From Candidatus Marinacidobacterales bacterium (GTDB lineage Bacteria; Acidobacteriota; Vicinamibacteria; Marinacidobacterales; DATDRI01), in contig OZ244742.1 of assembly GCA_965219415.1 (NCBI GenBank), positions 1,472,001 through 1,536,000 on the forward strand: a DNA stretch of 64,000 bases. The letters run 5' to 3'. Every line of letters starts with the position of its first letter. Positions within the stretch are counted from its first letter, which is position 1. The position numbers were made by a program, and so were the translations under genes. Below the pieces are notes generated by a model. That model did not search any database, was not told the origin of the DNA, and saw nothing but the letters and a program-made list of their open reading frames with translations. This document shows, piece by piece, positions 1 to 64,000 of the stretch.

Positions 1-1539
1 CTTTCGGGTACCTACCTAGCGGCGATGGCGACGGTGGCTCTCTCGATCGCACTGGTCACCATGGCGCCTACCGCCGGAAGAACGCGACAGGAGCTGTCTT
101 CCCTTGCTCTTGCTCTCGTCGTCGCCGCGTTGTGCATTTACCCTTTTGCGCGTCCCTATTTTTGGGTCAACGACCATCTGGGCGTCGAGTGGGATCTTGC
201 TGGCATTGGCTCCCTATCCGCGACGCCCGAGAGCTACTTGGCTTCGTCTAGCCGGCTCTATAGGCCGGTCACAGACGGGTTGGTCGATGAAGACAAACGC
301 CGCGATTTTCTTTTCCCGGGCTTGACGCTGCCCTTGTTAGGGCTTGTCGGGTTGATGGTGCTCGTCGCGCGGCAAGGAAACTTCTCCCGCCCATGGGCGA
401 CCGCGCTCTGCTTCTTTCTGATCATGGCCGCCGGCGTCCTGCTGTCTTTGGGACCGCTGACACCGGTCTATTCGTTTCTGCACGAGCACCTCGTTTTCTT
501 TCGTGGACTCCGCGCGCTCACGCGATTCGCCCTGTTGCCCCTTTTGAGCCTCAGTGTCCTCGCAGGCTTCGCGCTCGCGTGGCTCTTCGAAGGAAACGGC
601 CGGTTGCGCAATCGACGGTGGGCGGCAGCAGCCATCGCCATCTTCTTCGTCGCCGAATCCACCGCATTGCCGTACTCGCTGGAAACTTTCCACGATGAGC
701 CTCCCGAGGTGTACCTCTGGCTGGAGGAGGAGGCGGAACCCGGCCCGATCGTGGAGCTACCGTTTCTGGTTCTAGACACCCGGTACATGTTCTGGGCGCG
801 ACATCATGGTTTCCGACCCATGTTGAACGGAGACAGCGGCTTTGTTCCTCCCTCCCATCGTTGGATGAAGAATCTGTTCTTGCGCTTTCCTTCGCCGGAC
901 TCGATCACGTTGCTACAAGAACTCGGCGTGCGGTACGTGATTCTTCATCTGGGAGCCTACCGGGATCGGGCCCTCATCCGTTTGCTCAACGGACTGGAGC
1001 GACACCGCGCGGAGCTCTTGAAGATCCGAGACTTCGGCCGCGACATGGTGGTGGAAGTGATTCCACCTAAAACCAACATAGGTCCGCCCCCGCCCCACAT
1101 GGTTCTTTCCGCCATCGGTCCGCCAACTCGGGTAGTCCCGGATCCCGACGAGCCGCTGGTGGAGTTCGTGTTGTCGCTTTCGTCCGCACAACGAGTGACG
1201 GGAGTTCGTTTGCACTACGGTCGGGTGCCTCTTTCGCCGGTGACTCACGTCGAGCTTCAGCTCCCCGCTTTGGAAGAAGACGTCGGAGGGGAGGTCCGTT
1301 GGGAGCAGGCATGGGCAAGCCCCGAGGACTGGCCGGCGTTGACCGAGTTGGTACAGGGACTACTCGAGCACCCCCGCCACGGCTCGCAATACGTAGAATT
1401 CCGAACCGCTGATCCCTCTGATTCGCCTCATTCTTTGGATGAGTTCGTAACCGACCGTCTGAGGCTGCGGCTGACCGGCTACGACGGTCCCCCCGATGTC
1501 ACGAGGATCGAAATGTTAGGAATCTCAGGGGCGCGCTGA
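1..1539 (+). CDS. Polytopic membrane protein, YfhO/GT-C glycosyltransferase-like (5' truncated by window edge)
   Basis: Frame open from base 1; many TM segments, then PIVELP...YMFW...PMLNGDSGF motif and a soluble C-terminal domain. Confidence 0.6.
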   Translation, partial: LSGTYLAAMATVALSIALVTMAPTAGRTRQELSSLALALVVAALCIYPFARPYFWVNDHLGVEWDLAGIGSLSATPESYLASSSRLYRPVTDGLVDEDKRRDFLFPGLTLPLLGLVGLMVLVARQGNFSRPWATALCFFLIMAAGVLLSLGPLTPVYSFLHEHLVFFRGLRALTRFALLPLLSLSVLAGFALAWLFEGNGRLRNRRWAAAAIAIFFVAESTALPYSLETFHDEPPEVYLWLEEEAEPGPIVELPFLVLDTRYMFWARHHGFRPMLNGDSGFVPPSHRWMKNLFLRFPSPDSITLLQELGVRYVILHLGAYRDRALIRLLNGLERHRAELLKIRDFGRDMVVEVIPPKTNIGPPPPHMVLSAIGPPTRVVPDPDEPLVEFVLSLSSAQRVTGVRLHYGRVPLSPVTHVELQLPALEEDVGGEVRWEQAWASPEDWPALTELVQGLLEHPRHGSQYVEFRTADPSDSPHSLDEFVTDRLRLRLTGYDGPPDVTRIEMLGISGAR

Positions 1540-1583
1540 GGCCTTACCGCCGGTTCACCTATCCTTCAGGAATCGACGCCCTC

Positions 1584-2420
1584 TCACTGGCCAAATATCT
1601 CATTGAAGAAGCTCTGCATTTCCTTCCAAGACATGGTGTCGGCGACCTCGTTGTAAGCGAGGGGAAGACCGAATTCGCTCCCGTACTGGTCGGCGTCCGG
1701 GTTGGTGAAACTGTGGACCGCGCCCTCGTATTCGTGGAAACGATAGTCGACCCCGACCTCCTCCATCTCTGCCTTGAATGCATCGACCTGTTCCGGGGGA
1801 ACGAGCGGATCATCGCCACCATGACACACCAGCACTTTGCCCTTCACCGAACCAGGTTCGGCTTTATGGTGCGAGGATAGATCGCCGTGGAAACTCACCA
1901 CGCCGTCGAGATCCGTGCCGACACGGGCCATATGGAGCACCACTCCGCCGCCAAAGCAGTAGCCGATAGCCGCAATACGATCCGGATCGGTCGACTCTTG
2001 ATTCTTGAGAAGCTCGAGCGCGGCGCGGAAGCGGCCTTCCGCCACATCGATGTTCTGAACCAACTCGCCCGCGAACTTGCCGGCGTCGTCAGGATGATCC
2101 GCCTGTTTCCCATCGCCATACATGTCGACCGCCAGGGCGGTGTAGCCGAGCTCCGCCAACATGCGCGCTCTTTCGCGCGCGTATTCATTGTGACCCCACC
2201 ATTCGTGAACGACGAGGACTCCCGGCCGTTTCCCTTTAACATTCTCGTCGTACGCCAGATAGCCCTTGAGCGTAACGCCGTCGGCCGAGTAGTCCACTTC
2301 TTCAGTGTGCGTCACGGACGACGGAATTTCGGTGGCGGGAGGCGCCGGCTCGACCTCCGCGCCGCGATCGGTGCAAGAAAGAGACACTAGTAGCAAAAAT
2401 AGGAAGCTCACTGGTTTCAA
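1584..2420 (-). CDS. Dienelactone hydrolase family protein (probable lipoprotein)
   Basis: HEWWG, GYCFGG nucleophile, HSF motifs; TTG start after GGAGG; lipobox SLSC. Confidence 0.9.
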   Translation of the reverse strand: MKPVSFLFLLLVSLSCTDRGAEVEPAPPATEIPSSVTHTEEVDYSADGVTLKGYLAYDENVKGKRPGVLVVHEWWGHNEYARERARMLAELGYTALAVDMYGDGKQADHPDDAGKFAGELVQNIDVAEGRFRAALELLKNQESTDPDRIAAIGYCFGGGVVLHMARVGTDLDGVVSFHGDLSSHHKAEPGSVKGKVLVCHGGDDPLVPPEQVDAFKAEMEEVGVDYRFHEYEGAVHSFTNPDADQYGSEFGLPLAYNEVADTMSWKEMQSFFNEIFGQ

Positions 2421-2455
2421 ATTACCCTCCGATAGCAGGTCAACCATCCTCGCGG

Positions 2456-3466
2456 CTACGATGAAACGTGCGGGGCCTGCCGATCCCAGCTAAAAACCGG
2501 GAATCGGAGCACGGTCCGAAAGCCCATTGATTCGTAGAGCGAGACGGCCCTCTCGTTGGTGTCACTCACCATGAGAGAGACGGTGAGGTAGCCGGCTCGG
2601 GTCAAGGCATCGATTGCGCGACCGAGAAGGAGTTTGCCCAAACCCAAACCCTGAGCGGACGGACTAACCGCGACCTGCGCAAAATGGGCGTGTCGAGGCG
2701 AAATTTCAGTCGCCACGATGAATCCAGAAAGCATTCTGGACTCCGGACGTTGAGCGACCGACGAGGCCATCGGAATCGGTTCTCCACATCCCTGCAGTTG
2801 AACAATGTTTTCCAGCAAGGTGCGGCACCCCTCTGGCTTTCGGTACAGCTCGTTCATCTCGGCGTCCACCCTCCCGTCATGTGCTTGCTGCATCAGCAAG
2901 GCGGCGCGCGACAGGTAAGAGGAGCTCCAAGGCTTGAACTCGAACAAATGACTACCGGAAGAGCTCGAGACGCTAGCCTGAAGTTCGCGGCGTAGGAACG
3001 CTCGGTCATGCGCTCGAAACCCTTCAGCCAAAAACGCGTCTCGCAACCAAGGAAGGCCGAAGGGTATGAACTGACTTTCGACGCGTGTGACCGCGCCCTC
3101 CGCCTGCACAGCCTTTACAGATTGCACCGACGCAATGAGACTCGCAGCGAGCGGAAGTCCTATCGTTGGAACTCTCGCGTCAGGTGCAAGCATGAAACTT
3201 CCTAGCACCGCCCGTTTGCCATCCACGATGTAGTACCCGCAGCCAACGACCTCGTCCCCGACTCGAATGGCTCTTCCAGCAAGGCTCCGTCTCTTCACGG
3301 CGTCCCGGACGACTGAAATGGCGGGCGTGGTGTCCCACAAGAGCTCACTTTGCCAGAATCTTCTCTCCTCGGCCCACAGACTCTCGAGGTGCGCGGGGCG
3401 CAATCCGACCAAATCGACGATCTCAGCCAGCGAAGTTTCGGTGGTAGTAAGGAAGGGGCCGGCCAT
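2456..3466 (-). CDS. GNAT family N-acetyltransferase (tandem GNAT)
   Basis: VAVSPSAQGLGLG acetyl-CoA motif; N..AVSLYESMGF. Confidence 0.85.
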   Translation of the reverse strand: MAGPFLTTTETSLAEIVDLVGLRPAHLESLWAEERRFWQSELLWDTTPAISVVRDAVKRRSLAGRAIRVGDEVVGCGYYIVDGKRAVLGSFMLAPDARVPTIGLPLAASLIASVQSVKAVQAEGAVTRVESQFIPFGLPWLRDAFLAEGFRAHDRAFLRRELQASVSSSSGSHLFEFKPWSSSYLSRAALLMQQAHDGRVDAEMNELYRKPEGCRTLLENIVQLQGCGEPIPMASSVAQRPESRMLSGFIVATEISPRHAHFAQVAVSPSAQGLGLGKLLLGRAIDALTRAGYLTVSLMVSDTNERAVSLYESMGFRTVLRFPVFSWDRQAPHVSS

Positions 3467-3584
3467 TGTGCAAGAACCTGAACGATTCTAACAGAGTCTC
3501 GAGGTAAGGCGGCAAGTCCTTGTTTCGTCGTTTTTGACAATCTGGCGGAATCGAAGGATCTTTGGTTCGGAGGTTGGATTGGAC

Positions 3585-4469
3585 ATGACCGCTTCTCGGA
3601 AGAGCGCACCTTTGACTTTCGTCTTATTGATGAGCATCGGCTATTCGGTCACACCGCCGCCGCTCCTCGCCGCCTTACCCCTCGCCTCCCCAACTGCGCA
3701 GGCGACGATCCCGGCCAGAACCTTCACCGGCCCGGACGGGAACCCCCTGCCCTTCGAGAACGACGACGAGATGATGAAATTTCTCAAAACAGCCAAGGTG
3801 ACGAAACGGTCTGACATTGGTACAGGGATCAATCGCTTCAAGAAATTGACGCTTAAGAAGGACGGCGTGCAAGCGCATGCGATCTTCCGTGATGCCGACG
3901 TGACGGAGCACAACATCCGGGTAGGAGATCGGCGCTACCGCGTTTTCCGCGACAGCTACCTCTTCGAATGCGCCTCTTACGATCTGGGCCAGTTGCTCGG
4001 AATTACCAAGATACCGCCGGTCGTGCTGCGGCGCCTCGGTCGGACCGAGGGCAGCCTCCAGCTATGGATCGAAGACGTTCGAGACGAAAAACACGAGGCC
4101 TTCGCGCCACCGTCCGCCCTCGCTTGGGCGCGGCAGGTCCAAGAAATGCGCTTGTTCGATAACCTCATCTTCAACGTGGATCGGAACCCGGGAAACATCC
4201 TCGTGACTCACGACTACACGTTGATCTTGATCGATCAAACGCGAGGATTTCAAGAGGTCGCCGCTCTTCTCGAACCAGAGGGCGTCTCTCACGTGAAACG
4301 GGCGACCTGGGACAAGCTACAGAGTGTCTCCGAATCGGAGCTCCGCGACGTGGTCAGACCGTACCTGACCGTTGGGGAGCTCAACGCGCTAGTTGCGCGG
4401 TGGAAGCTGATGGTTCAGCGTTTCGAAGAGTTGATAGAGAACCGGAGCGAGGAGCTCGTCGTCTATTAG
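3585..4469 (+). CDS. Putative exported PI3/4-kinase-like (atypical kinase fold) protein
   Basis: GGAGG RBS; N-terminal hydrophobic segment; GSLQLW, FDNLIFNVDRNPGNIL, LIDQ motifs. Confidence 0.6.
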   Translation: MTASRKSAPLTFVLLMSIGYSVTPPPLLAALPLASPTAQATIPARTFTGPDGNPLPFENDDEMMKFLKTAKVTKRSDIGTGINRFKKLTLKKDGVQAHAIFRDADVTEHNIRVGDRRYRVFRDSYLFECASYDLGQLLGITKIPPVVLRRLGRTEGSLQLWIEDVRDEKHEAFAPPSALAWARQVQEMRLFDNLIFNVDRNPGNILVTHDYTLILIDQTRGFQEVAALLEPEGVSHVKRATWDKLQSVSESELRDVVRPYLTVGELNALVARWKLMVQRFEELIENRSEELVVY

Positions 4470-4516
4470 CTTGGCATTAGCCAGGCATCAGGCAGGCACT
4501 AAGCAAACGCGTCGGG

Positions 4517-5524
4517 CTACGGTGAGAAAACCAAGCGAACGAGCGGGAATCCCGCTGTACGAACGAAGCGGATCTTGCCGCGATTGCGATAGAAAAGAAC
4601 CCCCTCCACACCGAATCGCCTCCACAGGTCGAGCGCACCGTCCGGCCCTACAACAAAACCGGCGGTCGACAAAGCATCGACCGTCATCGCTTCTCCTAGG
4701 TTGCCGACAACGGTCGCCGACACGGAATCCTTCACCGGCCATCCGGTACGTGGGTCGATGATGTGTGACAACCAGACGCCATCCTCCTCGAACCCTTGCT
4801 CGTCGCCTGCCGATGTCGAAACGCAACCTTCTTCGATCTGGAGCTTGACGCGGGGGGCGTTTCGAGGGAAGAATATCGCCCCGGTCGGCGCATAGCCAAA
4901 AAGAGCAACGCTGCTCTCCCCGAGGTCGACCATCGCCCGTTGAGCCCCGGCCGCCCTGAGGTTGGCGAGCGCCTTGTCCACCGCGTATCCCTTGGTGAGT
5001 CCTCCCAAATCGATCTCAACTCCATCCGCCGCGAGCTCGACCGATGACGTAGTCGGATCGAGGCGAATCTGCCGAAACCCCACCCGAGTGTGAGCGTTTG
5101 CGAGCATGATCCGCGCCGGAACCTCACCCCCTCCACGATAAAAGCCCCACATCCTTACGACGGAACCAATGGTGGGATCGAAGGCGCCGCCCGATCGATT
5201 CGCGACACGAATCGCCTCGCTCAGGACGTCGTAGGTCGAATCAGAAAGCGGAAAGGGAGTATTGGAGGGCTCCCGGTTCAACCGATTCAACTCACTGTCC
5301 TCGCGGTAGAGGCTCATGAGTCGGTCGACCGATTCTAGCTCTCTGTAGGCGAGGGCGATGGCCGCATCCAGCGCGGGCTCCTCGAGTCCGCATGCCTCGA
5401 TGCGCGCAACCGTGCCCATGACGTAGAAAGCCTGCTCGCGGCATTGGGGCGGGTCGGGGGGTGGGTCGAGCGACGGGTTGGCCGCGATCGCCCCGACCAT
5501 CGCAAGCCAGGAAACAATCGACAC
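4517..5524 (-). CDS. apbE: FAD:protein FMN transferase ApbE
   Basis: VMGT, FDPTIG, IDLGGLTKGYAVD, STS, HIIDPRTGWP, DALST motifs. Confidence 0.92.
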   Translation of the reverse strand: MSIVSWLAMVGAIAANPSLDPPPDPPQCREQAFYVMGTVARIEACGLEEPALDAAIALAYRELESVDRLMSLYREDSELNRLNREPSNTPFPLSDSTYDVLSEAIRVANRSGGAFDPTIGSVVRMWGFYRGGGEVPARIMLANAHTRVGFRQIRLDPTTSSVELAADGVEIDLGGLTKGYAVDKALANLRAAGAQRAMVDLGESSVALFGYAPTGAIFFPRNAPRVKLQIEEGCVSTSAGDEQGFEEDGVWLSHIIDPRTGWPVKDSVSATVVGNLGEAMTVDALSTAGFVVGPDGALDLWRRFGVEGVLFYRNRGKIRFVRTAGFPLVRLVFSP

Positions 5525-5546
5525 GTGCGCGCCTATCGCGACCGAA

Positions 5547-6131
5547 CTAACGGGAAGGGTCTTTCGTTCCGACCGAAACGAGGCGATCCTCGGCGCCGGT
5601 TTTCTTAGGTATCAAAATCTCGCGAGTCATTGCCCGCCCGTTGTGTCCGTTGGGAGGCGAGCCACTCCAGAGATTCCATGCGACGACAACGAGGAGCGTG
5701 CCGAGCAGTGCCTCGAGAGCAAAGAACCCCACGATCTTGACCGGAGCAAGAGAGGGGCCGACGAATCGCACCAGCCAACCTCCCGACTCAGAGGCAATCG
5801 CCGCACCGAAGGTGGCCCAAACGAAAAAGAGCTTCAGACCCTTTCCAAAAGGCGAAAAGATCACCAAGTGCGTCAACACGAGCAGCACCATCGCCATCAT
5901 GGCGAGGTGAGCGTGGGTGACTTCGAGCATCGACCCCATGGTTCGCGGCGGTAGGAACTCCTCCTCCGAACCATTGTAATAACTGACGACGGATTCCGGA
6001 CTCAGTCCCATTTTCGATAAGTATAGAACGAGGTTCGTTACCCAAAACCCCACAAGCAACAGCAACGTCAGCCCGATGGTCAATCGCATCAAAGGGTGGT
6101 TTTGGAAACCGCCGGATTCCATGTATTTCAC
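5547..6131 (-). CDS. 4-TM inner membrane protein with intramembrane His residues (possible cytochrome b)
   Basis: Four hydrophobic helices; THAHL...LTHL; coupled (GTGA overlap) to the upstream gene. Confidence 0.65.
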   Translation of the reverse strand: MKYMESGGFQNHPLMRLTIGLTLLLLVGFWVTNLVLYLSKMGLSPESVVSYYNGSEEEFLPPRTMGSMLEVTHAHLAMMAMVLLVLTHLVIFSPFGKGLKLFFVWATFGAAIASESGGWLVRFVGPSLAPVKIVGFFALEALLGTLLVVVAWNLWSGSPPNGHNGRAMTREILIPKKTGAEDRLVSVGTKDPSR

Positions 6132-6694
6132 GACCCGCCCTCTCCTCCGAGAACTGTGTAAAGGGCCAGCGCACGACGGACGCTTGCCGCCAGAGCTCTC
6201 ACCGTCAGTGTGGCACCAGTGACCCGCACGAGATGGCGTCCCACGATCATGTCATCGGTCAATTCCTGATCATTCATTCGGTCCAGCCAACTCTGCCTAA
6301 CCTTGTAGTCCTCCGGTTCGTAAAACGCGAGAATCTCCACTCGACGCACCGTACCGTCTGGCTTCACCAAGACCATGACCGTCTCCGTGGTGGTGCGCAC
6401 GACGTGGGTGTCGAAGAATGCGGCTCCCGCGGGTCGGCCGTCTTCATCGACTCCGACGTAGTAGTGGACGATCTTGGAATCGAGCCGCGCTCGTGCCAAG
6501 CCTTCGATCTCCTTCGCCTGCTCGTCGGTGAGAAAAACGGACTTCCGTTCGATCGCTCCACCTGGAAACGCCTCCGCCAAAGCCTGCTTCTGCGTCTTAT
6601 AGAGACCACCTCGGAGCTCACCGGGAAGAATGGAAACGATCGCTGCCAATCCCCAGACGAGTCGCGTCTGACGCCAATCCCCGAATCGTTGCAT
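6128..6694 (-). CDS. FMN-binding domain protein (ApbE substrate)
   Basis: Signal-like N-terminus; C-terminal flavinylation motif VTGATLT. Confidence 0.8.
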   Translation of the reverse strand: MQRFGDWRQTRLVWGLAAIVSILPGELRGGLYKTQKQALAEAFPGGAIERKSVFLTDEQAKEIEGLARARLDSKIVHYYVGVDEDGRPAGAAFFDTHVVRTTTETVMVLVKPDGTVRRVEILAFYEPEDYKVRQSWLDRMNDQELTDDMIVGRHLVRVTGATLTVRALAASVRRALALYTVLGGEGGS

Positions 6695-6705
6695 TGCGTT
6701 CGACC

Positions 6706-8106
6706 CTAGAATTGATAACCGATTCCGAAGTTCCACTGGTTGGTTCCGGTGCCGGCTCGATTGCGGAAATTCTGGAAATCGAGCTTCAGCACGATGCTGT
6801 AGATCGGTTCCACCTCGAAGCCGAACGTGGTAACGGCTCGGTCGTTTACAGGGTTCCTAAGAAACCCGCCGGGCACCTCCGCTTGTGTGTCGAAGTCCTC
6901 GTAGCGAATGAACGGCGTCAGCGCCCAGGCCGCCCCGGTGTTTCCGAGACCAACGAATTCGTAAGCCCCCTCCAGATACCATCCCCGGAGCTCGGAGCCG
7001 ATCGACGAGGCACCGGTAAGGCCGAGGCTCTGGTTGATGAGCGCCGCTTCGCCGATCGTTCCCATCACGTAGAGTCCTCGGAGCTGTAGCCCCCGGTAGT
7101 TGTACTGACCATGGACATCGAACAGGCTGACCCGCCCGCCAATTGCGCTTCCAGTCAGCAACGTCTCTCCTTGACCCGAGTCACCGACGAAAAAGCTGCC
7201 GCCCACCAGAAAGCCGGGATAGCCGGTGAGATCCAGGCGGCCAGTCCAGCCGAAGTCCTGGGCGATGGATTTCGAGCCCTTTTGCCGACCGCCGCGAAGC
7301 CCGGAGCTGGGAGAGAAACCAGTGCTCGTCAGACCGACGACCACATAGGAGCGATAGGTGAAGGGACCTATGTCACCGAAAATGCCCCCTCCGTTCTCTC
7401 GCCAGGTGGTCGGAATGATGACCCTTTCCACCTGGGGCCGGGTGACTCCGTAGAAGACGGTCGGCTCGTGGAGCTCATTGAGAAAACCCACCGGTATCAA
7501 GACCATCCCGCCGCGAAAATTGAGCTGCGGACGATAGAGGAAGTCGAGGTATGCGAACTCCACCGAGACGACGCCCGACTTGTCGGTAGAGGCATGCTCG
7601 AATTCGATCTCCGAGTTGAAGAGGAATTGATCGTTCCACTTGTAGCCCAGGTAAACGATCGCCCTCAAGAAATCGAACTCATTCAGTGCACCGGAAGCCG
7701 ATCCGTCGTCGCTGTCCGTGGCCGGATTCTGAAAGATGGCCTCACCGTACCCACCGATGGAAGCGCCTCGTTCTACTCCATATATCTTGGAGGCAGATGG
7801 CGCCAAACCATATTGACCCCTTTGGCCCCTTTGACCCTTGCCGGGCTCCTGCTCCTCTTCCGCCACGGCTCCCAACTTCAGCCTCTCGATTTCTTCGCTC
7901 AGGAGTCGGATCTGCCGCTCGAGCTCCGCGAGGCGCTCCTCTTGGGACGGTGGATCCTTCTTCTCTTCCTTCTCTTCCTCTTCTGCCTTCTCGATGGTGA
8001 TGGCCGAGGCGGCCTCTGCCCAAGTGAGCAGGGCGAGTGCGCCCGAAAGAAGAGCGATCCCGAAAACCCTGCGAGTTCTCGGCGGTGTCACACTCTGGGG
8101 TGTCAT
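6706..8106 (-). CDS. Outer membrane beta-barrel porin (OprO/OprP-like)
   Basis: Signal peptide, coiled-coil linker, FNSEIEFEH, VEFAYLDF, amphipathic strands, terminal GYQF. Confidence 0.75.
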   Translation of the reverse strand: MTPQSVTPPRTRRVFGIALLSGALALLTWAEAASAITIEKAEEEEKEEKKDPPSQEERLAELERQIRLLSEEIERLKLGAVAEEEQEPGKGQRGQRGQYGLAPSASKIYGVERGASIGGYGEAIFQNPATDSDDGSASGALNEFDFLRAIVYLGYKWNDQFLFNSEIEFEHASTDKSGVVSVEFAYLDFLYRPQLNFRGGMVLIPVGFLNELHEPTVFYGVTRPQVERVIIPTTWRENGGGIFGDIGPFTYRSYVVVGLTSTGFSPSSGLRGGRQKGSKSIAQDFGWTGRLDLTGYPGFLVGGSFFVGDSGQGETLLTGSAIGGRVSLFDVHGQYNYRGLQLRGLYVMGTIGEAALINQSLGLTGASSIGSELRGWYLEGAYEFVGLGNTGAAWALTPFIRYEDFDTQAEVPGGFLRNPVNDRAVTTFGFEVEPIYSIVLKLDFQNFRNRAGTGTNQWNFGIGYQF

Positions 8107-8154
8107 GACTCTACCTCCACCGTTGTCTCTTCACGCCGCGGGCCCTTGGGGAAA

Positions 8155-8679
8155 CTAGTGCGAACGGGTGGACGCGTTTTTAACGCCGACCTTGGTCTTA
8201 CGACGGCTACTCTTTTTCTTCGAGCGCCGCTGATTGCACTTTTGGCAAACACCGAATATCTGATGCCGGTGCGAGTCGATGGTGAATCCGTAGGCCTCGG
8301 CAATTTCGTCCTGGAGCGTCTCGATCTCCTGACTCACGAACTCGATGATCGTGCCGCACTCGATGCAGATCATGTGATCGTGATGTGCATGTTTGTAGTG
8401 ATGCTCGAAACGAGTCAGCCCGTCTCGGAGCTCGATCGATTCCGCCAACTGCGCGTCACACAGAAGCTTCAGGGTTCGATAGATTGTGGTGCGACCGATC
8501 TCGCGGTGCTTGCGATGGATAACTCGATGGAGATCGTCGACCGTCATGTGGCCTCCGGTCTCCAAGAAGTACTGGAGGATCACTTCCCGCTGACGGGAGT
8601 GCTTCAGCCCATTGTTTGCGAGATACTCTTCGAGGACACGGAACTCTTCTCGACCGTGGGAGGACTTACTCGGTGTCAT
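8155..8679 (-). CDS. fur: Fur family transcriptional regulator
   Basis: TIYRTLKLL, HHDHMICIECG, GVCQKC. Confidence 0.92.
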   Translation of the reverse strand: MTPSKSSHGREEFRVLEEYLANNGLKHSRQREVILQYFLETGGHMTVDDLHRVIHRKHREIGRTTIYRTLKLLCDAQLAESIELRDGLTRFEHHYKHAHHDHMICIECGTIIEFVSQEIETLQDEIAEAYGFTIDSHRHQIFGVCQKCNQRRSKKKSSRRKTKVGVKNASTRSH

Positions 8680-9391
8680 CCGAGTCGCCTCCTCGCGGGC
8701 CTTCCCGGAGTACGTAAATATCTTCGGCCAACGCCTCTTCGAGCGCCAGTTGCGTCTCGTCGCATTCCAAGACGAACGCGGGCGACCGCTGGTGCAGCTT
8801 CACTTTGACTCCCGGGGTGAAACCGAAAGAAGAAAGCTTATGCAGTCTGGAGTAGTTCTTAGTATTGACATAAGCCACTCGCGCCGTCTCGCCGGTGTGC
8901 ATCTGGTTGGCACTGACCACCACTGCCTCGATGCTACGCCTCGTATCTTGGCAGCATCGTCCTTCGGGAATGGGCCGACCATGAGGGCACTGGCGCGGGT
9001 GGCCGAGCAGCGTACAGATGCTTTCGGTAATGCCGGGGGCAACGAGATGCTCGAACTCGCAAGCGTTGACCTCAATCTCGGGCATCGGCATGCGCAAAAT
9101 GTCGTTCACCAAACGTTCCGCGAGTCGGTGACGTCGAATGATGGCGCGGGCCCTTTCTCGACCGGACTCGGTGAAAACCAGCGAGCCGTCCTTTCGTTCT
9201 TCGATCAACGTTCGCGTCTTGAGCTCTTCGATGAGCTCCTCGGTCAAGGCGACGTCGACGACTTGGGCCAAATCCTCCCGCCGGGTCGCGCCTCGCTCGT
9301 CTCCTGTCCAAAGCGCCTCCAGGACTTCCTCGAGCGCCCGGTGCGGTGGTTGCGGAGAGCGACTGGTCTCGGTCGAGGTTGTGTCGTTCAT
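8666..9391 (-). CDS. DtxR/IdeR-type metal-dependent regulator with C-terminal FeoA domain
   Basis: RRHRLAERL, CEFEH, HPRQCPHGRPIP; FeoA-like GFTPGVKVKL; ATGA overlap with feoB stop. Confidence 0.85.
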   Translation of the reverse strand: MNDTTSTETSRSPQPPHRALEEVLEALWTGDERGATRREDLAQVVDVALTEELIEELKTRTLIEERKDGSLVFTESGRERARAIIRRHRLAERLVNDILRMPMPEIEVNACEFEHLVAPGITESICTLLGHPRQCPHGRPIPEGRCCQDTRRSIEAVVVSANQMHTGETARVAYVNTKNYSRLHKLSSFGFTPGVKVKLHQRSPAFVLECDETQLALEEALAEDIYVLREGPRGGDSDDTE

Positions 9392-11421
9392 AGCGGCAAA
9401 CCGGTCCAGCGCAGAAGGAAGTTCACCCCAGTGCCCACCGCGATGGCATAAGGAATGATGAAGCCCACCATGAGCGCGGCCTTGCGAAAATCGAGTTCCT
9501 TGATCATAACCAGGAAGTTCGCAACACAAGGGACGAACAAGGTCATGGTGACCAGAGAGACGATGATCTGCGTGTCATCCATCAAACCTTGGCGGGCCAG
9601 ATCGAATAAGCCTGCCGCACCGTAGTCGCGGCGGAGGAATCCCATCACAAAGGCCTCCCCGGCCTTGGCCGGCAAACCCAATAGACCCACCACCACGGGC
9701 TCCGCGGCCCCCACGATAAACGGCAGGATCGCGAGACGGTCCAAGACAAACAACACCACGGTTCCCAGAACGAATAGCGGTACCGCCTCCCTAAGGAACC
9801 ATCGTACGCGGGACCATGTTTTTCGAGCCAGGTTTCCCCACACCGGAAGTCGCATCGGGGGTAGCTCCACCATGAAGTCCGATCGACTACCGGGTAGGAT
9901 CTTGTCGGCGATCCACCCCACCACCAGAAGCTGCGACAACAAAATGCCGAAAAGAAAAAGTAAGGCGCCGAAGGAGACCCACGCGAGCATACCCAAGACC
10001 ACGCCGAGCTGAGCAGCGCAGGGCACCGCCAGGGCGAGGAGCAACGTAGCGAGAACGCGCTCCTTACGAGTAGACAGAATTCTCGTCGCAAGGGTAGCCA
10101 TGGTGACGCAGCCGAGCCCGAGCACCATCGGTAGCACCGCTTTCCCATTCAATCCCATGAAGCGAAACATTCGATCGGCGAGCACCGAGAGCCGAGGTAG
10201 ATAGCCGCTGTCTTCGAGAAATCCGAACGCCATGAAAAAAGTCGTCACCACCGGCAACACGATGGCCACCGAGTACGTGACGCCCATCGATATCGCACCG
10301 TACGGCCCCACCAAGAGATCATGGATAAAGGGAATCGGAAGGAACCGGTCGACCAGCCAAGTGACTCCCGGTACCAAGTAGGCGCCGAAGATGGTCTCTT
10401 CGACAAAATCCACCGCCGCACCGGCCCCGAAGACTCCTACAAAGTAGTACATAAAGAGCAAGGCGCCGATGAGGATGGGAAAACCAGTCAGCGGCTCTCG
10501 ACACAAGCGGCCGAGCCGATCGGCGAAGGCGGAAACTTCCCCACCTGTCACCTTCCGTAGGGTGCCGACCGTGGAGTCGATCCATTGGCTCCGCTCTTGA
10601 ACGATCGCGGCGGCGGCAGGACGGTGGTGTCTCTGCTGATAGAGCTCTAGAGAATGATTAATGGCGCGAAGCCGCGCGTCGCCGGTGAGTACAGGGAGGG
10701 TACCTTTGACTCCCTCGTCTCGAGACCATAGCCACTCCGCGAAGAGCCCCATGGGTAGTTGGCGGTCGCCATCGCCGCCAGCCGGGACGTTGTCTTTGAG
10801 CTCGGCGATCATCGCTTCCAACTGCGGTGAGGGATTGCGTGGAACCGCGGGTCTCGCGAGCGCCCTCTCCAAATCCACGATCCCGTGTCCTTCCGTCGCC
10901 ACCGTCTCGACCACCGGGATGCCAAATAGTCCACCGAGCGCCGCGAGGTCTACTTCTATGCCACGCTTCCTCGACTCGTCCGCCATATTGAGATCCAGGA
11001 CGGTGGGAAGACCGAGCTCTACAATTTGGATCAATAAAAGGAGGGTCCGGCGAATGTTCTTTGCGTCGGCCACCACCAAGACGATATCGGGACGCTCTGC
11101 GAGCAGAATGTCCCGAGTCACGCGCTCGTCCTCGGACTGCGGGACTAGGGAGTTCACCCCGGGGGTGTCGACGACCTCATAGCGCCTACCGCCGACCTCT
11201 GCGGTACCACGGGCGAGTGCCACGGTGGTCCCGGGGTAATTGGAAACGTAGACGTATTGGCCGGTAAGGCGGTTGAAGATGACGCTCTTGCCGACATTGG
11301 GGTTTCCCACCAACGCGATCTTGGCTTTGGTTGATTGACTTCCTTCGTGACGGGCCGGCGGGGCCTTGGTGGCTAGTTCGGGAAGGGCCGTCGTGTTGAG
11401 GCCGCTAGGCTCGGGTGGCAT
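9388..11421 (-). CDS. feoB: Ferrous iron transporter FeoB
   Basis: GNPNVGKS, NYPGTT, DTPG, NMAD GTPase motifs; LEDSGYLPR; ELPPMRLP. Confidence 0.97.
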   Translation of the reverse strand: MPPEPSGLNTTALPELATKAPPARHEGSQSTKAKIALVGNPNVGKSVIFNRLTGQYVYVSNYPGTTVALARGTAEVGGRRYEVVDTPGVNSLVPQSEDERVTRDILLAERPDIVLVVADAKNIRRTLLLLIQIVELGLPTVLDLNMADESRKRGIEVDLAALGGLFGIPVVETVATEGHGIVDLERALARPAVPRNPSPQLEAMIAELKDNVPAGGDGDRQLPMGLFAEWLWSRDEGVKGTLPVLTGDARLRAINHSLELYQQRHHRPAAAAIVQERSQWIDSTVGTLRKVTGGEVSAFADRLGRLCREPLTGFPILIGALLFMYYFVGVFGAGAAVDFVEETIFGAYLVPGVTWLVDRFLPIPFIHDLLVGPYGAISMGVTYSVAIVLPVVTTFFMAFGFLEDSGYLPRLSVLADRMFRFMGLNGKAVLPMVLGLGCVTMATLATRILSTRKERVLATLLLALAVPCAAQLGVVLGMLAWVSFGALLFLFGILLSQLLVVGWIADKILPGSRSDFMVELPPMRLPVWGNLARKTWSRVRWFLREAVPLFVLGTVVLFVLDRLAILPFIVGAAEPVVVGLLGLPAKAGEAFVMGFLRRDYGAAGLFDLARQGLMDDTQIIVSLVTMTLFVPCVANFLVMIKELDFRKAALMVGFIIPYAIAVGTGVNFLLRWTGLPL

Positions 11422-11443
11422 TTCGGCGTCCGTCCTGGGTGAA

Positions 11444-11462
11444 AATGAAAACCGATTTCAAC
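11444..11462. promoter_or_regulatory. Fur box-like operator upstream of feoB
   Basis: 7-1-7 inverted repeat TGAAAAC-C-GATTTCA (11446-11460) resembling TGATAAT-N-ATTATCA. Confidence 0.75.
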
Positions 11463-11472
11463 TTACCAGGCC

Positions 11473-11502
11473 AGTCTACCGGACGTCCCTGGCAAGTGTC
11501 AA
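11473..11502 (-). promoter_or_regulatory. Sigma-70 promoter of the feoB operon
   Basis: TTGACA-N18-TAGACT on the minus strand, just upstream of the Fur box. Confidence 0.7.
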
Positions 11503-11620
11503 GCTGTCATTTTAAGAATCTGCAGCGAACGCCGGGCGACACACCAACCGCCTCCGCTCTTCCTACCCAGCAGCCTTTTTTTGTTGGGGGTCCCCTTCTA
11601 GCTGGTAGCATTCTCTCCAG

Positions 11621-12784
11621 ATGTTACAAGCCGTTCTCCTCGCCGCCGGGAAGTCGACCCGTACCTATCCGCTGACCACGACCCGGCCCAAACCACTGAT
11701 TCCGGTCCTGGGCAAGCCGTTGCTCGAGCACTTGCTCGGACAGCTCCAGGGCCTAGTGGAAGAAGCGATCATCGTGGTCGGTTATCGCGCCGACGCGATT
11801 CACGTTCAGCTCGGCGATCGATTCGGCTCCCTCCCCCTTCGCTACTTGGAACAGCGGGATCAACGGGGGACCGCCGACGCTCTGCTCCAAGCGTCTCCAT
11901 TGATCGAGGACCGCTGCTTGGTCTTGAACGGGGACGATCTTTACCATCGCCACGACTTGCAGGCCTTGTCGAGACATCGGACTGCGATCCTGGTGACACC
12001 GGTACCCGATCCCCAAAACCGAGCCGTCGTGACTGTCGCTGGTGACCAAGTGGCTGACATCGTCGAAAAACCCGCTTCGGCTCCACCCAATTCTTTGGCC
12101 AGTGTCGGGGGGTATGTCATGGAACGGGAGTCTCTGGACAAGCTGCGCGAGATCCAGTTGAGCCCTCGCGGCGAGCTGGAGCTTCCCGATTTCATCAAAC
12201 TCCTGGCACGCTCGTCGGTCGTGCGTTACCACCGCATCGAGAAACTCTGGCTGCCTCTAACCTACGCGTGGGATGTCCTCAGGGTGAGCCTGTTCTTACT
12301 CGAGGACGAGGAACGGGCGGCGGAATTTGGCGTGAGCGTCGAGAGTCCAGGCCAACTAGCCAAAAGACGGGATATCCATCTGGGAACGGGCACAGTCATC
12401 CAGGGCCCGGTCATTATTGCTGCCGGTGTGACGCTGGGGAGTTTTTGTCGGGTGCAAGGCCCAACGGTTATCGCCGAAGGCTCGACGATCGGCGATCGGG
12501 TGGAACTGGAGCGATCGGTCCTTTTCCGCGCTGCCCAGGTCGCGGACTTTGCTCGCGTATCTCATTCGGTCATTGGAGAGCTAACGCGAGTGGGGTCTCA
12601 CACCGAGATACTTTCAAAAGCTCGAGCCGATCAGCCGATCGATGTCGAGCTTGGAGGGAAGATGATCCCCACCCGCCTCGACCGGCTCGGTCTCGTGGCG
12701 GGAGATCACGCAATCGTGCCTGAGGAGTGCGTAATTCCCGCCGGGAGTCTCCTAGCCTCCGGGGAAACCTGGAGCGAATCCTAG
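11621..12784 (+). CDS. Sugar-phosphate nucleotidyltransferase with hexapeptide (LbH) C-terminus, GlmU-like
   Basis: LAAGKSTRTYPLT..RPKPL, GTADAL, NGDD, SPRGELEL; hexapeptide repeats. Confidence 0.85.
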   Translation: MLQAVLLAAGKSTRTYPLTTTRPKPLIPVLGKPLLEHLLGQLQGLVEEAIIVVGYRADAIHVQLGDRFGSLPLRYLEQRDQRGTADALLQASPLIEDRCLVLNGDDLYHRHDLQALSRHRTAILVTPVPDPQNRAVVTVAGDQVADIVEKPASAPPNSLASVGGYVMERESLDKLREIQLSPRGELELPDFIKLLARSSVVRYHRIEKLWLPLTYAWDVLRVSLFLLEDEERAAEFGVSVESPGQLAKRRDIHLGTGTVIQGPVIIAAGVTLGSFCRVQGPTVIAEGSTIGDRVELERSVLFRAAQVADFARVSHSVIGELTRVGSHTEILSKARADQPIDVELGGKMIPTRLDRLGLVAGDHAIVPEECVIPAGSLLASGETWSES

Positions 12785-12796
12785 ACAGAGAAGCTA

Positions 12797-12827
12797 GCAG
12801 GGTGCTGAAGAATGCACTGCACCCTGC
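12797..12827. terminator. Hairpin between convergent genes
   Basis: GCAGGGTGC...GCACCCTGC 9-bp stem; no U-tract. Confidence 0.4.
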
Positions 12828-12917
12828 GCGAGCGGAGCGAGCCCGGCCCGGAGGGCCGACGACAGGTAGCCGAGCGACGAGCGAGGCGCAAGCGCGCGAA
12901 CGAGGAGTGAGCGCGCA
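12826..12917 (+). repeat. Dispersed ~95-100 bp intergenic repeat, copy A
   Basis: Shares both ends with the inverted copy at 47492-47594. Confidence 0.65.
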
Positions 12918-12933
12918 TTGAGGTACCCCGAGA

Positions 12934-13470
12934 CTACCGAACCCAACCCGGCGGCACGTTCGCGCGGCGCGCGTCTTCGCGAAGCTTCCGTCTGGCCTCG
13001 GTAGCAGCATCTAGCTCCGCTTTGGACTCCGCAACCATGCCTTGCAGCTGCTCGACGGATGTAATGACCGCCTGGTTGTTCTCATCCACGTAGACGGCCC
13101 CGGAGCTCAGGTGGAGCCTGCTAACGAGCTCGTAGCGTCTCCGCGCCTCCTTGATCCGTTCCCGCGCCTCACTGCTCCGCCTCCGCCAATCCATTTCTTG
13201 TTGCGCGCGATCCGTTTCGTTGGAAGTGCGATGCTCGGGCTCGAGTTCGGGTTCCTGCTCTCCTTGAGGAGCCGCGGTGCCTAGGACAGGCGTGGGCTCT
13301 TCTCCTTCTTCCGTAATCCCGATATCCCCAATCACCAGTGTAGGTCTTTCCCCTCGCTTCCGGTTGTCATCGCGACGTTCCTTCTCCTTGCGAGCCACGT
13401 CGCCTAGAGACTGGCCAACTGCCAGAACCGGAACGAGGAGCAGCATCAGAGCGAGTGTACCCCTCCACAT
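12934..13470 (-). CDS. Secreted hypothetical coiled-coil protein
   Basis: GGAG RBS, signal peptide, QSLGDVARKEKERR start, PPGWVR end. Confidence 0.75.
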   Translation of the reverse strand: MWRGTLALMLLLVPVLAVGQSLGDVARKEKERRDDNRKRGERPTLVIGDIGITEEGEEPTPVLGTAAPQGEQEPELEPEHRTSNETDRAQQEMDWRRRSSEARERIKEARRRYELVSRLHLSSGAVYVDENNQAVITSVEQLQGMVAESKAELDAATEARRKLREDARRANVPPGWVR

Positions 13471-13585
13471 ATTGGCTCCTCCGAACTATTCGGTTGTGTT
13501 GGGGCACGTTTAGAATAGCAGCCACGGGCGGATCTGTCGAACGATTCCTTGTTACCCCGTGTCCGGCGCGCTCTGGGCGCGCGGT

Positions 13586-14497
13586 TCAGGAAGACGCTGC
13601 CTCAGGTCCCGTCAATTTTGTCAGGCGTTCCAAGGCAAGAATCATCGCTTGCGTCCCCAGGGCACCATCCCCTGAGGCTTCGAGACCACGGTAGAGCTGC
13701 TCGGCCAGAGCTGTGCTGGCCAGGGGAACGTTCAAGCGACGGCCCAGCTCTTGGGCGAGAGACAGATCCTTCTGCATGAGACGTATCATGAAGGCGGGGC
13801 CAAGTTCCCGCCGGACGATCTTCGGGCCCAAATTCGTCAGCTGCCAAGACCCTCCGGCCCCACCACCCAGCACTTCGAGGAATTGTTCCAAATCGATTCC
13901 CGCTTGCCCCGCCAACAACAGAGCTTCGGAAAGAGCCATCATGTTCACGGCGCTAAGAATTTGATTGCACAACTTCAGAGACTGACCGGCGCCGCTGGGC
14001 CCAACGTGATGAACGCCCTTACCCATGGCTCGAAGAACCGGCAGGACTTTCTCGAAGGCCGCCTTTTCTCCACCCACCATGATCATAAGAGTGCCCTGCT
14101 GTGCACCGACGTCTCCGCCGGTTACCGGGGCGTCGAGCAGCTCGCAACCCTTTTCTCGAAGGATGGTGGCCATCTCCCGCTCTCGATCCGGCGAAATCGT
14201 GCTCATGTCGACGATCAGAAGCCCCGGCCGCACCGCTTCAAAAACACCCTTAGGCCCGAGCAGCGTGGCTTCCACATCTGGAGTGTCAGGGACCATGGTA
14301 ATGACGACATCGGACTCGGCGGCGACTTCGGCGGCGCTCGCGGCAACTTTCGCACCCGCATCGGCCAGTGGCTTTTCCTTCGAGCGCGTGCGGTTGTGCA
14401 CGGTGAGGGAGAACCCGGCCGCCAATAGGTTCTCCGCCATGGGACGCCCCATGATTCCGAGCCCAATAAATCCGATTCGCGGATTCCCGTCTTTCAT
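13586..14497 (-). CDS. NAD(P)-dependent 3-hydroxyacid dehydrogenase (2-hydroxy-3-oxopropionate reductase / HIBADH family)
   Basis: IGFIGLGIMG, DAPVTGG, KLCNQ, MQKDL. Confidence 0.9.
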   Translation of the reverse strand: MKDGNPRIGFIGLGIMGRPMAENLLAAGFSLTVHNRTRSKEKPLADAGAKVAASAAEVAAESDVVITMVPDTPDVEATLLGPKGVFEAVRPGLLIVDMSTISPDREREMATILREKGCELLDAPVTGGDVGAQQGTLMIMVGGEKAAFEKVLPVLRAMGKGVHHVGPSGAGQSLKLCNQILSAVNMMALSEALLLAGQAGIDLEQFLEVLGGGAGGSWQLTNLGPKIVRRELGPAFMIRLMQKDLSLAQELGRRLNVPLASTALAEQLYRGLEASGDGALGTQAMILALERLTKLTGPEAASS

Positions 14498-14533
14498 TCG
14501 CGTGCCGTCGGTCCTGACCTTCGATTCCGTGGT

Positions 14534-15991
14534 TTAGGATTCCTTCTTTGCTCGCGACCGCCTCCGCCGACCGCGTCGCTTCTTGGCCCCGCTGGGTTCT
14601 GTGGCGGCCTCATTGCTTTCTGTTGGAGGGGGTGTTGCCCTGACAGACTGGTGCGACTTGTCCGGCTCCAGCTCGTCTACATCCACCGGACCACCGAAAT
14701 CCCGGCGCATTAGATAAGCGATGAGCCGCCGATGGTCGGGATGAGCGGCAACGGCATCGGCGACGTCCTCCAAATCGAAGAACTCCGCCTCGCTCATCTC
14801 GTTCGCTTCGTCCGCAAGCCGTTGCAGGATGCGCTCTGTCTTTCGCTGCTTAATGTCTTCGTCGCTCGGCACATCGCGCTCGACCACCTGGAGTCGATAG
14901 CGGTTGACGAGACGATTGAAGCTCACCAGATCCGCTGCGGACACCAAAGAGATCACTTCTCCCGATTTTCCGATCCTGCCGGTGCGCCCGGCCCGATGGA
15001 TATAGACCTCGGGCGAGGACGGCGTCGAAAAGATGAAAACGTGCGACAGATCCTCGATATCGATACCGCGGGCTGCGACATCCGTAGCCACCAAGTGCCG
15101 GATGGTTCCAGCGCGAAATCTCGCCATGACCTGTTCACGCTTCTTTTGCACCAAATCACTCGAGATCATCGCCACCGGCAGGCCTTGGCGGGCTAGAAAG
15201 CCGGCGACGATTCGTACCTCGCCGCGCGTATTGCAGAAGATGATCGATGAGTTCGGCTGATCGTGCTCGATCAACTTGTAGAGGACCTGCTCTTTCTGCA
15301 TGTGAGGAGCAATGACGTAGGCGTGGGTGACTTCCTGGACGTAAGCGAAGTCCTCGGACAGGAGAACCCACTCCGGCTCCGCCAGGTAGTTGTAGATGAG
15401 CCCTCGAATTCCGAGCGGAATGGTGGCCGAGAAAAGAAGGGTCTGCCGCTCCTCGGGCATGAATTGCATGATCTCACCCATCTCTTGGGCGAAACCCATG
15501 TCCAACATCTTGTCCGCCTCGTCGAGCACGAGGATCTTCACGGAATCCAGCCGTAGAGTGCCTCGCTTCAAATGATCGAGTATCCGACCCGGTGTCCCGA
15601 CCACCACGTGAACCCCGGCGCGGATGGCGTCGATCTGACCCCCTATTGACTCTCCTCCGTAAACGGCGTGCGTTTTGAGCTCGCGTCCCTGGCCGATCTT
15701 GTCGAGTTCCTCTGTGACCTGGACCGCCAACTCGCGAGTCGGAGTGAGCACCAAGGCTTGCGCCCGCGTTAGTTCCGAATTCACCTTCTCGGCGACGCTG
15801 ATCCCGAAGGCCGCGGTCTTGCCGGTTCCGGTCCGAGACATCACGACTAGATCGTGGCCCGCAAGAGCACCGGGGATAGTGTCTCTTTGAACGTCGGTCG
15901 GCGAAACGTAACCCATCTCGGCCAAAGCACCGAGGGTCGGGCCGGAGATACCCAAAACGTCGAAATCGGACTGGTCGTTGGATGTTTTCAC
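14534..15991 (-). CDS. DEAD-box RNA helicase
   Basis: Q motif, GTGKT, PTRELA, TPGR, DEAD, SAT, ARGID, HRAGRTGR; basic tail. Confidence 0.95.
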   Translation of the reverse strand: MKTSNDQSDFDVLGISGPTLGALAEMGYVSPTDVQRDTIPGALAGHDLVVMSRTGTGKTAAFGISVAEKVNSELTRAQALVLTPTRELAVQVTEELDKIGQGRELKTHAVYGGESIGGQIDAIRAGVHVVVGTPGRILDHLKRGTLRLDSVKILVLDEADKMLDMGFAQEMGEIMQFMPEERQTLLFSATIPLGIRGLIYNYLAEPEWVLLSEDFAYVQEVTHAYVIAPHMQKEQVLYKLIEHDQPNSSIIFCNTRGEVRIVAGFLARQGLPVAMISSDLVQKKREQVMARFRAGTIRHLVATDVAARGIDIEDLSHVFIFSTPSSPEVYIHRAGRTGRIGKSGEVISLVSAADLVSFNRLVNRYRLQVVERDVPSDEDIKQRKTERILQRLADEANEMSEAEFFDLEDVADAVAAHPDHRRLIAYLMRRDFGGPVDVDELEPDKSHQSVRATPPPTESNEAATEPSGAKKRRGRRRRSRAKKES

Positions 15992-16008
15992 TCTGCTCTA
16001 GTCTTTCT

Positions 16009-16104
16009 TAGCCTGACCTTCGGTCAGGCGCCATAGCCTGACTTTTGCGTCAAGTGGCGTAGCCGGACTTTGCGTCAGGGACACAGCCTGGTCTTCCGCC
16101 GGCA
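16009..16104. repeat. Four tandem ~25-nt hairpin units (REP/BIME-like)
   Basis: TAGCCTGACCTTCGGTCAGGC and three degenerate copies starting at 16034, 16060, 16084. Confidence 0.7.
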
Positions 16105-16246
16105 CTGCGTTCACCTGCTGAGACGGAAACGTATCATACGGGCGACGCCTTCCGAATTACAACGGGGACCTGGCGTTCGGCCGGCGTGAGACTCAACCGG
16201 GTGAGGGTAATGAATGCTGGCTTCCTTCCCTTACTCCCTCTCCCTT

Positions 16247-16310
16247 CCGCCTACGCTAAGAGCTTCGGCGGACCCGCCGAAGTCCTTGGAACACCGGGGA
16301 CGAAGGCGGG
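16247..16310. repeat. REP-like nested palindrome
   Basis: CCGCCTACG...CTTCGGCG-GACC-CGCCGAAG...CGAAGGCGG. Confidence 0.55.
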
Positions 16311-16394
16311 CAGGGGATTGTGGGCGTCAAGACGTGTGGTGGCGTTATCAATGGCGTCAGACGGCGGGTGAGGGTGGTCATCTCTGGGAGGACG

Positions 16395-19300
16395 TTAAGG
16401 TCGTTGGTTCTTGGATAGCGAACGATAATATTCCTCGACTAGCTTTCGATAGCCGGCCGGCACGTGATCTGAACCGGAAAGCAGGAGCTCTTCCTTGCTC
16501 ATACCCTCTAGCTCTCGCCTTAGCCAGTATTCGAATTGCTTGAGCTCTTCGACCAGCGTGCTGAGCTCCTGCAAACCACGCGGGTCCTCATAGACCTTAT
16601 AGACCTTCTTCGAATCGTAGGCTTCCATCCGCTCGATGATGCTCTGAAGGTCTGGAACCTGCAGGTCCTGCCGTTGTAGTTCTTGCCTCAAGCCCTGCGC
16701 TTCTTGAGCTCTCTCCCTGAACTCACGGCGGAACTGCCGAATATCTTCGGAACTGAACGTGCCCGGCTGAAAGCTGTTGGCCCCTGGCCCCACGAAGCCC
16801 GGCGCATTCAAAGAGCGCTCGGGGTCGCTGCCCTGTTGGCCCTGTTGGCCCTGCTGACCTTGCTGCTCCTGTCCTTCTTGTCCAGGTTCTCCGCCGGACT
16901 CCTCCCCACCCGGGCTTCGGGGATTCAGACCCTGGGCCCGCTCCTGAAGTCGTTCATCGAGCGACTCCAGACTACGAACCAGCTCCCGCGTCTTCTCCAA
17001 CGCCTCCTCCGCTTGAGCCCTCTCGCTCTTTCCGATGGCGCCTCTCGCTTCTTCGATTCGATCGCGCAACTCGGAAATGTCCTCGCTGATCTGATCCTCG
17101 AATTGCCGTGCGTACTCCGGCGTCCGGCCCTGTACCACGCCCTTGGAGTAGCGGATCTTCTCTTTGAGCTTGCTGTCGCGGATGGAATCGGCCGCCTCGC
17201 GAAGCTTTCTCGACGCATCCTTCTGTTCCTGGCGCGACTCCATAGACATTCGATCCATCTGTGCCTCGAGATCTGCGACTTCGCTGGCTAGCTCGCTCTT
17301 CCGTTCCAGCAAGCGTTGCATCCTATCGGCATTTTCCCGAGGGCTAGTCTGATCCAGCCGACCGACATCGGATTGAATTTTTTCCTGCTGTCGAGTGATT
17401 TTCTCCGCACGGGAGCGGATATCGTCCATATCCCTCTCGAGTCGAGAGGCCCGATCTTTCTCCAACAGCCGGCGCGCATCCTTCAGCCGATCGAGCGCCG
17501 AGATGCCCTCGGACAGAGATCCCTCGCGCCCTTCGCTTGCCGCCCGTCGCATGGAGCTTGCCGCCTGGTGGAGCCGCCGCGCCGTATCCTCCAACCCCTT
17601 CTCGGATTTCTCTCGAGCCAGACGCTCCAATCGACGCGCCAGCTCTTCCGTCTCCTCGGCGACATCGCGTTGGCCCCCGCCACCGCCGCCGCCGGGGAAG
17701 TTTTGTGATTTGGAGCGTTTCATGCGCTCGTTTTCCTGCTGCTGCCGTCGGGCAAGCTCCTGCAGACGCTGCAAAGCCTCGTCGACCTCGTTATCCACGG
17801 TCTGCCGCTCGCCCCTTTGCACGGTCTCGTACTGGTTGCGCAGCTTGTCCATCTCGAGCTCGAAGAGGTCCGCAAGATCTTCGACGTTCGACTGCTTGCC
17901 GCCACCCATTCCACCGCCACCAAAGGCTACTTGCACTTCGCGGAACACCGCTTCGGCCCGCTGCAAATGTTGAAGGGCTCGTTGCTCAGGTGGAAGCGCT
18001 TCATCGGGCTTCTTCTCCAGGAGTTTTTCCTCAGCCGGCTCCATCGCTTCGGCCGCTAGACGAAGCGAGGCGGCGATTTTCCCAAAATCCGTATCCCCCT
18101 CGACGATGCCGCGGTTGGTCATGCGCCGAAGCAGCGTCCCGACCTGCTCTCTCAAACGACCCTGCATCAAGGCAATCGTCGTCAGATTCTCCGAGTATTC
18201 CTTTTCGGAATAGCTCTTCCGATCGCGGGCGATCTTGAAGGTTGCGGCCACAATCTGGCGCTGCCTTTGAGATAGAGCGTTGTCCATTCCTTGCCCGGCG
18301 CCCCCCATGCCCTGCTGCGCCTGTCGATACTGCTTTCCAAAGGGGCGTACCTCCAAGAAATAGATGTCGGTGCTCGCCGTCTGAGCGCCTTCCACGCCAT
18401 TGCCATCCGTAGCGCGGCCGAAATAGGAAACAAAATCACCCGGCTCGAGCAGGAGGTCCTCCATAAAAAAGGTGTGGCCGGAGGAGACTTCCTTCTTCGG
18501 CGGAGAACCCTCGCGATGGAGCCAGACGGACTGCTCCTCTCCTCCGTTCACCGAATAAACGAGCTCCAACTCGCGAATCCCGTAGTCGTCCTCGGCCCGG
18601 AGCTCGGTAAAGACCTCCTCGATGGAGCTGACCTTGGTGTCCCTGCCCGGTTTCAGAAACGCCACCGATGGCGGCTGGTCGCTCAGGATCTCGATCGTGA
18701 AGTCCGGCGAGCCCTTGTGCATCTTGCCGTCGAAGGCGGACAGCTCGATGCTATAAAACCCCTCGGTGTCGATGTGAAGTGTCGCGGACAAGGTCCCGTC
18801 GTCCGCCAAGTCCATGGGCTGGGACTCTTTCCCTTCGACGCGCACCGTGCCTCCCGCAACACGAACGGTCGGCGTCGCTGCAACAACTACATTGGTCCCC
18901 TTGAGGGTCGCGATGTCGCCACCGTCTTCAATCGTGCGCGGCGATAGGCCAGTGTACTTGGGGAACCGATACTCCAGATCCACTCTATCCACGTAAGGCA
19001 AATCGGACACGCCGATGCGAAATACCGGAGAGCGAACGCCGCTAGACTCGACGAAGTAGTCGGTCGTACTGTTGAGATCCAGGAGCATAAACATGAACTG
19101 GCCCCCATCGCCATCAACCGTCATCGGCCAACGTTGAAACTTTTCGTCTTCCTCCGTTTTCACTCCGATTTCCACCCGGTCGCTATCGAATCCCTCTAGT
19201 CGAGCCTGAACCAGCTGGTCCGCCCCCCGCGCCACGCCGAGGTGACCGGGCGCCACCACGATGAAATACGGATTGGCGGCGCGAGCACTCCGCCAAGGAT

Positions 19301-19877
19301 TTAGGAATATCGATGCGCCGTGGCGCAGAAACGCCGGGCTCAACAGCACCGCAAGCATTCCCAATAGCGCAACGACCGCCATAGTGCCGGAAGCGCGATG
19401 GAGGCGCTGCCGCTCGATCAGTCGTCCAAACTGGTTGCTCTGGCAGCTATCGTAAGCCGCCTCCACCAACCGTTCGATGAGCGCCGGTGACGAGCCCGGT
19501 CGGTTCTTCTCATCGTCGTCCTTGCCCTTGGCCCCGACCTCGACGGCACTGACTACCGCCGCTTGGAGCGAGGGGTCGTTCTCCTCGATATAGAGAGCGA
19601 CTTGCTGGTCCGACACACGCCTCCCGAGAGGAAGAATAATGAAGCGCAACGTCAAACCAATGAGCCCGAGGTACGTGAAAACGCGGAAAGCCCAAACCGC
19701 CGAGTCGCTGTAGCGCAGCTGATCGATTCCAAAGGCCGACACCGCCAGGGCGAGAAGACCGGCCGCCAAGACAATGGCCGCCCCCCGGAGTGCCAGCCGT
19801 AAGCGCCATCGATTCCTTACGTGGCGGATGACGCGAAGCAGCTCGTCGTAGCTGGACAAGATGGGTGCGTTCAACAT
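16395..19877 (-). CDS. Large membrane-anchored protein with Ig-like and long coiled-coil domains (DUF4175-like)
   Basis: 3 N-terminal TMs, AEDDYG motif, Q/E-rich coiled coils, C-terminal VPAGYRKLVEEYYRSL. Confidence 0.75.
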   Translation of the reverse strand: MLNAPILSSYDELLRVIRHVRNRWRLRLALRGAAIVLAAGLLALAVSAFGIDQLRYSDSAVWAFRVFTYLGLIGLTLRFIILPLGRRVSDQQVALYIEENDPSLQAAVVSAVEVGAKGKDDDEKNRPGSSPALIERLVEAAYDSCQSNQFGRLIERQRLHRASGTMAVVALLGMLAVLLSPAFLRHGASIFLNPWRSARAANPYFIVVAPGHLGVARGADQLVQARLEGFDSDRVEIGVKTEEDEKFQRWPMTVDGDGGQFMFMLLDLNSTTDYFVESSGVRSPVFRIGVSDLPYVDRVDLEYRFPKYTGLSPRTIEDGGDIATLKGTNVVVAATPTVRVAGGTVRVEGKESQPMDLADDGTLSATLHIDTEGFYSIELSAFDGKMHKGSPDFTIEILSDQPPSVAFLKPGRDTKVSSIEEVFTELRAEDDYGIRELELVYSVNGGEEQSVWLHREGSPPKKEVSSGHTFFMEDLLLEPGDFVSYFGRATDGNGVEGAQTASTDIYFLEVRPFGKQYRQAQQGMGGAGQGMDNALSQRQRQIVAATFKIARDRKSYSEKEYSENLTTIALMQGRLREQVGTLLRRMTNRGIVEGDTDFGKIAASLRLAAEAMEPAEEKLLEKKPDEALPPEQRALQHLQRAEAVFREVQVAFGGGGMGGGKQSNVEDLADLFELEMDKLRNQYETVQRGERQTVDNEVDEALQRLQELARRQQQENERMKRSKSQNFPGGGGGGGQRDVAEETEELARRLERLAREKSEKGLEDTARRLHQAASSMRRAASEGREGSLSEGISALDRLKDARRLLEKDRASRLERDMDDIRSRAEKITRQQEKIQSDVGRLDQTSPRENADRMQRLLERKSELASEVADLEAQMDRMSMESRQEQKDASRKLREAADSIRDSKLKEKIRYSKGVVQGRTPEYARQFEDQISEDISELRDRIEEARGAIGKSERAQAEEALEKTRELVRSLESLDERLQERAQGLNPRSPGGEESGGEPGQEGQEQQGQQGQQGQQGSDPERSLNAPGFVGPGANSFQPGTFSSEDIRQFRREFRERAQEAQGLRQELQRQDLQVPDLQSIIERMEAYDSKKVYKVYEDPRGLQELSTLVEELKQFEYWLRRELEGMSKEELLLSGSDHVPAGYRKLVEEYYRSLSKNQRP

Positions 19878-19968
19878 GCGTTGACCCCTCTAACCATTTC
19901 GCCCCCGTTGGGACTCGGTTCGGGCATTTTCAACATCTTCTTCCGTATTCGGCTGCACGCGGAAATAT

Positions 19969-22086
19969 TCATGAGCTAGCCAAGCGAGATAACCGATTGG
20001 ACCAACGTGTCTCGATAGCCAGCAGCACGAGCGCTGCCGCCAAGAAGTACCACCAAACCCGCTGGCGGCGATCCTGGTCTGCCGGCGTCCATTGTCCGCC
20101 GGTTTGAATGTTCTCCACCTCCCTCGAACTTATCGCAGCCGCCACCTCTTCGGGATCGAGCGAAGACAGATCGGACTCCGTTAGATCCAGATTTACCGCC
20201 AGACTGACCGGATCTCCCGACTGGCTCTTCATGAAGCGAAACTCGTAGAACCCTTGCTCATCCAACGTGAGCAATCGTTGATCCTCTTGCCGGGAGAGAA
20301 AGGACTTCTCACCGGAAGGGGCCACCGCGACCAGCTCCGCCGAAGCCAACGGGCCAGCCCCGGCTTCCTTGACCGCACCGCCCGCATTCGCCAGCTCAAG
20401 TTGTCGGGACAGATCCAATACGTCACCCACCTCGTGCCAGGCGTTCGCCTCCGCGTAACCGGAGGCGTACTTGACCAGCTGATGCACGAACGGCAAGAAC
20501 ACAGGCTGCAATGCCAAATCGTTCCAAAAAGTGTCAAGCGTCGAGCTCCAGAGCAAGACTCTACCGTCCCCTATTCGCTTCTCGGCGAGGGCCACCTCTC
20601 CATCATCGAACCGTGCCAAGATGCCTTGAGGTAAACCTCCCTCGATGTTGCCTCTGAGGGGTCGGTAGCGAAAGAACTTCGCGGGCGAGAAGTCTCCGCT
20701 GCGAGGAGCGCTGAAGAGCTCGAAGACCGGATGGTCATAGTCGATGTAGGCCAACGCACCCCCCCAGTCCGTCGACCTATCCACGGGAGAACCCCATGTC
20801 GCGGGCAGGAGCTCGGCTGCCGATCCGGTCCATCCCTTTGCGCCACTGCGCTCGCCGAGCACCACCACCAGGCCCCCGCCCGAGGCGACGAAATCGCGCA
20901 GCAGCCGAGCCGCCGACGCACTGGGTTCTGGGACATCGTTCAAGAAGACCACCGCGCGGCCGTCCAGGTCCTTTCGCTTCACGCTCGACCCCTTCTTGAC
21001 ATCCATTCGAAAGGCGGGGCGCTCGCCGAGTGCTAGCACTCTGCGAAGGTAGAGGCTTCGCCGTACTCCCACCCCCGGCCCTTCCAAGACCAGAATCGAA
21101 AGTGACTGTCCGGGCCAAATCACGAAGTGGAAGGCGTTGTCCCGGGGTAACGAATCCTCCGCGGTTCGGACCGTCCCCCGAGAAACGCCGTCTGGAAGGG
21201 TGAACGGCTCGAAACGAACCGTGGCTGAGCTATTGGGCGGGAGGCTGATTCTCTGGTCACGAAGCACGCGGCCACCGAGCTCAAGGGAAACCGGAAGCTC
21301 AGAAACCGCCTCTGCACCTTTATTGATGAGACGGGCCGACGCCACCACACGTTCTCTTCCGGAGACCGGCGCGCGCTCTAGCACCACCGTCGTCACCGCC
21401 ACGTTGGACGTTTCGGGTTCGGACAGATCGAAGGTGTTGAGCTTCGTCCCGGGCGGGAGCACGACGTCTTCACGCCCCCCCCAACCCACGCGCTGGAAGT
21501 CGCTAATGAGAGCCACTTCCTTTCTTGGCAACTTCGACTCGTCGAGAAGCTTCTTGGCGAGCTTCAAGGGCGGACCGTAGCGAGTGGTCCCAGACCCCAA
21601 GTTGTGGTTGTCGATGAGAGAGTGGAGCCGGGCTCGGTCCGACGTGGGTTGGTTCGCGGCGATAGCCCGATCCGAAAAGAAAACCAGCGTAGCTCGCTCC
21701 GACGGCTCGATCTCGTTGACGATGCGGTGCGCGGCGTCGACTGCCTGCGTCCAGTGATCCTTGTACCCCATGCTGTAAGACCGATCCACAAGGATGACGA
21801 CTTCCCGGGCGCCGGTCAGCGAAGTGACGGCACGGCGCGGCCGATCGAGGAACGGGCGAGAGAAGGCCATCACTAAGAGCAATAGCGCCAGACATCTCAT
21901 CAGGAAGAGAAGCCAGTGCTTGATCTTCTGACGCCGCACCGAACGATACGGAATCCTGTTCAGGAACATCAGCGATGGAAACTCGACCACTTCCCGTTTC
22001 TCGCGATTCGTGAGGTGGATGATAACGGGGATGGCTAGCGTAATGGCGCCGATCAAGAAGGCCGGAGTTAGAAAGCTCAAGCCCAT
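19969..22086 (-). CDS. BatA-like N-terminal double-TM + VWA domain protein
   Basis: IPVIIHL...FPSLMFL...SRP BatA motif; MIDAS DRSYSM; ISDFQ; C-terminal TM. Confidence 0.85.
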   Translation of the reverse strand: MGLSFLTPAFLIGAITLAIPVIIHLTNREKREVVEFPSLMFLNRIPYRSVRRQKIKHWLLFLMRCLALLLLVMAFSRPFLDRPRRAVTSLTGAREVVILVDRSYSMGYKDHWTQAVDAAHRIVNEIEPSERATLVFFSDRAIAANQPTSDRARLHSLIDNHNLGSGTTRYGPPLKLAKKLLDESKLPRKEVALISDFQRVGWGGREDVVLPPGTKLNTFDLSEPETSNVAVTTVVLERAPVSGRERVVASARLINKGAEAVSELPVSLELGGRVLRDQRISLPPNSSATVRFEPFTLPDGVSRGTVRTAEDSLPRDNAFHFVIWPGQSLSILVLEGPGVGVRRSLYLRRVLALGERPAFRMDVKKGSSVKRKDLDGRAVVFLNDVPEPSASAARLLRDFVASGGGLVVVLGERSGAKGWTGSAAELLPATWGSPVDRSTDWGGALAYIDYDHPVFELFSAPRSGDFSPAKFFRYRPLRGNIEGGLPQGILARFDDGEVALAEKRIGDGRVLLWSSTLDTFWNDLALQPVFLPFVHQLVKYASGYAEANAWHEVGDVLDLSRQLELANAGGAVKEAGAGPLASAELVAVAPSGEKSFLSRQEDQRLLTLDEQGFYEFRFMKSQSGDPVSLAVNLDLTESDLSSLDPEEVAAAISSREVENIQTGGQWTPADQDRRQRVWWYFLAAALVLLAIETRWSNRLSRLASS

Positions 22087-23009
22087 CAGCGCACCCTGCT
22101 CAGACGTTGTCGATTCGACAGGTAATTGAAGAGTGCGAAGTCCAGAGGGGTCGAGGTATCGAAGAGCGCGTAATCGATTCGGTTGTCACCCAGCCAGCGG
22201 GACAGCCGATCGATGTGCTCCGCCACTAATTTTCGATACTGCTCGCGCAAGTACTCGGGTATGACCGGGATCGCCTCTTCGGTTTCCAAGTCGCGGTAGT
22301 TGGCGATTTCGTCGAACGGGAACTCGACCTCGGCGGGGTCCAACACGTGAAAGACAATGAGGTCGTTTCCCTTGTAGCGAAGAACCTTCACCGCATCCAA
22401 CACCGCCTCCGGCTCCTCGTAGAAATCCGAGATGAGAACCATGATGCCGCGCCGACGCACAGCTTCCGCCACCTTGGCCAGCGGTGGGCCCAAGACTCCT
22501 CGCCGGCCGGGCTTCATCCGATCGATCTTATGCAGAACGACCTCGAGGTGCTTAGCAGAGGGAGGTACGAAGTCGACGATATCTTCGTCGAACGTCACCA
22601 ATCCCACTCGGTCTCGTTGCTTGTGCGAGAAATAGGCGAGGCAGGCAGCCAGATAGCGCGCGTAATCCAACTTCGTGACACCGCTACTGCCGAAAGTCAT
22701 GGAGCGAGAGAGATCCACAATGACCGTAAAGCTAGTGTTGGTGTCGGCTTCGAACTCCTTGACGTAAAACCGATCGGCGCGCGCGAAGAGCCGCCAGTCG
22801 ATTCTACGGATATCGTCGCCTGGCATGTAGGCGCGGTGCGCGGCGAAATCGACGGAGCGGCCGACGTAAGGTGATCGATGAAGCCCGCTGATGAACCCTT
22901 CGACCACGGTTCGCGCCAATAGCTCCAGATTGTCGATCTTCCCCAGAATCTTGGGGTCCATAAAACGGGTGGATGCGGTGGGCTCGTTCGTTGCTCCCTT
23001 GCCTCGCAT
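22086..23009 (-). CDS. DUF58 domain protein (MoxR partner)
   Basis: GLHRSP..G.SVDF..HRAY.PGDDIRRIDW; DLSRSM; ISDF. Confidence 0.92.
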   Translation of the reverse strand: MRGKGATNEPTASTRFMDPKILGKIDNLELLARTVVEGFISGLHRSPYVGRSVDFAAHRAYMPGDDIRRIDWRLFARADRFYVKEFEADTNTSFTVIVDLSRSMTFGSSGVTKLDYARYLAACLAYFSHKQRDRVGLVTFDEDIVDFVPPSAKHLEVVLHKIDRMKPGRRGVLGPPLAKVAEAVRRRGIMVLISDFYEEPEAVLDAVKVLRYKGNDLIVFHVLDPAEVEFPFDEIANYRDLETEEAIPVIPEYLREQYRKLVAEHIDRLSRWLGDNRIDYALFDTSTPLDFALFNYLSNRQRLSRVR

Positions 23010-23065
23010 GACGTCTCTCTAGACTCTCCGGGACTCGCTGGTCTTCTCAGGCATTCACTTCGCCC

Positions 23066-24094
23066 CTACATCCGAGACTTCGGCGCGGTTACCGCTTCTA
23101 GCAACTGATCGATGATCTGGCTAGAAGTCACGCGTTCCGAATCGGCGTGGAAGTTGGTCAGCACGCGATGCCGGAACACAGGATGAGCCAGCCCACGAAT
23201 GTCCTCGAAGCTCACATGGTAGCGTCCGTTCATCAGCGCTCTGGCCTTGCCTCCAAGAATGAGGTACTGCGCGGCACGCACGCTGGCACCATACTCCACC
23301 CACTTCTTGATGAACTCCGGTGCGTCGGGTGCTCCGGGCCTACTGATGCGGGCCAGGTTGACTGCATAACGCATGACCGGCTCCGATACCGGGACTTTTC
23401 GCACCAGCTTCTGAAAGGCGGTCATGTCCTTGCCGGTTACCACCGGTTTGAAGTTCAGGTCCTGCGGCGATGTGGTAGCTCTGACCACCTCGAGCTCCTC
23501 ATCTTCCGGTAGATAGTCGATGATGATGTCGAACATGAACCGGTCCAACTGCGCCTCGGGAAGCGGATAGGTTCCCTCGAGCTCGATAGGGTTCTGGGTG
23601 GCAAAGACGTAGAAGGGCTCTTCGAGAGGGTAAGTTCGCCCTTGGATGGTGACCTGGTGCTCTTGCATGGCCTCGAGCAGCGCCGACTGTGTCTTCGGTG
23701 GCGTTCGATTGATCTCGTCCGCTAGCAAGATGTTATTGAAGATCGGCCCGGGCATGAAGACCATCTCCCGACGTCCAATAGCGGGATCTTCCTGAATGAT
23801 GTCCGTGCCCGTGATGTCGGACGGCATCAAATCGGGTGTGAACTGGATGCGCGCGAACTTCAAATCCAAGACCTGCGCCACAGTATGGATGATCAGGGTC
23901 TTGGCCAGTCCGGGCACGCCGGTGATGATGCTGTTGCCACCGACAAAGAGAGAGAGCAACACTTGCTCGACCACTTCATCCTGTCCGACGATCAGCTTTC
24001 GCAGCTCCACCAGGATCTGCTCGCGCGCCTCCTTCAATCGATCCGCCAGAGCAATATCATCCGCCGACTCGAGCTCGACTCTTTCTTCCCCCAT
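23066..24094 (-). CDS. moxR: MoxR family AAA+ ATPase
   Basis: GVPGLAKT, RIQFTPDLMPSD, LADEINR, ATQNPIE, PLPEAQLDRF. Confidence 0.95.
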   Translation of the reverse strand: MGEERVELESADDIALADRLKEAREQILVELRKLIVGQDEVVEQVLLSLFVGGNSIITGVPGLAKTLIIHTVAQVLDLKFARIQFTPDLMPSDITGTDIIQEDPAIGRREMVFMPGPIFNNILLADEINRTPPKTQSALLEAMQEHQVTIQGRTYPLEEPFYVFATQNPIELEGTYPLPEAQLDRFMFDIIIDYLPEDEELEVVRATTSPQDLNFKPVVTGKDMTAFQKLVRKVPVSEPVMRYAVNLARISRPGAPDAPEFIKKWVEYGASVRAAQYLILGGKARALMNGRYHVSFEDIRGLAHPVFRHRVLTNFHADSERVTSSQIIDQLLEAVTAPKSRM

Positions 24095-24115
24095 CGAGAC
24101 CTTCCCTTTCGTGTT

Positions 24116-24874
24116 TTAGTGTGTCATTCCGTAGATGACGTAATTCACGCCCAACTTGTACGCCTCGTTCGAAAGCTCAATCGGGATCCATTCGGTGTCC
24201 GACCACTCCCAGTAGTCGCCGATGTCGTGGTTGTAATTGGCGATCACCATCAAACGTTTCGATGGATCGTTATCCTCGAAGATGCCGTAGTAAACAGGTT
24301 TGACTTCCGGAAAGTTCGGATGATCGAAGTCCAGCGTCTCGATGTGGAAGAAGGAGTCGAAGATGGGATGGGTAACCTCGAGCTTGACCAACTGGGCACC
24401 GGGCAGCACCTTTCGAATCCCGGCCTCGAAGGAGTCCCAGTGCCACATCATGAAATCGTCGACCACAAGGAAGCCACCTTTTTGGAGGTAACGGCGTAGA
24501 CTGGTCGCCTCCTGGTCGGTGAGCGCCCAGAAACCGACTTCGCATACGTAGGCCCAGGGATATTTGAACAGCTCTGGGTCATCCATGGCCAGAATGTTTC
24601 CACCGTGCGTGTTCGGAGTGAGGTAGGTCAGCTCGCTCAGAATCTTGGTGAAATGACTTTCTCCTCTCGGGTAATCGTGATTCCATTTGAGGTCCAAGCC
24701 CCAGGCGTAAGGCCCCGGTCCCCAGAAGGTAGGAGAAAAGCGCAGCCGGACAAAGGTGAACTGCCCGTTGTAAGGAACGTTGGAATAGGGCACATCGGGA
24801 GCGTCGGCAAGGCCGGCAGAAAGCGGGATGGCGGCCATCACCAGCAAGACAGTGAGTAGCCAGAAGCGTCTCAT
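24116..24874 (-). CDS. DUF4159 domain protein
   Basis: Signal peptide; W.HDYP, LRRYLQKGGFLVVDDF, DIGDYWEW, LGVNY. Confidence 0.88.
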   Translation of the reverse strand: MRRFWLLTVLLVMAAIPLSAGLADAPDVPYSNVPYNGQFTFVRLRFSPTFWGPGPYAWGLDLKWNHDYPRGESHFTKILSELTYLTPNTHGGNILAMDDPELFKYPWAYVCEVGFWALTDQEATSLRRYLQKGGFLVVDDFMMWHWDSFEAGIRKVLPGAQLVKLEVTHPIFDSFFHIETLDFDHPNFPEVKPVYYGIFEDNDPSKRLMVIANYNHDIGDYWEWSDTEWIPIELSNEAYKLGVNYVIYGMTH

Positions 24875-27588
24875 CGCGTGCCCCGCTCGCTTGTGGCTCG
24901 ACTTCCTCTACCGGCCCTATCGGCTCCAATGGCAGGCGGGTTCTCGACAAGGCTCAAGAGAAGCTCCTGCGCTGCGTCGAAATTGGGGGCGATCTCGAGC
25001 GCTCGCAACACCTCACGCTTCGCGGACAAGCGGTCCCCGGCGTCGAAGTGGGCGCGCGCCAGCTCATAGATCGCCTGCGCCCGGTCGACCTGCTCCAGTG
25101 CCACCACCGCCTCGCGCTCGCGGATGACCGCGTCATGCCGGCCGAGCTCTCGATGAAGATCGGCCAGCTTCTTGTGCGGCTCCATTTCGAGCGGGTAGAT
25201 AAACGCGGCTTTTTCGAACGCCTCGGCGGCTGCGGGTTGATCTCCCAAAGACTCCTGGATCTCCGCCAGCTTCAGGTGCGCTTCATAGTGGCTTTCATGA
25301 ATCTCGGTCAACGTCGTGAGCTCTTCCGCGGCTCGAGCGGCGTTTCCTTGCTTCTGATGAATCTGAGCGAGGTACCAATATGGGCTGTCGTTGCCCCCGT
25401 ACTCTGGGAACAGAAGCTTGGCATGCTCCAGATAGGTCAAGGCTTCTTCGAACTGTCCCAGCTCGAAAAGAGATTTCCCCATGGCCAGCTGCGCCGAGAA
25501 ATCCCTTGGGTCTTCCGCCACCCGATTCTGAATCGCTTGTCGGGTTAGGACCTCCATCACGTTTCCTTCGGGAGGAGGTTTCACCGCGGTTAGCGGCCCG
25601 GCAAAGCGCTCCCTCACGTAGGAGTCGAATTGCTCGTCGAAGGCTTTCGGCTCCAAGCCGAGGACCGTCTGGAAAACTTCGCCGGTCCTCAGACCCTTCT
25701 TGTAACCCTCAAGCATCTCCAGAACCGCCTCGAAGCCATAATCCCGCACGATGAGCTCGAAGACCAGAGACGCCTGGTAGTAGGAGTTACTAACTTGATG
25801 GGGGTAACTGGGGCGGATGAAGCCGTTGTTGAGCTCGGCAATCGGAAGCAGTTCGCCCTTCTGTAGCGCAACCAAGAATGGAATGCTGACATCGTCACCC
25901 CAACCGGTCCGCGCGTGGTGCTCCTCGTATACCGAAAGCCCCTCCGATACCCATCGCGGGACTTTGTGGTCGGTCGTTCCCAGCGTAACCGTGTGAGCGA
26001 GCTCGTGCCAAAGGGTGGAGCCCCAATTGAATCTACCTTTCTCGCGCGCCGATGGAGAATCGATCGCGATCACCGGACCGAAACAGACGCCGAGGGCCCC
26101 CAGGCCCGCCAAGCCGATGGTACGGACCGAGAAGTCGGCGTGGGAAGGATAGACCTCGACGCGGATAGGCGTGGGAGGTCGGTAACGATAACGTTCCGCC
26201 AAAGCGTCATACGCTTCCTCGGCAAGCGCCATCACGTAGGGAGAGAGAATGTCCGATTCCTTGGCGTCGATAACGAGCAGGAAGCGGTCGCTCTCTGTCT
26301 CCTTGTAGTTAGGGAAGGTGTCGAGAAGGTCGAGCGTATTTTTGATCCACACATTATAAGGATCACCGGCGAAGGACCGTTCCAGATTCTCTCGCCCCTC
26401 CTCGATATCACCGAGGCGGAGCTGATTGAGCCCGAGCAGTCCGTACCCACGCCAAGATTTTTCATCGAGGAGTATGGCCTGGCGGGAAAAATCCACCGCC
26501 TCTCGATAGAGCCGGTTTTGCACGCAAACATCGGCCAGGATGTTGTAGAGCTCAGCGTAAACGGGGTTCTGTGTCAAGATTATGTGGCGCGTGTTCTCGA
26601 AACCCTCACCGTCACCACTCAAGAAACTGGACGCCGCCAAAATGGAAAACGCCTCCAAGGAGACCGGATTGATCGTAAGTGCCAGCTCCGCCTCGGCGCT
26701 CGCTCTTGCGTAGTCCTCGAGATCCAGGTACTGGCGCGCAAGAAAAACCCGCGCCGGGACGAATCGGGAGTTCACCTCGAGAGCCCTTTCAACGAGCTTC
26801 AAAGCTTCTGCGGAACCGTCGGTGTCCACGACCTGCGCCAAACCAACGAGGGCTCTTGGCTGATTGGGGTTCTCGCTCAGAACCTCCCGAAACGTCGCCC
26901 TCGCATCTGTGGTGTTGTGTTTCTCGAGGAAGAGCTCGCCGATCGAGAGGCGTGGCTCGAGGTTGAACGGATCCATCGCCGCCGCCTCGTCCAATGCCCG
27001 CAGCGCATCCTTAAAGAGCTGCGGACTGTCGGCGCCGAGATAGCGACAAGCGTTCCCGACCGCGGTCAGGTCCGAAGACGAAAGTTGCACCTTTCCGCCA
27101 AGGTTGTAAACGTCGATGAACCGATCGAATCCGTGCATGGCTTCAGCACGCTTGCCTCGTCGGTAATCGAGAACCGCCAGGTTGAGCGCGGCGGTGAGCG
27201 CATCGGAGGCTTTACCCTTTGTCGCTCGTTCGAACGCTTGTTGCGCGGCCGGCAGGTTCCCGGTTTCATAGAGGAGCTCTCCGAGACTGTTCGAAAGCTC
27301 CATCGAGTCGGGGAAGGCACGTGCGAACCGTCCGATCGCTTCCTCTGCATCGTCGTAACGCCCGGTGTCACGGAGGGCTTGAACCAGCGCGCGACGGGCC
27401 AGCACGTCGCCTTCCTTGCTCTCGAGGTGCCTGGTAAGAAGCTTGATGGCTTGCGAATAGTCGCCTTTTCGCAGAGCCACGAGTCCATCCTCGAGGGTAT
27501 TGGCTTCAACCGGACCAACGCTCAGCGCGCCGGCGAGCATCACCGAAAGGGTGAGTCCGGCTGACATTCGATTCATTGGGCGATTCAT
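24871..27588 (-). CDS. TPR-repeat protein with gluzincin (peptidase MA-like) domain
   Basis: Signal peptide, TPR arrays flanking TLWHELAH...PRWVSEGL. Confidence 0.85.
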   Translation of the reverse strand: MNRPMNRMSAGLTLSVMLAGALSVGPVEANTLEDGLVALRKGDYSQAIKLLTRHLESKEGDVLARRALVQALRDTGRYDDAEEAIGRFARAFPDSMELSNSLGELLYETGNLPAAQQAFERATKGKASDALTAALNLAVLDYRRGKRAEAMHGFDRFIDVYNLGGKVQLSSSDLTAVGNACRYLGADSPQLFKDALRALDEAAAMDPFNLEPRLSIGELFLEKHNTTDARATFREVLSENPNQPRALVGLAQVVDTDGSAEALKLVERALEVNSRFVPARVFLARQYLDLEDYARASAEAELALTINPVSLEAFSILAASSFLSGDGEGFENTRHIILTQNPVYAELYNILADVCVQNRLYREAVDFSRQAILLDEKSWRGYGLLGLNQLRLGDIEEGRENLERSFAGDPYNVWIKNTLDLLDTFPNYKETESDRFLLVIDAKESDILSPYVMALAEEAYDALAERYRYRPPTPIRVEVYPSHADFSVRTIGLAGLGALGVCFGPVIAIDSPSAREKGRFNWGSTLWHELAHTVTLGTTDHKVPRWVSEGLSVYEEHHARTGWGDDVSIPFLVALQKGELLPIAELNNGFIRPSYPHQVSNSYYQASLVFELIVRDYGFEAVLEMLEGYKKGLRTGEVFQTVLGLEPKAFDEQFDSYVRERFAGPLTAVKPPPEGNVMEVLTRQAIQNRVAEDPRDFSAQLAMGKSLFELGQFEEALTYLEHAKLLFPEYGGNDSPYWYLAQIHQKQGNAARAAEELTTLTEIHESHYEAHLKLAEIQESLGDQPAAAEAFEKAAFIYPLEMEPHKKLADLHRELGRHDAVIREREAVVALEQVDRAQAIYELARAHFDAGDRLSAKREVLRALEIAPNFDAAQELLLSLVENPPAIGADRAGRGSRATSERGTR

Positions 27589-28619
27589 TGGGGCTGCTCC
27601 GCCACGGCGGCGATCGCGCGGTTCTTCCTGGCAAGCTCCACTAGAAGCTTTTCGAGATCCTCGAAGTAAAGCTCGGAAGGCATCGTCTCCTTCTGCAGCT
27701 TCAACACCTCGATCCGTTGCTCGAGGGCAAGTTTGTCCTTGTAGAGCGCCACCAACTCGGGATCCTCAGGGACTCCCGCTCCCGAACCAGCGGAACCGGG
27801 CATCGTACCGGAGCGCATGAAGGAGAACTTCGCTACCGCGCCATCCCCAGCCGCTTCTGTCTCGAGCGGTCGCTGAGTACCTTTCTGGTCCCCGTTGTCG
27901 TCCAGAACGGCGTGCTCGGTCTGGAGCTGGTTACCTTCCTCGTAGGCCTCGGCCACATGAAGACGCGCATACTCGAACGCTTCCAAGACCGACACCCGCT
28001 TGTCTTTGTCCACATCCGCCCCTTCGACGGCAAAGGCCTCTATGAAGTACTTACCGAACAGGGTCTCGTTTCTTTCCATCCCCGATTTGGTAGCCGTCAC
28101 AATGACCCGGTTCTCACCGGACAGCGCCTGGACAAACCCTCCGCTTGCGCTCGCGGCATTGACGAAGACGATCTGCTGCGAGTCGAACCGTTCCAGGAGG
28201 GCAGCGAACTCATCGGCAGTAAGGTCGGGCCCCGGAAGATTGAACCGAGACTCTCCGGAACGATAGCTACCGTGCCCAATGAGGACAATGAAAACCTGAT
28301 CGTCGGGCTCCACCCGCCCTGCGATTTCCGTCAACGCAGTCTCGACGGCCTCTTTGGTGGACTTCCCTCGAATGCGTTCTGGATCCCGCTCGGGTTCTTC
28401 GCCTAAATACCAAATATCCTCCGCCGGCAGGCCAAACCGAGTACTTGCCGCCTCCAGAAGCGCCATCGAGGATTCGTAGAATTGATCCCGATAGGCTGAC
28501 TCTCCTCCCAACCCACTTACGATGAGGAGGTAGCTGCGACCCACGGATTGAGCGCTCGCGAAATCGCTCACCGCCATGGCAAGGATGGCAATTCCTAGTA
28601 CGCGCTGAACCGGCTTCAT
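27585..28619 (-). CDS. Exported caspase/C13-fold protein lacking the canonical Cys
   Basis: VLIGHGS His motif; NAASASGGF in place of DACxSG; ADVDKDKRVSVLEAF. Confidence 0.6.
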   Translation of the reverse strand: MKPVQRVLGIAILAMAVSDFASAQSVGRSYLLIVSGLGGESAYRDQFYESSMALLEAASTRFGLPAEDIWYLGEEPERDPERIRGKSTKEAVETALTEIAGRVEPDDQVFIVLIGHGSYRSGESRFNLPGPDLTADEFAALLERFDSQQIVFVNAASASGGFVQALSGENRVIVTATKSGMERNETLFGKYFIEAFAVEGADVDKDKRVSVLEAFEYARLHVAEAYEEGNQLQTEHAVLDDNGDQKGTQRPLETEAAGDGAVAKFSFMRSGTMPGSAGSGAGVPEDPELVALYKDKLALEQRIEVLKLQKETMPSELYFEDLEKLLVELARKNRAIAAVAEQPQ

Positions 28620-28645
28620 TTCATATCAATCCGGCCTAGGCTGGC

Positions 28646-30949
28646 TTAAGCCAGTCCTCGGGCTTTACGGTATCCCCACTCGGTCGCAACGAGTCCGACA
28701 ACTAGCAGAAAGAGAATTGGCATATCCCACAAGTCCTTCTCTTCGAGAACGGAAGTACCACCTTCGACATAGCTCATATCCTCGGGGAGCTCCGCCACGT
28801 TTTCGCTCGTGTAGAAGCGTCCGCCCGTATCCTCAGCGATTCGCTCGAGAAGCGACGTATTCATTTCCGCCCCGAAAAACTCATCGGCGAGTTCGGTAGT
28901 CAAAATGTAGGACGAAGATTCGCCAAGAAGGTTCCCGGACCGCCGAGCCGCCACCCGAATCTCGTGCAAACCCTTCTCTTCCGGAAGAAAGCTGGCGCGG
29001 TACTGGCCGTCGGTGTCCACCGTCCACTCCATCGCCAATTCCAAGAGCTCCCCGGAAGGAGTCTTGACTTCAGCCACCACCTCCGCGTTGTTCACCTTGA
29101 GGAACGTGTCGTCGTCGACCTCGGCGGTCAGGGTCACCGGCTCGCGGGGTGAGTAGCGATCCTTCTCGGTCGTCACTTCGACCGGGTCGGGAACATAGCT
29201 GACTAGCCATCTCAAGAGCTTGCGCCACAGCGTCTCGTGGGTCATGTCCTCGAGATCGATGTCGGCATGCATCTGCCACTGCCAGGAGTCGTGGGCGGTC
29301 AGCGCCAACGCCTTGCCGCGCCCGTAACGTTGAAACGCGAGCACCACCTGTCGCTCAGACGTTTCCAGCTCGGTGCCGACGAGCAACGTCGTTGCGCCCG
29401 GCTTGGTTTGCCGGACCGGGTTCAGTGTGGAAAGAGCCGGAAGCTTTTCCCACCGTGTGATACTCTCCTCCACGCCACCGCCGAATTGGGTCACGGGGTG
29501 GGTCTTGCCTACCGGCGTGGGCTCGACCGTCAACTCCGCAAAGTATGGCTCGCCTTCGTCTCCATCGAGCTCTTCGAGCGCCACCGGGAGCACTTCGGCC
29601 ACTGGAGTGCCAGCGTAGCCGCCTTCGGAAAAGGAGTGCCGCCCGCCCAGCATCAGAAACCCTCCCCCCCGCTGGCTCACGAAGTCGGCCATCATTCGGA
29701 GCTGGTCGTAGGTGAAATAGCTGGCTTCTACGCTCCCCAACACCAAGCCTCGGTAGCGGAAGAGCTCCTCCCTCGTCTTGGGAAATCCCGATGCGAGCTC
29801 CTCAGCGTCGCTCACATCGAGTCGCAAGAACTTGTTCTCAGCAGTTCGCTGTAGCACAACGACTCGAAGGTTCTTGTCTTTCGACACCGCTCGACGAATG
29901 AACTTCAACTCGAACCGAGGCTCACCCTCAAAATACAAGATCTTCTCGCGCCGGTCCTCCACCACGATGAGGACGTCCTGCTGGTTGTTCTGCGTGACCA
30001 TTTCGCCCGATTGCGGGTGAACCTTGAAACGGAACAGGCGTGGCCCCGCGTCGGATGCGGTGAAGTGCACGCGGACCGTCGAGACGTCGCCTTCGGACGC
30101 GAGCTCAACTTCGCGTGAGTTAACGATTCGACCGGAGTCCTCGACGTCGAGCCGTACTCGAGATCCGGGGAAGCCCCGCTGCGATATTCCCACGTCGACC
30201 ACCAGGGCTGAGCCCTTGAGCACCGAACGAGGAGTGTCCACGCGGGATAGCTCGATGTCTTTGGAAAACCGATCCCGACCAAGCCCCACGGTATAGACGG
30301 GAACGGATCGGGCTTTGAGCGCTAGCAACGTATCGCTGAGTATGGCGTGTGAATTATCGGCGCCGTCACTGACCAGAACCAAGCCCGCCAGTGGTACCGC
30401 AGCAAGCTCGTCGGCGACCCTTTCCAACGCCCGCCCGACATCGGTCCGCGGCCCGGCGAAAGTGAGCTCAGATGAGCTCGCGACCCGCTCGGCATCGGAT
30501 GAAAAGCGGAAGAAACGGATCTTGAATTTTTCCGACAGTGCATCGAGTAGTGGGCTTCCCTCGGGACCGAAGGTCGAGTGGATGAACTGCGAGCGCGGGG
30601 CGCCGTCCTTGTCCGCGATCTGAATGCTGCGGGTGTCATCCAGCAAGACGCCGACGAAGCTCTTGAGTGGCACCACCGTGGAGAGAACGAGAGCCGGCTG
30701 GCTCAGGCACAAGAGGATGACCGCCAAGACCGCCGCGCGCAAGAGCGCCAAGATCAGTCGGTCGCGTTGGCCAGTCTTTCCCCGCACGGCTCGGTACTTG
30801 AGGATGGTGGGCACGGCCACCGCAACGACAATGAGAGCGACCAAGTAAGACGGCCACGAAGCCGCAAGTGTCAGGCTTCCCTTTTCAAAAACGACCGGCC
30901 GGTACTTGAAAAGAAATTGAAAAACGGACTCGAAGAGGGACTCCATCAT
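28646..30949 (-). CDS. Membrane protein with VWA and glutamine amidotransferase-like domains
   Basis: DDTRS MIDAS-like, SDG, GGGFLMLGG..SF..GGY, QRYGRG; C-terminal TM with EWGYRK. Confidence 0.8.
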   Translation of the reverse strand: MMESLFESVFQFLFKYRPVVFEKGSLTLAASWPSYLVALIVVAVAVPTILKYRAVRGKTGQRDRLILALLRAAVLAVILLCLSQPALVLSTVVPLKSFVGVLLDDTRSIQIADKDGAPRSQFIHSTFGPEGSPLLDALSEKFKIRFFRFSSDAERVASSSELTFAGPRTDVGRALERVADELAAVPLAGLVLVSDGADNSHAILSDTLLALKARSVPVYTVGLGRDRFSKDIELSRVDTPRSVLKGSALVVDVGISQRGFPGSRVRLDVEDSGRIVNSREVELASEGDVSTVRVHFTASDAGPRLFRFKVHPQSGEMVTQNNQQDVLIVVEDRREKILYFEGEPRFELKFIRRAVSKDKNLRVVVLQRTAENKFLRLDVSDAEELASGFPKTREELFRYRGLVLGSVEASYFTYDQLRMMADFVSQRGGGFLMLGGRHSFSEGGYAGTPVAEVLPVALEELDGDEGEPYFAELTVEPTPVGKTHPVTQFGGGVEESITRWEKLPALSTLNPVRQTKPGATTLLVGTELETSERQVVLAFQRYGRGKALALTAHDSWQWQMHADIDLEDMTHETLWRKLLRWLVSYVPDPVEVTTEKDRYSPREPVTLTAEVDDDTFLKVNNAEVVAEVKTPSGELLELAMEWTVDTDGQYRASFLPEEKGLHEIRVAARRSGNLLGESSSYILTTELADEFFGAEMNTSLLERIAEDTGGRFYTSENVAELPEDMSYVEGGTSVLEEKDLWDMPILFLLVVGLVATEWGYRKARGLA

Positions 30950-30953
30950 GCGA

Positions 30954-31829
30954 TTAGTGGCTCATGCCGTAGATTATGAAGTTCACACCCATCTGGTACG
31001 CGTAAGTCGAAAATTTCAGTGGGTAGTATGGGTTCTCCGCCCACTCCCAGGCATCGCCGAGGTCGGTGTTCCAGTTAATCACGACCATCAGACGACCCTG
31101 GTCATCGGAAATCCCGCGAAGCACGGGCGTGTACCCGTCTTTTTCCCACGTCGGTCCCCCGGCAATCCCTTGGCCGACGTTGGGCACCTGAACAATTTCA
31201 TTAACGTTGTAAAAACAAGTGAACACCGGATGGTCCCGAGGAACATCCACGACCCTTCGTCCGGGAAGTATTCGCTCGAACTCCAACTCGAAGTTCTCCC
31301 ACTCGAAACTGCCCCAAAAGTCATCTATGACCAAGAAACCACCCGCCAGCAAATACCGTCGGAGGCCCAGGACCTCCGATTCCGACAACGCCATGTAGCC
31401 CACCTCGACGGCGTAGAGGAAGGGATAGCATCCCAGATTGGGGTCGGTCAGCCGAATGGGGTTCTCGGCTTCATACGCGTCGAGGTTGGTGAGCCTTCGA
31501 AGACCGATGAGGAACTGGCGGTCCGCCTTCGGGAAGTCCACACTCCAACTCCGGTGGTTTCGAAACCCGTAGCCGGTGTAAGCGGCGCGCGTGAAGTAGA
31601 ACTCGCGTGGTTCGCCGGGATGCCGCAGCAAGGGGAGCACGAGCTCGTCGTCGAGGGAACCGGCGCTCGGAGACGCTTCTATCGGAGATTGTTTGCTTGA
31701 GGCTTCGGTTACGGTCACTGATCTGACAGTGGGGAGCACGCTCCCCGGCTGCAAGGCAAGGATGGCGAGGGGCGCTCCAAGCACACCAAGAGTCAGAATC
31801 CCAACGGAGGCTAGCGTTTCGAGCCGCAT
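30954..31829 (-). CDS. DUF4159 domain protein
   Basis: WSVDFPKAD, LRRYLLAGGFLVIDDFWG, NTDLGDAWEW, MGVN. Confidence 0.88.
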   Translation of the reverse strand: MRLETLASVGILTLGVLGAPLAILALQPGSVLPTVRSVTVTEASSKQSPIEASPSAGSLDDELVLPLLRHPGEPREFYFTRAAYTGYGFRNHRSWSVDFPKADRQFLIGLRRLTNLDAYEAENPIRLTDPNLGCYPFLYAVEVGYMALSESEVLGLRRYLLAGGFLVIDDFWGSFEWENFELEFERILPGRRVVDVPRDHPVFTCFYNVNEIVQVPNVGQGIAGGPTWEKDGYTPVLRGISDDQGRLMVVINWNTDLGDAWEWAENPYYPLKFSTYAYQMGVNFIIYGMSH

Positions 31830-31935
31830 TCAGGAACTCCCTGTCAACAATTACCGGGATAACTGCGATAATCGCGGTCGCGACGTCGAGACAGGTCCAA
31901 GGCCCACTCGCTAGTGACTTCCATGAAGAATGACG

Positions 31936-31951
31936 GCAAGAAAGATGCCAG
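31936..31951 (-). promoter_or_regulatory. Sigma-54 (-24/-12) promoter of the DUF4159-MoxR operon
   Basis: Minus strand CTGGCATCTTTCTTGC = GG-N10-GC with TGGCA and TTGC; ~107 bp upstream of the ATG. Confidence 0.65.
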
Positions 31952-32297
31952 TACCACGGCCTGCCAGCCCTTCCTGGTGCGGCTTCCAGCCCCCATAAAG
32001 CCTACAAATTGCGGGCCTATCTAGGTTTATTATAACCTGACAGACTCCTTTCTCATAATACGGGGTCGCTCGACTCCGAACTGTGGAGCTTCCCTCACAA
32101 CCCCGCGAAGCACCGGGGGGGCGGGCAAGAATGGCCACTTGGAGGGTATGCCCCACCGGAAGCTCCTTGCCCGTGGCAATGTCTCGCTGATAGGGCCGCT
32201 CCTGAAAGCGAGCAAAACAGGGCTAGCAGTCGTTCGGTTTCTTGCCTATGATTGCGGGCAAGTTTGGTGGCGACTCGCGTAACCAGGAGGTTATTTC

Positions 32298-33390
32298 ATG
32301 AACAGTACGGCCAGCCGATTCAGTCCGTCGAGTGCTAGATTCTCCGCAAGCCCATACATTATTGGTACCGCTCTCATCATAAGCTCTTCGGCTTGCCAGC
32401 CGTCCCAGCCCGTCGAGGAATCACCTCCAGAATCGGCGGAAGGGGACGCGACTAAGATCCCTTCACCACCCGCGGGCTTCGATGCGGTCCCGGTACCTGA
32501 AGACAACCCGGTCACGGTGGAAAAAGTCGCTTTGGGCGAGCAGCTCTTTTTCGACAAAAGACTCTCAGCCGATGGCACCCGATCTTGCTACTCCTGTCAT
32601 GTGTGCGAGAACGGCCTAACCGATGGAAAACCAGTCGCGGAGGGAGCGCTCGGCAAGATACTCACCCGAAGCAGCCCATCCTTGTGGAACGTCGGTTACC
32701 AGTCTGAGTTCTACTGGGATGGCCGAAGCCCCTCTCTCGAGCGCCAAGCAATGGCTGCCTGGACCGGCGGCAACATGGGCGCGAACGCCGAAGACGTGGT
32801 GGGAGCACTGAACGAGATCGGCGGATACCGCGCCCAATTCCAAGAAAGTTTTCGGGGAGGACGCCACTCCTGACAACGTAGTCGCCGCGATCTCTGCCTA
32901 CGAGAGGGTCAGCCTCCTTTGCGGAGAGACGGCCTACGATCTCTGGCGCGGCGGCGATGAAACCGCAGTGAGCGACGGCGCAAAGAAAGGAGCGGAGCTC
33001 TTCGTCGGCAAGGCCGGTTGCGGAAACTGCCATTCCGGCGTGCTCTTTACGGATATGAAGTACCACAACGTCGGAATCGGAATGGATGCAGATGAGCCGG
33101 ATGTCGCACGAGCCAAGGTGACGGGAGACGAGGCCGACACCGGTGCCTTCAAGACCCCTAGCTTGAGAGACATCAGCCGGAGCGCGCCCTATTTCCACAA
33201 CGGAAGCACCGCCACCCTCGAGGAAGCGCTCGACCTCATGCTCGGCGGGGGAATCGATAATCCCTACATCGATTCCGAAAATTTGAAAAAAGTAGATCTC
33301 ACCGCGGAAGAAAGAGCGGACCTCTTGGAATTCCTGAAGGCCCTCGACTGTCCGTGCGATTTGACGGAGCCGAAGCTCCCGGGACTCTAG
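32298..33390 (+). CDS. Di-heme cytochrome c peroxidase/MauG family lipoprotein (one +1 frameshift near 32845)
   Basis: LGEQLFFDKRLS, CYSCH, FYWDGR, CGNCH, FKTPSLR, PYFHNGS; extra A in GAAA splits the ORF. Confidence 0.88.
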
Positions 33391-33698
33391 GCCTCTTGGA
33401 TCCAGCGATGATCGACGACGAAGGAAAATTGTGGTTTTAGTTTGCGGATTAGGACCTCCGCCGCAAGGGATCGCGCGCAACCTCGAGCCAAGAGCTCCTC
33501 GGCCGAGCCTCCCTCGGTGGCAGCTAGTTCGTCCGCAACTTCGATCGCACGCGGGGTTAGTTTGAGGGTGCCCTCGACCGACTGCCCCTCTTGACTTCTC
33601 ACCGCGACCGAATAAAGCTTGAACTTCTCGTCTTCGGTATCGGCAGGGCGTATATCCGCCTGGTATTCTTCTTCGCGCACTTTGAAGCTTGCTCTCAT
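33387..33698 (-). CDS. Hypothetical protein
   Basis: GGAG RBS, protein-like composition, 20 bp downstream of the VWA gene. Confidence 0.65.
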   Translation of the reverse strand: MRASFKVREEEYQADIRPADTEDEKFKLYSVAVRSQEGQSVEGTLKLTPRAIEVADELAATEGGSAEELLARGCARSLAAEVLIRKLKPQFSFVVDHRWIQEA

Positions 33699-33718
33699 TT
33701 CTTTTCTCCGCGAGTTCG

Positions 33719-34669
33719 TTAGCGCTCGCCATCCTGGTCAGGTTCGTCGAGAGGACCGGTGTAGCCTTGTCGGGCTCTGACCTTTGTCCCCTTGTGTGCA
33801 ACCTCTACTTTGATCTTGCGATAGCTGCCGTCCCTCTTGGTGTTGGTGGAGATATAGCCCAGCGTGTACTGGCTGAACAGCTCCTCCAGAATGCGATCAT
33901 AAAACTCGTCGATCTGCTCCAGAGATGTCGCAACAGCATAAGAGCCTCCGGTCAGCTTCGCAATCTGACGGAGGAACCTTCCTTGAGTGAATAGGCGCGA
34001 CGGGGATCGTCGCTGTCCACCGAAATGGATGGTGTGGATCGTAACCGAGGATGCCTTCACCATGTCCAAACAGTCCCCGATTCCGAGCGTGCTGCGTGAG
34101 TCGACCCCATCGCTGAAGACGACGAGTGTTTTCTTACCGTCGTAGTGGTAAACGCGATCAAGTACCGTGCCGATGGCGTCGTAGAGTGCCGTCCAACCCT
34201 CTGCTTCCATCTTGTAGACACGCTCGGCGATCTGCCGTTGATCGTCTGAAGAGTACTCGGAAAGACGAATGTTCTCATCGAAATCGAGAAAGAGTAAATG
34301 CTCGGTCGCGGGAATGTTATCGAGAAACTTGAGCGCCGCCGATTGCACCAGGCTCATCTCGTCATCCATGCTTCCGCTTGTATCCATGATCAAGCCCATG
34401 ACCTGCTTGCCCGACATGGCCTCCTTCATGTCCAGCGACATCCCGACCCACGAACCGTCCAGACCCTTCGCGAAGAGGCTGACCTCTTGTTCGACACCAT
34501 CTTCGTAGACGGTGAACAAGCTGGAGTCGAGGCCTGGGATGAAGTTCCCGTCTTTGTCAGTCACCGCGACCGGCACCGACACCATGTCGACTCGAGCTTT
34601 GAAACGAAGGGGCTTTTGAGCGGTAAGGAGTAGGGCGGAGCTAATCAATAAGAAGGCTTTCCAATACAT
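33719..34669 (-). CDS. VWA domain protein (acidobacterial VWFA-related type)
   Basis: VPVAVTDKDG, EDGVEQ, DTSGSM, TALYDA, FSDG.D, QYTLGY, RARQGY. Confidence 0.88.
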   Translation of the reverse strand: MYWKAFLLISSALLLTAQKPLRFKARVDMVSVPVAVTDKDGNFIPGLDSSLFTVYEDGVEQEVSLFAKGLDGSWVGMSLDMKEAMSGKQVMGLIMDTSGSMDDEMSLVQSAALKFLDNIPATEHLLFLDFDENIRLSEYSSDDQRQIAERVYKMEAEGWTALYDAIGTVLDRVYHYDGKKTLVVFSDGVDSRSTLGIGDCLDMVKASSVTIHTIHFGGQRRSPSRLFTQGRFLRQIAKLTGGSYAVATSLEQIDEFYDRILEELFSQYTLGYISTNTKRDGSYRKIKVEVAHKGTKVRARQGYTGPLDEPDQDGER

Positions 34670-34920
34670 CAAGTGTCCAAATAGAAGCCGGCTTCCGTCC
34701 GTTATTCCCTCTCCCCTCTGGGGAGATTCGCGGGCGCCAGGAATCGTCGTGCCACTATCAGCGGAGCCAGACGCCGGGAGAGGGGTTAATACTGCTACCC
34801 CTTTATTCTGGCCGGGCCGAAGAGAGCGAACCGTAGCACGACTCGCCACAGAGGGTCAATTCAGCGAACAATTTTCGTCCGCTGCGTTCACCCTGTTCAA
34901 GCAAATGCCGTGGGCACTTC

Positions 34921-35496
34921 TTACACTTGATCCTGGGCCGGTCCCTCGGGCTTCAGCCCGAGAACACTGGTCTGGGGTGCCAGTGTTTGATCTTCGATGC
35001 GGTCGGCCAGGATCCGTCGCGCCTGACCGTAGTAGTCACCGGGTACACGAAGAAAATCGTAGCACTGTCGAAGAAACCTATCCTCGACGCGGAGAGCAAG
35101 GACAATGTCCGGCCTCTCACGCCAACCGAGCCAGCGAATCTCCTGGTAAGGAAGGAAGCGATGCTCGGCCCAGATGCCCGAGGCATAGAAACCCTTTCGA
35201 ATCCGGAAACTCAGAGGAAAGACGACGGTGTAAAAGACCGCCATGAGCCCCTGCGCGACAGTGTGGAGAGCGGGTCGGTGCAAGATGAAGCCGCTCAAGA
35301 AAGTCATAACGATCATGAAAAATCCGATCCCGAGACAAAGGCCGAAAAACCAGGGACGAGGCGTCTCCCAAGAAAGGATAGAACTCGATGCCAGGCTTCG
35401 GAAACGGCGATACTTGATTAGGATGTAGACGATCCAAGCCGAGAAGAAGACGGACAGCCCAAAGAAAGCCACCCCCAGCAGATCATCCATGTTCAT
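34921..35496 (-). CDS. Hypothetical membrane protein
   Basis: Three TM segments followed by a soluble tail. Confidence 0.65.
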   Translation of the reverse strand: MNMDDLLGVAFFGLSVFFSAWIVYILIKYRRFRSLASSSILSWETPRPWFFGLCLGIGFFMIVMTFLSGFILHRPALHTVAQGLMAVFYTVVFPLSFRIRKGFYASGIWAEHRFLPYQEIRWLGWRERPDIVLALRVEDRFLRQCYDFLRVPGDYYGQARRILADRIEDQTLAPQTSVLGLKPEGPAQDQV

Positions 35497-35588
35497 TCCA
35501 TTCTAGCTCTGAACCGGAACCAATCACGAAGCAAAAGGCGGTGACCAGGCTTGCCCTCGATTTGAGTCGCGGAGCGCAGGAAATCCGA

Positions 35589-37103
35589 TCAATCAAACTC
35601 GCGAGGGCCCCACTCTTCTCGTACTCGAGCTCCGTCGTCTCCGCCGCCGATGCCCGGTTCGCCACGGGCATTCTCGAGCCCGCCGGGCCGCCTCGAGGGA
35701 ATGCCGCCTACGAAAGGCCGGATGAACAACCGAAACGCGTCCCGCTCACCGTGCGCACCGAGCGCCGCGGACTCTAGGCGTTCGCCACCTGGGAGGGATC
35801 GCCCTTCGAACTCGAAGAGCCCCAGTCGGGACTTTTCCGGTCGCACGGTAAAGATCGTCATGCCCGCTTGGTCGGCCCAGCGAAGGTCGTTCTCCAACGA
35901 TTGGCGGACGGCGGCGGCGGTGAGCTTCGCTGTGACGGCCGTTTCGTCCGGACTCGCCGCGGGAGAACCGCTGACATAGATCACCTGCTCAGCACCCGCG
36001 GATATCGCATCAGCGATGGTAGAGTGACCGGCAAGGAGACTGGAGGCAAATCTATGAACCTCGCCCGCGTGCCTGCCGACCAACGGCAGTCGCAGCGGTA
36101 CGCCGGGAGCGAGGCTGGGCGAAGAGACGGAGGCGGTGAGGGCATCGAACAACAGCGGACCCGACTCGCCGGCGAGACTGACCGGCTCCGCGACGAGCGC
36201 ACCGGAGCCGGGGCCACGAGCCGCCATTCGATTCAGCCAACGATCCTTTAGCAGTACGAACGGAACCTCTTGGCCACTGTCCATATCCAGAGCGTAGAAG
36301 ATGAGCTCACTAAAGCCTGGCTGTCCGAGGCTCGCGGAAAGGATGTCCCGGTAACAGTTTCCTATGTCGGCAACTTGGGGTGGATGCGTGTCGGTAGAGG
36401 CCCCTCGGACCGCTTCCCAAAGCGTTCGTCTGAGCGCTTGCGAGAACGGTGTAATCTGAATGAAGCCATCGCCTAGGAAACGGGCGACCCACCCACCCCC
36501 GGCCTCGCGAGTCGTCGGACGAAAGAGCCCAGGTAGCAACCAACCGACTAGCAACATCGCGAAAAGGATGGCCATGGGAAACGCCATCGCTCGAAGGTAA
36601 ATGGGGTCGAGCTCGGCGGAGAAAGCTGTGATGTGCTCCTGCATCCTGCCGAACAAGGAAGCCATCGTCGCCGGCGCGACGATTCGAGCCGCGGCGATGA
36701 AAGGGAGGGCTAACAAGAGCAACACCCCAAGCAAGGCCGGCGAAACGAAGACAGCGAATGCCGCGGTAAGACAAATCAAAGCTAGTCGGTACGGCGTACG
36801 AAGACTCCAGGCCCCGGTGTCTTGGATCGACGAAAAAAGACCCCCCTTACCGAGCAGCTTGTTCGAAGACTGGATGGCACCAAACGCCGCCACCAATGCC
36901 CCGACACCTTTGCCCAGAATCAAGTCGATGCGCACGCCAGCTTTTTCGAGAGCCTTGAGGGCCCCGGCCAAATAGGCCGCCGAGGTTCCTTCACCGATTA
37001 GAACCAATGCGGTGCGGCGGGACGGGTTATAAGAATGGATTCCGCCGCCTGGGCCGGCAGATGAGGGGAGGTGACTCTCCGGGAGCTCACCGGTCATCGA
37101 CAC
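35589..37103 (-). CDS. Degenerate patatin-like protein with inserted TM helices
   Basis: TALVLIGEG..AYLAGALKAL..IDLILGKGVGA; GxSxG Ser and DGG absent. Confidence 0.65.
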   Translation of the reverse strand: MSMTGELPESHLPSSAGPGGGIHSYNPSRRTALVLIGEGTSAAYLAGALKALEKAGVRIDLILGKGVGALVAAFGAIQSSNKLLGKGGLFSSIQDTGAWSLRTPYRLALICLTAAFAVFVSPALLGVLLLLALPFIAAARIVAPATMASLFGRMQEHITAFSAELDPIYLRAMAFPMAILFAMLLVGWLLPGLFRPTTREAGGGWVARFLGDGFIQITPFSQALRRTLWEAVRGASTDTHPPQVADIGNCYRDILSASLGQPGFSELIFYALDMDSGQEVPFVLLKDRWLNRMAARGPGSGALVAEPVSLAGESGPLLFDALTASVSSPSLAPGVPLRLPLVGRHAGEVHRFASSLLAGHSTIADAISAGAEQVIYVSGSPAASPDETAVTAKLTAAAVRQSLENDLRWADQAGMTIFTVRPEKSRLGLFEFEGRSLPGGERLESAALGAHGERDAFRLFIRPFVGGIPSRRPGGLENARGEPGIGGGDDGARVREEWGPREFD

Positions 37104-37191
37104 ATCATACTCTACGGCGCCCCTCGGCCGCGATTCTCACAGACCTAAATGAGGCTCCCACCTCAGCTGCGTTAAACTAGGGCCCTGACAC

Positions 37192-39150
37192 ATGGCGAAC
37201 AACGTTCAGCAGCTCTTAAAGGAGCGACTCGCGGCGGAGGTGAACACCCTCTTCGGAGTCGAGCTTCAGGATATCATCGTGGAGACCCCGCCCCAGGCGG
37301 AGCTCGGCGATCTCGCCTTCACCGTTGCGTTCGACTTGGCCCGTAAGGCCCGGAAAGCTCCCCGAAAAATAGCCGAAGACTTGGCCCCCGCACTTCGGGA
37401 AACAGAGGGCGTCGAGCATGTCGACATCGCCGGGGCCGGCTACCTGAATGTTTTCTTGGCTCGCGGTCCGTACCTGACGGCGTTTTGTCACGGAACGGAT
37501 GTCCACGAAAAACCGAAATCCGGCAAGGTCATCGTCGAGCACACCAATATCAATCCCAACAAGGCCGCCCACATCGGCCATCTTCGTAACGCGGCGCTCG
37601 GAGACACCTTCGTTCGCGTGCTTCGATTCTGTCGCGAAACGGTTGAGATCCAGAACTACATCGATGATACCGGGGTCCAAGTCGCCGACGTCGTAGTGGG
37701 CTTCGTGGAACTCGAGAAAAAAGGCCTGAAAGAGATCCTTGCCCTCGCGAAGAAGGAGCGGTTCGACTACTACTGCTGGGACCTCTACGCCAAAGTGACC
37801 GAATACTTCGCGGCCGATCCCCGGCGCGCAACCCGTCGCGAGGCAACCCTCAAGGCAATTGAAGACGGAGCGCAGCCAGAAGCAGCTATTGGCCGTGAGA
37901 TCGCCACCCGCATCGCAACATGTCACCTCAGGACGATGGAACGAATCAGCGTTCGGTACGATCTGATGCCTTGGGAGGGCGACATTCTCCGCCTGCACTT
38001 CTGGGACCACGCCTTCGCGCTAATGAAAGACAAGCGTGCGGTACGACTCTCTGAGAACGGCAAGAATGCCGGCTGTTGGGTCATGGATTTGCCTGAGGAG
38101 ACCGACGGCGGGGCATCGGAAGAGAAAGTGATCGTGCGCTCGAACGGTACAGTGACCTACGTGGGAAAAGACATCGCTTACCAGCTTTGGAAGCTAGGGC
38201 AGCTGGATCTCGATTTCGGCTATCATCGTTTCTATAACTACCCGCAAGGGGAGACGGTTTGGTCAACCACCTCGGAGTCGAGCGAGCCAGGAGCTCCCAA
38301 TTTCGGTAACGGCACCAAAGTTTACAACGTCATCGACACCCGGCAGTCTTACCTCCAGAAGATCGTTCAGCACGGAGTCTCGCTGATTGGCTCGGAAGAA
38401 ACCGAAGGCCGGTCACACCACTTTTCCTACGAAATGGTGGCCCTCACTCCAGCCACCTGCCGGGAACTGGGTTTCGAGGTCAGCGAGGAGGAGTCGAAGA
38501 AGCCCTACGTCGAAGTCTCGGGACGCAAGGGACTCGGCGTCAAGGCCGACGATCTGCTCGACGTTCTCGAGGAGAAAGCACTCGGGGAGGTGGCGGAGCG
38601 AAACCCCGAGCTCTCCAAAGCGGAACAGGGCGAGCTCGCGCAAACCATCGCCCGAGGTGCACTTCGCTATTTCATGATCAAGTTCACGAAGAACAAAGTC
38701 ATCGCGTTCGATTTCTCTGAAGCCCTGGCCTTCGAGGGCGACACCGGACCTTACCTTCAATACGCGATGGTTCGAGCCAACAAAATCATCCAAAAGGTGG
38801 GTCTAGAATCCGAGCTCGGTCCCCTTACCCCCCCCGCAGAGCTGACGGACGGCAAAGGCTTCGAAAAGCTAACCAAGGAGGAGGCCAACGAGCTGTGGTC
38901 GCTAGCCTTCACTTCGACCGGGCTCCCGCAAGTAGCGGACCAAGTGACGCGAGCCGAAGAACCGGCTCTGCTCGCGAGGTTCGCCTTCCAACTAGCTCAA
39001 AAATTCAATGCCTTCTACCACCGGTATCCCATCCTTAGAGAGTCCGATGCCACGAAGAAAGCCATGCGCCTTTTTGTGGTGCAGATCTTCCGGCGACAGA
39101 TGGCCGCCGCGATGCAGTTATTGGGCGTGTCGGTGCCAACCCGAATGTAG
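37192..39150 (+). CDS. argS: Arginine--tRNA ligase
   Basis: EHTNINPNKAAHIGHLRN (HIGH), VSGRKG, FEGDTGPYLQY, FNAFY. Confidence 0.97.
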   Translation: MANNVQQLLKERLAAEVNTLFGVELQDIIVETPPQAELGDLAFTVAFDLARKARKAPRKIAEDLAPALRETEGVEHVDIAGAGYLNVFLARGPYLTAFCHGTDVHEKPKSGKVIVEHTNINPNKAAHIGHLRNAALGDTFVRVLRFCRETVEIQNYIDDTGVQVADVVVGFVELEKKGLKEILALAKKERFDYYCWDLYAKVTEYFAADPRRATRREATLKAIEDGAQPEAAIGREIATRIATCHLRTMERISVRYDLMPWEGDILRLHFWDHAFALMKDKRAVRLSENGKNAGCWVMDLPEETDGGASEEKVIVRSNGTVTYVGKDIAYQLWKLGQLDLDFGYHRFYNYPQGETVWSTTSESSEPGAPNFGNGTKVYNVIDTRQSYLQKIVQHGVSLIGSEETEGRSHHFSYEMVALTPATCRELGFEVSEEESKKPYVEVSGRKGLGVKADDLLDVLEEKALGEVAERNPELSKAEQGELAQTIARGALRYFMIKFTKNKVIAFDFSEALAFEGDTGPYLQYAMVRANKIIQKVGLESELGPLTPPAELTDGKGFEKLTKEEANELWSLAFTSTGLPQVADQVTRAEEPALLARFAFQLAQKFNAFYHRYPILRESDATKKAMRLFVVQIFRRQMAAAMQLLGVSVPTRM

Positions 39151-39172
39151 CAGCTAAGAACGAGGGGAGCGG

Positions 39173-39581
39173 CTAGGCGTCCGGATCGATCCCGTGCTCC
39201 CGGAGCCATTCGCGCGCGCGTGCCTACCTTCGCGGCCCTGAAACTGTGCCATTGTTTCCGTCGGGTCGGGTATTTCTGAAGCGCCTCTTCGAAACGCTGG
39301 AAAGCTCCCTTACCGATGAGGGCTTGATTCAGCTCTTCGATCAAACCGTCGTCGGGAAGCGATTCGACGAAATCCTCCATGATCTGGAAACGCTCGTTGG
39401 TGGTAAACGGAGAGATGTGGAGATATCGATCGGCCTCTGTCTCCATGTCACCGGGACCCTCGCCAAACTCTTCAGACACCATGACCACCTCACCGGTTTC
39501 GCGGTCATAGTAGTTCTGGATGGTGTCTAACTGCGACTCGAGCGCGTGGACCAGCGCCTCTAGACTCGCGGGGGAATCCAT
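39173..39581 (-). CDS. UPF0158 family protein (frameshift near 39222)
   Basis: YYDRETGEV, FQIMEDFV, GKGAFQRF; shifted frame supplies AREWLREHGIDPDA-stop. Confidence 0.8.
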
Positions 39582-39718
39582 GGCCCGACGGCTTTCCTTT
39601 CTTTGTGGGCGTCAAAACGCGCTTCGGCCGTTACGAATCGCTAAACCAATCTTGGTTGGCCGTGGGCACATCCTATGACACCGAACGCCGTCCGCCAAGT
39701 GGAATCCCGCTCGAGGGC

Positions 39719-40543
39719 TCAATTTCGCTCGGGGCGCCGGCGAATGAGCCGGCTCCACCACGCCGGCCGGAGTAACCGCTCGAGTTCCGGCATCGATCGG
39801 CGCATCTCCTCACGACCGGTTTCGATGATCTCGGGAGCCTGGTTCAGATCCTGCCAACTCACTCCCGGCAGTTCCGGAGCTACGACCAACTCTGCACCCG
39901 CAACGTACTGGCTCGTCACCTCACGGCTCATGAGATAGACCGATTGCGAGATCACCTGTAGCAAATTCAGTGGCTCCCCGAGTCGTAGCACCCCCTTGGT
40001 CGGGTCGATCGCAAGCACCACCTCCCCGCCCATGTCTCGCGCAAGGTCGGCCGGGACGTTACAGGAAACACCGCCATCTACCAGGAGCCTGCCTCCTTGC
40101 TCCACCGGTAGAAAAACTCCCGGGATGGCGCAGCTCGCGAGGAGCGCAGACACCAACTCTCCTTGGTCGATAACGACCCGCTCACCGGTGTTCAGATCGG
40201 TGGCGACAACGGTTAGAGGGATCGGTAGGTCTTCGAACCGAGTCGCGGGCACGACTTTGCGAATCAAGGCCTCTAGCCTCTCCAGCGAGAGGAGACCGCG
40301 ACGAGAAAAGGCGGGGCGAGCCAGGGATCGCCAAGTGAGCGCTGCGGCTTCCCTCTCCAGAACATCAGGATCCGCGCCGGCAGCGAAGGCGGCTCCGATG
40401 ATGCTACCCGCACTGGTTCCGGCGATCGCAGATACTCGGATACCGTTGGCGACCAGTACCTGCAGGACACCAATGTGAGTCAGGGAGCGAGCCGCCCCAC
40501 CACCCAGGGCGAGCCCGAGGCGGCGGTTGCTGGCCCGTTTCAA
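39719..40543 (-). CDS. Patatin-like phospholipase
   Basis: LGGGAAR, GTSAG, DGG; TTG start overlapping the lepB stop. Confidence 0.9.
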   Translation of the reverse strand: MKRASNRRLGLALGGGAARSLTHIGVLQVLVANGIRVSAIAGTSAGSIIGAAFAAGADPDVLEREAAALTWRSLARPAFSRRGLLSLERLEALIRKVVPATRFEDLPIPLTVVATDLNTGERVVIDQGELVSALLASCAIPGVFLPVEQGGRLLVDGGVSCNVPADLARDMGGEVVLAIDPTKGVLRLGEPLNLLQVISQSVYLMSREVTSQYVAGAELVVAPELPGVSWQDLNQAPEIIETGREEMRRSMPELERLLRPAWWSRLIRRRPERN

Positions 40544-41223
40544 CGGATGGTTCCGAACTCGCGGGGGGGCCAAATACGAAGAAAAGCCTTCCCATAGATG
40601 TATCGCTGCGGGACGAGTCCCCAACTCCGGCTATCATTGCTACCGCGCCGGTTGTCACCGAGAACGAAGTAATGTCCCGCACGGACTTCCTGAGAAGGAG
40701 AGCTTCGTCGGTCGACGTGCTCCGGCTTCACGTACGGCTCTTCAACAAGCTCGCCGTTCACGAGGAGCTTGCCGCGCCTTATTTCGACCCTATCACCGGG
40801 GAGAGCCGCTACCCGTTTGATGAAGGAGACGTCGGGATCTTCCGTGTACCAAAACACGACGACATCGCCGCGGGCGATGGGACGAAAGTTATAAATGAAC
40901 TTGTTGACCAGAATGCGCTCGCCGTCTGCCAGCTCCGGAGCCATGCTAGTCCCCTGCACCTTGAACGCTTGGACAACATAAGTAATGAGCAGCGCACAGA
41001 TCACGACCGCGATGGCAAGATCGTGAAGCAGATCGATGACGTGCCGAAAGGGGCGAACCCTTGGTTTAGAAACGATCGGCACGCCGAGGGTGGTCGACTC
41101 GGCGGCGGGTGCCGGTGCAGCGGGGTCGTCTTCAGTAATAAAAGGTTCCGTCAATTCCTTACTCTGGGAGTTGCGCGTGCGCGTGAGGCGTCCGCTTACC
41201 CGCCGTCTGTTCAGGACCGCCAA
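40540..41223 (-). CDS. lepB: Signal peptidase I
   Basis: GTSMAP Ser, FIKRV Lys, GDNRRGSNDSR; exact start uncertain. Confidence 0.92.
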   Translation of the reverse strand: MAVLNRRRVSGRLTRTRNSQSKELTEPFITEDDPAAPAPAAESTTLGVPIVSKPRVRPFRHVIDLLHDLAIAVVICALLITYVVQAFKVQGTSMAPELADGERILVNKFIYNFRPIARGDVVVFWYTEDPDVSFIKRVAALPGDRVEIRRGKLLVNGELVEEPYVKPEHVDRRSSPSQEVRAGHYFVLGDNRRGSNDSRSWGLVPQRYIYGKAFLRIWPPREFGTIR

Positions 41224-42806
41224 ACGACGCAGGTGTCCGCCAGCCGATCGTGAAGCCCACGCTTGTCATCAGAAACGGCAATCAGCAGGAAGCCGATACC
41301 GAGCACGAAGCTATTGATAGTGTATCCCATCAACCTCAACATAGCGCGCCGCCATCCAATAGGCGTCTCCCCGGACATGGTGACTACGCTAAGGCCGAGA
41401 ATCTGCTTGCCGGGGGTCGCCCCACGTAGTGCCCAGAAGTAGACCGGATACACGATGGAAAGCACGAGGGTAACGATTCCGCCAACGATCGGGAGAAGAA
41501 ACATGCTCGGCGTGACCTGGGGCAGACTACCCATCGTACCCTGCTCCATGAGAGAAAACGCCCATACCCCTGTGGCCAAGATGATCGGCAAGCTCACGAT
41601 GGCGGAATCGACGGAATAAGCCGCGAACCGTATCCAAAAGCCGGCCGGCCGGCCCATCGTAGCTTGAGACCCCGTTGACGGTCGTCGACTCGCGGCTCGC
41701 GGCGACGATCGAATTTGCCGGATCGGTGCGGGCGCTCTTTGTGGTTCGGCCGGTTCAGGTTGAGGAACCACGGAGCCAGAGACCCGGCCCACTGGAGCCC
41801 CGTCGTCGGGAGGCACTCCTATGGCATCGCGCGGGTTTTTGACATCAGCTGGCGCCGAGCTCGGTGCTGCGCTTCCTGGCGCGAGCGAGGAGTGAACCGG
41901 CACTGGTGGAGCGATGGGCGCCGGTTGTGGCTTCGCAGGTGCGACGGGCTGAGGCTGCGCAGGTGCAACGGGCTGAGGCTGCACTGGAGCGGGTTGAGGT
42001 TGTATTGGTGCAACGGGTTGAGGTTGTATTGGTGCAACGGGTTGAGGCTGCGCTGGAACGGGTTGAGGTTGTACTGGTGCAACGGGTTGAGGCTGCGCTG
42101 GAACGGATTGAGGTTGTACTGGTGCAACGGGTTGAGGATGCGCAGGCGTGAGGGGCTGAGGCTGCGCAGATGAAGCGGGTGGAACAGGTTGAGCCGGCCC
42201 GCCGGCATGAGGGCGCGGCACTTCGCTCAACAGGACTTTTCCGCAAGCCCCACAAAACTTGGCGGGAAGCATCACTACCGCACTGCAGCTCTTGCAAGCG
42301 ATCTGCTTGGCGGAAGAGTCGGGTAGCTGTTCACCACACTGGCGGCAAAAGTGGTCGAAAGGACTAGCCTGCTCTCCGCAGGCGACGCACGAGAGTCCGG
42401 CCTGGCCTGGTTGGCGCGGGACCCTTGGTAGCGCAGAAGGAAGTGGCGAGGCCGGTGTGACCGGCATGGGTTGCGTGGCCAGCGGGCCAGCAACCGGAGG
42501 GGATGCGTCTACCGCGTTCTCGGCGGCGAAAAGTAGCCGCGCCGACCCGATGGCGATGAGATCGCCATCTCGGAGCGGTTGCTCGCCCACGACTCGATCG
42601 CCATTGACCAGAGTTCCATTGGAGCTACTGTTGTCGCGGATCACAAACTCTTCGCCCCGGCGCTCGAGGATCGCGTGACGACGTGACACCATCGCGTCCG
42701 ATAGCACAAGATCGTTCGAGGGATCGCGGCCGATCGAAACGATCTTGCCGTCAACCGGAATTTCCTTCTTCGCGCCGGACGTCGGGTTGATGATCAACTT
42801 GGCCAA
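41211..42806 (-). CDS. FHA - double zinc ribbon - Pro/Gln linker - RDD membrane protein
   Basis: IGRD..SRRHA..SSNGT FHA; four CxxC; AGFWIRFAAY..D, TPGK, LHDRLADT RDD. Confidence 0.88.
   Translation of the reverse strand: MAKLIINPTSGAKKEIPVDGKIVSIGRDPSNDLVLSDAMVSRRHAILERRGEEFVIRDNSSSNGTLVNGDRVVGEQPLRDGDLIAIGSARLLFAAENAVDASPPVAGPLATQPMPVTPASPLPSALPRVPRQPGQAGLSCVACGEQASPFDHFCRQCGEQLPDSSAKQIACKSCSAVVMLPAKFCGACGKVLLSEVPRPHAGGPAQPVPPASSAQPQPLTPAHPQPVAPVQPQSVPAQPQPVAPVQPQPVPAQPQPVAPIQPQPVAPIQPQPAPVQPQPVAPAQPQPVAPAKPQPAPIAPPVPVHSSLAPGSAAPSSAPADVKNPRDAIGVPPDDGAPVGRVSGSVVPQPEPAEPQRAPAPIRQIRSSPRAASRRPSTGSQATMGRPAGFWIRFAAYSVDSAIVSLPIILATGVWAFSLMEQGTMGSLPQVTPSMFLLPIVGGIVTLVLSIVYPVYFWALRGATPGKQILGLSVVTMSGETPIGWRRAMLRLMGYTINSFVLGIGFLLIAVSDDKRGLHDRLADTCVVWRS
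41920..42170 (-). repeat. Coding tandem repeat of 18/21-nt units (QPQPVAP)
   Basis: About 10-11 units of the GGTTGAGGTTGTAYTGGTGCAACG type. Confidence 0.85.
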
Positions 42807-42809
42807 GAC

Positions 42810-45097
42810 TCACTTACCCCTTCGAAATGTAAACCGCTTGCGCATTCGCAGCTTGACGCGGACGCCATTCTTGGTGGCCGGCTCATGCCGCCAAGCGCTT
42901 ATGGTATCGATGACCGCTTGGTCGAAGACATCTCCTCCGGACTGCTCGACTTCAATCGCTTCCACCGTTCCCGTCTCGGTGACGATGAAACTGACTTGCA
43001 CTGAGCCTTCCAGCTTCGCTCGACGAGCCACCTCGGGGTACCTCACCCCTGGGCACTTGATGCATTTGGGGTCGACAACTCCCGGCCCTCGCTCCACCAG
43101 GTCGCCCTCACTCACCTTGAGAGTAACGGGCGCCGGCTGGGGTTGTTCCTTTTCGCGTGGCTCAAGCGTCGCGGAGATGCGCTCGGTCGCTCCAGCTCTC
43201 AGTGCGATTCTTGTTTCCCATCGGTTCGAAGCCCATCTTCTGCAGCCGAATCGTGCGCTGGCCCGGATGGGCCCGGAGCCTCTGGAGCGGTGTGGTTCCC
43301 GCAGGCTTGCCGTCGACTAGAACCTGAGCGCCTGCCGGAGTGCTGTCGACACGGAGAACGCCAAGCTGAGGTTGGGGAGCCGGCTCACTCTTCAAAGGGA
43401 CACTCAAGGTGGCACGCGGGTTATCGGCATTGAGCTCGGCACTCAGTTCCTCGGCTTCGTACCCAGTTTTTTCCAAGCCGAACGGTGTAGCTCCCCAGCT
43501 CCAGCTCGAGAATCTCGAGTGGCGTCAATCCCAATTTCGCCCCGTTGATCAACACACTAGCGCCGATCGGCTCACTTTCGATCGAGAGAATGCCGCCCGG
43601 TTGCTCCAACACATCGGTGGCCACAGGCTTCGCTGCCGCAAGTTCACTCATCGCTACACCCGCCTCACTCACAGACGATGACGGCGACTGGGTCTTCCCT
43701 CCCGAGGTAGATAGCGTCATCACCGCTACCAAGCCGACGACGACGACAACCAACGCGGTTCCAACCGCAGCGACCAGTCCACACCGCTGCTGGCATAGTT
43801 GATGAACTGCTGCCAAGCTGGACGGAACGTGCTCACTCACCGATCGGGCGATTCGCGTCGGCAGGTTGGCTGCCGGTACTCCGGTGCGGGTCGGCGCTAA
43901 GCCCCCCGAGACGGTTCTGGTCTCGTCGCTAGGAGCCGAATCACCGCGTGCCGGAAGAGCTCGGGAGGAAACGGACTCTTTCGGCGTCTCTTCACTCGTC
44001 GAACCGATGTTCGCTTCCGAAGAGCCCCAGAACGCGGGGTTGTCTTTCACCGTCTCCGCTCCCCCTTCAAAAACCACCTCTTCGTCCTCATCTTCGACTC
44101 CGTCGTCCACTTCCATGAGATTGGCCGGCGCGGGTTCCTTTTCTTGCTTCTCGGGACCCGGCGGTGGCGGTGACGGACTACGGGAGGATGCAATCTTGTC
44201 GGGCGCGGTCATGTAGACTGTTTCACCCTCGAGTGACCCGAACCAGGAGCCTAAGACAGAGCTCCAGCTCGGAGACGAAATTTGCTCCCGTCCCGTACCG
44301 ATCCGGCGGGTTTTTGGAAAGGACTTTGGAGAACACTTGATGCCATTTGTCCGGCAAGAGTCCGAGCACCTCGAGGTTGGGAGGTCGGACTGGATCGGCG
44401 TGGACGAGCTTGTACAAGATCGACGTCACGTTGTTCCCGGGAAACGGTTGCTGCCCGGAAAGCATCTCGAAGGCAACGACGCCCAGAGAAAAGATATCGG
44501 ACCGGCCGTCCAGACTCTCACCCATCGCCTGCTCGGGCGACATGTAGCTAGGAGTACCTAGTAGAGATCCGCTGTGCGTGATGTCCGAGTCCCACCAGCT
44601 TCGCGATGCCGAAGTCGGTGACCTTCACCTTCTCCCCATCGTGAACGATGATGTTGGAGGGCTTGATGTCCCGGTGGATCACACCCTTGGCATGAGCGTA
44701 GTCGATGGCCGCCGCCATCTGGGATACCAACCCGATGACTTGCTCGGGCCGGAAATGTCTCCCTTCGCTCAAAACGTCGGCAATCGTTTCACCCGCGATG
44801 TACTCCATCGCCAGGAAAGGAACTTTGTCGTCCGTTTCCCCGATGTCGAAGAGGGTGACGATGTTGGGATGGGACAAATGTCCCAGAGATCCTCGCCTCG
44901 TGATAGAAGCGCTCGATGAACGTGCGGTAATGCGGGCTCTGCGGTGGAATGTCCAGGCGGATGGTCTTAATGGCGATCGTTCGCTTGATCAGCGGATCGA
45001 AGGCTTTGTAGACCGCGCCCATCGCGCCGAAGCCGATCGACTCGACGATCTGATAACGGCCGACTTTATTCGGGACCTCTTCTCGAGGAGCGTTCAA
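42810..45097 (-). CDS. Ser/Thr protein kinase - TM - PEGA x2 - TonB C-terminal fusion, broken by several frameshifts
   Basis: GFGAMGAVY, AIK, HPNIV, HRDIKPSN, DFG, GTPSYMSPEQ, DIFSLG; GLTPL/GTTPL PEGA; YPEVARRAKLEGSV TonB_C, in successive frames. Confidence 0.8.
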
Positions 45098-45379
45098 GGA
45101 GACCCTCCAAGGGCCAGGACACTAGTCCGGAAACTCAAGAAGCTCGACGCCCAGAACAACAACGGTAACTGCCTCTAATTTAATTAACTTGAACCTATCA
45201 TAACCCTTTACGAGTGTCAATGCGGTTTGCTCCGACCACTTGGCGATTCGGCCCATTTCGCACTTTTCAATTGCCCCGCCCCGACCGGTCGAAGTTGCCA
45301 CTCGAGTTGCCTAATTGTAAGACCGGTTACATCGTCCCCGCCAAGAGACCGTTATTCTCGGGACAGCAGGCACCGATAT

Positions 45380-45720
45380 CGGAGGGAAATACTAACACGT
45401 CGAGTGGGGCCGCTGGGCCGGACGCCGATTCCGTCCGAGCCATCAAAGCAGTCGGCGACCGCACCCGTCTTCAGATTCTCCACATCTTGCTCAGCGGCGA
45501 GGAGTGTGTGACCGACATCGCGCGCCAGCTAGGACTCGCCCAGCCGCGCATCTCCCACCACCTCACGATCCTGCGAAACTCCGGACTGGTAAGGGACCGA
45601 CGCAACGGCAAGCAGATCTTCTACTCGGTCAATCCCGACTTCCGGGTCAATTCCAACGGCGGCCCCACTAAGAACGCTATCCAGGTGGACTGCCTATGCA
45701 TCGAGTTCCCCCGGAGCTGA
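45380..45720 (+). CDS. ArsR/SmtB family regulator with C-terminal CxC (start unresolved)
   Basis: KAVGDRTRLQIL, CVTDIA, QPRISHHLTILR..GLV; GGAGG at 45381 without an adjacent ATG. Confidence 0.8.
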
Positions 45721-45831
45721 AGCTCCCGCCTCTATCCCACGCGAAACCCAACGTTTACACCGAGCGCCGCGCTCGTCTGCGGGGCGAGCTATGATAGCCT
45801 TCGGACCGGGAGCGCGATCGAGACGGAACGA

Positions 45832-47463
45832 ATGATGGACTCGGCAAAAAAACTGGATTACCGGGAGCTCGCTTCCTACAAGCCCCTTTTTCTCGACTAC
45901 GTTTATCGTTTCGATCGCTTGGCGCCGTATTTCTCCGGCGACCCTGGTGATCCCGACGCGTGGCGTCGGGTAGCGAAGAAGGTCTCCGACTACCCGAGAC
46001 AACCCGAACGTGTCGCGAAAATGCTGCACCGACAAAACCGCAAGATGGGGGCCGACCCCGCGGTATCGAAAGCGCTCGACGCGCTCGCGAACGGCGCCTT
46101 GGCCATCGTGACTGGCCAGCAAGTAGGCCTCTTTGGGGGCCCTCTTTACAGCCTGTACAAGGCGCTTACCGCCGTTCAGCTTGCAAGAAAAATTAGCCCC
46201 ATGGTCGGCCGACCGGTGGTCGCCCTTTTCTGGATGGATGCCGACGATCACGACTTCGAAGAAATTAGCTCGGTGAATTTGATCGACCCATCGCAAGAAT
46301 TGCTCGCGCTGAGCTACCAACCGCCGGAGCTTCAAAAAGGTGCACCGGTCGGAGCTCTTCCCCTCGAGAGCTCCATCGAGGAACTGGTAGCGCGCGCCGG
46401 GGAGTGTCTCGGCCCGTCGGAGTTCAAGGAGGAAATCCTGGAGGCGCTGGGGGAAAGCTACGCGCCAGGAAGGACCCTCGCTGAGGCTTTCGGCAGTTGG
46501 CTGCTCCGCATGACCCGAGGAACCGGCCTGGCGGTCGTCGATCCCACCGCACCGTCACTCAAGTCCATGGCCGCTACGCTCTTTCAGCGTGAGACCTCTG
46601 ACAAGTCCGAGAGTACACGGCTCGTCGAAGAGACGACCCGCAAATTGGTATCCCAGGGCTACCACGCCCAAGCCGGCACCGCCGACCATCGGCTGAACGT
46701 GCTCTATTCCGATCCCGTTCGTTCCCACATCACCGTCGAAGACTCCGGCTTTCGTCTTTCCGACCATGGCTCCGCAATGAGCCCGGAGGAGCTTTCGAAG
46801 CTAGTCGACGAGTCACCAGAGCGTTTCAGCGCCAACGTCCTGCTGCGTCCGCTCGTTCAGGATCATCTGCTTCCCACGATTAGCTACGTGGGAGGGCCCA
46901 ACGAGTTGGCCTACCTCGCTCAGCTGGGTGCCGTCTACGACCACTTCGGGGTTCCCATGCCCCTGATCGTCCCGCGCTCCAGCATCACCGTTGTAGAGAA
47001 GGCAGCGGCAAAATTCTTGAGCCGCCATGGACTCAAGCTCTCGGACTTGCGCGCCAACGACGAATCGGTTTTGAACGATATCCTGAAAGACCTCGCGCCG
47101 CCGCAGCTAGACGAGGACCTTGCACGCGCCCGCACGTGCATCCAGGAAATCACGCAGACGTTGGAGAAAGATCTCGCCGCCGTCGATCCGACGCTAGCTT
47201 CGACCGCCAAGTCGACGCGTGGCAAGTTACTTCACCACCTCGGGGAGCTCGAAACCAAGAGCCGACGCGCGATCAAGAAAAAGAACGATACGCTGCGTCG
47301 CCAGTTCTTCTCCGCCCGAACCGCACTATTCCCGAATTTCGATATGCAGGAGCGACAGCTGTCGCCGGTTCAATATTTGGCCAAGTACGGCTGGCACTTC
47401 ACGGATATGGTGCGAGAGAGTATTGACATGGAGGAACCGGGGCACGTGTTGCTATTTCCTTAA
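45832..47463 (+). CDS. bshC: Bacillithiol biosynthesis cysteine-adding enzyme BshC
   Basis: VTGQQVGLFGGPLY..YKA, DHDFEE, SANVLLRP..QD..LP, GGPNELAY..Q, QER. Confidence 0.93.
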   Translation: MMDSAKKLDYRELASYKPLFLDYVYRFDRLAPYFSGDPGDPDAWRRVAKKVSDYPRQPERVAKMLHRQNRKMGADPAVSKALDALANGALAIVTGQQVGLFGGPLYSLYKALTAVQLARKISPMVGRPVVALFWMDADDHDFEEISSVNLIDPSQELLALSYQPPELQKGAPVGALPLESSIEELVARAGECLGPSEFKEEILEALGESYAPGRTLAEAFGSWLLRMTRGTGLAVVDPTAPSLKSMAATLFQRETSDKSESTRLVEETTRKLVSQGYHAQAGTADHRLNVLYSDPVRSHITVEDSGFRLSDHGSAMSPEELSKLVDESPERFSANVLLRPLVQDHLLPTISYVGGPNELAYLAQLGAVYDHFGVPMPLIVPRSSITVVEKAAAKFLSRHGLKLSDLRANDESVLNDILKDLAPPQLDEDLARARTCIQEITQTLEKDLAAVDPTLASTAKSTRGKLLHHLGELETKSRRAIKKKNDTLRRQFFSARTALFPNFDMQERQLSPVQYLAKYGWHFTDMVRESIDMEEPGHVLLFP

Positions 47464-47491
47464 TTAGAGGTCGGTCGCCTCCTCTCTCAGC

Positions 47492-47594
47492 TGCACTCTC
47501 ACTCTTCGTTCGGGCGCTCGCGCGCCGTCGGCAAGCGACTACGCGCGGGCTGAGGGCTCTGGCTCCCTCCCGGCGCTCGCTCTTCGCTCGCGCG
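47492..47594 (-). repeat. Dispersed ~95-100 bp intergenic repeat, copy B
   Basis: Reverse complement aligns at both ends with 12826-12917. Confidence 0.65.
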
Positions 47595-47771
47595 AAAAAC
47601 CATGGTTCCCTTACCCTGCATTCCGCCAACAATTCCTCCCGACCCGGCGGTGCTCACGCGCCGTTTGGCGAGGGCCCCCCGCCGAGACGCAGCGATCTTC
47701 TCTTGAATAAACGCCACGCCAGATGCAGCGGGACACTGCTTTCTTCTCCCTCGAGGCAACCTGACCCGAAA

Positions 47772-49160
47772 CTACCCTCCGGAAGCCTGGGGAGTGAGGG
47801 TGTATCCGAGAGCTTCGGCTGCCTTTTGTAAACCGTTGATGTGGTTTTGGCGAAAACGGTCTTCGAAGGCGCGTTCGCCGATATCGATGTAATCGTGGCC
47901 ATATTTGAGCATGCGGAAGACGAGCTGGGCGAGCTTGCGTGCTGTAGCAAAGACGGCGGTTTTGCCATCTTTACGGCGAGCAGTGCGGCGATAGTAAGCG
48001 CCTAGGGCGGTCTTGGAGCGGGAGAGAGATACAGCGGCCATACGTAAGGCACCGGCGATGCGATTGGAGCCGGTGCCGTTGCGGCGTTTGGAGAGTTGTT
48101 TACCGCCGGAGATAGGGCGACGTGGGGCGAGATGTAGCCATGAGACGAAGAATTTTTCGAAAGGGAAATCAGAGAGGTCGAATCCGATCTCGGTGAGGAC
48201 AATGGCGGCGGTGGTTGGACTGATTCCGTCGATCCTGGTGAGGTCGCATCCAGCAAAACGCCACAGCTCGTTGCGCAGTTCGCTCTCGCCCCGATGCTGC
48301 ATGTCGTATCGTTTTTGCGGATTTGGATGAGCTGGCACGTTGTGGTGTCTGCGTTGTGGCGGCTGGAGTTCGATGAGCACTTCAAGGATACGCTGGTCGA
48401 ACAGTTCGACTTCGGCTTGTAGCGCATCGTAGAGACGCAGAGCCGATGCGAGGTTGAAAAGATGCTCGTCACGCCAAGTGCCGGTAAGATGCTCGGCGAT
48501 CTCCTCTTCGCTCTTCTTGCAGCGTTGGTCACGAAATGCAGCCAGCTTTGACGGGTCACGCTCACCATCAACGATGGCGCGCACGATGAGCATGCCTGTG
48601 ACGCCGGTAATGTCGGTCACTGCACGATGGACCTGAACGTTCATTTGGTCCAGAGATTTCTGTATCCATTGAATAGCTCGACTACACTGCTCGATGAGGC
48701 TGCAACGCTGTCGGTGAAGCGAGCGTAGGCGGCAGATCGACTCACCAGGACGAAACGAGCCTCGCAACAGACCACAGCTGTGTAACAGCTGCAGCCACTG
48801 ACAGTCATGCATATCGGTTTTACGCCCGGGGACGTTTTTTAACTGTCGAGCATTTACCAGCACCACTTCAAGACCCCGCGATTCAAGCAACTCATAAATC
48901 GGAATCCAATAGACGTAGGTGCTTTCCATCGCAACCGATTCGACTCCTTGCTCGATGAGCCAATCCCCCATTTGATTCAAAGACGGTGTCGTTGGGGAAA
49001 ACACCCGCACGTTCACTTTACCGTCCGACAAGGCCGGCCCACATACCCAATGCTCACGACTGCCAATATCGATGCCTGCTACCTTCGACCTTGTCACCGG
49101 CAGCGATTGCGGCGACAGATTCTTCGACTTCCTACCACTCTTTTTCACGCGCTTGTGCAT
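47772..49160 (-). CDS. IS110 family DEDD transposase/recombinase
   Basis: GIDIG, AMESTYVYW, GRKTDMHD, catalytic-Ser ISGG, ATARKLA; GAGG RBS. Confidence 0.95.
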   Translation of the reverse strand: MHKRVKKSGRKSKNLSPQSLPVTRSKVAGIDIGSREHWVCGPALSDGKVNVRVFSPTTPSLNQMGDWLIEQGVESVAMESTYVYWIPIYELLESRGLEVVLVNARQLKNVPGRKTDMHDCQWLQLLHSCGLLRGSFRPGESICRLRSLHRQRCSLIEQCSRAIQWIQKSLDQMNVQVHRAVTDITGVTGMLIVRAIVDGERDPSKLAAFRDQRCKKSEEEIAEHLTGTWRDEHLFNLASALRLYDALQAEVELFDQRILEVLIELQPPQRRHHNVPAHPNPQKRYDMQHRGESELRNELWRFAGCDLTRIDGISPTTAAIVLTEIGFDLSDFPFEKFFVSWLHLAPRRPISGGKQLSKRRNGTGSNRIAGALRMAAVSLSRSKTALGAYYRRTARRKDGKTAVFATARKLAQLVFRMLKYGHDYIDIGERAFEDRFRQNHINGLQKAAEALGYTLTPQASGG

Positions 49161-49169
49161 CACTGACCT

Positions 49170-49365
49170 CACATGTATTTTTGTGAGTGAAGGCTCCGGC
49201 CCGAGATGGCGATTGTTAGGATTCTGACCCTGGGGAGTGCTTCCGTTCAAAGCCTCGCCAATGATAGGGAGCCGGATCGGACCCAAGCTCGTCCTGGGGC
49301 ATTAGTGCACCAGTGGTGCTACGGGGTTTAGCTGCCGGGGCCTTCACCGACAACCCTTTTATCAG
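49170..49365 (-). ncRNA. Putative IS110 bridge/seek RNA
   Basis: ~200-nt 5' non-coding end; 14-bp closing stem; internal stems; segments identical to the target and donor junctions. Confidence 0.6.
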
Positions 49366-49501
49366 CTCAGGTAGTTTCTCGCCTGATAGGGCCGGCCTCA
49401 GCCGGCGGCCTTGCTCGTCCGGACGAGGTTTTTCTCTGGGAGCTGCGGTACCCCGCTTCGCCTCTTTCGCGAGGCGCCGAGTACGGACCACCCGAAAAAG
49501 G

Positions 49502-49549
49502 CGGGATTATGCACTTGACAAATACGTATTTGTCAAGTGCATAATCCCG
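49502..49549. repeat. Perfect 48-bp palindrome
   Basis: CGGGATTATGCACTTGACAAATAC|GTATTTGTCAAGTGCATAATCCCG. Confidence 0.95.
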
Positions 49550-49562
49550 GAAAAAGGCGTCA

Positions 49563-49600
49563 AATATTCCTTGACATGAATATTCTGTTATGAGAATATA
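49563..49600 (+). promoter_or_regulatory. Promoter and tandem inverted-repeat operators of the ArsR-SRPBCC pair
   Basis: TTGACA 49571-49576; AATATTC-N8-GAATATT (49563-49584) and ATATTCT-N6-AGAATAT (49580-49599). Confidence 0.65.
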
Positions 49601-49605
49601 TCTGA

Positions 49606-49917
49606 ATGATCGAAACGTTCGTCGCGCTTGCCGAGCCTAACCGCTTGCGTATCATCGAGTTGTTGCGTGACGGACCACGCCCGGTGGGCGAAATCGGAGA
49701 CCGACTTCGCCTGCGCCAGCCGCAAACATCCAAGCATCTGCGAGTCTTGAAGAAAGCTGGACTCGTCGACGTGCGCCCCGACGCTCAGCGCCGGGTGTAC
49801 CAGCTGCGTGCTCAGCGGCTTCGCGAGCTCGACACGTGGCTGGATCCTTATCGGCAGTATTGGAGCGAAAGGCTCGACGCCCTGGAGAACATGCTTCGGA
49901 GTGAATCAGAGGAGTGA
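49606..49917 (+). CDS. ArsR/SmtB family regulator
   Basis: FVALAEPNRLRIIELL, QPQTSKHLRVLKKAGLV, WSERLDALE. Confidence 0.92.
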   Translation: MIETFVALAEPNRLRIIELLRDGPRPVGEIGDRLRLRQPQTSKHLRVLKKAGLVDVRPDAQRRVYQLRAQRLRELDTWLDPYRQYWSERLDALENMLRSESEE

Positions 49918-49921
49918 ACCT

Positions 49922-50368
49922 ATGAGCTCGACCGCACCAGCAACCAAGATAACGCGGACCATCAACGCCCCCGCCGCCAAAGTGTTCGAAGCGTGGACAG
50001 ACGCGGACCAGCTGAAACGTTGGCTCGCACCCCATCCGTACGAGGTGCGCGAAGCGGCCGTGGACGCGCGACCAGGCGGTCGTTACCGAGTCGTCGCGGC
50101 GATCGAAGGCGAAGAGCCCCACACGACGACGGGCAAGTACCTGGAACTAGAGCCGGGGAGCCGCCTCGTGAAGACTTGGTTCTACCAGGGCCCCCTCGGT
50201 GACGACGTAACGCCCTCGGTGGTCACCGTTGATTTTCGTGAGGTCGCTCCAGGAGTGACCGAGCTCACGCTGACTCATGCGGAGCTCCGCGATGACGCAG
50301 ATGCCAGCGAGGGGTGGACGCTCATCCTGGACCAACTCGTGGCACTCTTCAAGGGGACGGAGGAGTAA
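49922..50368 (+). CDS. SRPBCC/AHSA1 (START-like) domain protein
   Basis: GAGGAG RBS; APAAKVFEAWTD..LKRW, DARPGGRY, TELTLTH, EGW. Confidence 0.9.
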   Translation: MSSTAPATKITRTINAPAAKVFEAWTDADQLKRWLAPHPYEVREAAVDARPGGRYRVVAAIEGEEPHTTTGKYLELEPGSRLVKTWFYQGPLGDDVTPSVVTVDFREVAPGVTELTLTHAELRDDADASEGWTLILDQLVALFKGTEE

Positions 50369-50445
50369 TTCGACGTTGAACCGGCCGACGTTCTAGCCTA
50401 GAGGCTATGGGGAACTTGGCCTCTGCCTCCGAAACGGACGTGGGC

Positions 50446-51372
50446 TCAAGGCTGTTTCGACAAGTGCCGGTCCAGCCGCGCCAGCACACCCAACAACGTC
50501 TCCCCCACCACCTGAAGGCTCTCGGCGCTGACCTTGTCGAGAGAATCGTCCGGGGAATGCCAGTAGCCGTTCCCCGGTCCGTATGCAAAATCAATCAAAT
50601 CCACGACCGCCACGCCGCGGCGGGCAAAGGGAACGTGGTCGTCTTCGATGTAGAGCCGGGCATCTAAGAAGTGTTCTCCGTGTCCCAACCGTTTCGCCTC
50701 CGCCCACACGAGATCCTGGAGCCACTGAGTGGAGTATGCATCGCGATGAATACCCAAGTCGCGATCTCCTACCATATCCACGAGAATGAACGCCGCGAGG
50801 CGGTGGAGCTCTTGGGCCTTGTCCATCCGAGCCACCATGTGTCGACTTCCGTAGAGCGAATCGGTTTCGGTCCAATCGATCACCGCTTCCTCTCCATCGA
50901 GGAGCACAAACCAAAGCGTGGTCTTCGGGGCGGGGTCGATACGAGCCACAGACCGCGCCAGCTCCAAGATCAAAGCGGCGCTCGAGCCTCCGTCATTCGC
51001 GCCCACGAAATTCTCGCCCTCGAAACGCTTCGTGTCGTAGTGGCCGGCGAAGACGATGAATTTCTCGGTCTCGCCTTGATGCGCCGCGATCAAGTTGGAC
51101 ATCGGTATCGCCCCCACCGGCGTCTCCGCGGTGAAGTCGTCGCTCTTGACTTCGAAACCGGTAGCCTCGAGCTCGGAGAGCAAGTACTCCTGAGTGCGTC
51201 GATGGGCCTCCGACCCTGACGGGCGGGGCCCGAACCCAACCAACTTCTCCAAATCGGCAAGGGCTCGTGCGCCATCGAAACCCGTACTCGCTCCCGTGTT
51301 CCCCAAGGCGAGGAAACACAAGATGCCAACTGAAAAAGCGCCGAGGAACGGGATTCTAGTGATTGAAGACAT
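50446..51372 (-). CDS. M28 family metallopeptidase / glutaminyl cyclase-like
   Basis: GHYDT, GANDGGS, DGEE, DMVG, EDDHVPF, WHSPDD. Confidence 0.88.
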   Translation of the reverse strand: MSSITRIPFLGAFSVGILCFLALGNTGASTGFDGARALADLEKLVGFGPRPSGSEAHRRTQEYLLSELEATGFEVKSDDFTAETPVGAIPMSNLIAAHQGETEKFIVFAGHYDTKRFEGENFVGANDGGSSAALILELARSVARIDPAPKTTLWFVLLDGEEAVIDWTETDSLYGSRHMVARMDKAQELHRLAAFILVDMVGDRDLGIHRDAYSTQWLQDLVWAEAKRLGHGEHFLDARLYIEDDHVPFARRGVAVVDLIDFAYGPGNGYWHSPDDSLDKVSAESLQVVGETLLGVLARLDRHLSKQP

Positions 51373-51380
51373 AACCCATT

Positions 51381-52622
51381 CTAGTCCGCGGCCGGGGGAG
51401 GCGAAATCTCTCCCTCCGCGGCGGCGACCCAAGTCGCGCCGACCAGTTGCCTGGTCATGTTCACCGAAGTGCGCAGCATATCGAGAGGACGCTCGACTCC
51501 GAGAACCAACGCGGCGCCTTCGAGAGGAAGGCCGAGCGCGGACAAAATGATCGTCAAGTTCACGAAACTTGCCGCCGGCACCGAAGCCACTGCCAGGGCG
51601 GCCAAGAGCGCCGTGAGGATCAATGTGCCGAGCTCCGCCGGACCGAGAGTCTGATCGTACACCTGAGCGATGAAGAGAACTGAGATCGCTTGATAGATTC
51701 CGCTGCCATCCCGACCGAGCGCCGTGCCGAGCGGAAGGACAAAGCTCGCGACGCGATCCGACAGGCCCATTTCCGATGGCATCACTTTCATGGACACCGG
51801 CAGGGCTGCCGCCGTCGAACACGTACCGAAGGCAATTAGAAATTGGGGCCGAATGGTGCGGTAGAAACGAAACAAGCTCTGTCGGGCCAGGACGACGAGC
51901 ACGAAAGTATAAGTTAGGGCGACGTGCGCACCAAGCGCCAGCGCGACCACCAAAACGTAATAACCGAGACTTCCCACCACCGAAAGGCCGGAACGTCCCA
52001 CCACCGCGGCCATCAGCCCGAAGACTCCGATCGGCGCGAAGAGCATGATCCATCCGACCAACTTGACCATGACGTCCGACACCCCGCGAAGTACCTGAAG
52101 CAGAGCTCTCCGCCGGTCTTCTGCAATGGCGCTAGCCGCCAATCCGAATATCACCGACACGAACAGCACCTGCAGGATGTTGCCCTGTGCGGCTGCACCC
52201 ACCATGTTCGAGGGCACGACGTCGAGCAGGGTGTCCCAGATTGAGGGTCGCTCGGCCGGCGGCACCGCGGCTGATGCGGCGGACGGATCCTGCGCCGCAT
52301 GTAGCGCCTCTCTCCCTTCTTCGGTAAGGCTGGTGCCGGGATGAAACAAAAGCCCGAACCCGATCCCGATGTGAAGAGCGATGAGGAGACTAACAATAAT
52401 GAAAGTAAAGGCGCGGACTCCCAGACGTCCCAAAGCGCCGCGCCCCGGCAATCCAGCGATGGCAACGATCAAAGACGAAGCGATCAGGGGCACGATGACC
52501 ATCCGGATCAATCGGATGAAGAGGGTTCCCAGCGGCTCCAGGACTTCCGCCCGGGGGCCGACGACCGCACCCACGCAGACGCCAGCTACCAGACCGAGTG
52601 CGACGCGAGTGTGGATGCCCAA
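51381..52622 (-). CDS. Dicarboxylate/amino acid:cation symporter (DAACS, GltP-like)
   Basis: GTLFIRLIRMVIVPL, APIGVF, TCSTAAALP, FVLPLG, DMLRTSVN. Confidence 0.92.
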   Translation of the reverse strand: MGIHTRVALGLVAGVCVGAVVGPRAEVLEPLGTLFIRLIRMVIVPLIASSLIVAIAGLPGRGALGRLGVRAFTFIIVSLLIALHIGIGFGLLFHPGTSLTEEGREALHAAQDPSAASAAVPPAERPSIWDTLLDVVPSNMVGAAAQGNILQVLFVSVIFGLAASAIAEDRRRALLQVLRGVSDVMVKLVGWIMLFAPIGVFGLMAAVVGRSGLSVVGSLGYYVLVVALALGAHVALTYTFVLVVLARQSLFRFYRTIRPQFLIAFGTCSTAAALPVSMKVMPSEMGLSDRVASFVLPLGTALGRDGSGIYQAISVLFIAQVYDQTLGPAELGTLILTALLAALAVASVPAASFVNLTIILSALGLPLEGAALVLGVERPLDMLRTSVNMTRQLVGATWVAAAEGEISPPPAAD

Positions 52623-52643
52623 GATCGGTGCCGGATCGATTCT

Positions 52644-55229
52644 CTAAGGAAGTTTGGCCGGCGTAGCCGAACCGTAATAGAGCGTGTTGAACAAAAGCTT
52701 GAACGTGCCATGCGTTTGCCCACGGAACTGAGACCGAAACCCAATCAGAATCACTCGGCCCCCTCCGTACGGCATGTCCACCACCGCCGCCTTTCTCCGA
52801 AGAAGCTCGTCACCGAGAATCCAGCCCGATAGCAACGGGTTTCGATCGGGATACTTCGCCGCCACCCGCCCGTTCTTCGATTCGAAGTCGGGAATGAGAT
52901 TGTACGTATGGCTATTCTTGAAGAACGCGACGCCGGTCTTGTTCATGCCGTAGGCAATGGGGTGAGCGGGATCGAGCTCGATCTCGAGAAGAGAGCCGGG
53001 ACAATAGAATTCGCTCTCCTCGACGTCGGTAAGAGCGCTCTCCACCGGAATGTCGAAGTATTCGATGGGAAGCTCGGTGGCGGAATCCAAACAGACGAGC
53101 GTGCCTCCGCTTTCGACGAATTTGCGTAGGTTCTCAACGCCCTCCGCTCCCATTCCGCCCGCGTATTCGGGAGGCACCGTTCCCGCCTCGTGCCCCTGAA
53201 CGAGTTGCTCCAAGGAGCTCTCGCCGGGAAGCACGACGACGTCGTACCGATCACCGAGCTCCGACTTCCGTAACTCCGCGTCATGCAAGCTCTCGTATGG
53301 AAACTCGAACTGCTCGAGAAGCCACCGACTCCAGCCTTCGTCCTTGCTCGGAACGAACGACTTGTACAGCGCAACACGCGGCGGCTTGATCTCGAAGCCC
53401 GCTCCCCCCACCCGAGAGACGGCTCGAAGCGTCAGGCCCAACTCCCGCGTCGCCGACTCGATGTTGGCAGCGCCTCTGATGACGAAAGTGCCCTCCGGCC
53501 ACGCGTCAGACGTTTTTCCCACCGGGTGTTTGGTGCGGAAGACGTCGGCTCCGCCTTCGAGGAGTCGGTTGACGGCAACGAAGCTGTCATTCACTCGTGG
53601 GTCGAGAAGATAGACCCGCCCGGCCCCATCCACCCGGCCCGGCGGCGCCTTCGCGCTCTCGATCGGCGTGAGCTCTGCTTCGAACGACGAGTTGGCCTCC
53701 ACGGTGCGGACTCCCATGGCCAAGGGGAGTGTCCATCCCGCGACGTCGTATGGCCGTTTGGGAGGTCCGCCGGGGTACTGCGTCTGGTTCGGATGCCTCT
53801 GGGGCTGCAACAGATCCATTAAATAAGGACGGAACGGCTGCGAGGCGAGAAAGACAAAACTTCCTTCCCCGTATTCGACTCCGTCCACGACGAAAGGACT
53901 CTCTGCGCGATGAGCTTCTACCCCACCGGCGCGGAGGGTGTTCACCATTTTCACGGCGGTATTGGGATCGGCCTGATCGGAGGGAATGATGAAAGCGTAC
54001 GGCGGCTCCGCCCTGCCCTTCTCGATGCTCTCCCTTCCCATTCGATAAATTCCCAAGAGCCATTTCTCTTTGTGGCGGGCCCCTACGTCCAGCAGAGACA
54101 AAGAAGCCGTCATCATGTAGTCGATCGCATCTCGGAGCCTCCACCAACCCCCCCGCCAAGGATTAGGGTAGAAGGTCGAGGGCTCGGTGGCGCTCGTTCC
54201 GTTACTGAACTCATTCGGCAAGTCCGCCGTCGGATAGAACTTGGGGGTCGCGTATTTGTAGAGCGCGGTCTCGGTCAAAATACCGATCATGTTGTGGAAA
54301 TACGGAGAGGTTCTGAGGCCACCGTTCCACCAGGTGCTATAAACCATGCGAGACACCACGCCCGACTTCCCCTCCTCCGCAAAAGCTTGGGCCATGCCTG
54401 CGCCGATGACCTGAACACCTCTCATCACCAGTGGATGAATATTGGGGTTCATCGGTCCATCGAAAGGCGGGAGAAAAATGCGCGATGGGAAAGGGACCCC
54501 TTGGTGATGGTTGTAGACGATTTGCGGGAGCCACTGGTGGTAAATCACACGACCGACGTTTTGGGTCTCGGTCTGAGTGAACATGAACCAATCCCGATTG
54601 TTGTCGTGTCCGACGTACTTTGCATATAACTCGGGCAGAGGGCTGACCTCGTATGGCGAGCCCAGATTGCGTTTGTACCAATCGGCCACGATGTCAAGCC
54701 CATCCGGATTGACGCAGGGGAGTAACAGCAGGACGACGTCGTCGAGAATTCGCTTGGTTTGCGGGCTAGAATCGGAGGCCAAATGATAGATGAGCTCGAA
54801 GGCATGCTGGGAGTGAGCGACTTCCGTCGCATGGAGGCCGCTGTCGATGTAAATGACCGCCTTGCCTTCTTCCGCGAATGAGCGGACCTGCTCGTCGGTC
54901 AATCCGCGTGCGTGCGCGAGACGCCGAGAAATCTCCCGATAGCGCCCCAACTTCCTGAAATTCTTAGGTGACGTGATGACTGCCATGATCATCGGCTTCC
55001 CCATAGATGATGGACCGATCTCGCTCAGCTGAACGCGGTCTGACGCCCGGTCAACGAGTCGAAAGTAGCCGAGCATCTGGTCGTAATCTGCGATCTTGTA
55101 GTCGGCTCCGGGACGAAACCCTAGGAAGGATTCGGGGCGGGGCACGTTCTCGTTGGCGAGGAGGGGGTCGGTCGCGGCGCCCAACACCAGCAGCGCAAGA
55201 GTGATGGTTGCCCGCACCGATCTGTTCAA
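52644..55229 (-). CDS. M14 zinc carboxypeptidase family, exported
   Basis: GLHATE, NPDG, DNNRD, YNHHQ; C-terminal GATase-like domain; start approximate. Confidence 0.85.
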   Translation of the reverse strand: MNRSVRATITLALLVLGAATDPLLANENVPRPESFLGFRPGADYKIADYDQMLGYFRLVDRASDRVQLSEIGPSSMGKPMIMAVITSPKNFRKLGRYREISRRLAHARGLTDEQVRSFAEEGKAVIYIDSGLHATEVAHSQHAFELIYHLASDSSPQTKRILDDVVLLLLPCVNPDGLDIVADWYKRNLGSPYEVSPLPELYAKYVGHDNNRDWFMFTQTETQNVGRVIYHQWLPQIVYNHHQGVPFPSRIFLPPFDGPMNPNIHPLVMRGVQVIGAGMAQAFAEEGKSGVVSRMVYSTWWNGGLRTSPYFHNMIGILTETALYKYATPKFYPTADLPNEFSNGTSATEPSTFYPNPWRGGWWRLRDAIDYMMTASLSLLDVGARHKEKWLLGIYRMGRESIEKGRAEPPYAFIIPSDQADPNTAVKMVNTLRAGGVEAHRAESPFVVDGVEYGEGSFVFLASQPFRPYLMDLLQPQRHPNQTQYPGGPPKRPYDVAGWTLPLAMGVRTVEANSSFEAELTPIESAKAPPGRVDGAGRVYLLDPRVNDSFVAVNRLLEGGADVFRTKHPVGKTSDAWPEGTFVIRGAANIESATRELGLTLRAVSRVGGAGFEIKPPRVALYKSFVPSKDEGWSRWLLEQFEFPYESLHDAELRKSELGDRYDVVVLPGESSLEQLVQGHEAGTVPPEYAGGMGAEGVENLRKFVESGGTLVCLDSATELPIEYFDIPVESALTDVEESEFYCPGSLLEIELDPAHPIAYGMNKTGVAFFKNSHTYNLIPDFESKNGRVAAKYPDRNPLLSGWILGDELLRRKAAVVDMPYGGGRVILIGFRSQFRGQTHGTFKLLFNTLYYGSATPAKLP

Positions 55230-55317
55230 AAGAATGTCTTCTTTCACTCCGGATACAAAACGGGGCGGGCACTCCCGGCGAGCCCGCCATCGAATCCGGT
55301 GTAAACTATAGCCCACA

Positions 55318-58300
55318 ATGGCGAATCCCGTGCAGAACCAGTTACAGCAGATCCTCTCTCAGCGCATTCTCGTCTTCGACGGAGCCATGGGGACGAATAT
55401 CCAGGCCTACAAACCCGACGAGTCCGACTTTCGTGGCTCGATGTTCGGCGACCATCCCAAGGACTTGAAGGGCTGCAACGATCTCTTGTCCCTGACTCGT
55501 CCCCAGATGATCGAGGAGATCCACCGCGCCCACCTGAAAGCCGGTGCCGACATCCTCGAGACCAACACGTTCAACGCTAATGCGATCTCCCTAAGCGACT
55601 ACGGGCTCGAATCCCAGGTGTACGAAGTGAACCGCGCCGCCGCCGGCATCGCCAAACGAGTGGCGAACGAGTTCTCGGAGAAAGAGCGTGACAAGCCTCG
55701 TTTCGTAGCCGGCTCGATGGGACCCACCAATCGCACCGGGTCGCTGTCACCGGACGTGAGTAACGCCTCGCTGAGGAACGTCACCTTCGAAGCGCTACGG
55801 GAGGCATACCACGAGCAGGCGCGCGGCCTTTTAGACGGCGGCGTCGATATTCTTCTGCCGGAGACCTCTTTCGACACCCTCAACATGAAGGCGGCGCTCT
55901 TCGCCATCCAGCAACTCTTCGATGAACGGGGCGAAGTGATGCCGGTCATCTCTTCGGTGACGGTGGTGGACGCCAGCGGCCGCACACTCTCCGGGCAAAC
56001 TCCGGAGGCCTTTTGGAACTCGGTGTCTCACGCGCCTCTGTTTGCGGTGGGCATCAATTGCTCGCTCGGCCCGGCGACGATGCGTCCGTACATCGAGGAG
56101 TTGGCCACGGTCTCCAATCTCTTCGTGAGCTGTGTGCCCAACGCGGGCTTGCCAAACGCGTTCGGCGAGTACGATGAGACCCCGGAGCAAATGGCCAATG
56201 TCCTGGGCGAGTTTGCACGAGAGGGCTGGCTCAATCTGGCGGGAGGTTGCTGCGGGAGCACTTCGGAGCACACCGAGGCCATCGCGGAGGCGGTCCGTGG
56301 CGTCCGCCCCCACACGCCATCGAAGCCCGAACCGTACTCTCGCTACAGCGGCCTCGAACCGCTGACGATTCGACCCGAATCGAGCTTCATCGTGATCGGC
56401 GAACGCACCAACGTCACCGGTTCGAGGAAATTCTCCCGACTCATCCAGTCGGAAAACTACGAAGGTGCTCTCGAAGTGGCGCGCGGCCAAGTGGAAGGTG
56501 GCGCCAACATCATCGATGTCAACATGGACGAAGGCCTTCTCGATTCCGAACGAGTGATGACCACGTTCCTCAACCTCCTGGCGACGGAGCCGGATGTCGC
56601 GCGGTTGCCGGTGATGGTCGATAGTTCCAAGTTTTCGGTCATCGAAGCAGGTCTCAAGTGTCTACAAGGAAAAGGCATCGTCAACTCCATCAGCCTCAAG
56701 GAGGGTGAGGAGAAGTTCCGCGAGCAGACGCGCCTGATCCGACGCTACGGCGCGGCGGTGATCGTGATGGCGTTCGACGAACAAGGGCAGGCGACGTCGA
56801 CGGCGCAGAAGGTGCAGATTCTTGAGCGGGCCTATCGCATCTTGACCGAGGAAGTCGGTTTCCCGCCCCAGGACATTATCTTCGACCCCAACGTTCTGAC
56901 CGTCGCCACCGGCATCGAAGAGCACAACGAGTACGCCAAATCCTTCATCGATGCGACACGACAGCTGAAACGCCGTTTCCCCGGCGCCAAGGTGAGCGGA
57001 GGGATCAGTAACCTCTCCTTCTCTTTCCGCGGCAACAACCTCGTCCGCGAGGCGATGAACTCGGCATTTCTGTATCACGCGATTCACGCCGGCCTCGACA
57101 TGGGCATCATCAACGCCGGCCAGCTGGCCGTTTATGATGAGATCCCGCAAGAACTTCGAGACCTCATCGAGGACGTTCTCTTCAACCGTAACCCTGAGGG
57201 AACTGAGCGCCTGACCGACTACGCTCAGTCGCATGCCGGCCCCGGCAGGGTTCAAGAGAAGGACGAGGCATGGCGAGATGCGACGGTGGAAGAACGCCTC
57301 AAGCACTCGCTCATAAAAGGAATCGCCGACCATATCGAAGCGGACGCCGAGGAAGCTCGCAAAGAATACGGACGTCCGCTTTCGGTCATCGAGGGTCCTT
57401 TAATGGACGGCATGAGCGTCGTCGGGGATCTCTTCGGTTCCGGAAGGATGTTCCTTCCCCAGGTGGTGAAGACCGCGAGAGTGATGAAAAAGGCGGTGGC
57501 CTATCTCGAACCGTTCATGGAAACCGAAGAGGCAGAATCACCGAGTACTAACCATCAAGGAAAGCTACTACTCGCCACCGTCAAGGGCGACGTTCACGAT
57601 ATCGGTAAGAACATCGTTGGTGTCGTTCTAGCGTGCAACGGATACAAGATCATCGACCTCGGGGTCATGGTCCCGGCGGACAAGATTCTGCAGACCGCCA
57701 AGGACGAAAAAGTCGACATCATCGGGCTAAGTGGACTCATCACGCCATCTCTCGATGAGATGGTCCATGTCGCATCGGAGATGGAACGGACCCGTTTCAA
57801 AGTGCCGCTCCTGATCGGCGGCGCCACCACGTCCCGCAAGCACACCGCGGTCAAGATCGCGCCCGCCTATAGTCAGGGCACGGTGCATGTCGTGGACGCC
57901 TCCCGCGCCGTCGGCGTGGTCAGTGACCTCATGAGCGCCACCGCGAAGCCCGACTTCGTCGACAAGAATCGGCAGGAGCAGACCAAGATTCGTGAGGATT
58001 ACGAAGGCGGCCTAGCTCGCGAGATCATTCCCTACGAGGAGGCTCGACGCAGGCGTGTCGAGATCGATCCTCATCCCGCGCTGATTGCAAAACCGGAGTT
58101 CCGCGGAGTCAAAGTGCTCGACGACATCCCGCTCGGGGAGATCCTTCCCTACATCGACTGGACGCCCTTCTTTCATACCTGGGAGCTCCGCGGCGTCTTT
58201 CCCGACATTCTGGACAAACCCGACGTCGGAGAGGCGGCTCGGGAGCTCTACGACAACGCGCAGGTGTTGTTGAACGAGATCGTCGATGAGAAACTCTTGA

Positions 58301-59007
58301 GGGCGCGTGCCGTTTACGGATTCTTCCCCGCGAACTCCGAGGGTGACGACATCATCGTCTACGAGAACGATTCTCGAAAAGAAGAACGCTCTCGACTCCA
58401 CACCCTGCGGCAGCAACAGGTCAAGCGGGATGGCCAGGGCTACCTAGCTCTCGCCGACTTCGTGGCGCCGGTCGGGTCGGGATTGAACGACCACATCGGT
58501 GCCTTCGCCGTGACCGCGGGGCACGGAGTCGAGGAGCTCGTGTCCCGCTTCGAAACGGATCACGACGACTACAACGCCATCATGGCCAAGGCCCTCGCGG
58601 ATCGCATGGCCGAGGCCTTGGCGGAAAAACTCCACGAGGAGGCTCGCCTCGAGTCGGGATTCGGTAAAGACGAGCGCCTGAGCAAAGTTGACCTCATGCG
58701 CGAACGTTATCGGGGCATTCGTCCCGCTCCCGGCTATCCCGCGTCGCCTGACCATACCGAGAAGGCGACGCTATTTCGGTTGTTGGATGCGGAAAGGAAT
58801 ACATGCATTTCCCTCACCGAGACGTTTGCGATGCTGCCCGCGGCGTCGGTGAGCGGCTTCTACTTCAATCACCCCGAGGCACAGTACTTCAGCGTCGGGA
58901 AGATTGGAGAGGACCAGGTCGTCGACTACGCCCGCCGAAAGTCCCTGACGCAAGCCGAGGTCGAGAGGTGGTTGGGACCTTATTTAGGCTATGACCCGCA
59001 GGCCTAG
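55318..59007 (+). CDS. metH: Cobalamin-dependent methionine synthase
   Basis: [34 protein letters not shown]. Confidence 0.98.
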
Positions 59008-59092
59008 GCTTATTCCGAGCTTCCAGGCTCTATAAGCGGGTGGCGCTTTTTGGCTATGACCCGCAGGCCCAGGCTTATTCCGAGCTCGAGCT

Positions 59093-60463
59093 GAGCTACC
59101 CTCAGAAGGTGTGGAAATAAAGTAAAGGCGGAGTAACCTTCCGCGTCACGAAACACGGCCTGAAGGGGCCAACGGAAGGAGACACCGCCATGAAGGAAAA
59201 GACCACAGGACGACGGAGCTCGTCAAGGGTGGCTTGGGAGTCGCTGGAGAAGTGGGCGAGGCTCGAGATCCAGGATTGGGTGCAGGAGCTGATGGTAGCC
59301 GAAGTCACGGAGCTTCTCGGGCGTGAGAAATCGGAGAGACGGAAGCCCGTGGACACAACGGCGGGCTATCGAAATGGATACGGTAAGCCTCGGAAGCTGA
59401 CGATGAGCGTGGGCACGGTGACGGTTCGCCGGCCGAGAGTACGGGACGTGGAGGAGAGGTTCGAAAGTCGAGTGCTTCCGCTGTTCAAGCGTCGGAGCGA
59501 AACGGTGAGCGAGTTGATTCCGGAGCTGTACCTGCATGGACTAGCTCACGGAGATTTCGATTTGGCGCTCCGCGGGCTTCTAGGGGAGGACGCTCCACTT
59601 TCTCCCAGCACGGTGTCGCGGCTGAAACAGAAATGGCAGGGAGAGTACGAGCAGTGGCTAGCTCGCCCACTGGACGAACTCGAGCTCGTGTCCCTGTGGG
59701 TAGATGGCGTGTACGTGAAGGCCGGCCTTGAGAAGGACAAGGCGGCGGTGCTAGTTGCGGTTGGTGGCCTGTCCGACGGGACGAAATCGTCCTGACGCTG
59801 GAGGCTGGGCATCGAGAATCCGAAGCGTCATGGTCGTCGCTGCTACGGAGACTGAAGAAGCGCGGTCTGAGATGTCCCCGTTTGGTGATCGGTGACGGTC
59901 ATCTCGGCATCTGGGCCGCGACCCGAAACGTATTTCCAGAAGCTGAGGAGCAGCGGTGCTGGAACCACCGAATCCTCAACGTACTGGACCGGATTCCGAA
60001 AAGGGACCAGGCGCAGGCCAAGCCGCTGTTGACGGCGACCCCCTACCCCACCAGCCTGCAGGAGTGCGAGACGAAGAAGGCCAAGTTCCAGGATTGGTGC
60101 TTGCGCAAGGGTCTTCCGGGGGCCGCGCACGTGCTCGACGAGGACTGGGAGCGGATGGTCAGCTTCTATTCCTTTCCCAAGCCTCACTGGCAACACCTTC
60201 GCACGAGCAACGTCGTGGAGTCACCGTTCGCTGCACTGAGATTGAGAACGGATGCGGCCAAAAGGTTCAAGAAAGTCGAGTCCGCCACTGCGACAATCTT
60301 CAAACTGCTTCTGGTTGCGGAGAAGAATTTTCGCCGGCTCAACGCACCGGAGCTGATGCGAGAGGTTCACCTGGGCGTTCGATTTGAAGATGGAGACAGG
60401 GTAACGGAGTCGTCGAAGGTTGCTGCTGCCTGAACTTTTTTACACACCTATTGACAAGAGCTC
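59093..60463 (+). mobile_element. IS256 family insertion sequence
   Basis: Imperfect 28-bp terminal IRs GAGCT..TCA..AGGTGTG.AAA; 8-bp target duplication TCCGAGCT (59079-59086 / 60464-60471). Confidence 0.88.
59190..60433 (+). CDS. IS256 family transposase (frameshift near 59785)
   Basis: YRNGY, VRRPR, WVDGVY, GDGHLG, QRCWNH, RTSNVVES. Confidence 0.88.
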
Positions 60464-60906
60464 TCCGAGCTTCCAGGCTCTATAAGCGGGTGGCGCTTTT
60501 TGGCTACGACCCCATGGCCTAAGTTCCTCTCGGACACGGCATGGAGCCGGTAGTCGCGCTCTAATTCCGGCAGTCAACGAGTCATCGCGTAAGGCCCTCC
60601 AACCAGGGGGCTTGGCCATTTTCAACGCTTTCCGCAAGAGACCACGCCAGCTAAACGCTTCATTCAAAAGAGTTATCTAGCCGGACCGAACCCGAATAGA
60701 TCGGGGTCCAAGTGCCGCCGGCTTGGAGCGCCGATAAGGCTCAACCGCCCTCCACTAGATATGGGGCCCGAAGGGCTTGACAGGGGCCGAATATACCTAT
60801 ACATAGCGTAGGTACCCCCGAGAGAGCCTGATTGGCGCATAGGTCTACGAACCATAGGCTCTATCAAGGCTGGGCGCACTACCGGCCCATATTTGGAGGG
60901 TTCTAA

Positions 60907-61104
60907 ATGGCAAAGCGGAGAAAGAAAAAGGCTGGCGGTTCCGCCGCAGCGATCAAGAAGGTTAGGGCGACTGCCAAGCGAATCGCCAACAAGGCAAGGG
61001 CGAAAATTCGCAAACAGCAGCGAGAGATCGCACGGTTGAAGAAGCAGAACTCACGCCTCAAGAAAGCGGCCAAGAAAAAGGCCTCGAGACGCCGCAAGAA
61101 GTAA
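60907..61104 (+). CDS. Small Lys/Arg/Ala-rich basic protein (histone H1-like)
   Basis: GGAGG RBS; upstream TTGACA (60777); K/R/A-dominated 65 aa. Confidence 0.7.
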   Translation: MAKRRKKKAGGSAAAIKKVRATAKRIANKARAKIRKQQREIARLKKQNSRLKKAAKKKASRRRKK

Positions 61105-61228
61105 AGCCTTTTACGCGGTAACCACCTAGCCGGGACCTCCCGATTACTGGCAAGCGCCGGTGATCCCGAGGTCCCGGTGTCCTTTTTTAGTTGCCGGATC
61201 CGGCAACTTTTTCTATTGTCCTATCATC

Positions 61229-62630
61229 ATGTCTGGAATCAACCTGTCCTTCCACGGTGGCGCGGGCACGGTCACCGGCTCCCGTCATCTACTAAACGTA
61301 TCCGGACGCCGACTCTTGGTGGATGCCGGTTTGTTCCAGGGGTTAAAAAAGCTGCGGCTTCTCAACTGGCAGAAACCGGACTTCGATCCTCAGGCGGTCG
61401 ATCATCTATTTCTTACCCACGCGCACATCGATCACAGCGGCTACCTTCCCCGGCTCGTTCGCCAGGGTTACTCCAATCCGGTCTACTGCACCCCGGCAAC
61501 TTTGGATCTGGTGAGGCTCCTCCTATTGGACTCGGCGAAGATTCAAGAAGAAGACGCCAACTACGCCAACCGAAAAGGATTCAGCAAACATCGCCCGGCC
61601 TTGCCGCTCTACAGCAGTGCAGATGCCGAGGCCGCCTTCGAGTTGATGAGACCTCTACTCTACGGCGAATGGCTAGACGCTGGAGAAGGAGTTCGTGCCC
61701 GTTTCCACAACGGTGGGCCACATACTAGGCTCGGCCATGGTTGAAGTACGCATGCCGTTCGGGAGCGGGGAGCAATGCATCGTGTTCAGCGGTGATGTAG
61801 GCCGTTACGACGTGCCGCTCCACTCCGACCTCACGGAACCCCCAGCCAGCGACGTTATGGTCGTGGAATCGACCTACGGGAATCGCACTCACGATCCCAA
61901 ACCGCTCGCCGAGCAGATCACCGAGTCCTTCAAGGAAGTCTTCGAGCAACAAGGAACCGTTCTAATTCCTTCTTTTGCGGTAGGTAGGGCCCAGCTCGTA
62001 ACCTTAATCTTGCGCGAGCTCATGAACGATGGTCGTCTTCCGGAGGTTCCGATCCATATCGATAGCCCGATGGCGGTCAACGCTACCCGCATCTACAGCA
62101 AACATCTCGAGGACGGAAGTCTCGATGACGATTTGTCGGAGGACGGAAGCAGCCGTCTCTTCCCCCGAAACGTGCAGCTTCACCGTACCGTCGACGAATC
62201 GAAGGAGCTAAACGAGCTGGACGGCCCGCGCATCATCATTTCGGCGAGCGGCATGCTGACCGCCGGCCGCGTCATTCATCATTTGCGCCGCCGCTTGCCA
62301 AACAAGCGAAACCTCATTCTGCTGGTTGGATACCAAGCCGCCGGCACTCGCGGTCGCGCTCTGTTGGAAGGCGCGAAAGCACTTCGGATGCACGGGAGGG
62401 AGGTACCGGTTCGCGCCAGGTTTCAATCGGTACACGGCCTCTCTGCGCACGCCGACCGAGATGAGCTCCTTCGCTGGCTCGGCTCCTCGAAGTCTCCTCC
62501 CCAGACGGTATTCGTGACTCACGGCGAGCCCAAAGCATCCAAGGCGCTCGCACAGCGTATAAAAGAAGATATCGGTGCTCGCTGCTTCGTACCCACCTTG
62601 CGAGAGAGCTTCGATCTCTCAACACTCTAG
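61229..62630 (+). CDS. MBL-fold beta-CASP ribonuclease (frameshift near 61715)
   Basis: GTVTGS, THAHIDH, GHILGS, FSGD, ESTYG, FAVGRAQ, SAHAD, HGE. Confidence 0.9.
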
Positions 62631-62707
62631 CCCTCCCTTATTCAGCGCCAAGTCTAGAAACACGCATAAGGACTCTTGCCATCGAGCAGAGTCGTCGGAC
62701 CGCCGGA

Positions 62708-62736
62708 TTGACTTGGCATGGTACTGGGCATACAGT
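62708..62736 (+). promoter_or_regulatory. Sigma-70 promoter
   Basis: TTGACT-N17-TACAGT. Confidence 0.55.
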
Positions 62737-62753
62737 ATGCGCCGAAGGCGCTC

Positions 62754-63590
62754 ATGCATATAAGCGCATCAAAGTGTGTCGCTTGCGGGAACTGTGTGCC
62801 CATCTGTCCTTTGGGCGTAATCGCCATCAACCCGGCGTCGAACCGCGCAGAGATCGATCAGGCCAACTGCGTCGAGTGCTATCAGTGCTTTCGCGGAATG
62901 AGCCAAGAGCACCTGAACCCAACGTTGGTGCGTGCGCTCCGAAAAGCATTGGGTTGGATGCGTCTTCGTTTCGAACCCGAGCCGGACGTTTGCCCAACCG
63001 CGGCGTTCGAGCCCGATGAGCTTTCCTGGCCCCGCGTCGTCAGACGAGCCTTCTCCGACGTTACCGCTACGCACGAAAGCACGGGTATCCACGGACGCGG
63101 CACCGAAGAAGTCAAGACCAACGATGTGACCCGGCGCGTTCAGAGTGGCGAAGCGGGTTTCGTGGTTGAGTTCGGTCGCCCGAGCGTCGGGGTGTGGTTC
63201 CGGGATATCGATCGCATGACGACTCGACTCGCCGAAGCCGGTGCTGAGTTCGAGCAGAATAATCCGGTCACCCACTTGATGGCCGATCGTACCCGGGGCC
63301 GCATTCGAGAAGATGTTCTCGGTGAGAAGGTCCTGTCGGCGATCGTCGAGCTCAAAGTACCCCTCGGGCGAGTCGATGAAATGCTCGACGTCATCGAGTC
63401 CACCGCCCCGACCCTCGACACCGTGGTCTCCTTGGGAATCGGTGCCGTTTGCGATTCAGACGGGGACAACCCGGTGCCGGAGATCATGTCGCGCCGTGGC
63501 TACTCGGTCATCCGCGGGAAAACCAATCTCGGCCTGGGGCGGGCCACCAATCCGCAAACGACCGAGCCGGAGCTCGAGGTGACGCGGTGA
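62754..63590 (+). CDS. 2x[4Fe-4S] ferredoxin-domain protein with uncharacterised C-terminal domain
   Basis: CVACGNCVPICP and CVECYQC...CP; GRGTEEVKTNDVT. Confidence 0.8.
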   Translation: MHISASKCVACGNCVPICPLGVIAINPASNRAEIDQANCVECYQCFRGMSQEHLNPTLVRALRKALGWMRLRFEPEPDVCPTAAFEPDELSWPRVVRRAFSDVTATHESTGIHGRGTEEVKTNDVTRRVQSGEAGFVVEFGRPSVGVWFRDIDRMTTRLAEAGAEFEQNNPVTHLMADRTRGRIREDVLGEKVLSAIVELKVPLGRVDEMLDVIESTAPTLDTVVSLGIGAVCDSDGDNPVPEIMSRRGYSVIRGKTNLGLGRATNPQTTEPELEVTR

Positions 63591-64000
63591 CCAATACGCT
63601 TCATCGTTCCGGTCAACCCGACGATCTCAAGGACGACTACATCCTGTTCGCCATGTGCACCCGGGGAAAGAACGATGTTGGAGCGCCGGAACGCCTGAGA
63701 GAGTTCCTGACAATCTGCGCCCGGCACAACCCTGTCAACATGGGTGACGGTAGAGACGGCGGTCTCCACCGTCCGTCTCGCAGTCTGAATCCGCTGGTCC
63801 ATTGGCGTCGTCCCGAAAACGGTTCGATGGAAGACGTCATCGAAGGGATCACCGCCCCCACCACCGCCGCCGCCGTCTTCGACAACCCCGACTCCCTTCG
63901 CCAATGCCTCCAAGAGGTTAAAGCCGCCGATCTGGGACTCTCGGTCAACATCTCCGGGCTCACGGAAGACGCGAGGCAGTGCAGCGAACAAGCGGGCATC
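63587..64000 (+). CDS. Hypothetical protein coupled to the 4Fe-4S gene (3' truncated by window edge)
   Basis: GTGA overlap; open frame MTNTLHRSGQPDDLKDDYILFAMC... running off the end (missing from the ORF track). Confidence 0.75.
   Translation, partial: MTNTLHRSGQPDDLKDDYILFAMCTRGKNDVGAPERLREFLTICARHNPVNMGDGRDGGLHRPSRSLNPLVHWRRPENGSMEDVIEGITAPTTAAAVFDNPDSLRQCLQEVKAADLGLSVNISGLTEDARQCSEQAGI

Follow-up and report, generated by a model that had tools for sequence, protein, structure and literature searches.

The window analyzed here, a 64,000-nt stretch of the genome of a Candidatus Marinacidobacterales bacterium, carries a predicted operon of seven minus-strand ORFs (within 4517..11502; Table 1), which code, in the direction of transcription, for FeoB, a DtxR-family protein with a FeoA domain, Fur, a porin, an FMN_bind protein, a 4-TM membrane protein, and ApbE. 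Neighboring genes either overlap or are separated by no more than 48 nt, confirming the co-oriented, tightly spaced arrangement that an earlier note on this DNA had described. The feoB and DtxR-family genes meet in an ATGA overlap that can be read from the sequence, the DtxR-family gene and fur overlap by 14 nt, and the FMN and 4-TM genes share a GTGA. The remaining junctions are gaps of 48 nt between fur and the porin gene (with a GGAGG ahead of the porin ATG), 22 nt between the 4-TM gene and apbE, and 11 nt between the porin and FMN genes, if the latter starts at ATG 6694; an alternative listed start, GTG 6736, would turn this last gap into a 31-nt overlap. Terminator-like sites within the operon are not above chance (six found vs 7.2 expected), and neither a terminator nor an operator is visible in the 48-nt gap, in keeping with the continuity from fur into the porin gene on which the earlier note relied.

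Table 1. Coordinates and supporting evidence of the features of the operon in the window.
Feature	Position	Strand	Basis or remark
Sigma-70-type promoter, TTGACA-18 nt-TAGACT	11473..11502	-	10 of 12 matches; conserved in 4 orthologous loci
Conserved 22-nt operator with inverted TGAAA/TTTCA and repeated hexamers, candidate Fur box	11440..11461	-	Between -10 and feoB start
feoB, Fe(II) transporter	9388..11421	-	TIGR00437, 406.8 bits vs cut-off 315.65
DtxR/IdeR-family protein with C-terminal FeoA (SH3-like) domain	8666..9391	-	Fe_dep_repr_C 2.5e-23, FeoA 6e-12
fur	8155..8679	-	PF01475 3.8e-32, 111.4 bits vs cut-off 23.1
Candidate exported 16-strand porin	6706..8106	-	AlphaFold model and Foldseek
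Exported RnfG/NqrC-like FMN_bind protein, predicted ApbE substrate	6128..6694	-	PF04205, 27.5 bits vs cut-off 22
T159-G-A-T162 flavinylation motif codons, T162 predicted FMN acceptor	6209..6220	-	Alignment of 23 homologs
4-TM inner-membrane protein, Pfam PF27139 (Aq_1264_TM)	5547..6131	-	N and C termini predicted cytoplasmic
Part of helix 2 with conserved H73, H75, and H88 (E70 just before)	5868..5915	-	Single-domain representatives
apbE, FAD:protein FMN transferase	4517..5524	-	PF02424 2.2e-62, 211.4 bits vs cut-off 25.6

The further suggestion that one promoter and a Fur box precede the operon holds in part. By scan alone the promoter is not above chance, because two such sites were found in 8 kb against 1.9 expected from shuffles; however, the call is strengthened by the -35 hexamer being invariant, and the -10 hexamer nearly so, in four orthologous loci despite their diverged flanks. 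The operator of the window is shared without change by locus L001 and has one base changed in each of L002 and L003, and the same TGAAA/TTTCA variant of the palindrome recurs in three relatives (L006, L010, and L012), but it resembles the classical Fur consensus only loosely, with four departures from the 7-1-7 palindrome pattern. Its nearest other match in the genome lies directly ahead of bfd-ferritin, and a genome-wide scan gave six near-matches, about the number we estimate to be expected by chance, which include just one iron-linked site besides the operator itself. The conservation of the operator, the bfd-ferritin site, and the presence of a single FUR-family gene together point to a candidate Fur box.

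The predicted transporter is a member of the TIGR00437 family with FeoB_N (8.5e-53), Gate (1.2e-26), and FeoB_C (2e-12) domains, and no other strong FeoB match occurs in the genome (8.05 Mb), which gave only one further, weak match of 51 bits and of the GTPase type (tblastn). The operon lacks a separate feoA gene; its FeoA domain is the C-terminus of the DtxR-family protein, the position at which ordinary DtxR repressors carry an SH3-like domain. Residues 24-142 of this protein align to residues 12-133 of IdeR, and a Pfam profile search did not detect the N-terminal HTH domain (PF01325). The third gene codes for the genome's only FUR-family match, which falls below the cut-offs of all the NCBIfam equivalogs for Fur, PerR, and Zur, with the Fur models being the best. 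As regards importance to the cell, the operon holds both the only strong feoB and the only fur of the genome.

The porin has no Pfam or NCBIfam match in profile searches, and Porin_O_P (PF07396), which was recovered in three of 24 relatives (best 1.3e-7) and is carried by 19% of one Atlas cluster, does not match the window protein. Nevertheless, it displays the features of a 16-strand outer-membrane porin, namely a hydrophobic leader (residues 14-32, followed by ASA), a 16-strand barrel in the AlphaFold model (pLDDT 79.7), and a long loop after strand 5; the model retrieves OmpC, OmpF, PorB, and OprP in Foldseek searches with E-values of 1e-12 to 1e-11 and probability 1.00. The N-terminal region of the model forms a periplasmic, coiled-coil-like helix (residues 55-81). 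Invariant residues include E166, E168, and E170 on strand 3, where H171 is kept in at least 90%, and N210, E211, H213, E214, and P215 in the long loop that joins strands 5 and 6. Charged eyelet residues are a general feature of porins and do not in themselves prove selectivity for iron.

ApbE attaches FMN to [S/T]GA[S/T] motifs of extracytosolic electron carriers, and the predicted acceptor here is T162, the last residue of the motif, which we take to be the modified one from the ApbE literature. The conservation of this TGAT motif, to which the earlier note had drawn attention, is borne out by 23 aligned homologs: G160 is invariant, A161 is found in 22, residue 162 is a threonine in 22 and a serine in one, and all 23 keep the form [S/T/V/A]-G-A-[T/S]. 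The [S/T]GA[S/T] motif itself is quoted in PMC8238504. The FMN_bind protein further matches RnfG (9eri_G) in profile comparisons at 2.3e-6. The ApbE of the operon is one of three encoded in the genome; its N-terminus has a short hydrophobic stretch, with no segment above the threshold of our hydropathy scan, and its homologs in Bacteroidota and Ignavibacteria start with Tat-like RRxFL leaders.

The 4-TM protein belongs to a family with 607 representative clusters at 50% identity; all 120 listed homologs, including the window's own cluster, bear the label PF27139.1 (precomputed labels only), and PF27139 is present in 99-100% of the members of Atlas clusters scoring 0.94-0.96. Excluding gaps, the three histidines of helix 2 are conserved in most single-domain representatives (H73 in 95/104, H75 in 104/109, H88 in 108/115). 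H88 sits toward the cytoplasmic side of this helix, whereas the predicted periplasmic face gathers conserved E70, H73, H75, E115, W119, and R122 with an acidic loop, YYxGSEEE. Three conserved histidines on one helix are fewer than the four needed by a two-heme transmembrane wire. No redox-cofactor signature is recognizable in the protein (a local Pfam search gave nothing at E below 0.01), and fold searches returned nothing more specific than generic four-helix bundles (E 0.28 for the best Foldseek match and Z 9.3 for the best VIA match). The five published membrane classes (NapH-like, MsrQ-like, PepSY-like, DsbD, and NQR/RNF-like) gave no match with either the window protein (E<=0.01) or 21 relatives (E<=10), the only hit to Ni_hydr_CYTB among these relatives has an E-value of 0.62, and assignment to the DUF4405/cytochrome b561 type was rejected on the basis of three rather than four conserved histidines and lack of profile similarity. 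Eleven tandem-duplicated forms retain H73 only in the first repeat (11/11) and H75 and H88 only in the second (11/11); these tandem forms point to a dimer, the probable state of the Aq_1264_TM protein. Among 21 of 150 listed representatives, picked for their unusual length, we found the 4-TM domain fused to ApbE in four proteins (with an extra hydrophobic segment separating the two domains in P0136, the one examined in detail) and to a DtxR_C-FeoA segment in one (P0128).

The module comprising the porin, FMN, 4-TM, and apbE genes shows conserved gene order and orientation in nine or more phyla, with record titles naming Acidobacteriota, Bacteroidota, Ignavibacteria, Elusimicrobiota, KSB1, Eisenbacteria, Gemmatimonadota, Caldithrix, and Nitrospira. 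We sampled the 80 best of the 528 genome loci encoding a 4-TM relative; counting only those with enough flanking sequence, the 4-TM gene directly follows a co-oriented FMN gene in 73/75, has the porin gene upstream in 62/68, and has apbE within 4 kb in 39/56 (19 upstream, 20 downstream). In the neighborhood search that the earlier note had called for, these homologs prove to be linked with one another, and with iron genes, in different phyla: among 43 loci whose flanks cover at least 6.5 kb on the upstream and 5 kb on the downstream side, 14 have feoB, 11 fur, and 20 either, spread over four or more phyla and with feoB on differing sides of the module, whereas chance alone would, by our estimate, place a single-copy gene there in roughly 1% of cases. 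The remaining 23 of the 43 have neither gene in their flanks. At the genome level, FeoB_N is strongly matched in 38/43 module-bearing genomes, the other five being metagenome-assembled genomes that may be incomplete. Other neighbors include a FeoA cluster (seven loci), DtxR (four loci), an FTR1-FtrD fusion immediately ahead of the porin gene (L031), ferrochelatase and HemL (L053), heme-synthesis genes in KSB1 loci, DUF4198 (L027), and a TonB-dependent receptor. Moreover, a Fur-type 7-1-7 palindrome with at most one mismatch occurs within 260 nt upstream of the first gene of the module in 10/61 loci, as opposed to 4/3160 control windows of 280 nt from elsewhere in these loci and 0/1220 shuffles (at most two mismatches: 17/61, 24/3160, and 13/1220, respectively), the pattern having been widened after sites had been viewed and applied identically to the controls. 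By genomic context, the module is tied to iron through the feoB and fur linkage, the other iron and heme genes, and these palindromes.

Acidobacteriota also possess a sister form of the module. The porin family is found in 106/301 sampled genomes of this phylum (103/298 without three unpublished genomes) and the Aq_1264_TM family in just 7/301. Twenty porin loci fetched from genomes devoid of Aq_1264_TM have the FMN gene beside the porin gene in 18/20 and within about 1.2 kb in 19/20, and a different 4-TM family (A5) comes next after the FMN gene in 19/20; feoB is absent from all 20 loci. Family A5 has five invariant histidines and weak matches to cytochrome b561 (7/11 members, the best at 8.3e-5 and none reaching the cut-off) and DUF4405 (2/11). 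The two 4-TM families never co-occur (0/80 and 0/20 loci), and hhalign detects no homology between them (probability 0.14%). With the position of Aq_1264_TM taken here by an unrelated 4-TM protein that is cytochrome-b-like, the simplest reading is that both proteins do the same job, which argues that the membrane slot carries electrons. The earlier suggestion that the membrane protein passes electrons to the flavoprotein gains indirect support from this replacement.

FeoB imports only Fe(II), and environmental iron is mostly Fe(III). We propose, with a probability of roughly 0.58, that the operon specifies an iron-repressed, reductive iron-uptake route across both membranes, in which the module most likely reduces Fe(III) in the envelope; comparative genomics supports this overall reading, which the earlier note had reached from the single sequence. 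Under low iron, the single Fur would release the conserved operator at the promoter, allowing all seven genes to be made. The 16-strand porin would then admit iron into the periplasm, probably as small Fe(III) complexes and also as Fe(II), while ApbE, acting outside the cytoplasm, would covalently attach FMN to Thr162 of the exported RnfG-like protein. Aq_1264_TM, as an inner-membrane dimer of four-helix bundles, would move electrons from the quinol pool to the flavin, and the flavoprotein would reduce Fe(III) to Fe(II) beside the membrane. The resulting Fe(II) would be imported by FeoB, which may couple to the module via the FeoA-type domain of the DtxR-family protein. A bolder version, which we consider rather unlikely as a whole, would make Aq_1264_TM a new class of dimeric, inner-membrane quinol:flavoprotein oxidoreductase with little or no iron in its cofactors, docking the flavoprotein on its periplasmic side and FeoB, through the FeoA-type domain, on its cytoplasmic side; these parts and a dedicated, Glu/His-lined porin would make up an assembly spanning the envelope, in which Fe(III) reduction is directly coupled to Fe(II) import, and the module would be an iron-cheap alternative to the cytochrome-b version of sister lineages.

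An Fe(II)-handling or FeoB-docking role of the 4-TM protein would suit some of the data equally well. Here the module would still serve iron uptake, with Aq_1264_TM either handling Fe(II) through a periplasm-facing His/Glu metal site or channel, or acting as an adaptor to which the flavoprotein docks and which delivers Fe(II) to FeoB via a FeoA-type domain, and the flavin would draw its electrons from a carrier encoded elsewhere. Certain flavinylated iron clusters, of the P19 type, are indeed accepted in the main text of PMC8238504 as lacking a membrane electron carrier of their own. The conserved Glu, His, Trp, and Arg residues and acidic loop at the predicted periplasmic face are compatible with such a role, the histidine pattern, taken with E70 and E115, agrees with a site or path for metal ions no less than with a redox site, and the tandem forms retain one H73, one H75, and one H88, as for a single ion site or path. 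The P0128 fusion also fits an adaptor of FeoB, and neither profile nor fold searches found a cytochrome or quinone-site similarity in the 4-TM protein. However, it is a cytochrome-b-like protein that takes the slot in 19 of the 20 loci without Aq_1264_TM, the module often lies far from any feoB, no other membrane redox protein is conserved beside it, and fusions of the 4-TM domain to ApbE (four proteins) outnumber that to FeoA (one). On balance, we hold this alternative to be unlikely.

It is quite improbable that the module is instead an iron-sparing device, with the flavin carrier replacing iron-rich periplasmic cytochromes under starvation and sending electrons to some other porin-admitted acceptor, the link to Fur and Feo reflecting shared regulation only. 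The Discussion of PMC8238504 does raise the possibility that flavinylated carriers are favored in iron-poor settings. The apparent Fur-type control of the module also speaks for this account, as do the 23 of 43 loci with no iron transporter or fur nearby and the AhpC/TSA and DsbD genes that adjoin the module in some Elusimicrobiota loci. Yet the module repeatedly adjoins two unrelated kinds of importer (FeoAB and FTR1-FtrD) as well as ferrochelatase and other heme-synthesis genes, often in the same strand block, a FeoA-domain fusion exists, and no terminal reductase or other acceptor enzyme recurs in its vicinity. Scarcely credible is a dissimilatory outward conduit, in which the porin would sheathe or dock the flavoprotein and pass electrons to extracellular Fe(III) minerals, by analogy to porin-cytochrome complexes: the porin is consistently paired with a periplasmic redox protein that its conserved N-terminal helix could reach, and carriers of the module include Ignavibacteria and Holophagales, lineages known for metal reduction, but a protein of about 160 residues that bears a single FMN cannot bridge an outer membrane, the barrel resembles 16-strand diffusion porins rather than the larger sheaths of porin-cytochrome complexes, and the Fur-type sites and importer linkage point to assimilation.

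If reductive uptake is the correct reading, the operon would represent a complete route, with pore, reductase, cofactor loader, and importer, and would provide a first function for a Pfam family whose name derives only from an Aquifex ORF, as well as for an unclassified porin family. It also bears on how FeoB is fed in Gram-negative bacteria without known ferric reductases. The module is widespread, with at least 528 genome loci having the Aq_1264_TM form and a porin homolog in about a third of the sampled Acidobacteriota. The swap between Aq_1264_TM and the cytochrome-b-like protein offers a natural comparison for electron delivery to periplasmic flavoproteins, and the idea is directly testable because the components are all small and expressible. 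Our literature search found no experimental work on any member of the module, and as far as such searches reach, the earlier remark that the architecture has not been experimentally characterized stands.

Several of the components have known counterparts. The porin is like OprP/OprO and the general 16-strand porins in fold, strand number, and the long loop at the eyelet-loop position, but differs from them in its conserved Glu/His-rich lumen, its N-terminal helix, and the fixed position of its gene beside that of the flavoprotein. The FMN protein has homology to RnfG and NqrC that covers most of the chain and takes in the flavinylated motif; however, no other subunit of the Rnf or Nqr complexes is encoded in the operon, and here it is a free-standing exported protein associated with a porin and a 4-TM protein. 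Like the route proposed here, the flavin-based extracellular electron transfer system of Listeria (Ndh2, EetA/EetB, PplA, and FmnB) combines ApbE-type flavinylation of an extracytosolic protein, small membrane proteins without obvious cofactors that connect the quinone pool to it, and Fe(III) as an acceptor, but it is Gram-positive, serves respiration rather than assimilation, and has neither a porin nor a Feo/Fur link; its membrane parts are not known to be homologous to Aq_1264_TM.

The closest precedents are flavinylation genes co-localized with iron transporters, which the main text of Meheust et al., 2021 (PMC8238504) reads as iron reduction for assimilation, distinguishing PepSY-like/DUF2271/DUF4198, MsrQ-like, DsbD/DUF3570, NQR/RNF-like with VIT1, and P19/FTR1 with FMN_bind clusters. 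An ApbE (here putatively extracytosolic), an [S/T]GA[S/T] protein, a small membrane partner, an adjacent iron transporter, and a proposed role of iron reduction in uptake are common to those clusters, as that text describes them, and to the operon; here, in contrast, the membrane partner (PF27139) lies outside the five classes, a dedicated porin is a core member, and the transporter is FeoB. The words "FeoB" and "porin" are both absent from the main text of PMC8238504, the supplementary tables of which may list such clusters. Like Aq_1264_TM, the DUF4405 protein FezC is a small membrane protein near flavinylation genes without a known electron carrier, and Huang et al., 2024 (PMC11334425), who describe four central histidines, propose that it forms heme sites by homodimerizing, which resembles the dimer suggested for Aq_1264_TM by its tandem forms. 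Nevertheless, Aq_1264_TM has three conserved histidines on one helix and no sequence or profile similarity to this class, and it is family A5 of the sister form that looks closer to the DUF4405/FezC class, on weak matches only. What is new here is the replacement of Aq_1264_TM by a cytochrome-b-like protein in the same slot in other Acidobacteriota, the natural fusions in which the 4-TM domain is joined with ApbE or with a FeoA domain, and the tandem-duplicated forms.

The operon comprises seven minus-strand ORFs arranged head to tail, from 11421 down to 4517 of the window, five of which were named by Pfam and NCBIfam (see the table); the 466- and 194-residue products of the other two, the porin and the protein with four predicted transmembrane helices (4-TM protein), had no match in the local Pfam and NCBIfam libraries. 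Read from the DNA, the junctions are an ATGA overlap between feoB and the DtxR-family gene, a 14-nt overlap between the latter and fur, a 48-nt gap containing GGAGG between fur and the porin gene, an 11-nt gap between the porin and FMN genes, a GTGA overlap between the FMN and 4-TM genes, and a 22-nt gap before apbE. Together with the ORF calls, they bear out the earlier note's description of seven co-oriented, tightly spaced genes. Upstream, the operon is bordered by a divergent gene for a sugar-1-phosphate nucleotidyltransferase, and downstream by a convergent gene. The 311-residue product of the latter has a hydrophobic N-terminus and weak kinase-like matches, both below the cut-offs (SCO1664 family, 6.2e-11; Fam20C, 0.0019). 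In a 336-residue ORF at 2456-3466 of the window, a GNAT acetyltransferase domain covers only the last ~90 residues, and no family matches the long N-terminal part. The operon supplies the sole strong FeoB match and the sole FUR-family gene of the 8.05-Mb genome, single-copy statements that are qualified by an assembly of 3 contigs with a reported completeness of 96.33% and contamination of 8.45%.

Coordinates of the operon's named genes, of candidate regulatory sites and of related features elsewhere (G000, the window's whole genome; G006, a sampled Acidobacteriota genome; L-numbers, individual loci)
Feature	Position	Strand	Remark
feoB	window 9388-11421	-	TIGR00437, 406.8 bits, above cut-off
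DtxR-family protein with C-terminal FeoA domain	window 8666-9391	-	Pfam/NCBIfam
fur	window 8155-8679	-	Pfam/NCBIfam
FMN_bind protein	window 6128-6694	-	Pfam/NCBIfam
apbE	window 4517-5524	-	Pfam/NCBIfam
Promoter-like site TTGACA-18-TAGACT	window 11502..11473	-	
22-nt conserved block	window 11440-11461		directly after the -10
Convergent neighbor of apbE	window 3534-4469	+	311 residues
ORF with GNAT domain	window 2456-3466	-	336 residues
Palindrome upstream of bfd-ferritin	G000:C1:1752637-1752663 (L081 about 2638-2664)		TGAAA-type hexamers; resembles the feoB operator
Other FMN_bind match	G000:C1:1892892-1893188	-	69.5 bits
Other apbE gene	G000, C3:1349734-1350633		
Other apbE gene	G000, C3:1045192-1045875		
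FTR1-FtrD-like fusion	L031:5779-7101	+	Ignavibacteriales genome
Second 4-TM family, example	L097:7878-8357	+	
Second 4-TM family, example	L085:3219-3707	-	
Aq_1264_TM match	G006:C14:17477-17965		one in-frame TAG

The last four genes, for the porin, the FMN protein, the 4-TM protein and ApbE, constitute a module found well beyond the window's lineage. A scan with one genome per species recovered 528 loci with a 4-TM relative, the best 80 of which were kept and searched by tblastn for the seven operon products, with counts restricted to loci having enough flank. Going by record titles, these best 80 of 528 come from Acidobacteriota, Bacteroidota, Ignavibacteria, Elusimicrobiota, KSB1, Eisenbacteria, Gemmatimonadota, Caldithrix, and Nitrospira, and among them the FMN gene directly precedes the 4-TM gene in 73/75 loci, a porin lies upstream in 62/68, and apbE occurs within 4 kb in 39/56 (19 upstream, 20 downstream). 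The 43 loci with full flanks (at least 6.5 kb upstream and 5 kb downstream) have feoB in 14, fur in 11, and either of them in 20; by group, the counts of feoB and fur are 3 and 6 in Acidobacteriota (n=16), 3 and 2 in Bacteroidota (n=7), 5 and 0 in Ignavibacteria (n=6), 0 and 3 in Elusimicrobiota (n=8), 3 and 0 in KSB1 (n=4), and 0 and 0 in both Eisenbacteria (n=1) and Gemmatimonadota (n=1). Further neighbors include FeoA (7 loci), DtxR (4 loci), a TonB-dependent receptor, haem-synthesis genes in the KSB1 loci, ferrochelatase and HemL in one locus (L053), DUF4198 in another (L027), and AhpC/TSA with DsbD in some Elusimicrobiota; many loci have no informative gene nearby, and antisense ORF clusters produced by longest-ORF calling in GC-rich loci (clusters 5-7) were disregarded. 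One Ignavibacteriales locus encodes an FTR1 iron permease-FtrD-like fusion directly before the module's porin, pairing the module with a second iron importer, unrelated to FeoB. In this neighborhood search over the best 80 of 528 loci, the module's homologs are conserved together and tied to iron genes, and such comparative genomics lends support to the earlier note's interpretation that the module might reduce Fe(III) in the envelope for FeoB. Within the window's phylum, the 4-TM family has a patchy spread (7/301 sampled genomes, the window's own included), which suggests a possible mobile cassette. A match in another sampled acidobacterial genome carries an in-frame TAG, which could reflect a broken copy or a sequencing error.

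The tie to iron extends to the upstream regions. The promoter-like site before feoB is by itself not above chance (2 such sites in 8 kb against 1.9 expected). Aligned with its three nearest orthologous counterparts, the loci L001-L003 (protein identity to the window 61-93%), the region showed two conserved islands amid diverged flanks, namely an invariant -35 hexamer and a 22-nt block of inverted and repeated TGAAA/TTTCA hexamers, which is identical in L001 and differs by one base in L002 and by one in L003. At up to five mismatches, this block recurs at six other sites in the 8.05-Mb genome. One of them, itself an extended palindrome, directly precedes paired bfd (Fer2_BFD) and ferritin genes and probably serves the same regulator as a second site; a pattern derived in turn is circular for the two sites on which it was built. 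Two further near-matches, one next to an ORF for a peptidase M19 and the other where a SpoIIE ORF ends, look like chance occurrences. Based on the conserved island, the bfd-ferritin site, the lone FUR-family gene, and the lone strong feoB, we infer that the block is a candidate operator of an autoregulated Fur. Across the module loci, the classical 19-bp Fur consensus was present at up to five mismatches in 6/61 upstream regions; used alone, it is too strict for these phyla, and a test with controls was used instead, in which a Fur-type 7-1-7 palindrome was sought in the 260 nt preceding the first gene of the module block, and the same pattern was applied to other 280-nt windows of the same loci and to shuffles. 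With at most one mismatch the palindrome was found in 10/61 upstream regions versus 4/3160 other windows and 0/1220 shuffles, and with at most two in 17/61 versus 24/3160 and 13/1220, far more frequently than in the controls, for a pattern that was broadened after the sites had been seen and with L001-L003 scored as misses, their upstream regions having been taken before fur rather than feoB.

The 466-residue protein has a leader with hydrophobic residues 14-32 followed by ASA, and its structural model (pLDDT 79.7) displays a long N-terminal helix and 16 strands. Foldseek searches with this model recovered OmpC, OmpF, PorB, and OprP (E about 1e-12, probability 1.00), and the protein is by its predicted fold a porin. 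At the sequence level it is only a remote relative of Porin_O_P, the model of which is matched by 3/24 family members, with the window protein going unmatched; its clusters are labeled 'Porin family protein' in the Atlas, with no common Pfam family, and a profile search against sequences of solved structures gave nothing meaningful (best E 0.35). Across 24 homologs of 40-83% identity, E166, E168, and E170 are invariant at alternate positions of strand 3, and so on the same face, and the adjoining H171 is kept in at least 90%. A second invariant set (N210, E211, H213, E214, and P215) maps to the long loop that follows strand 5, where classical porins have their eyelet loop. That these conserved Glu and His residues confer iron selectivity is speculation.

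Most of the FMN protein's length is covered by a profile match to the solved RnfG (9eri_G, 2.3e-6). In the flavinylation motif of 23 homologs, the first position is T, S, V, or A, the G is invariant, the A occurs in 22, and the motif ends in T in 22 homologs and in S in the other; in another substrate family, replacement of the predicted Thr of such a motif abolished flavinylation, according to PMC8238504. Most homologs of the FMN protein have clear cleavable leaders, and ApbE homologs from Bacteroidota and Ignavibacteria start with Tat-like leaders; the leader of the window's ApbE is short. Genome-wide, there are three apbE genes and two of the FMN_bind type, and only one FMN_bind match lies outside the operon.

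The 194-residue 4-TM protein has 270 homologs at E 0.001 or better, and all 120 of those listed bear the precomputed label PF27139.1, named Aq_1264_TM in the Atlas; our literature search found no paper naming PF27139 or Aq_1264. Its AlphaFold model (pLDDT 72.4) has four long helices with a short helix in the first loop. Foldseek against the PDB gave a best E of 0.28 (LTC4 synthase and similar, TM about 0.38), VIA-align against 48,161 chains retrieved only generic helical bundles (best Z 9.3), and Pfam searches with 21 relatives at E up to 10 yielded noise alone, such as Chloroa_b-bind in 6/21 (best 0.011); the fold searches neither name nor exclude any family. The charge distribution predicts that both termini are cytoplasmic, which for the C-terminus agrees with natural C-terminal fusions to PilZ and DtxR_C-FeoA. 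Invariant residues cluster at the predicted periplasmic face (Y51, Y52, G54, E56, R63, E70, H73, H75, E115, W119, R122, and K132), with H88 on helix 2 close to its cytoplasmic end.

The family has representatives in 607 clusters at E 0.001 or better, and 21 of the 150 listed representatives, picked for unusual length, were scanned for fusions. ApbE is fused to the 4-TM domain in four of these 21, and in one representative, P0136, a further hydrophobic segment between the two would place ApbE outside the cytoplasm. At the cytoplasmic C-terminus, one protein (P0124) has a PilZ domain, which hints at c-di-GMP control in some lineages, and another (P0128) has a DtxR_C-FeoA segment like that of the operon's second gene. 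In the protein encoded by that gene, Pfam did not detect the N-terminal HTH domain, and phmmer aligned residues 24-142 with residues 12-133 of IdeR; it may be a second metal regulator, the FeoA-type partner of FeoB, or both, with the membrane-tethered P0128 hinting at the FeoA-type role. Eleven representatives are tandem forms with two full copies of the 4-TM domain, in which the first repeat keeps H73 in 11/11 and never H75 or H88, and the second keeps H75 and H88 in 11/11 and H73 in only one. Since the repeats split the histidines in this manner, the single-domain form most probably acts as a dimer, with a functional site combining H73 from one protomer with H75 and H88 from the other.

The role of this protein is illuminated by loci without it. 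The porin family is present in 106/301 sampled Acidobacteriota genomes (103/298 without three flagged as unpublished), much more commonly than Aq_1264_TM, and we took 20 porin loci from genomes lacking the latter (L084-L103). The FMN gene adjoins the porin in 18/20 and lies within about 1.2 kb in 19/20, apbE occurs in 15/20, a fur-like gene in 8/20, and feoB in 0/20. The slot after the FMN gene is taken by a different 4-TM protein of ~150 residues with five invariant histidines (H41, H51, H69, H118, and H132) and weak matches, all below cut-off, to prokaryotic cytochrome b561 (7/11 members, best 8.3e-5), along with weak matches to DUF4405 (2/11); from these features, it is likely a haem protein. 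Its profile finds 19/20 of these loci and 0/80 of the Aq_1264 loci, and the Aq_1264 profile shows the reverse pattern, with none of the 20 porin loci; hhalign detected no homology between the two families (probability 0.14%). As Aq_1264_TM and a likely haem protein stand in for one another at the same position of the module, we read both as doing the same job, namely passing electrons to the flavoprotein.

The main rival to this electron-carrier reading is that the 4-TM protein handles a metal ion rather than electrons. The tandem, fusion, and slot evidence does not decide between a redox cofactor at the interface and a metal-ion site; mainly on account of the displacement by the cytochrome-b-like protein, we weigh the electron-carrier reading at about three times the metal-handling one. 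That Aq_1264_TM might replace FeoB as the importer finds no support, as 38/43 module genomes have a strong FeoB_N match and the other five are metagenome-assembled genomes of unknown completeness.

PMC8238504 defines five membrane classes for uncharacterized flavinylated systems and describes their co-localization with iron transporters (P19/FTR1, VIT1); 'FeoB' and 'porin' are absent from its main text, and the available part of its supplement text has no match to FeoB or Porin_O_P. DUF4405 and FezC cytochromes are added in PMC11334425, from which 'Feo' and 'porin' are absent. By Pfam and profile comparison, the window's 4-TM protein matches neither the five classes nor DUF4405/FezC. An iron-responsive ApbE is listed in a Riemerella paper, and a Desulfovibrio copper paper reports only an induced ApbE. 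The combination of porin, Aq_1264_TM, FeoB, and Fur is undescribed in the literature searched, though the supplementary tables of PMC8238504 could list such clusters, and within that literature the earlier note's view of the architecture as experimentally uncharacterized stands. Widespread as the module is, its components are also of a size that allows direct testing. Flavin-based iron reduction beside an importer is already known as a bioinformatic proposal (PMC8238504), and, with the window's 4-TM protein lying outside the published classes, it is the composition of the system rather than its concept that appears to be new.

Follow-up and report, generated by a model that had tools for sequence, protein, structure and literature searches.

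The non-coding left end of an IS110-family insertion sequence, located upstream of the recombinase gene, raises two questions: whether it encodes an RNA that guides the recombinase, and which segments of such an RNA would read the target site and which would read the ends of the element itself. Bridge RNAs have been predicted in 85.7% of the catalogued IS110 elements (PMC11208160), and a bridge RNA in an IS110 left end is to be expected. In the window, i.e. the whole stretch of 64,000 nucleotides that has been analysed here, an original prediction had proposed an RNA of this kind, in which the octamer CCCTATCA reads the target and the heptamer GGGTCAG reads the donor. Both repeats are indeed present on the minus strand, CCCTATCA at 49262-49269 and 49384-49391, and GGGTCAG at 49224-49230 and 47761-47767.

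By comparing the locus with its own copies and with related loci, we have observed the boundaries of the element, the fold of the RNA and the covariation of its loops with DNA, and we conclude that the stretch 49187-49347 of the minus strand, upstream of the recombinase ATG at 49160, is very probably the bridge RNA of a 1,653-bp IS110-family insertion sequence that is located at 47761-49413. The proposal of a recombinase guide RNA in the non-coding left end, with the target loop ahead of the donor loop, is supported by our analysis; the target guide is a different segment, GGACGAG, which the original prediction had missed. The coordinates of the features are collected in Table 1.

Table 1. Features of the IS110-family element of the window, of its flanks and of its RNA.
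Feature	Position	Strand	Basis or remark
Whole IS110-family element	47761-49413	-	G001 empty site; nine left and nine right own-genome junctions
Left flank, five target nt plus AG core, GGACGAG	49414-49420	-	3' half of palindrome CTCGTCCGGACGAG (49414-49427)
First 10 nt of left end, CAAGGCCGCC	49404-49413	-	N4-GCCNCC kept across relatives
GC-rich hairpin-forming inverted repeat of left end, CCGGC-TGAG-GCCGG	49391-49407	-	By eye
Internal left-end site CCCTATCA	49384-49391	-	Same-sense twin of donor-loop 5' strand
Left subterminal inverted repeat GAAACTACC	49370-49378	-	
P1, enclosing 14-bp stem	49334-49347 / 49187-49200	-	RNAalifold and explicit model
P2 stem	49324-49327 / 49281-49284	-	RNAalifold and explicit model
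Target-loop 5' strand CGTAGCACCACT	49312-49323	-	No partner placed
P2a stem	49307-49311 / 49296-49300	-	RNAalifold and explicit model
Target guide GGACGAG, 3' strand of target loop	49288-49294	-	
P3 stem	49277-49280 / 49201-49204	-	RNAalifold and explicit model
Donor-loop 5' strand CCCTATCA (B5)	49262-49269	-	
P4 stem, GGCGAG with CTCCCC	49254-49259 / 49232-49237	-	Encloses hairpin P5
P5 hairpin	49239-49254	-	Within P4 (P4-P5 unit 49232-49259)
Donor guide GGGTCAG, 3' strand of donor loop	49224-49230	-	
Recombinase gene, 462 aa	47772-49160	-	DEDD_Tnp_IS110 and Transposase_20 domains
Right subterminal inverted repeat GGTAGTTTC	47768-47776	-	
Right terminus, GGGTC plus AG core	47761-47767	-	Junction alignment, empty site

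Boundaries of the element and its copies

Both ends of the element and its single AG core are fixed by an empty site that has been found in a genome of the same genus (G001). The unoccupied site, ...GCACCTCGTCCGGACGAG|GTTGCGTCGATGGAGCAGAAAGCAAC..., corresponds to the left flank and the right flank of the window joined with one AG (across the junction, it reads ...CCGGACGAG|GTTGCG...), while AG is present at both junctions of the occupied site; therefore, the element extends from 47761 to 49413, with an AG core and a length of 1,653 bp if the core is included once, at the right end. The nine left and nine right junctions of its own genome, where five full-length and about five partial near-identical copies occur, are consistent with these boundaries: all nine right ends finish at ...GTAGTTTCGGGTCA, followed by G in eight cases (GT in seven of them) and by A in one, and seven of the nine left ends start with CAAGGCCGCCGGC... 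directly after ...GACGAG, being alike up to 49413 and unrelated beyond it. The stretch 49384-49400 is common to all nine left ends. Across the related loci, the end pattern of 5 nt plus AG is found at 68 of 79 left ends and at 53 of 79 right ends, and in tandem copies the right end is joined directly to the N4-GCCNCC start. For the copy at C3:166509, the exact empty site could not be read, the intergenic regions of the relatives being too diverged.

The letters of the GC hairpin at the left end differ between families and clades while its pairing persists, as judged by eye; in relatives, the outer bases of the left and right subterminal repeats also co-vary, by eye. Non-coding sequence at the right end amounts to 11 nt.

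Several copies deviate from the complete form. In genome G000, which is that of the window, two otherwise complete copies (L004 at C3:617543 and L005 at C3:2136493) start with TGAGGCC in the loop of the left-end hairpin, without the first 13 nt of the left end; their flanks differ from the target guide, and one of the two adjoins an inverted fragment of the 3' end of a related element. Two other copies of G000 (C1:1979163-1980588 and C2:268027-269452; L007, L008, L012 and L013) have an identical internal deletion, equivalent to about 48999-49230 of the window, by which the donor guide, the 3' strand of stem P1 and the gene start are lost; they occupy different sites, where the flanks match in each case, a situation that points to mobilisation in trans. 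Solo pieces with a length of 60-130 nt, in which about 45 nt from the start of the left end are retained (L039-L046, from G001, G003, G008, G020 and G026), some of them together with a right-end-like GTTTC-N5-AG, look like miniature non-autonomous derivatives. In relatives, the miniature derivatives preserve about 45 nt at the outer side of the left end and the outermost 14-17 nt of the right end; three of the pieces (L042, L044 and L046) have in common a further conserved interior of about 100 nt, and in the derivative L043 the subterminal repeats have changed in a compensating manner and the flanks are like those of the window.

Two further repeats are located in or near the element. A perfect inverted repeat of 48 nt (49502-49549, a self-match on both strands) is found just upstream of a small regulator gene (49606-49917, plus strand), described as ArsR-like from its translation, and is possibly the operator of this gene. 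The 11-mer CACTCCCCAGG occurs at about 49229-49239, from the 3' strand of stem P4 into the donor guide, and again at about 47790-47800, in the last codons of the recombinase gene, about 30 nt before the right end; this duplication is probably due to chance, because relatives keep only CACTCCC there.

The recombinase and its relatives

The recombinase, whose start codon is located at 49158-49160, matches PF01548 (E 1.8e-21) and PF02371 (E 1.4e-13), i.e. it contains both the DEDD RuvC-like domain and the Tnp domain, and it scores 248 bits against the NCBIfam model NF033542, “IS110 family RNA-guided transposase” (cut-off 140). Its likeness to the proteins of solved structure is distant and lies mainly in the Tnp domain: ISCro4 is matched at E 1e-6 and IS621 at E 2.4e-9, the latter in the Tnp domain only, with 462 aa compared to the 328 residues of the solved IS621 chain.

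Diverged full-length copies occur within the same order at 87%, 77% and 73% DNA identity. A scan of species-representative genomes has revealed 79 related loci in many phyla, the relatives being found in Acidobacteriota, Myxococcota, Verrucomicrobiota, Gemmatimonadota and others, with proteins that are 41-66% identical to the recombinase of the window. The clade comprises at least 7,999 protein clusters at E <= 1e-20, and none of the 120 relatives listed has an informative protein name. Plasmid relatives from Pseudomonas, Enterobacter, Nostoc and Paraburkholderia (L145-L148; 46-48% protein identity) have, by eye, right ends that consist of GTTTC, 2-3 nt and AG, as well as a loop segment that matches, again by eye, the right end and the first bases of the right flank; these relatives suggest a wider superfamily with the same core.

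A conserved fold upstream of the recombinase gene

A profile of the leader of the window found a match ahead of the gene in 71 of the 82 related loci that were searched, the 11 unmatched loci being mostly 5'-cut or the most distant, and it also matched two of the four leaders of the plasmid relatives. Together with the window, the matches amount to 79 sequences, 55 of which are distinct; our fold alignment (A1) contains 51 of these 55, in 48 distinct rows, and leaves out L094, L113, L131 and L131b, which are 5'-truncated or aberrant.

RNAalifold and an explicit model of six stems agree on the fold, where stem P1 encloses two internal-loop modules, each of which comprises a closing stem, a distal stem-loop and, between them, a 5' strand of about 12 nt and a 3' strand. 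In the 48 distinct sequences, 92.6% of the cells of the six-stem model are paired, compared to 81.2% in shuffles, and compensatory changes, i.e. changes on both sides, occur in 27 of the 36 base pairs; none of 500 shuffles reaches any of the five fold measures, and sliding the partners of the stems lowers the pairing to 32-57%. G-U cells are frequent (e.g. 23 at columns 26/74), and therefore the strand of the RNA is that of the transposase gene. Within this conserved scaffold, two short stretches are hypervariable, both of them ending with AG and both located on 3' strands. The Rfam search of 47000-50000 gave no relevant match, the only hit being a chance-level snoRNA (E 6.9) located in another part of that region than the RNA.

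The enclosing stem of the original prediction, GTGAAGGCCCCGGC (49334-49347) with GCCGGAGCCTTCAC (49187-49200), which forms 13 of 14 pairs in the window, is real across the relatives: 84.1% of its cells are paired in the 48 distinct sequences, with changes on both sides in 13 of the 14 pairs. The two inner stems that had been proposed together with it are not supported. GCACC/GGTGC is paired in only 54.7% of the cells, and TGGCGA/TCGCCA, although paired in 84.7% of them, shows compensatory change in none of its six pairs and breaks in five sequences that change column 97; the alternative pairing GGYGAG/CUCCCC keeps those five as A-U.

The target guide and the insertion site

The 3' strand of the target loop, GGACGAG, is identical to the left flank together with the core. 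When one insertion is taken per distinct loop, the loop and the left flank are identical at 123 of 135 positions over 27 loops, with a perfect match in 17 of them; the shuffles give 49.0 +/- 5.8, and none of 5000 reaches 123. Among 53 distinct left junctions, the match is complete (5/5) in 28 and at least 4/5 in 43, the remaining ten being below 4/5, and the seven full-length left junctions of the own genome read GGACGAG in six cases and AGACGAG in one. The left flank is located outside the element, so that this identity does not come from co-inheritance. In individual relatives, the left flank and the loop have the same letters: GGGCAAG in L027, GGACTAG in L028, TGAGGAG in L112 and, within one and the same genome, GGCTAG in L099 and GGCCAG in L132. 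The covariation with insertion sites, which had been named as a check by the original prediction, is thus a property of GGACGAG, and none is found for CCCTATCA. The junction statistics exclude L073, L105, L131, L119 and L081, where the end pattern is ambiguous or the flank is cut, the right-flank tests additionally exclude L112, and no claim draws on locus L032 (genome G007).

In the clade of the window, the flank that is matched by the guide is the 3' half of the palindrome CTCGT-CCGG-ACGAG, which, together with a T-run, scores as terminator-like on the plus strand; three such palindromes are unoccupied in the own genome. In other clades, heptamer repeats or ends of related elements serve as targets, so that tandem arrays arise. 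Six copies of one genome (L066, L095, L123 and L126-L128) have GGGTCAG as their target guide, i.e. the right end of the window clade; two of them are located directly after the right ends of related elements (element-in-tandem), and four after right-end-like sequences.

For the 5' strand of the target loop, the search for a partner in the left and right flanks (60 nt, either sense) gave z values of -0.18, 0.82, -1.55 and 0.18, and the search in the leader, the right end and the rest of the RNA found none (best z 2.43). Similarly, a second guide, for the right flank, gave no clear signal in the column-by-position, partner or anchored scans of the related loci: the maximum of the column-by-position scan is z 3.9 over about 2000 tests, and the anchored scan gave a weak single diagonal (z 3.0 and 2.2).

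Two other accounts of the left end have to be weighed against this assignment. In the map of the original prediction, the element starts near 49384, the octamer at 49262-49269 is the target guide, its copy at 49384-49391 is the target flank plus core, and some 30 nt upstream of it belong to the host. The identity of the two octamers is real, their copies co-vary across relatives, and the upstream site is next to the left subterminal repeat, an arrangement that is roughly the mirror image of the right end; however, the nine left ends of the own genome have 49384-49400 in common and seven of them continue alike to 49413, the multi-copy families of other genomes all have the hairpin and the octamer within their common part, and the tandem copies join the right end straight to the N4-GCCNCC start. 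The upstream octamer is located inside the element and so is not a target flank, and its twin, as the 5' strand of the donor loop, corresponds to a site within the element itself. This map is already refuted by the empty site, where ...GGACGAG is joined directly to GTTGC..., and we give it practically no credence. The other account, that the conserved fold acts only as a 5' untranslated leader, controlling the translation or the stability of the recombinase without guiding the recognition of DNA, suits the location of the fold directly upstream of the start codon, as well as the structured inhibitory leader that has been described for ISPpu9 (PMC12288879), but it does not predict that a loop should equal the host flank, exactly at 28 and nearly at 43 of 53 junctions. 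The roles of leader and guide are not mutually exclusive, and we consider a leader with no guiding role highly improbable.

The donor guide and the proposed mechanism

The 3' strand of the donor loop, GGGTCAG, is identical to the last five bases of the element together with AG, and this donor match of the original prediction holds across the relatives, with 97 of 114 positions being identical over 19 loops; the shuffles give 61.6 +/- 4.4 and none of 5000 reaches 97, but they overstate this relation, as well as that of the handshake-like bases, because the RNA and its DNA partner are co-inherited within the element. As regards this one sequence, 755 of 5000 shuffles produce an octamer that occurs in both the 71-nt leader and the 161-nt core, so that the octamer repeat is not significant by itself, and the right-end heptamer occurs in 42 of 5000 shuffled cores, which is modestly significant; on the sequence evidence, the significance of the repeats comes only from the comparative data.

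The target guide is directly followed by CT (49286-49287), which is handshake-like: a comparison of the dinucleotide at this place with the one that opens the element gives identity at 42 of 64 positions, compared to 26.1 +/- 3.6 in the shuffles, with the overstatement mentioned above. No such agreement is seen between the right flank and the bases that follow the donor guide (18 of 64 positions, compared to 17.7 in the shuffles). In L027 (G008), the right end is GGGCAAG, equal to the target guide and the left flank of the same copy and not to its donor guide GGGTCAG, and a perfect 20-nt palindrome at its site is duplicated for 7 nt. A conserved right-donor guide, GGYG(AG)GC, which would pair with bases 5-10 of the left end in the window and in L027, has been considered and rejected: the same bases form the compensatory stem P4, and its variable position fits only partly, leaving it unproven.

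By analogy with the characterised members of the family, the RNA would be expressed, would bind the recombinase and would take part in recombination in the following way. The two internal-loop modules would be held together by the 14-bp stem P1; within the first loop, the 3'-strand segment GGACGAG would read five flank bases and the AG core of the insertion site, with the next one or two bases tending to be the same as those at the start of the element, as in a handshake, and within the second loop, the 3'-strand segment GGGTCAG would read the last five bases of the element and AG. The RNA-bound recombinase would then pair the guides with one strand of the target and of the excised-circle junction, and the strands would be exchanged at the shared AG, i.e. 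CT on the strand opposite the gene.

The octamer that is shared by the donor loop and the left end

The DNA copy of the octamer CCCTATCA is located 23-30 nt inside the element, as set by the empty site, after the GC hairpin (49391-49407) and 5-8 nt ahead of the left subterminal repeat. The comparison of the loop octamer with positions 19-31 of the left end, in the same sense, gives 293 of 320 identities over 40 element types, and none of 2000 shuffles (241.9 +/- 4.6) reaches this value, although the relation is overstated by the shuffles, given the joint inheritance of the two copies. Among 23 distinct pairs of twins, the loop departs from the consensus 40 times, with 30 of these departures being mirrored in the DNA site and only five leaving the site at the consensus; ATCCAACA, ATCAAACA, ACAGTTCA, ATCGTTCA and ATCAATCA are concordant twins, each of them occurring in both places, and two close relatives from one genome, L077 and L077b, show concordant differences between their twins. 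Since the two copies are alike in the same sense, the antisense strand of the left-end site is the only one with which the RNA could pair. This is a robust donor-side relation across the conserved GC hairpin, for which we have found no explanation. The order of the two segments of the donor loop does not fit a simple four-way junction on either strand. A complementary “anti” segment of the leader, which would pair by turns with one and the other of the two octamers, has been rejected (233 observed, compared to 231.6 +/- 2.7 in shuffles), and a UAUCAG/CUGAUA pairing that is seen by eye in the window is clade-specific.

It is possible, and we propose it tentatively, that the 5' strand of the donor loop, CCCUAUCA, is an extra guide that pairs with the opposite-gene strand at the site that is located 19-31 nt inside the left end. 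The paired site would be found just beyond the GC hairpin, next to the left subterminal repeat, and the recognition of the donor would be split across a DNA hairpin, as a donor-side counterpart of the target stem-loop gate of ISPpu10; alternatively, the left-end site may be an operator for self-regulation. The identity could also be the relic of a partial duplication, kept alike by co-inheritance and without a role in pairing: the likeness extends slightly past the octamer on both sides (CGG-octamer-GG in both places), the two copies are inherited together, and a mutation of the left-end inverted repeat of ISPpu9 did not stop the formation of circles in the published experiments (PMC12288879). 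This explanation is unlikely in our judgement: the departures of the loop are mirrored by the same base in 30 of 40 cases, the close relatives L077 and L077b differ concordantly within one genome, the miniature derivatives keep the left-end site, and drift would erase an identity of 8 nt among elements whose proteins are 41-66% identical.

Signals of expression

One metatranscriptome run contains a single contig of 156 nt that is 100% identical to 49205-49360, and nothing else of the 1.8-kb stretch. A second run contains relatives at 90-95% identity over 49189-49379, and runs X18 and X20 contain only parts of the gene or relatives at 90-95% identity. The exact contig is a weak hint of expression, given that contigs show neither ends nor strand and that carry-over of DNA could occur. 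The scan of 49100-49500 for a consensus promoter found nothing; TAnnAT-like boxes are seen by eye 7-12 nt upstream of P1.

Comparison with known systems

As far as the accessible parts of the published descriptions go, the element of the window has several properties in common with IS621: a recombinase with DEDD and Tnp domains (PMC11208160, PMC11208158), a guide RNA that is encoded ahead of the gene, in the non-coding end, a target loop followed by a donor loop, each arranged as stem, strand, stem-loop and strand (PMC11208158), guides that include the core, a 2-nt core that is present once in the empty site, and bases beside a 3'-strand guide that match the other DNA (handshake). Nevertheless, the architecture of the IS621 type, i.e. 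a CT core, guides on the 5' strands and no closing stem, is not the one that is found here. IS621 recombines at the dinucleotide CT (PMC11208158, PMC13626964), located on the gene strand as far as its strand can be inferred from the published description, whereas the core on the gene strand is AG in the window; its long left guides are located on 5' strands (A50-U58 and A123-C130), whereas the 7-nt guides that read the flank and the end of the window element are located on 3' strands; and its two consecutive stem-loops have no common closing stem (PMC11208158), whereas one 14-bp stem extends over both loops here, a difference that the original prediction had rightly pointed out. The window element also differs by its subterminal repeats of nine bp and by the single guide that has been found per loop.

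When viewed on the opposite-gene strand, the guides of the window are complementary to the core and to the bases that follow it, which is the place of the right-side guides of IS621, with their handshakes (RTG G77-G80 with 81-82, and RDG with 166-167). Since the guides occupy this place (3' strand, core and handshake), we infer that the loops are homologous to those of IS621 and that the cassette of RNA and recombinase is inverted relative to the recombination sites.

The ends of the element resemble those of ISPpu9 from Pseudomonas putida, a likeness that is drawn from the published description: AG is found at both ends on the gene strand, with the crossover at AG (PMC12288879), and a left box of about 43 bp with an inverted repeat is combined with a right box of about 16 bp (PMC12288879). 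The small non-autonomous A'/B' segments of ISPpu9, which have the same flanking boxes (PMC12288879), are paralleled by the miniature derivatives of the relatives. There is a palindrome at the target of both, located on the right flank in ISPpu9 (PMC12288879) and on the left flank here, and in the accessible part of that description the left-end box is not linked to a loop of a guide RNA (PMC12288879). As in ISPpu10 (bioRxiv 10.64898/2026.03.19.712850), the flank that is read by the guide is one half of a stem of 5 bp with a 4-nt loop, CTCGT-CCGG-ACGAG in the window; this likeness is limited to the clade of the window, other clades having the targets mentioned above, and the window family differs by the donor-side GC hairpin that is conserved in all clades. 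Long subterminal inverted repeats, of 9 bp here, are also known from the IS1111 group (PMC11208160), to which the window element does not conform: the guide RNA of that group is located in the right end, downstream of the gene (PMC11208160), whereas that of the window is located upstream, and the left repeat of the window differs in being 36-44 nt inside the end.

The family of the window may already be included in the bridge-RNA models of PMC11208160 and of a 2026 preprint that describes 86 models, many of them unlike IS621 (10.64898/2026.10.21.760802, Fig. S12). In the accessible parts of the literature that has been searched, neither the mirrored donor site nor the present placement of the guides was found, which does not prove that they are unpublished.

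Implications for the IS110 family

Bridge RNAs are under development as tools for programmable recombination, and their natural diversity sets the space for design. The layout that is described here differs from that of IS621 by its closing stem, its 7-nt guides on 3' strands, the AG on the gene strand, and a donor hairpin with a site that mirrors the loop; its corrected map also demonstrates that the boundaries of an element need to be fixed by empty sites before guides are assigned. If the 5' strand of the donor loop is indeed an extra guide, it would explain the role of the left-end box of about 43 bp in ISPpu9-like elements, as well as the retention of exactly the left-end module by the miniature derivatives, and should the mirrored site prove to be a genuine element of recognition, the conserved left-end box of ISPpu9 would likewise gain a function and the specificity for the donor would have a second layer.
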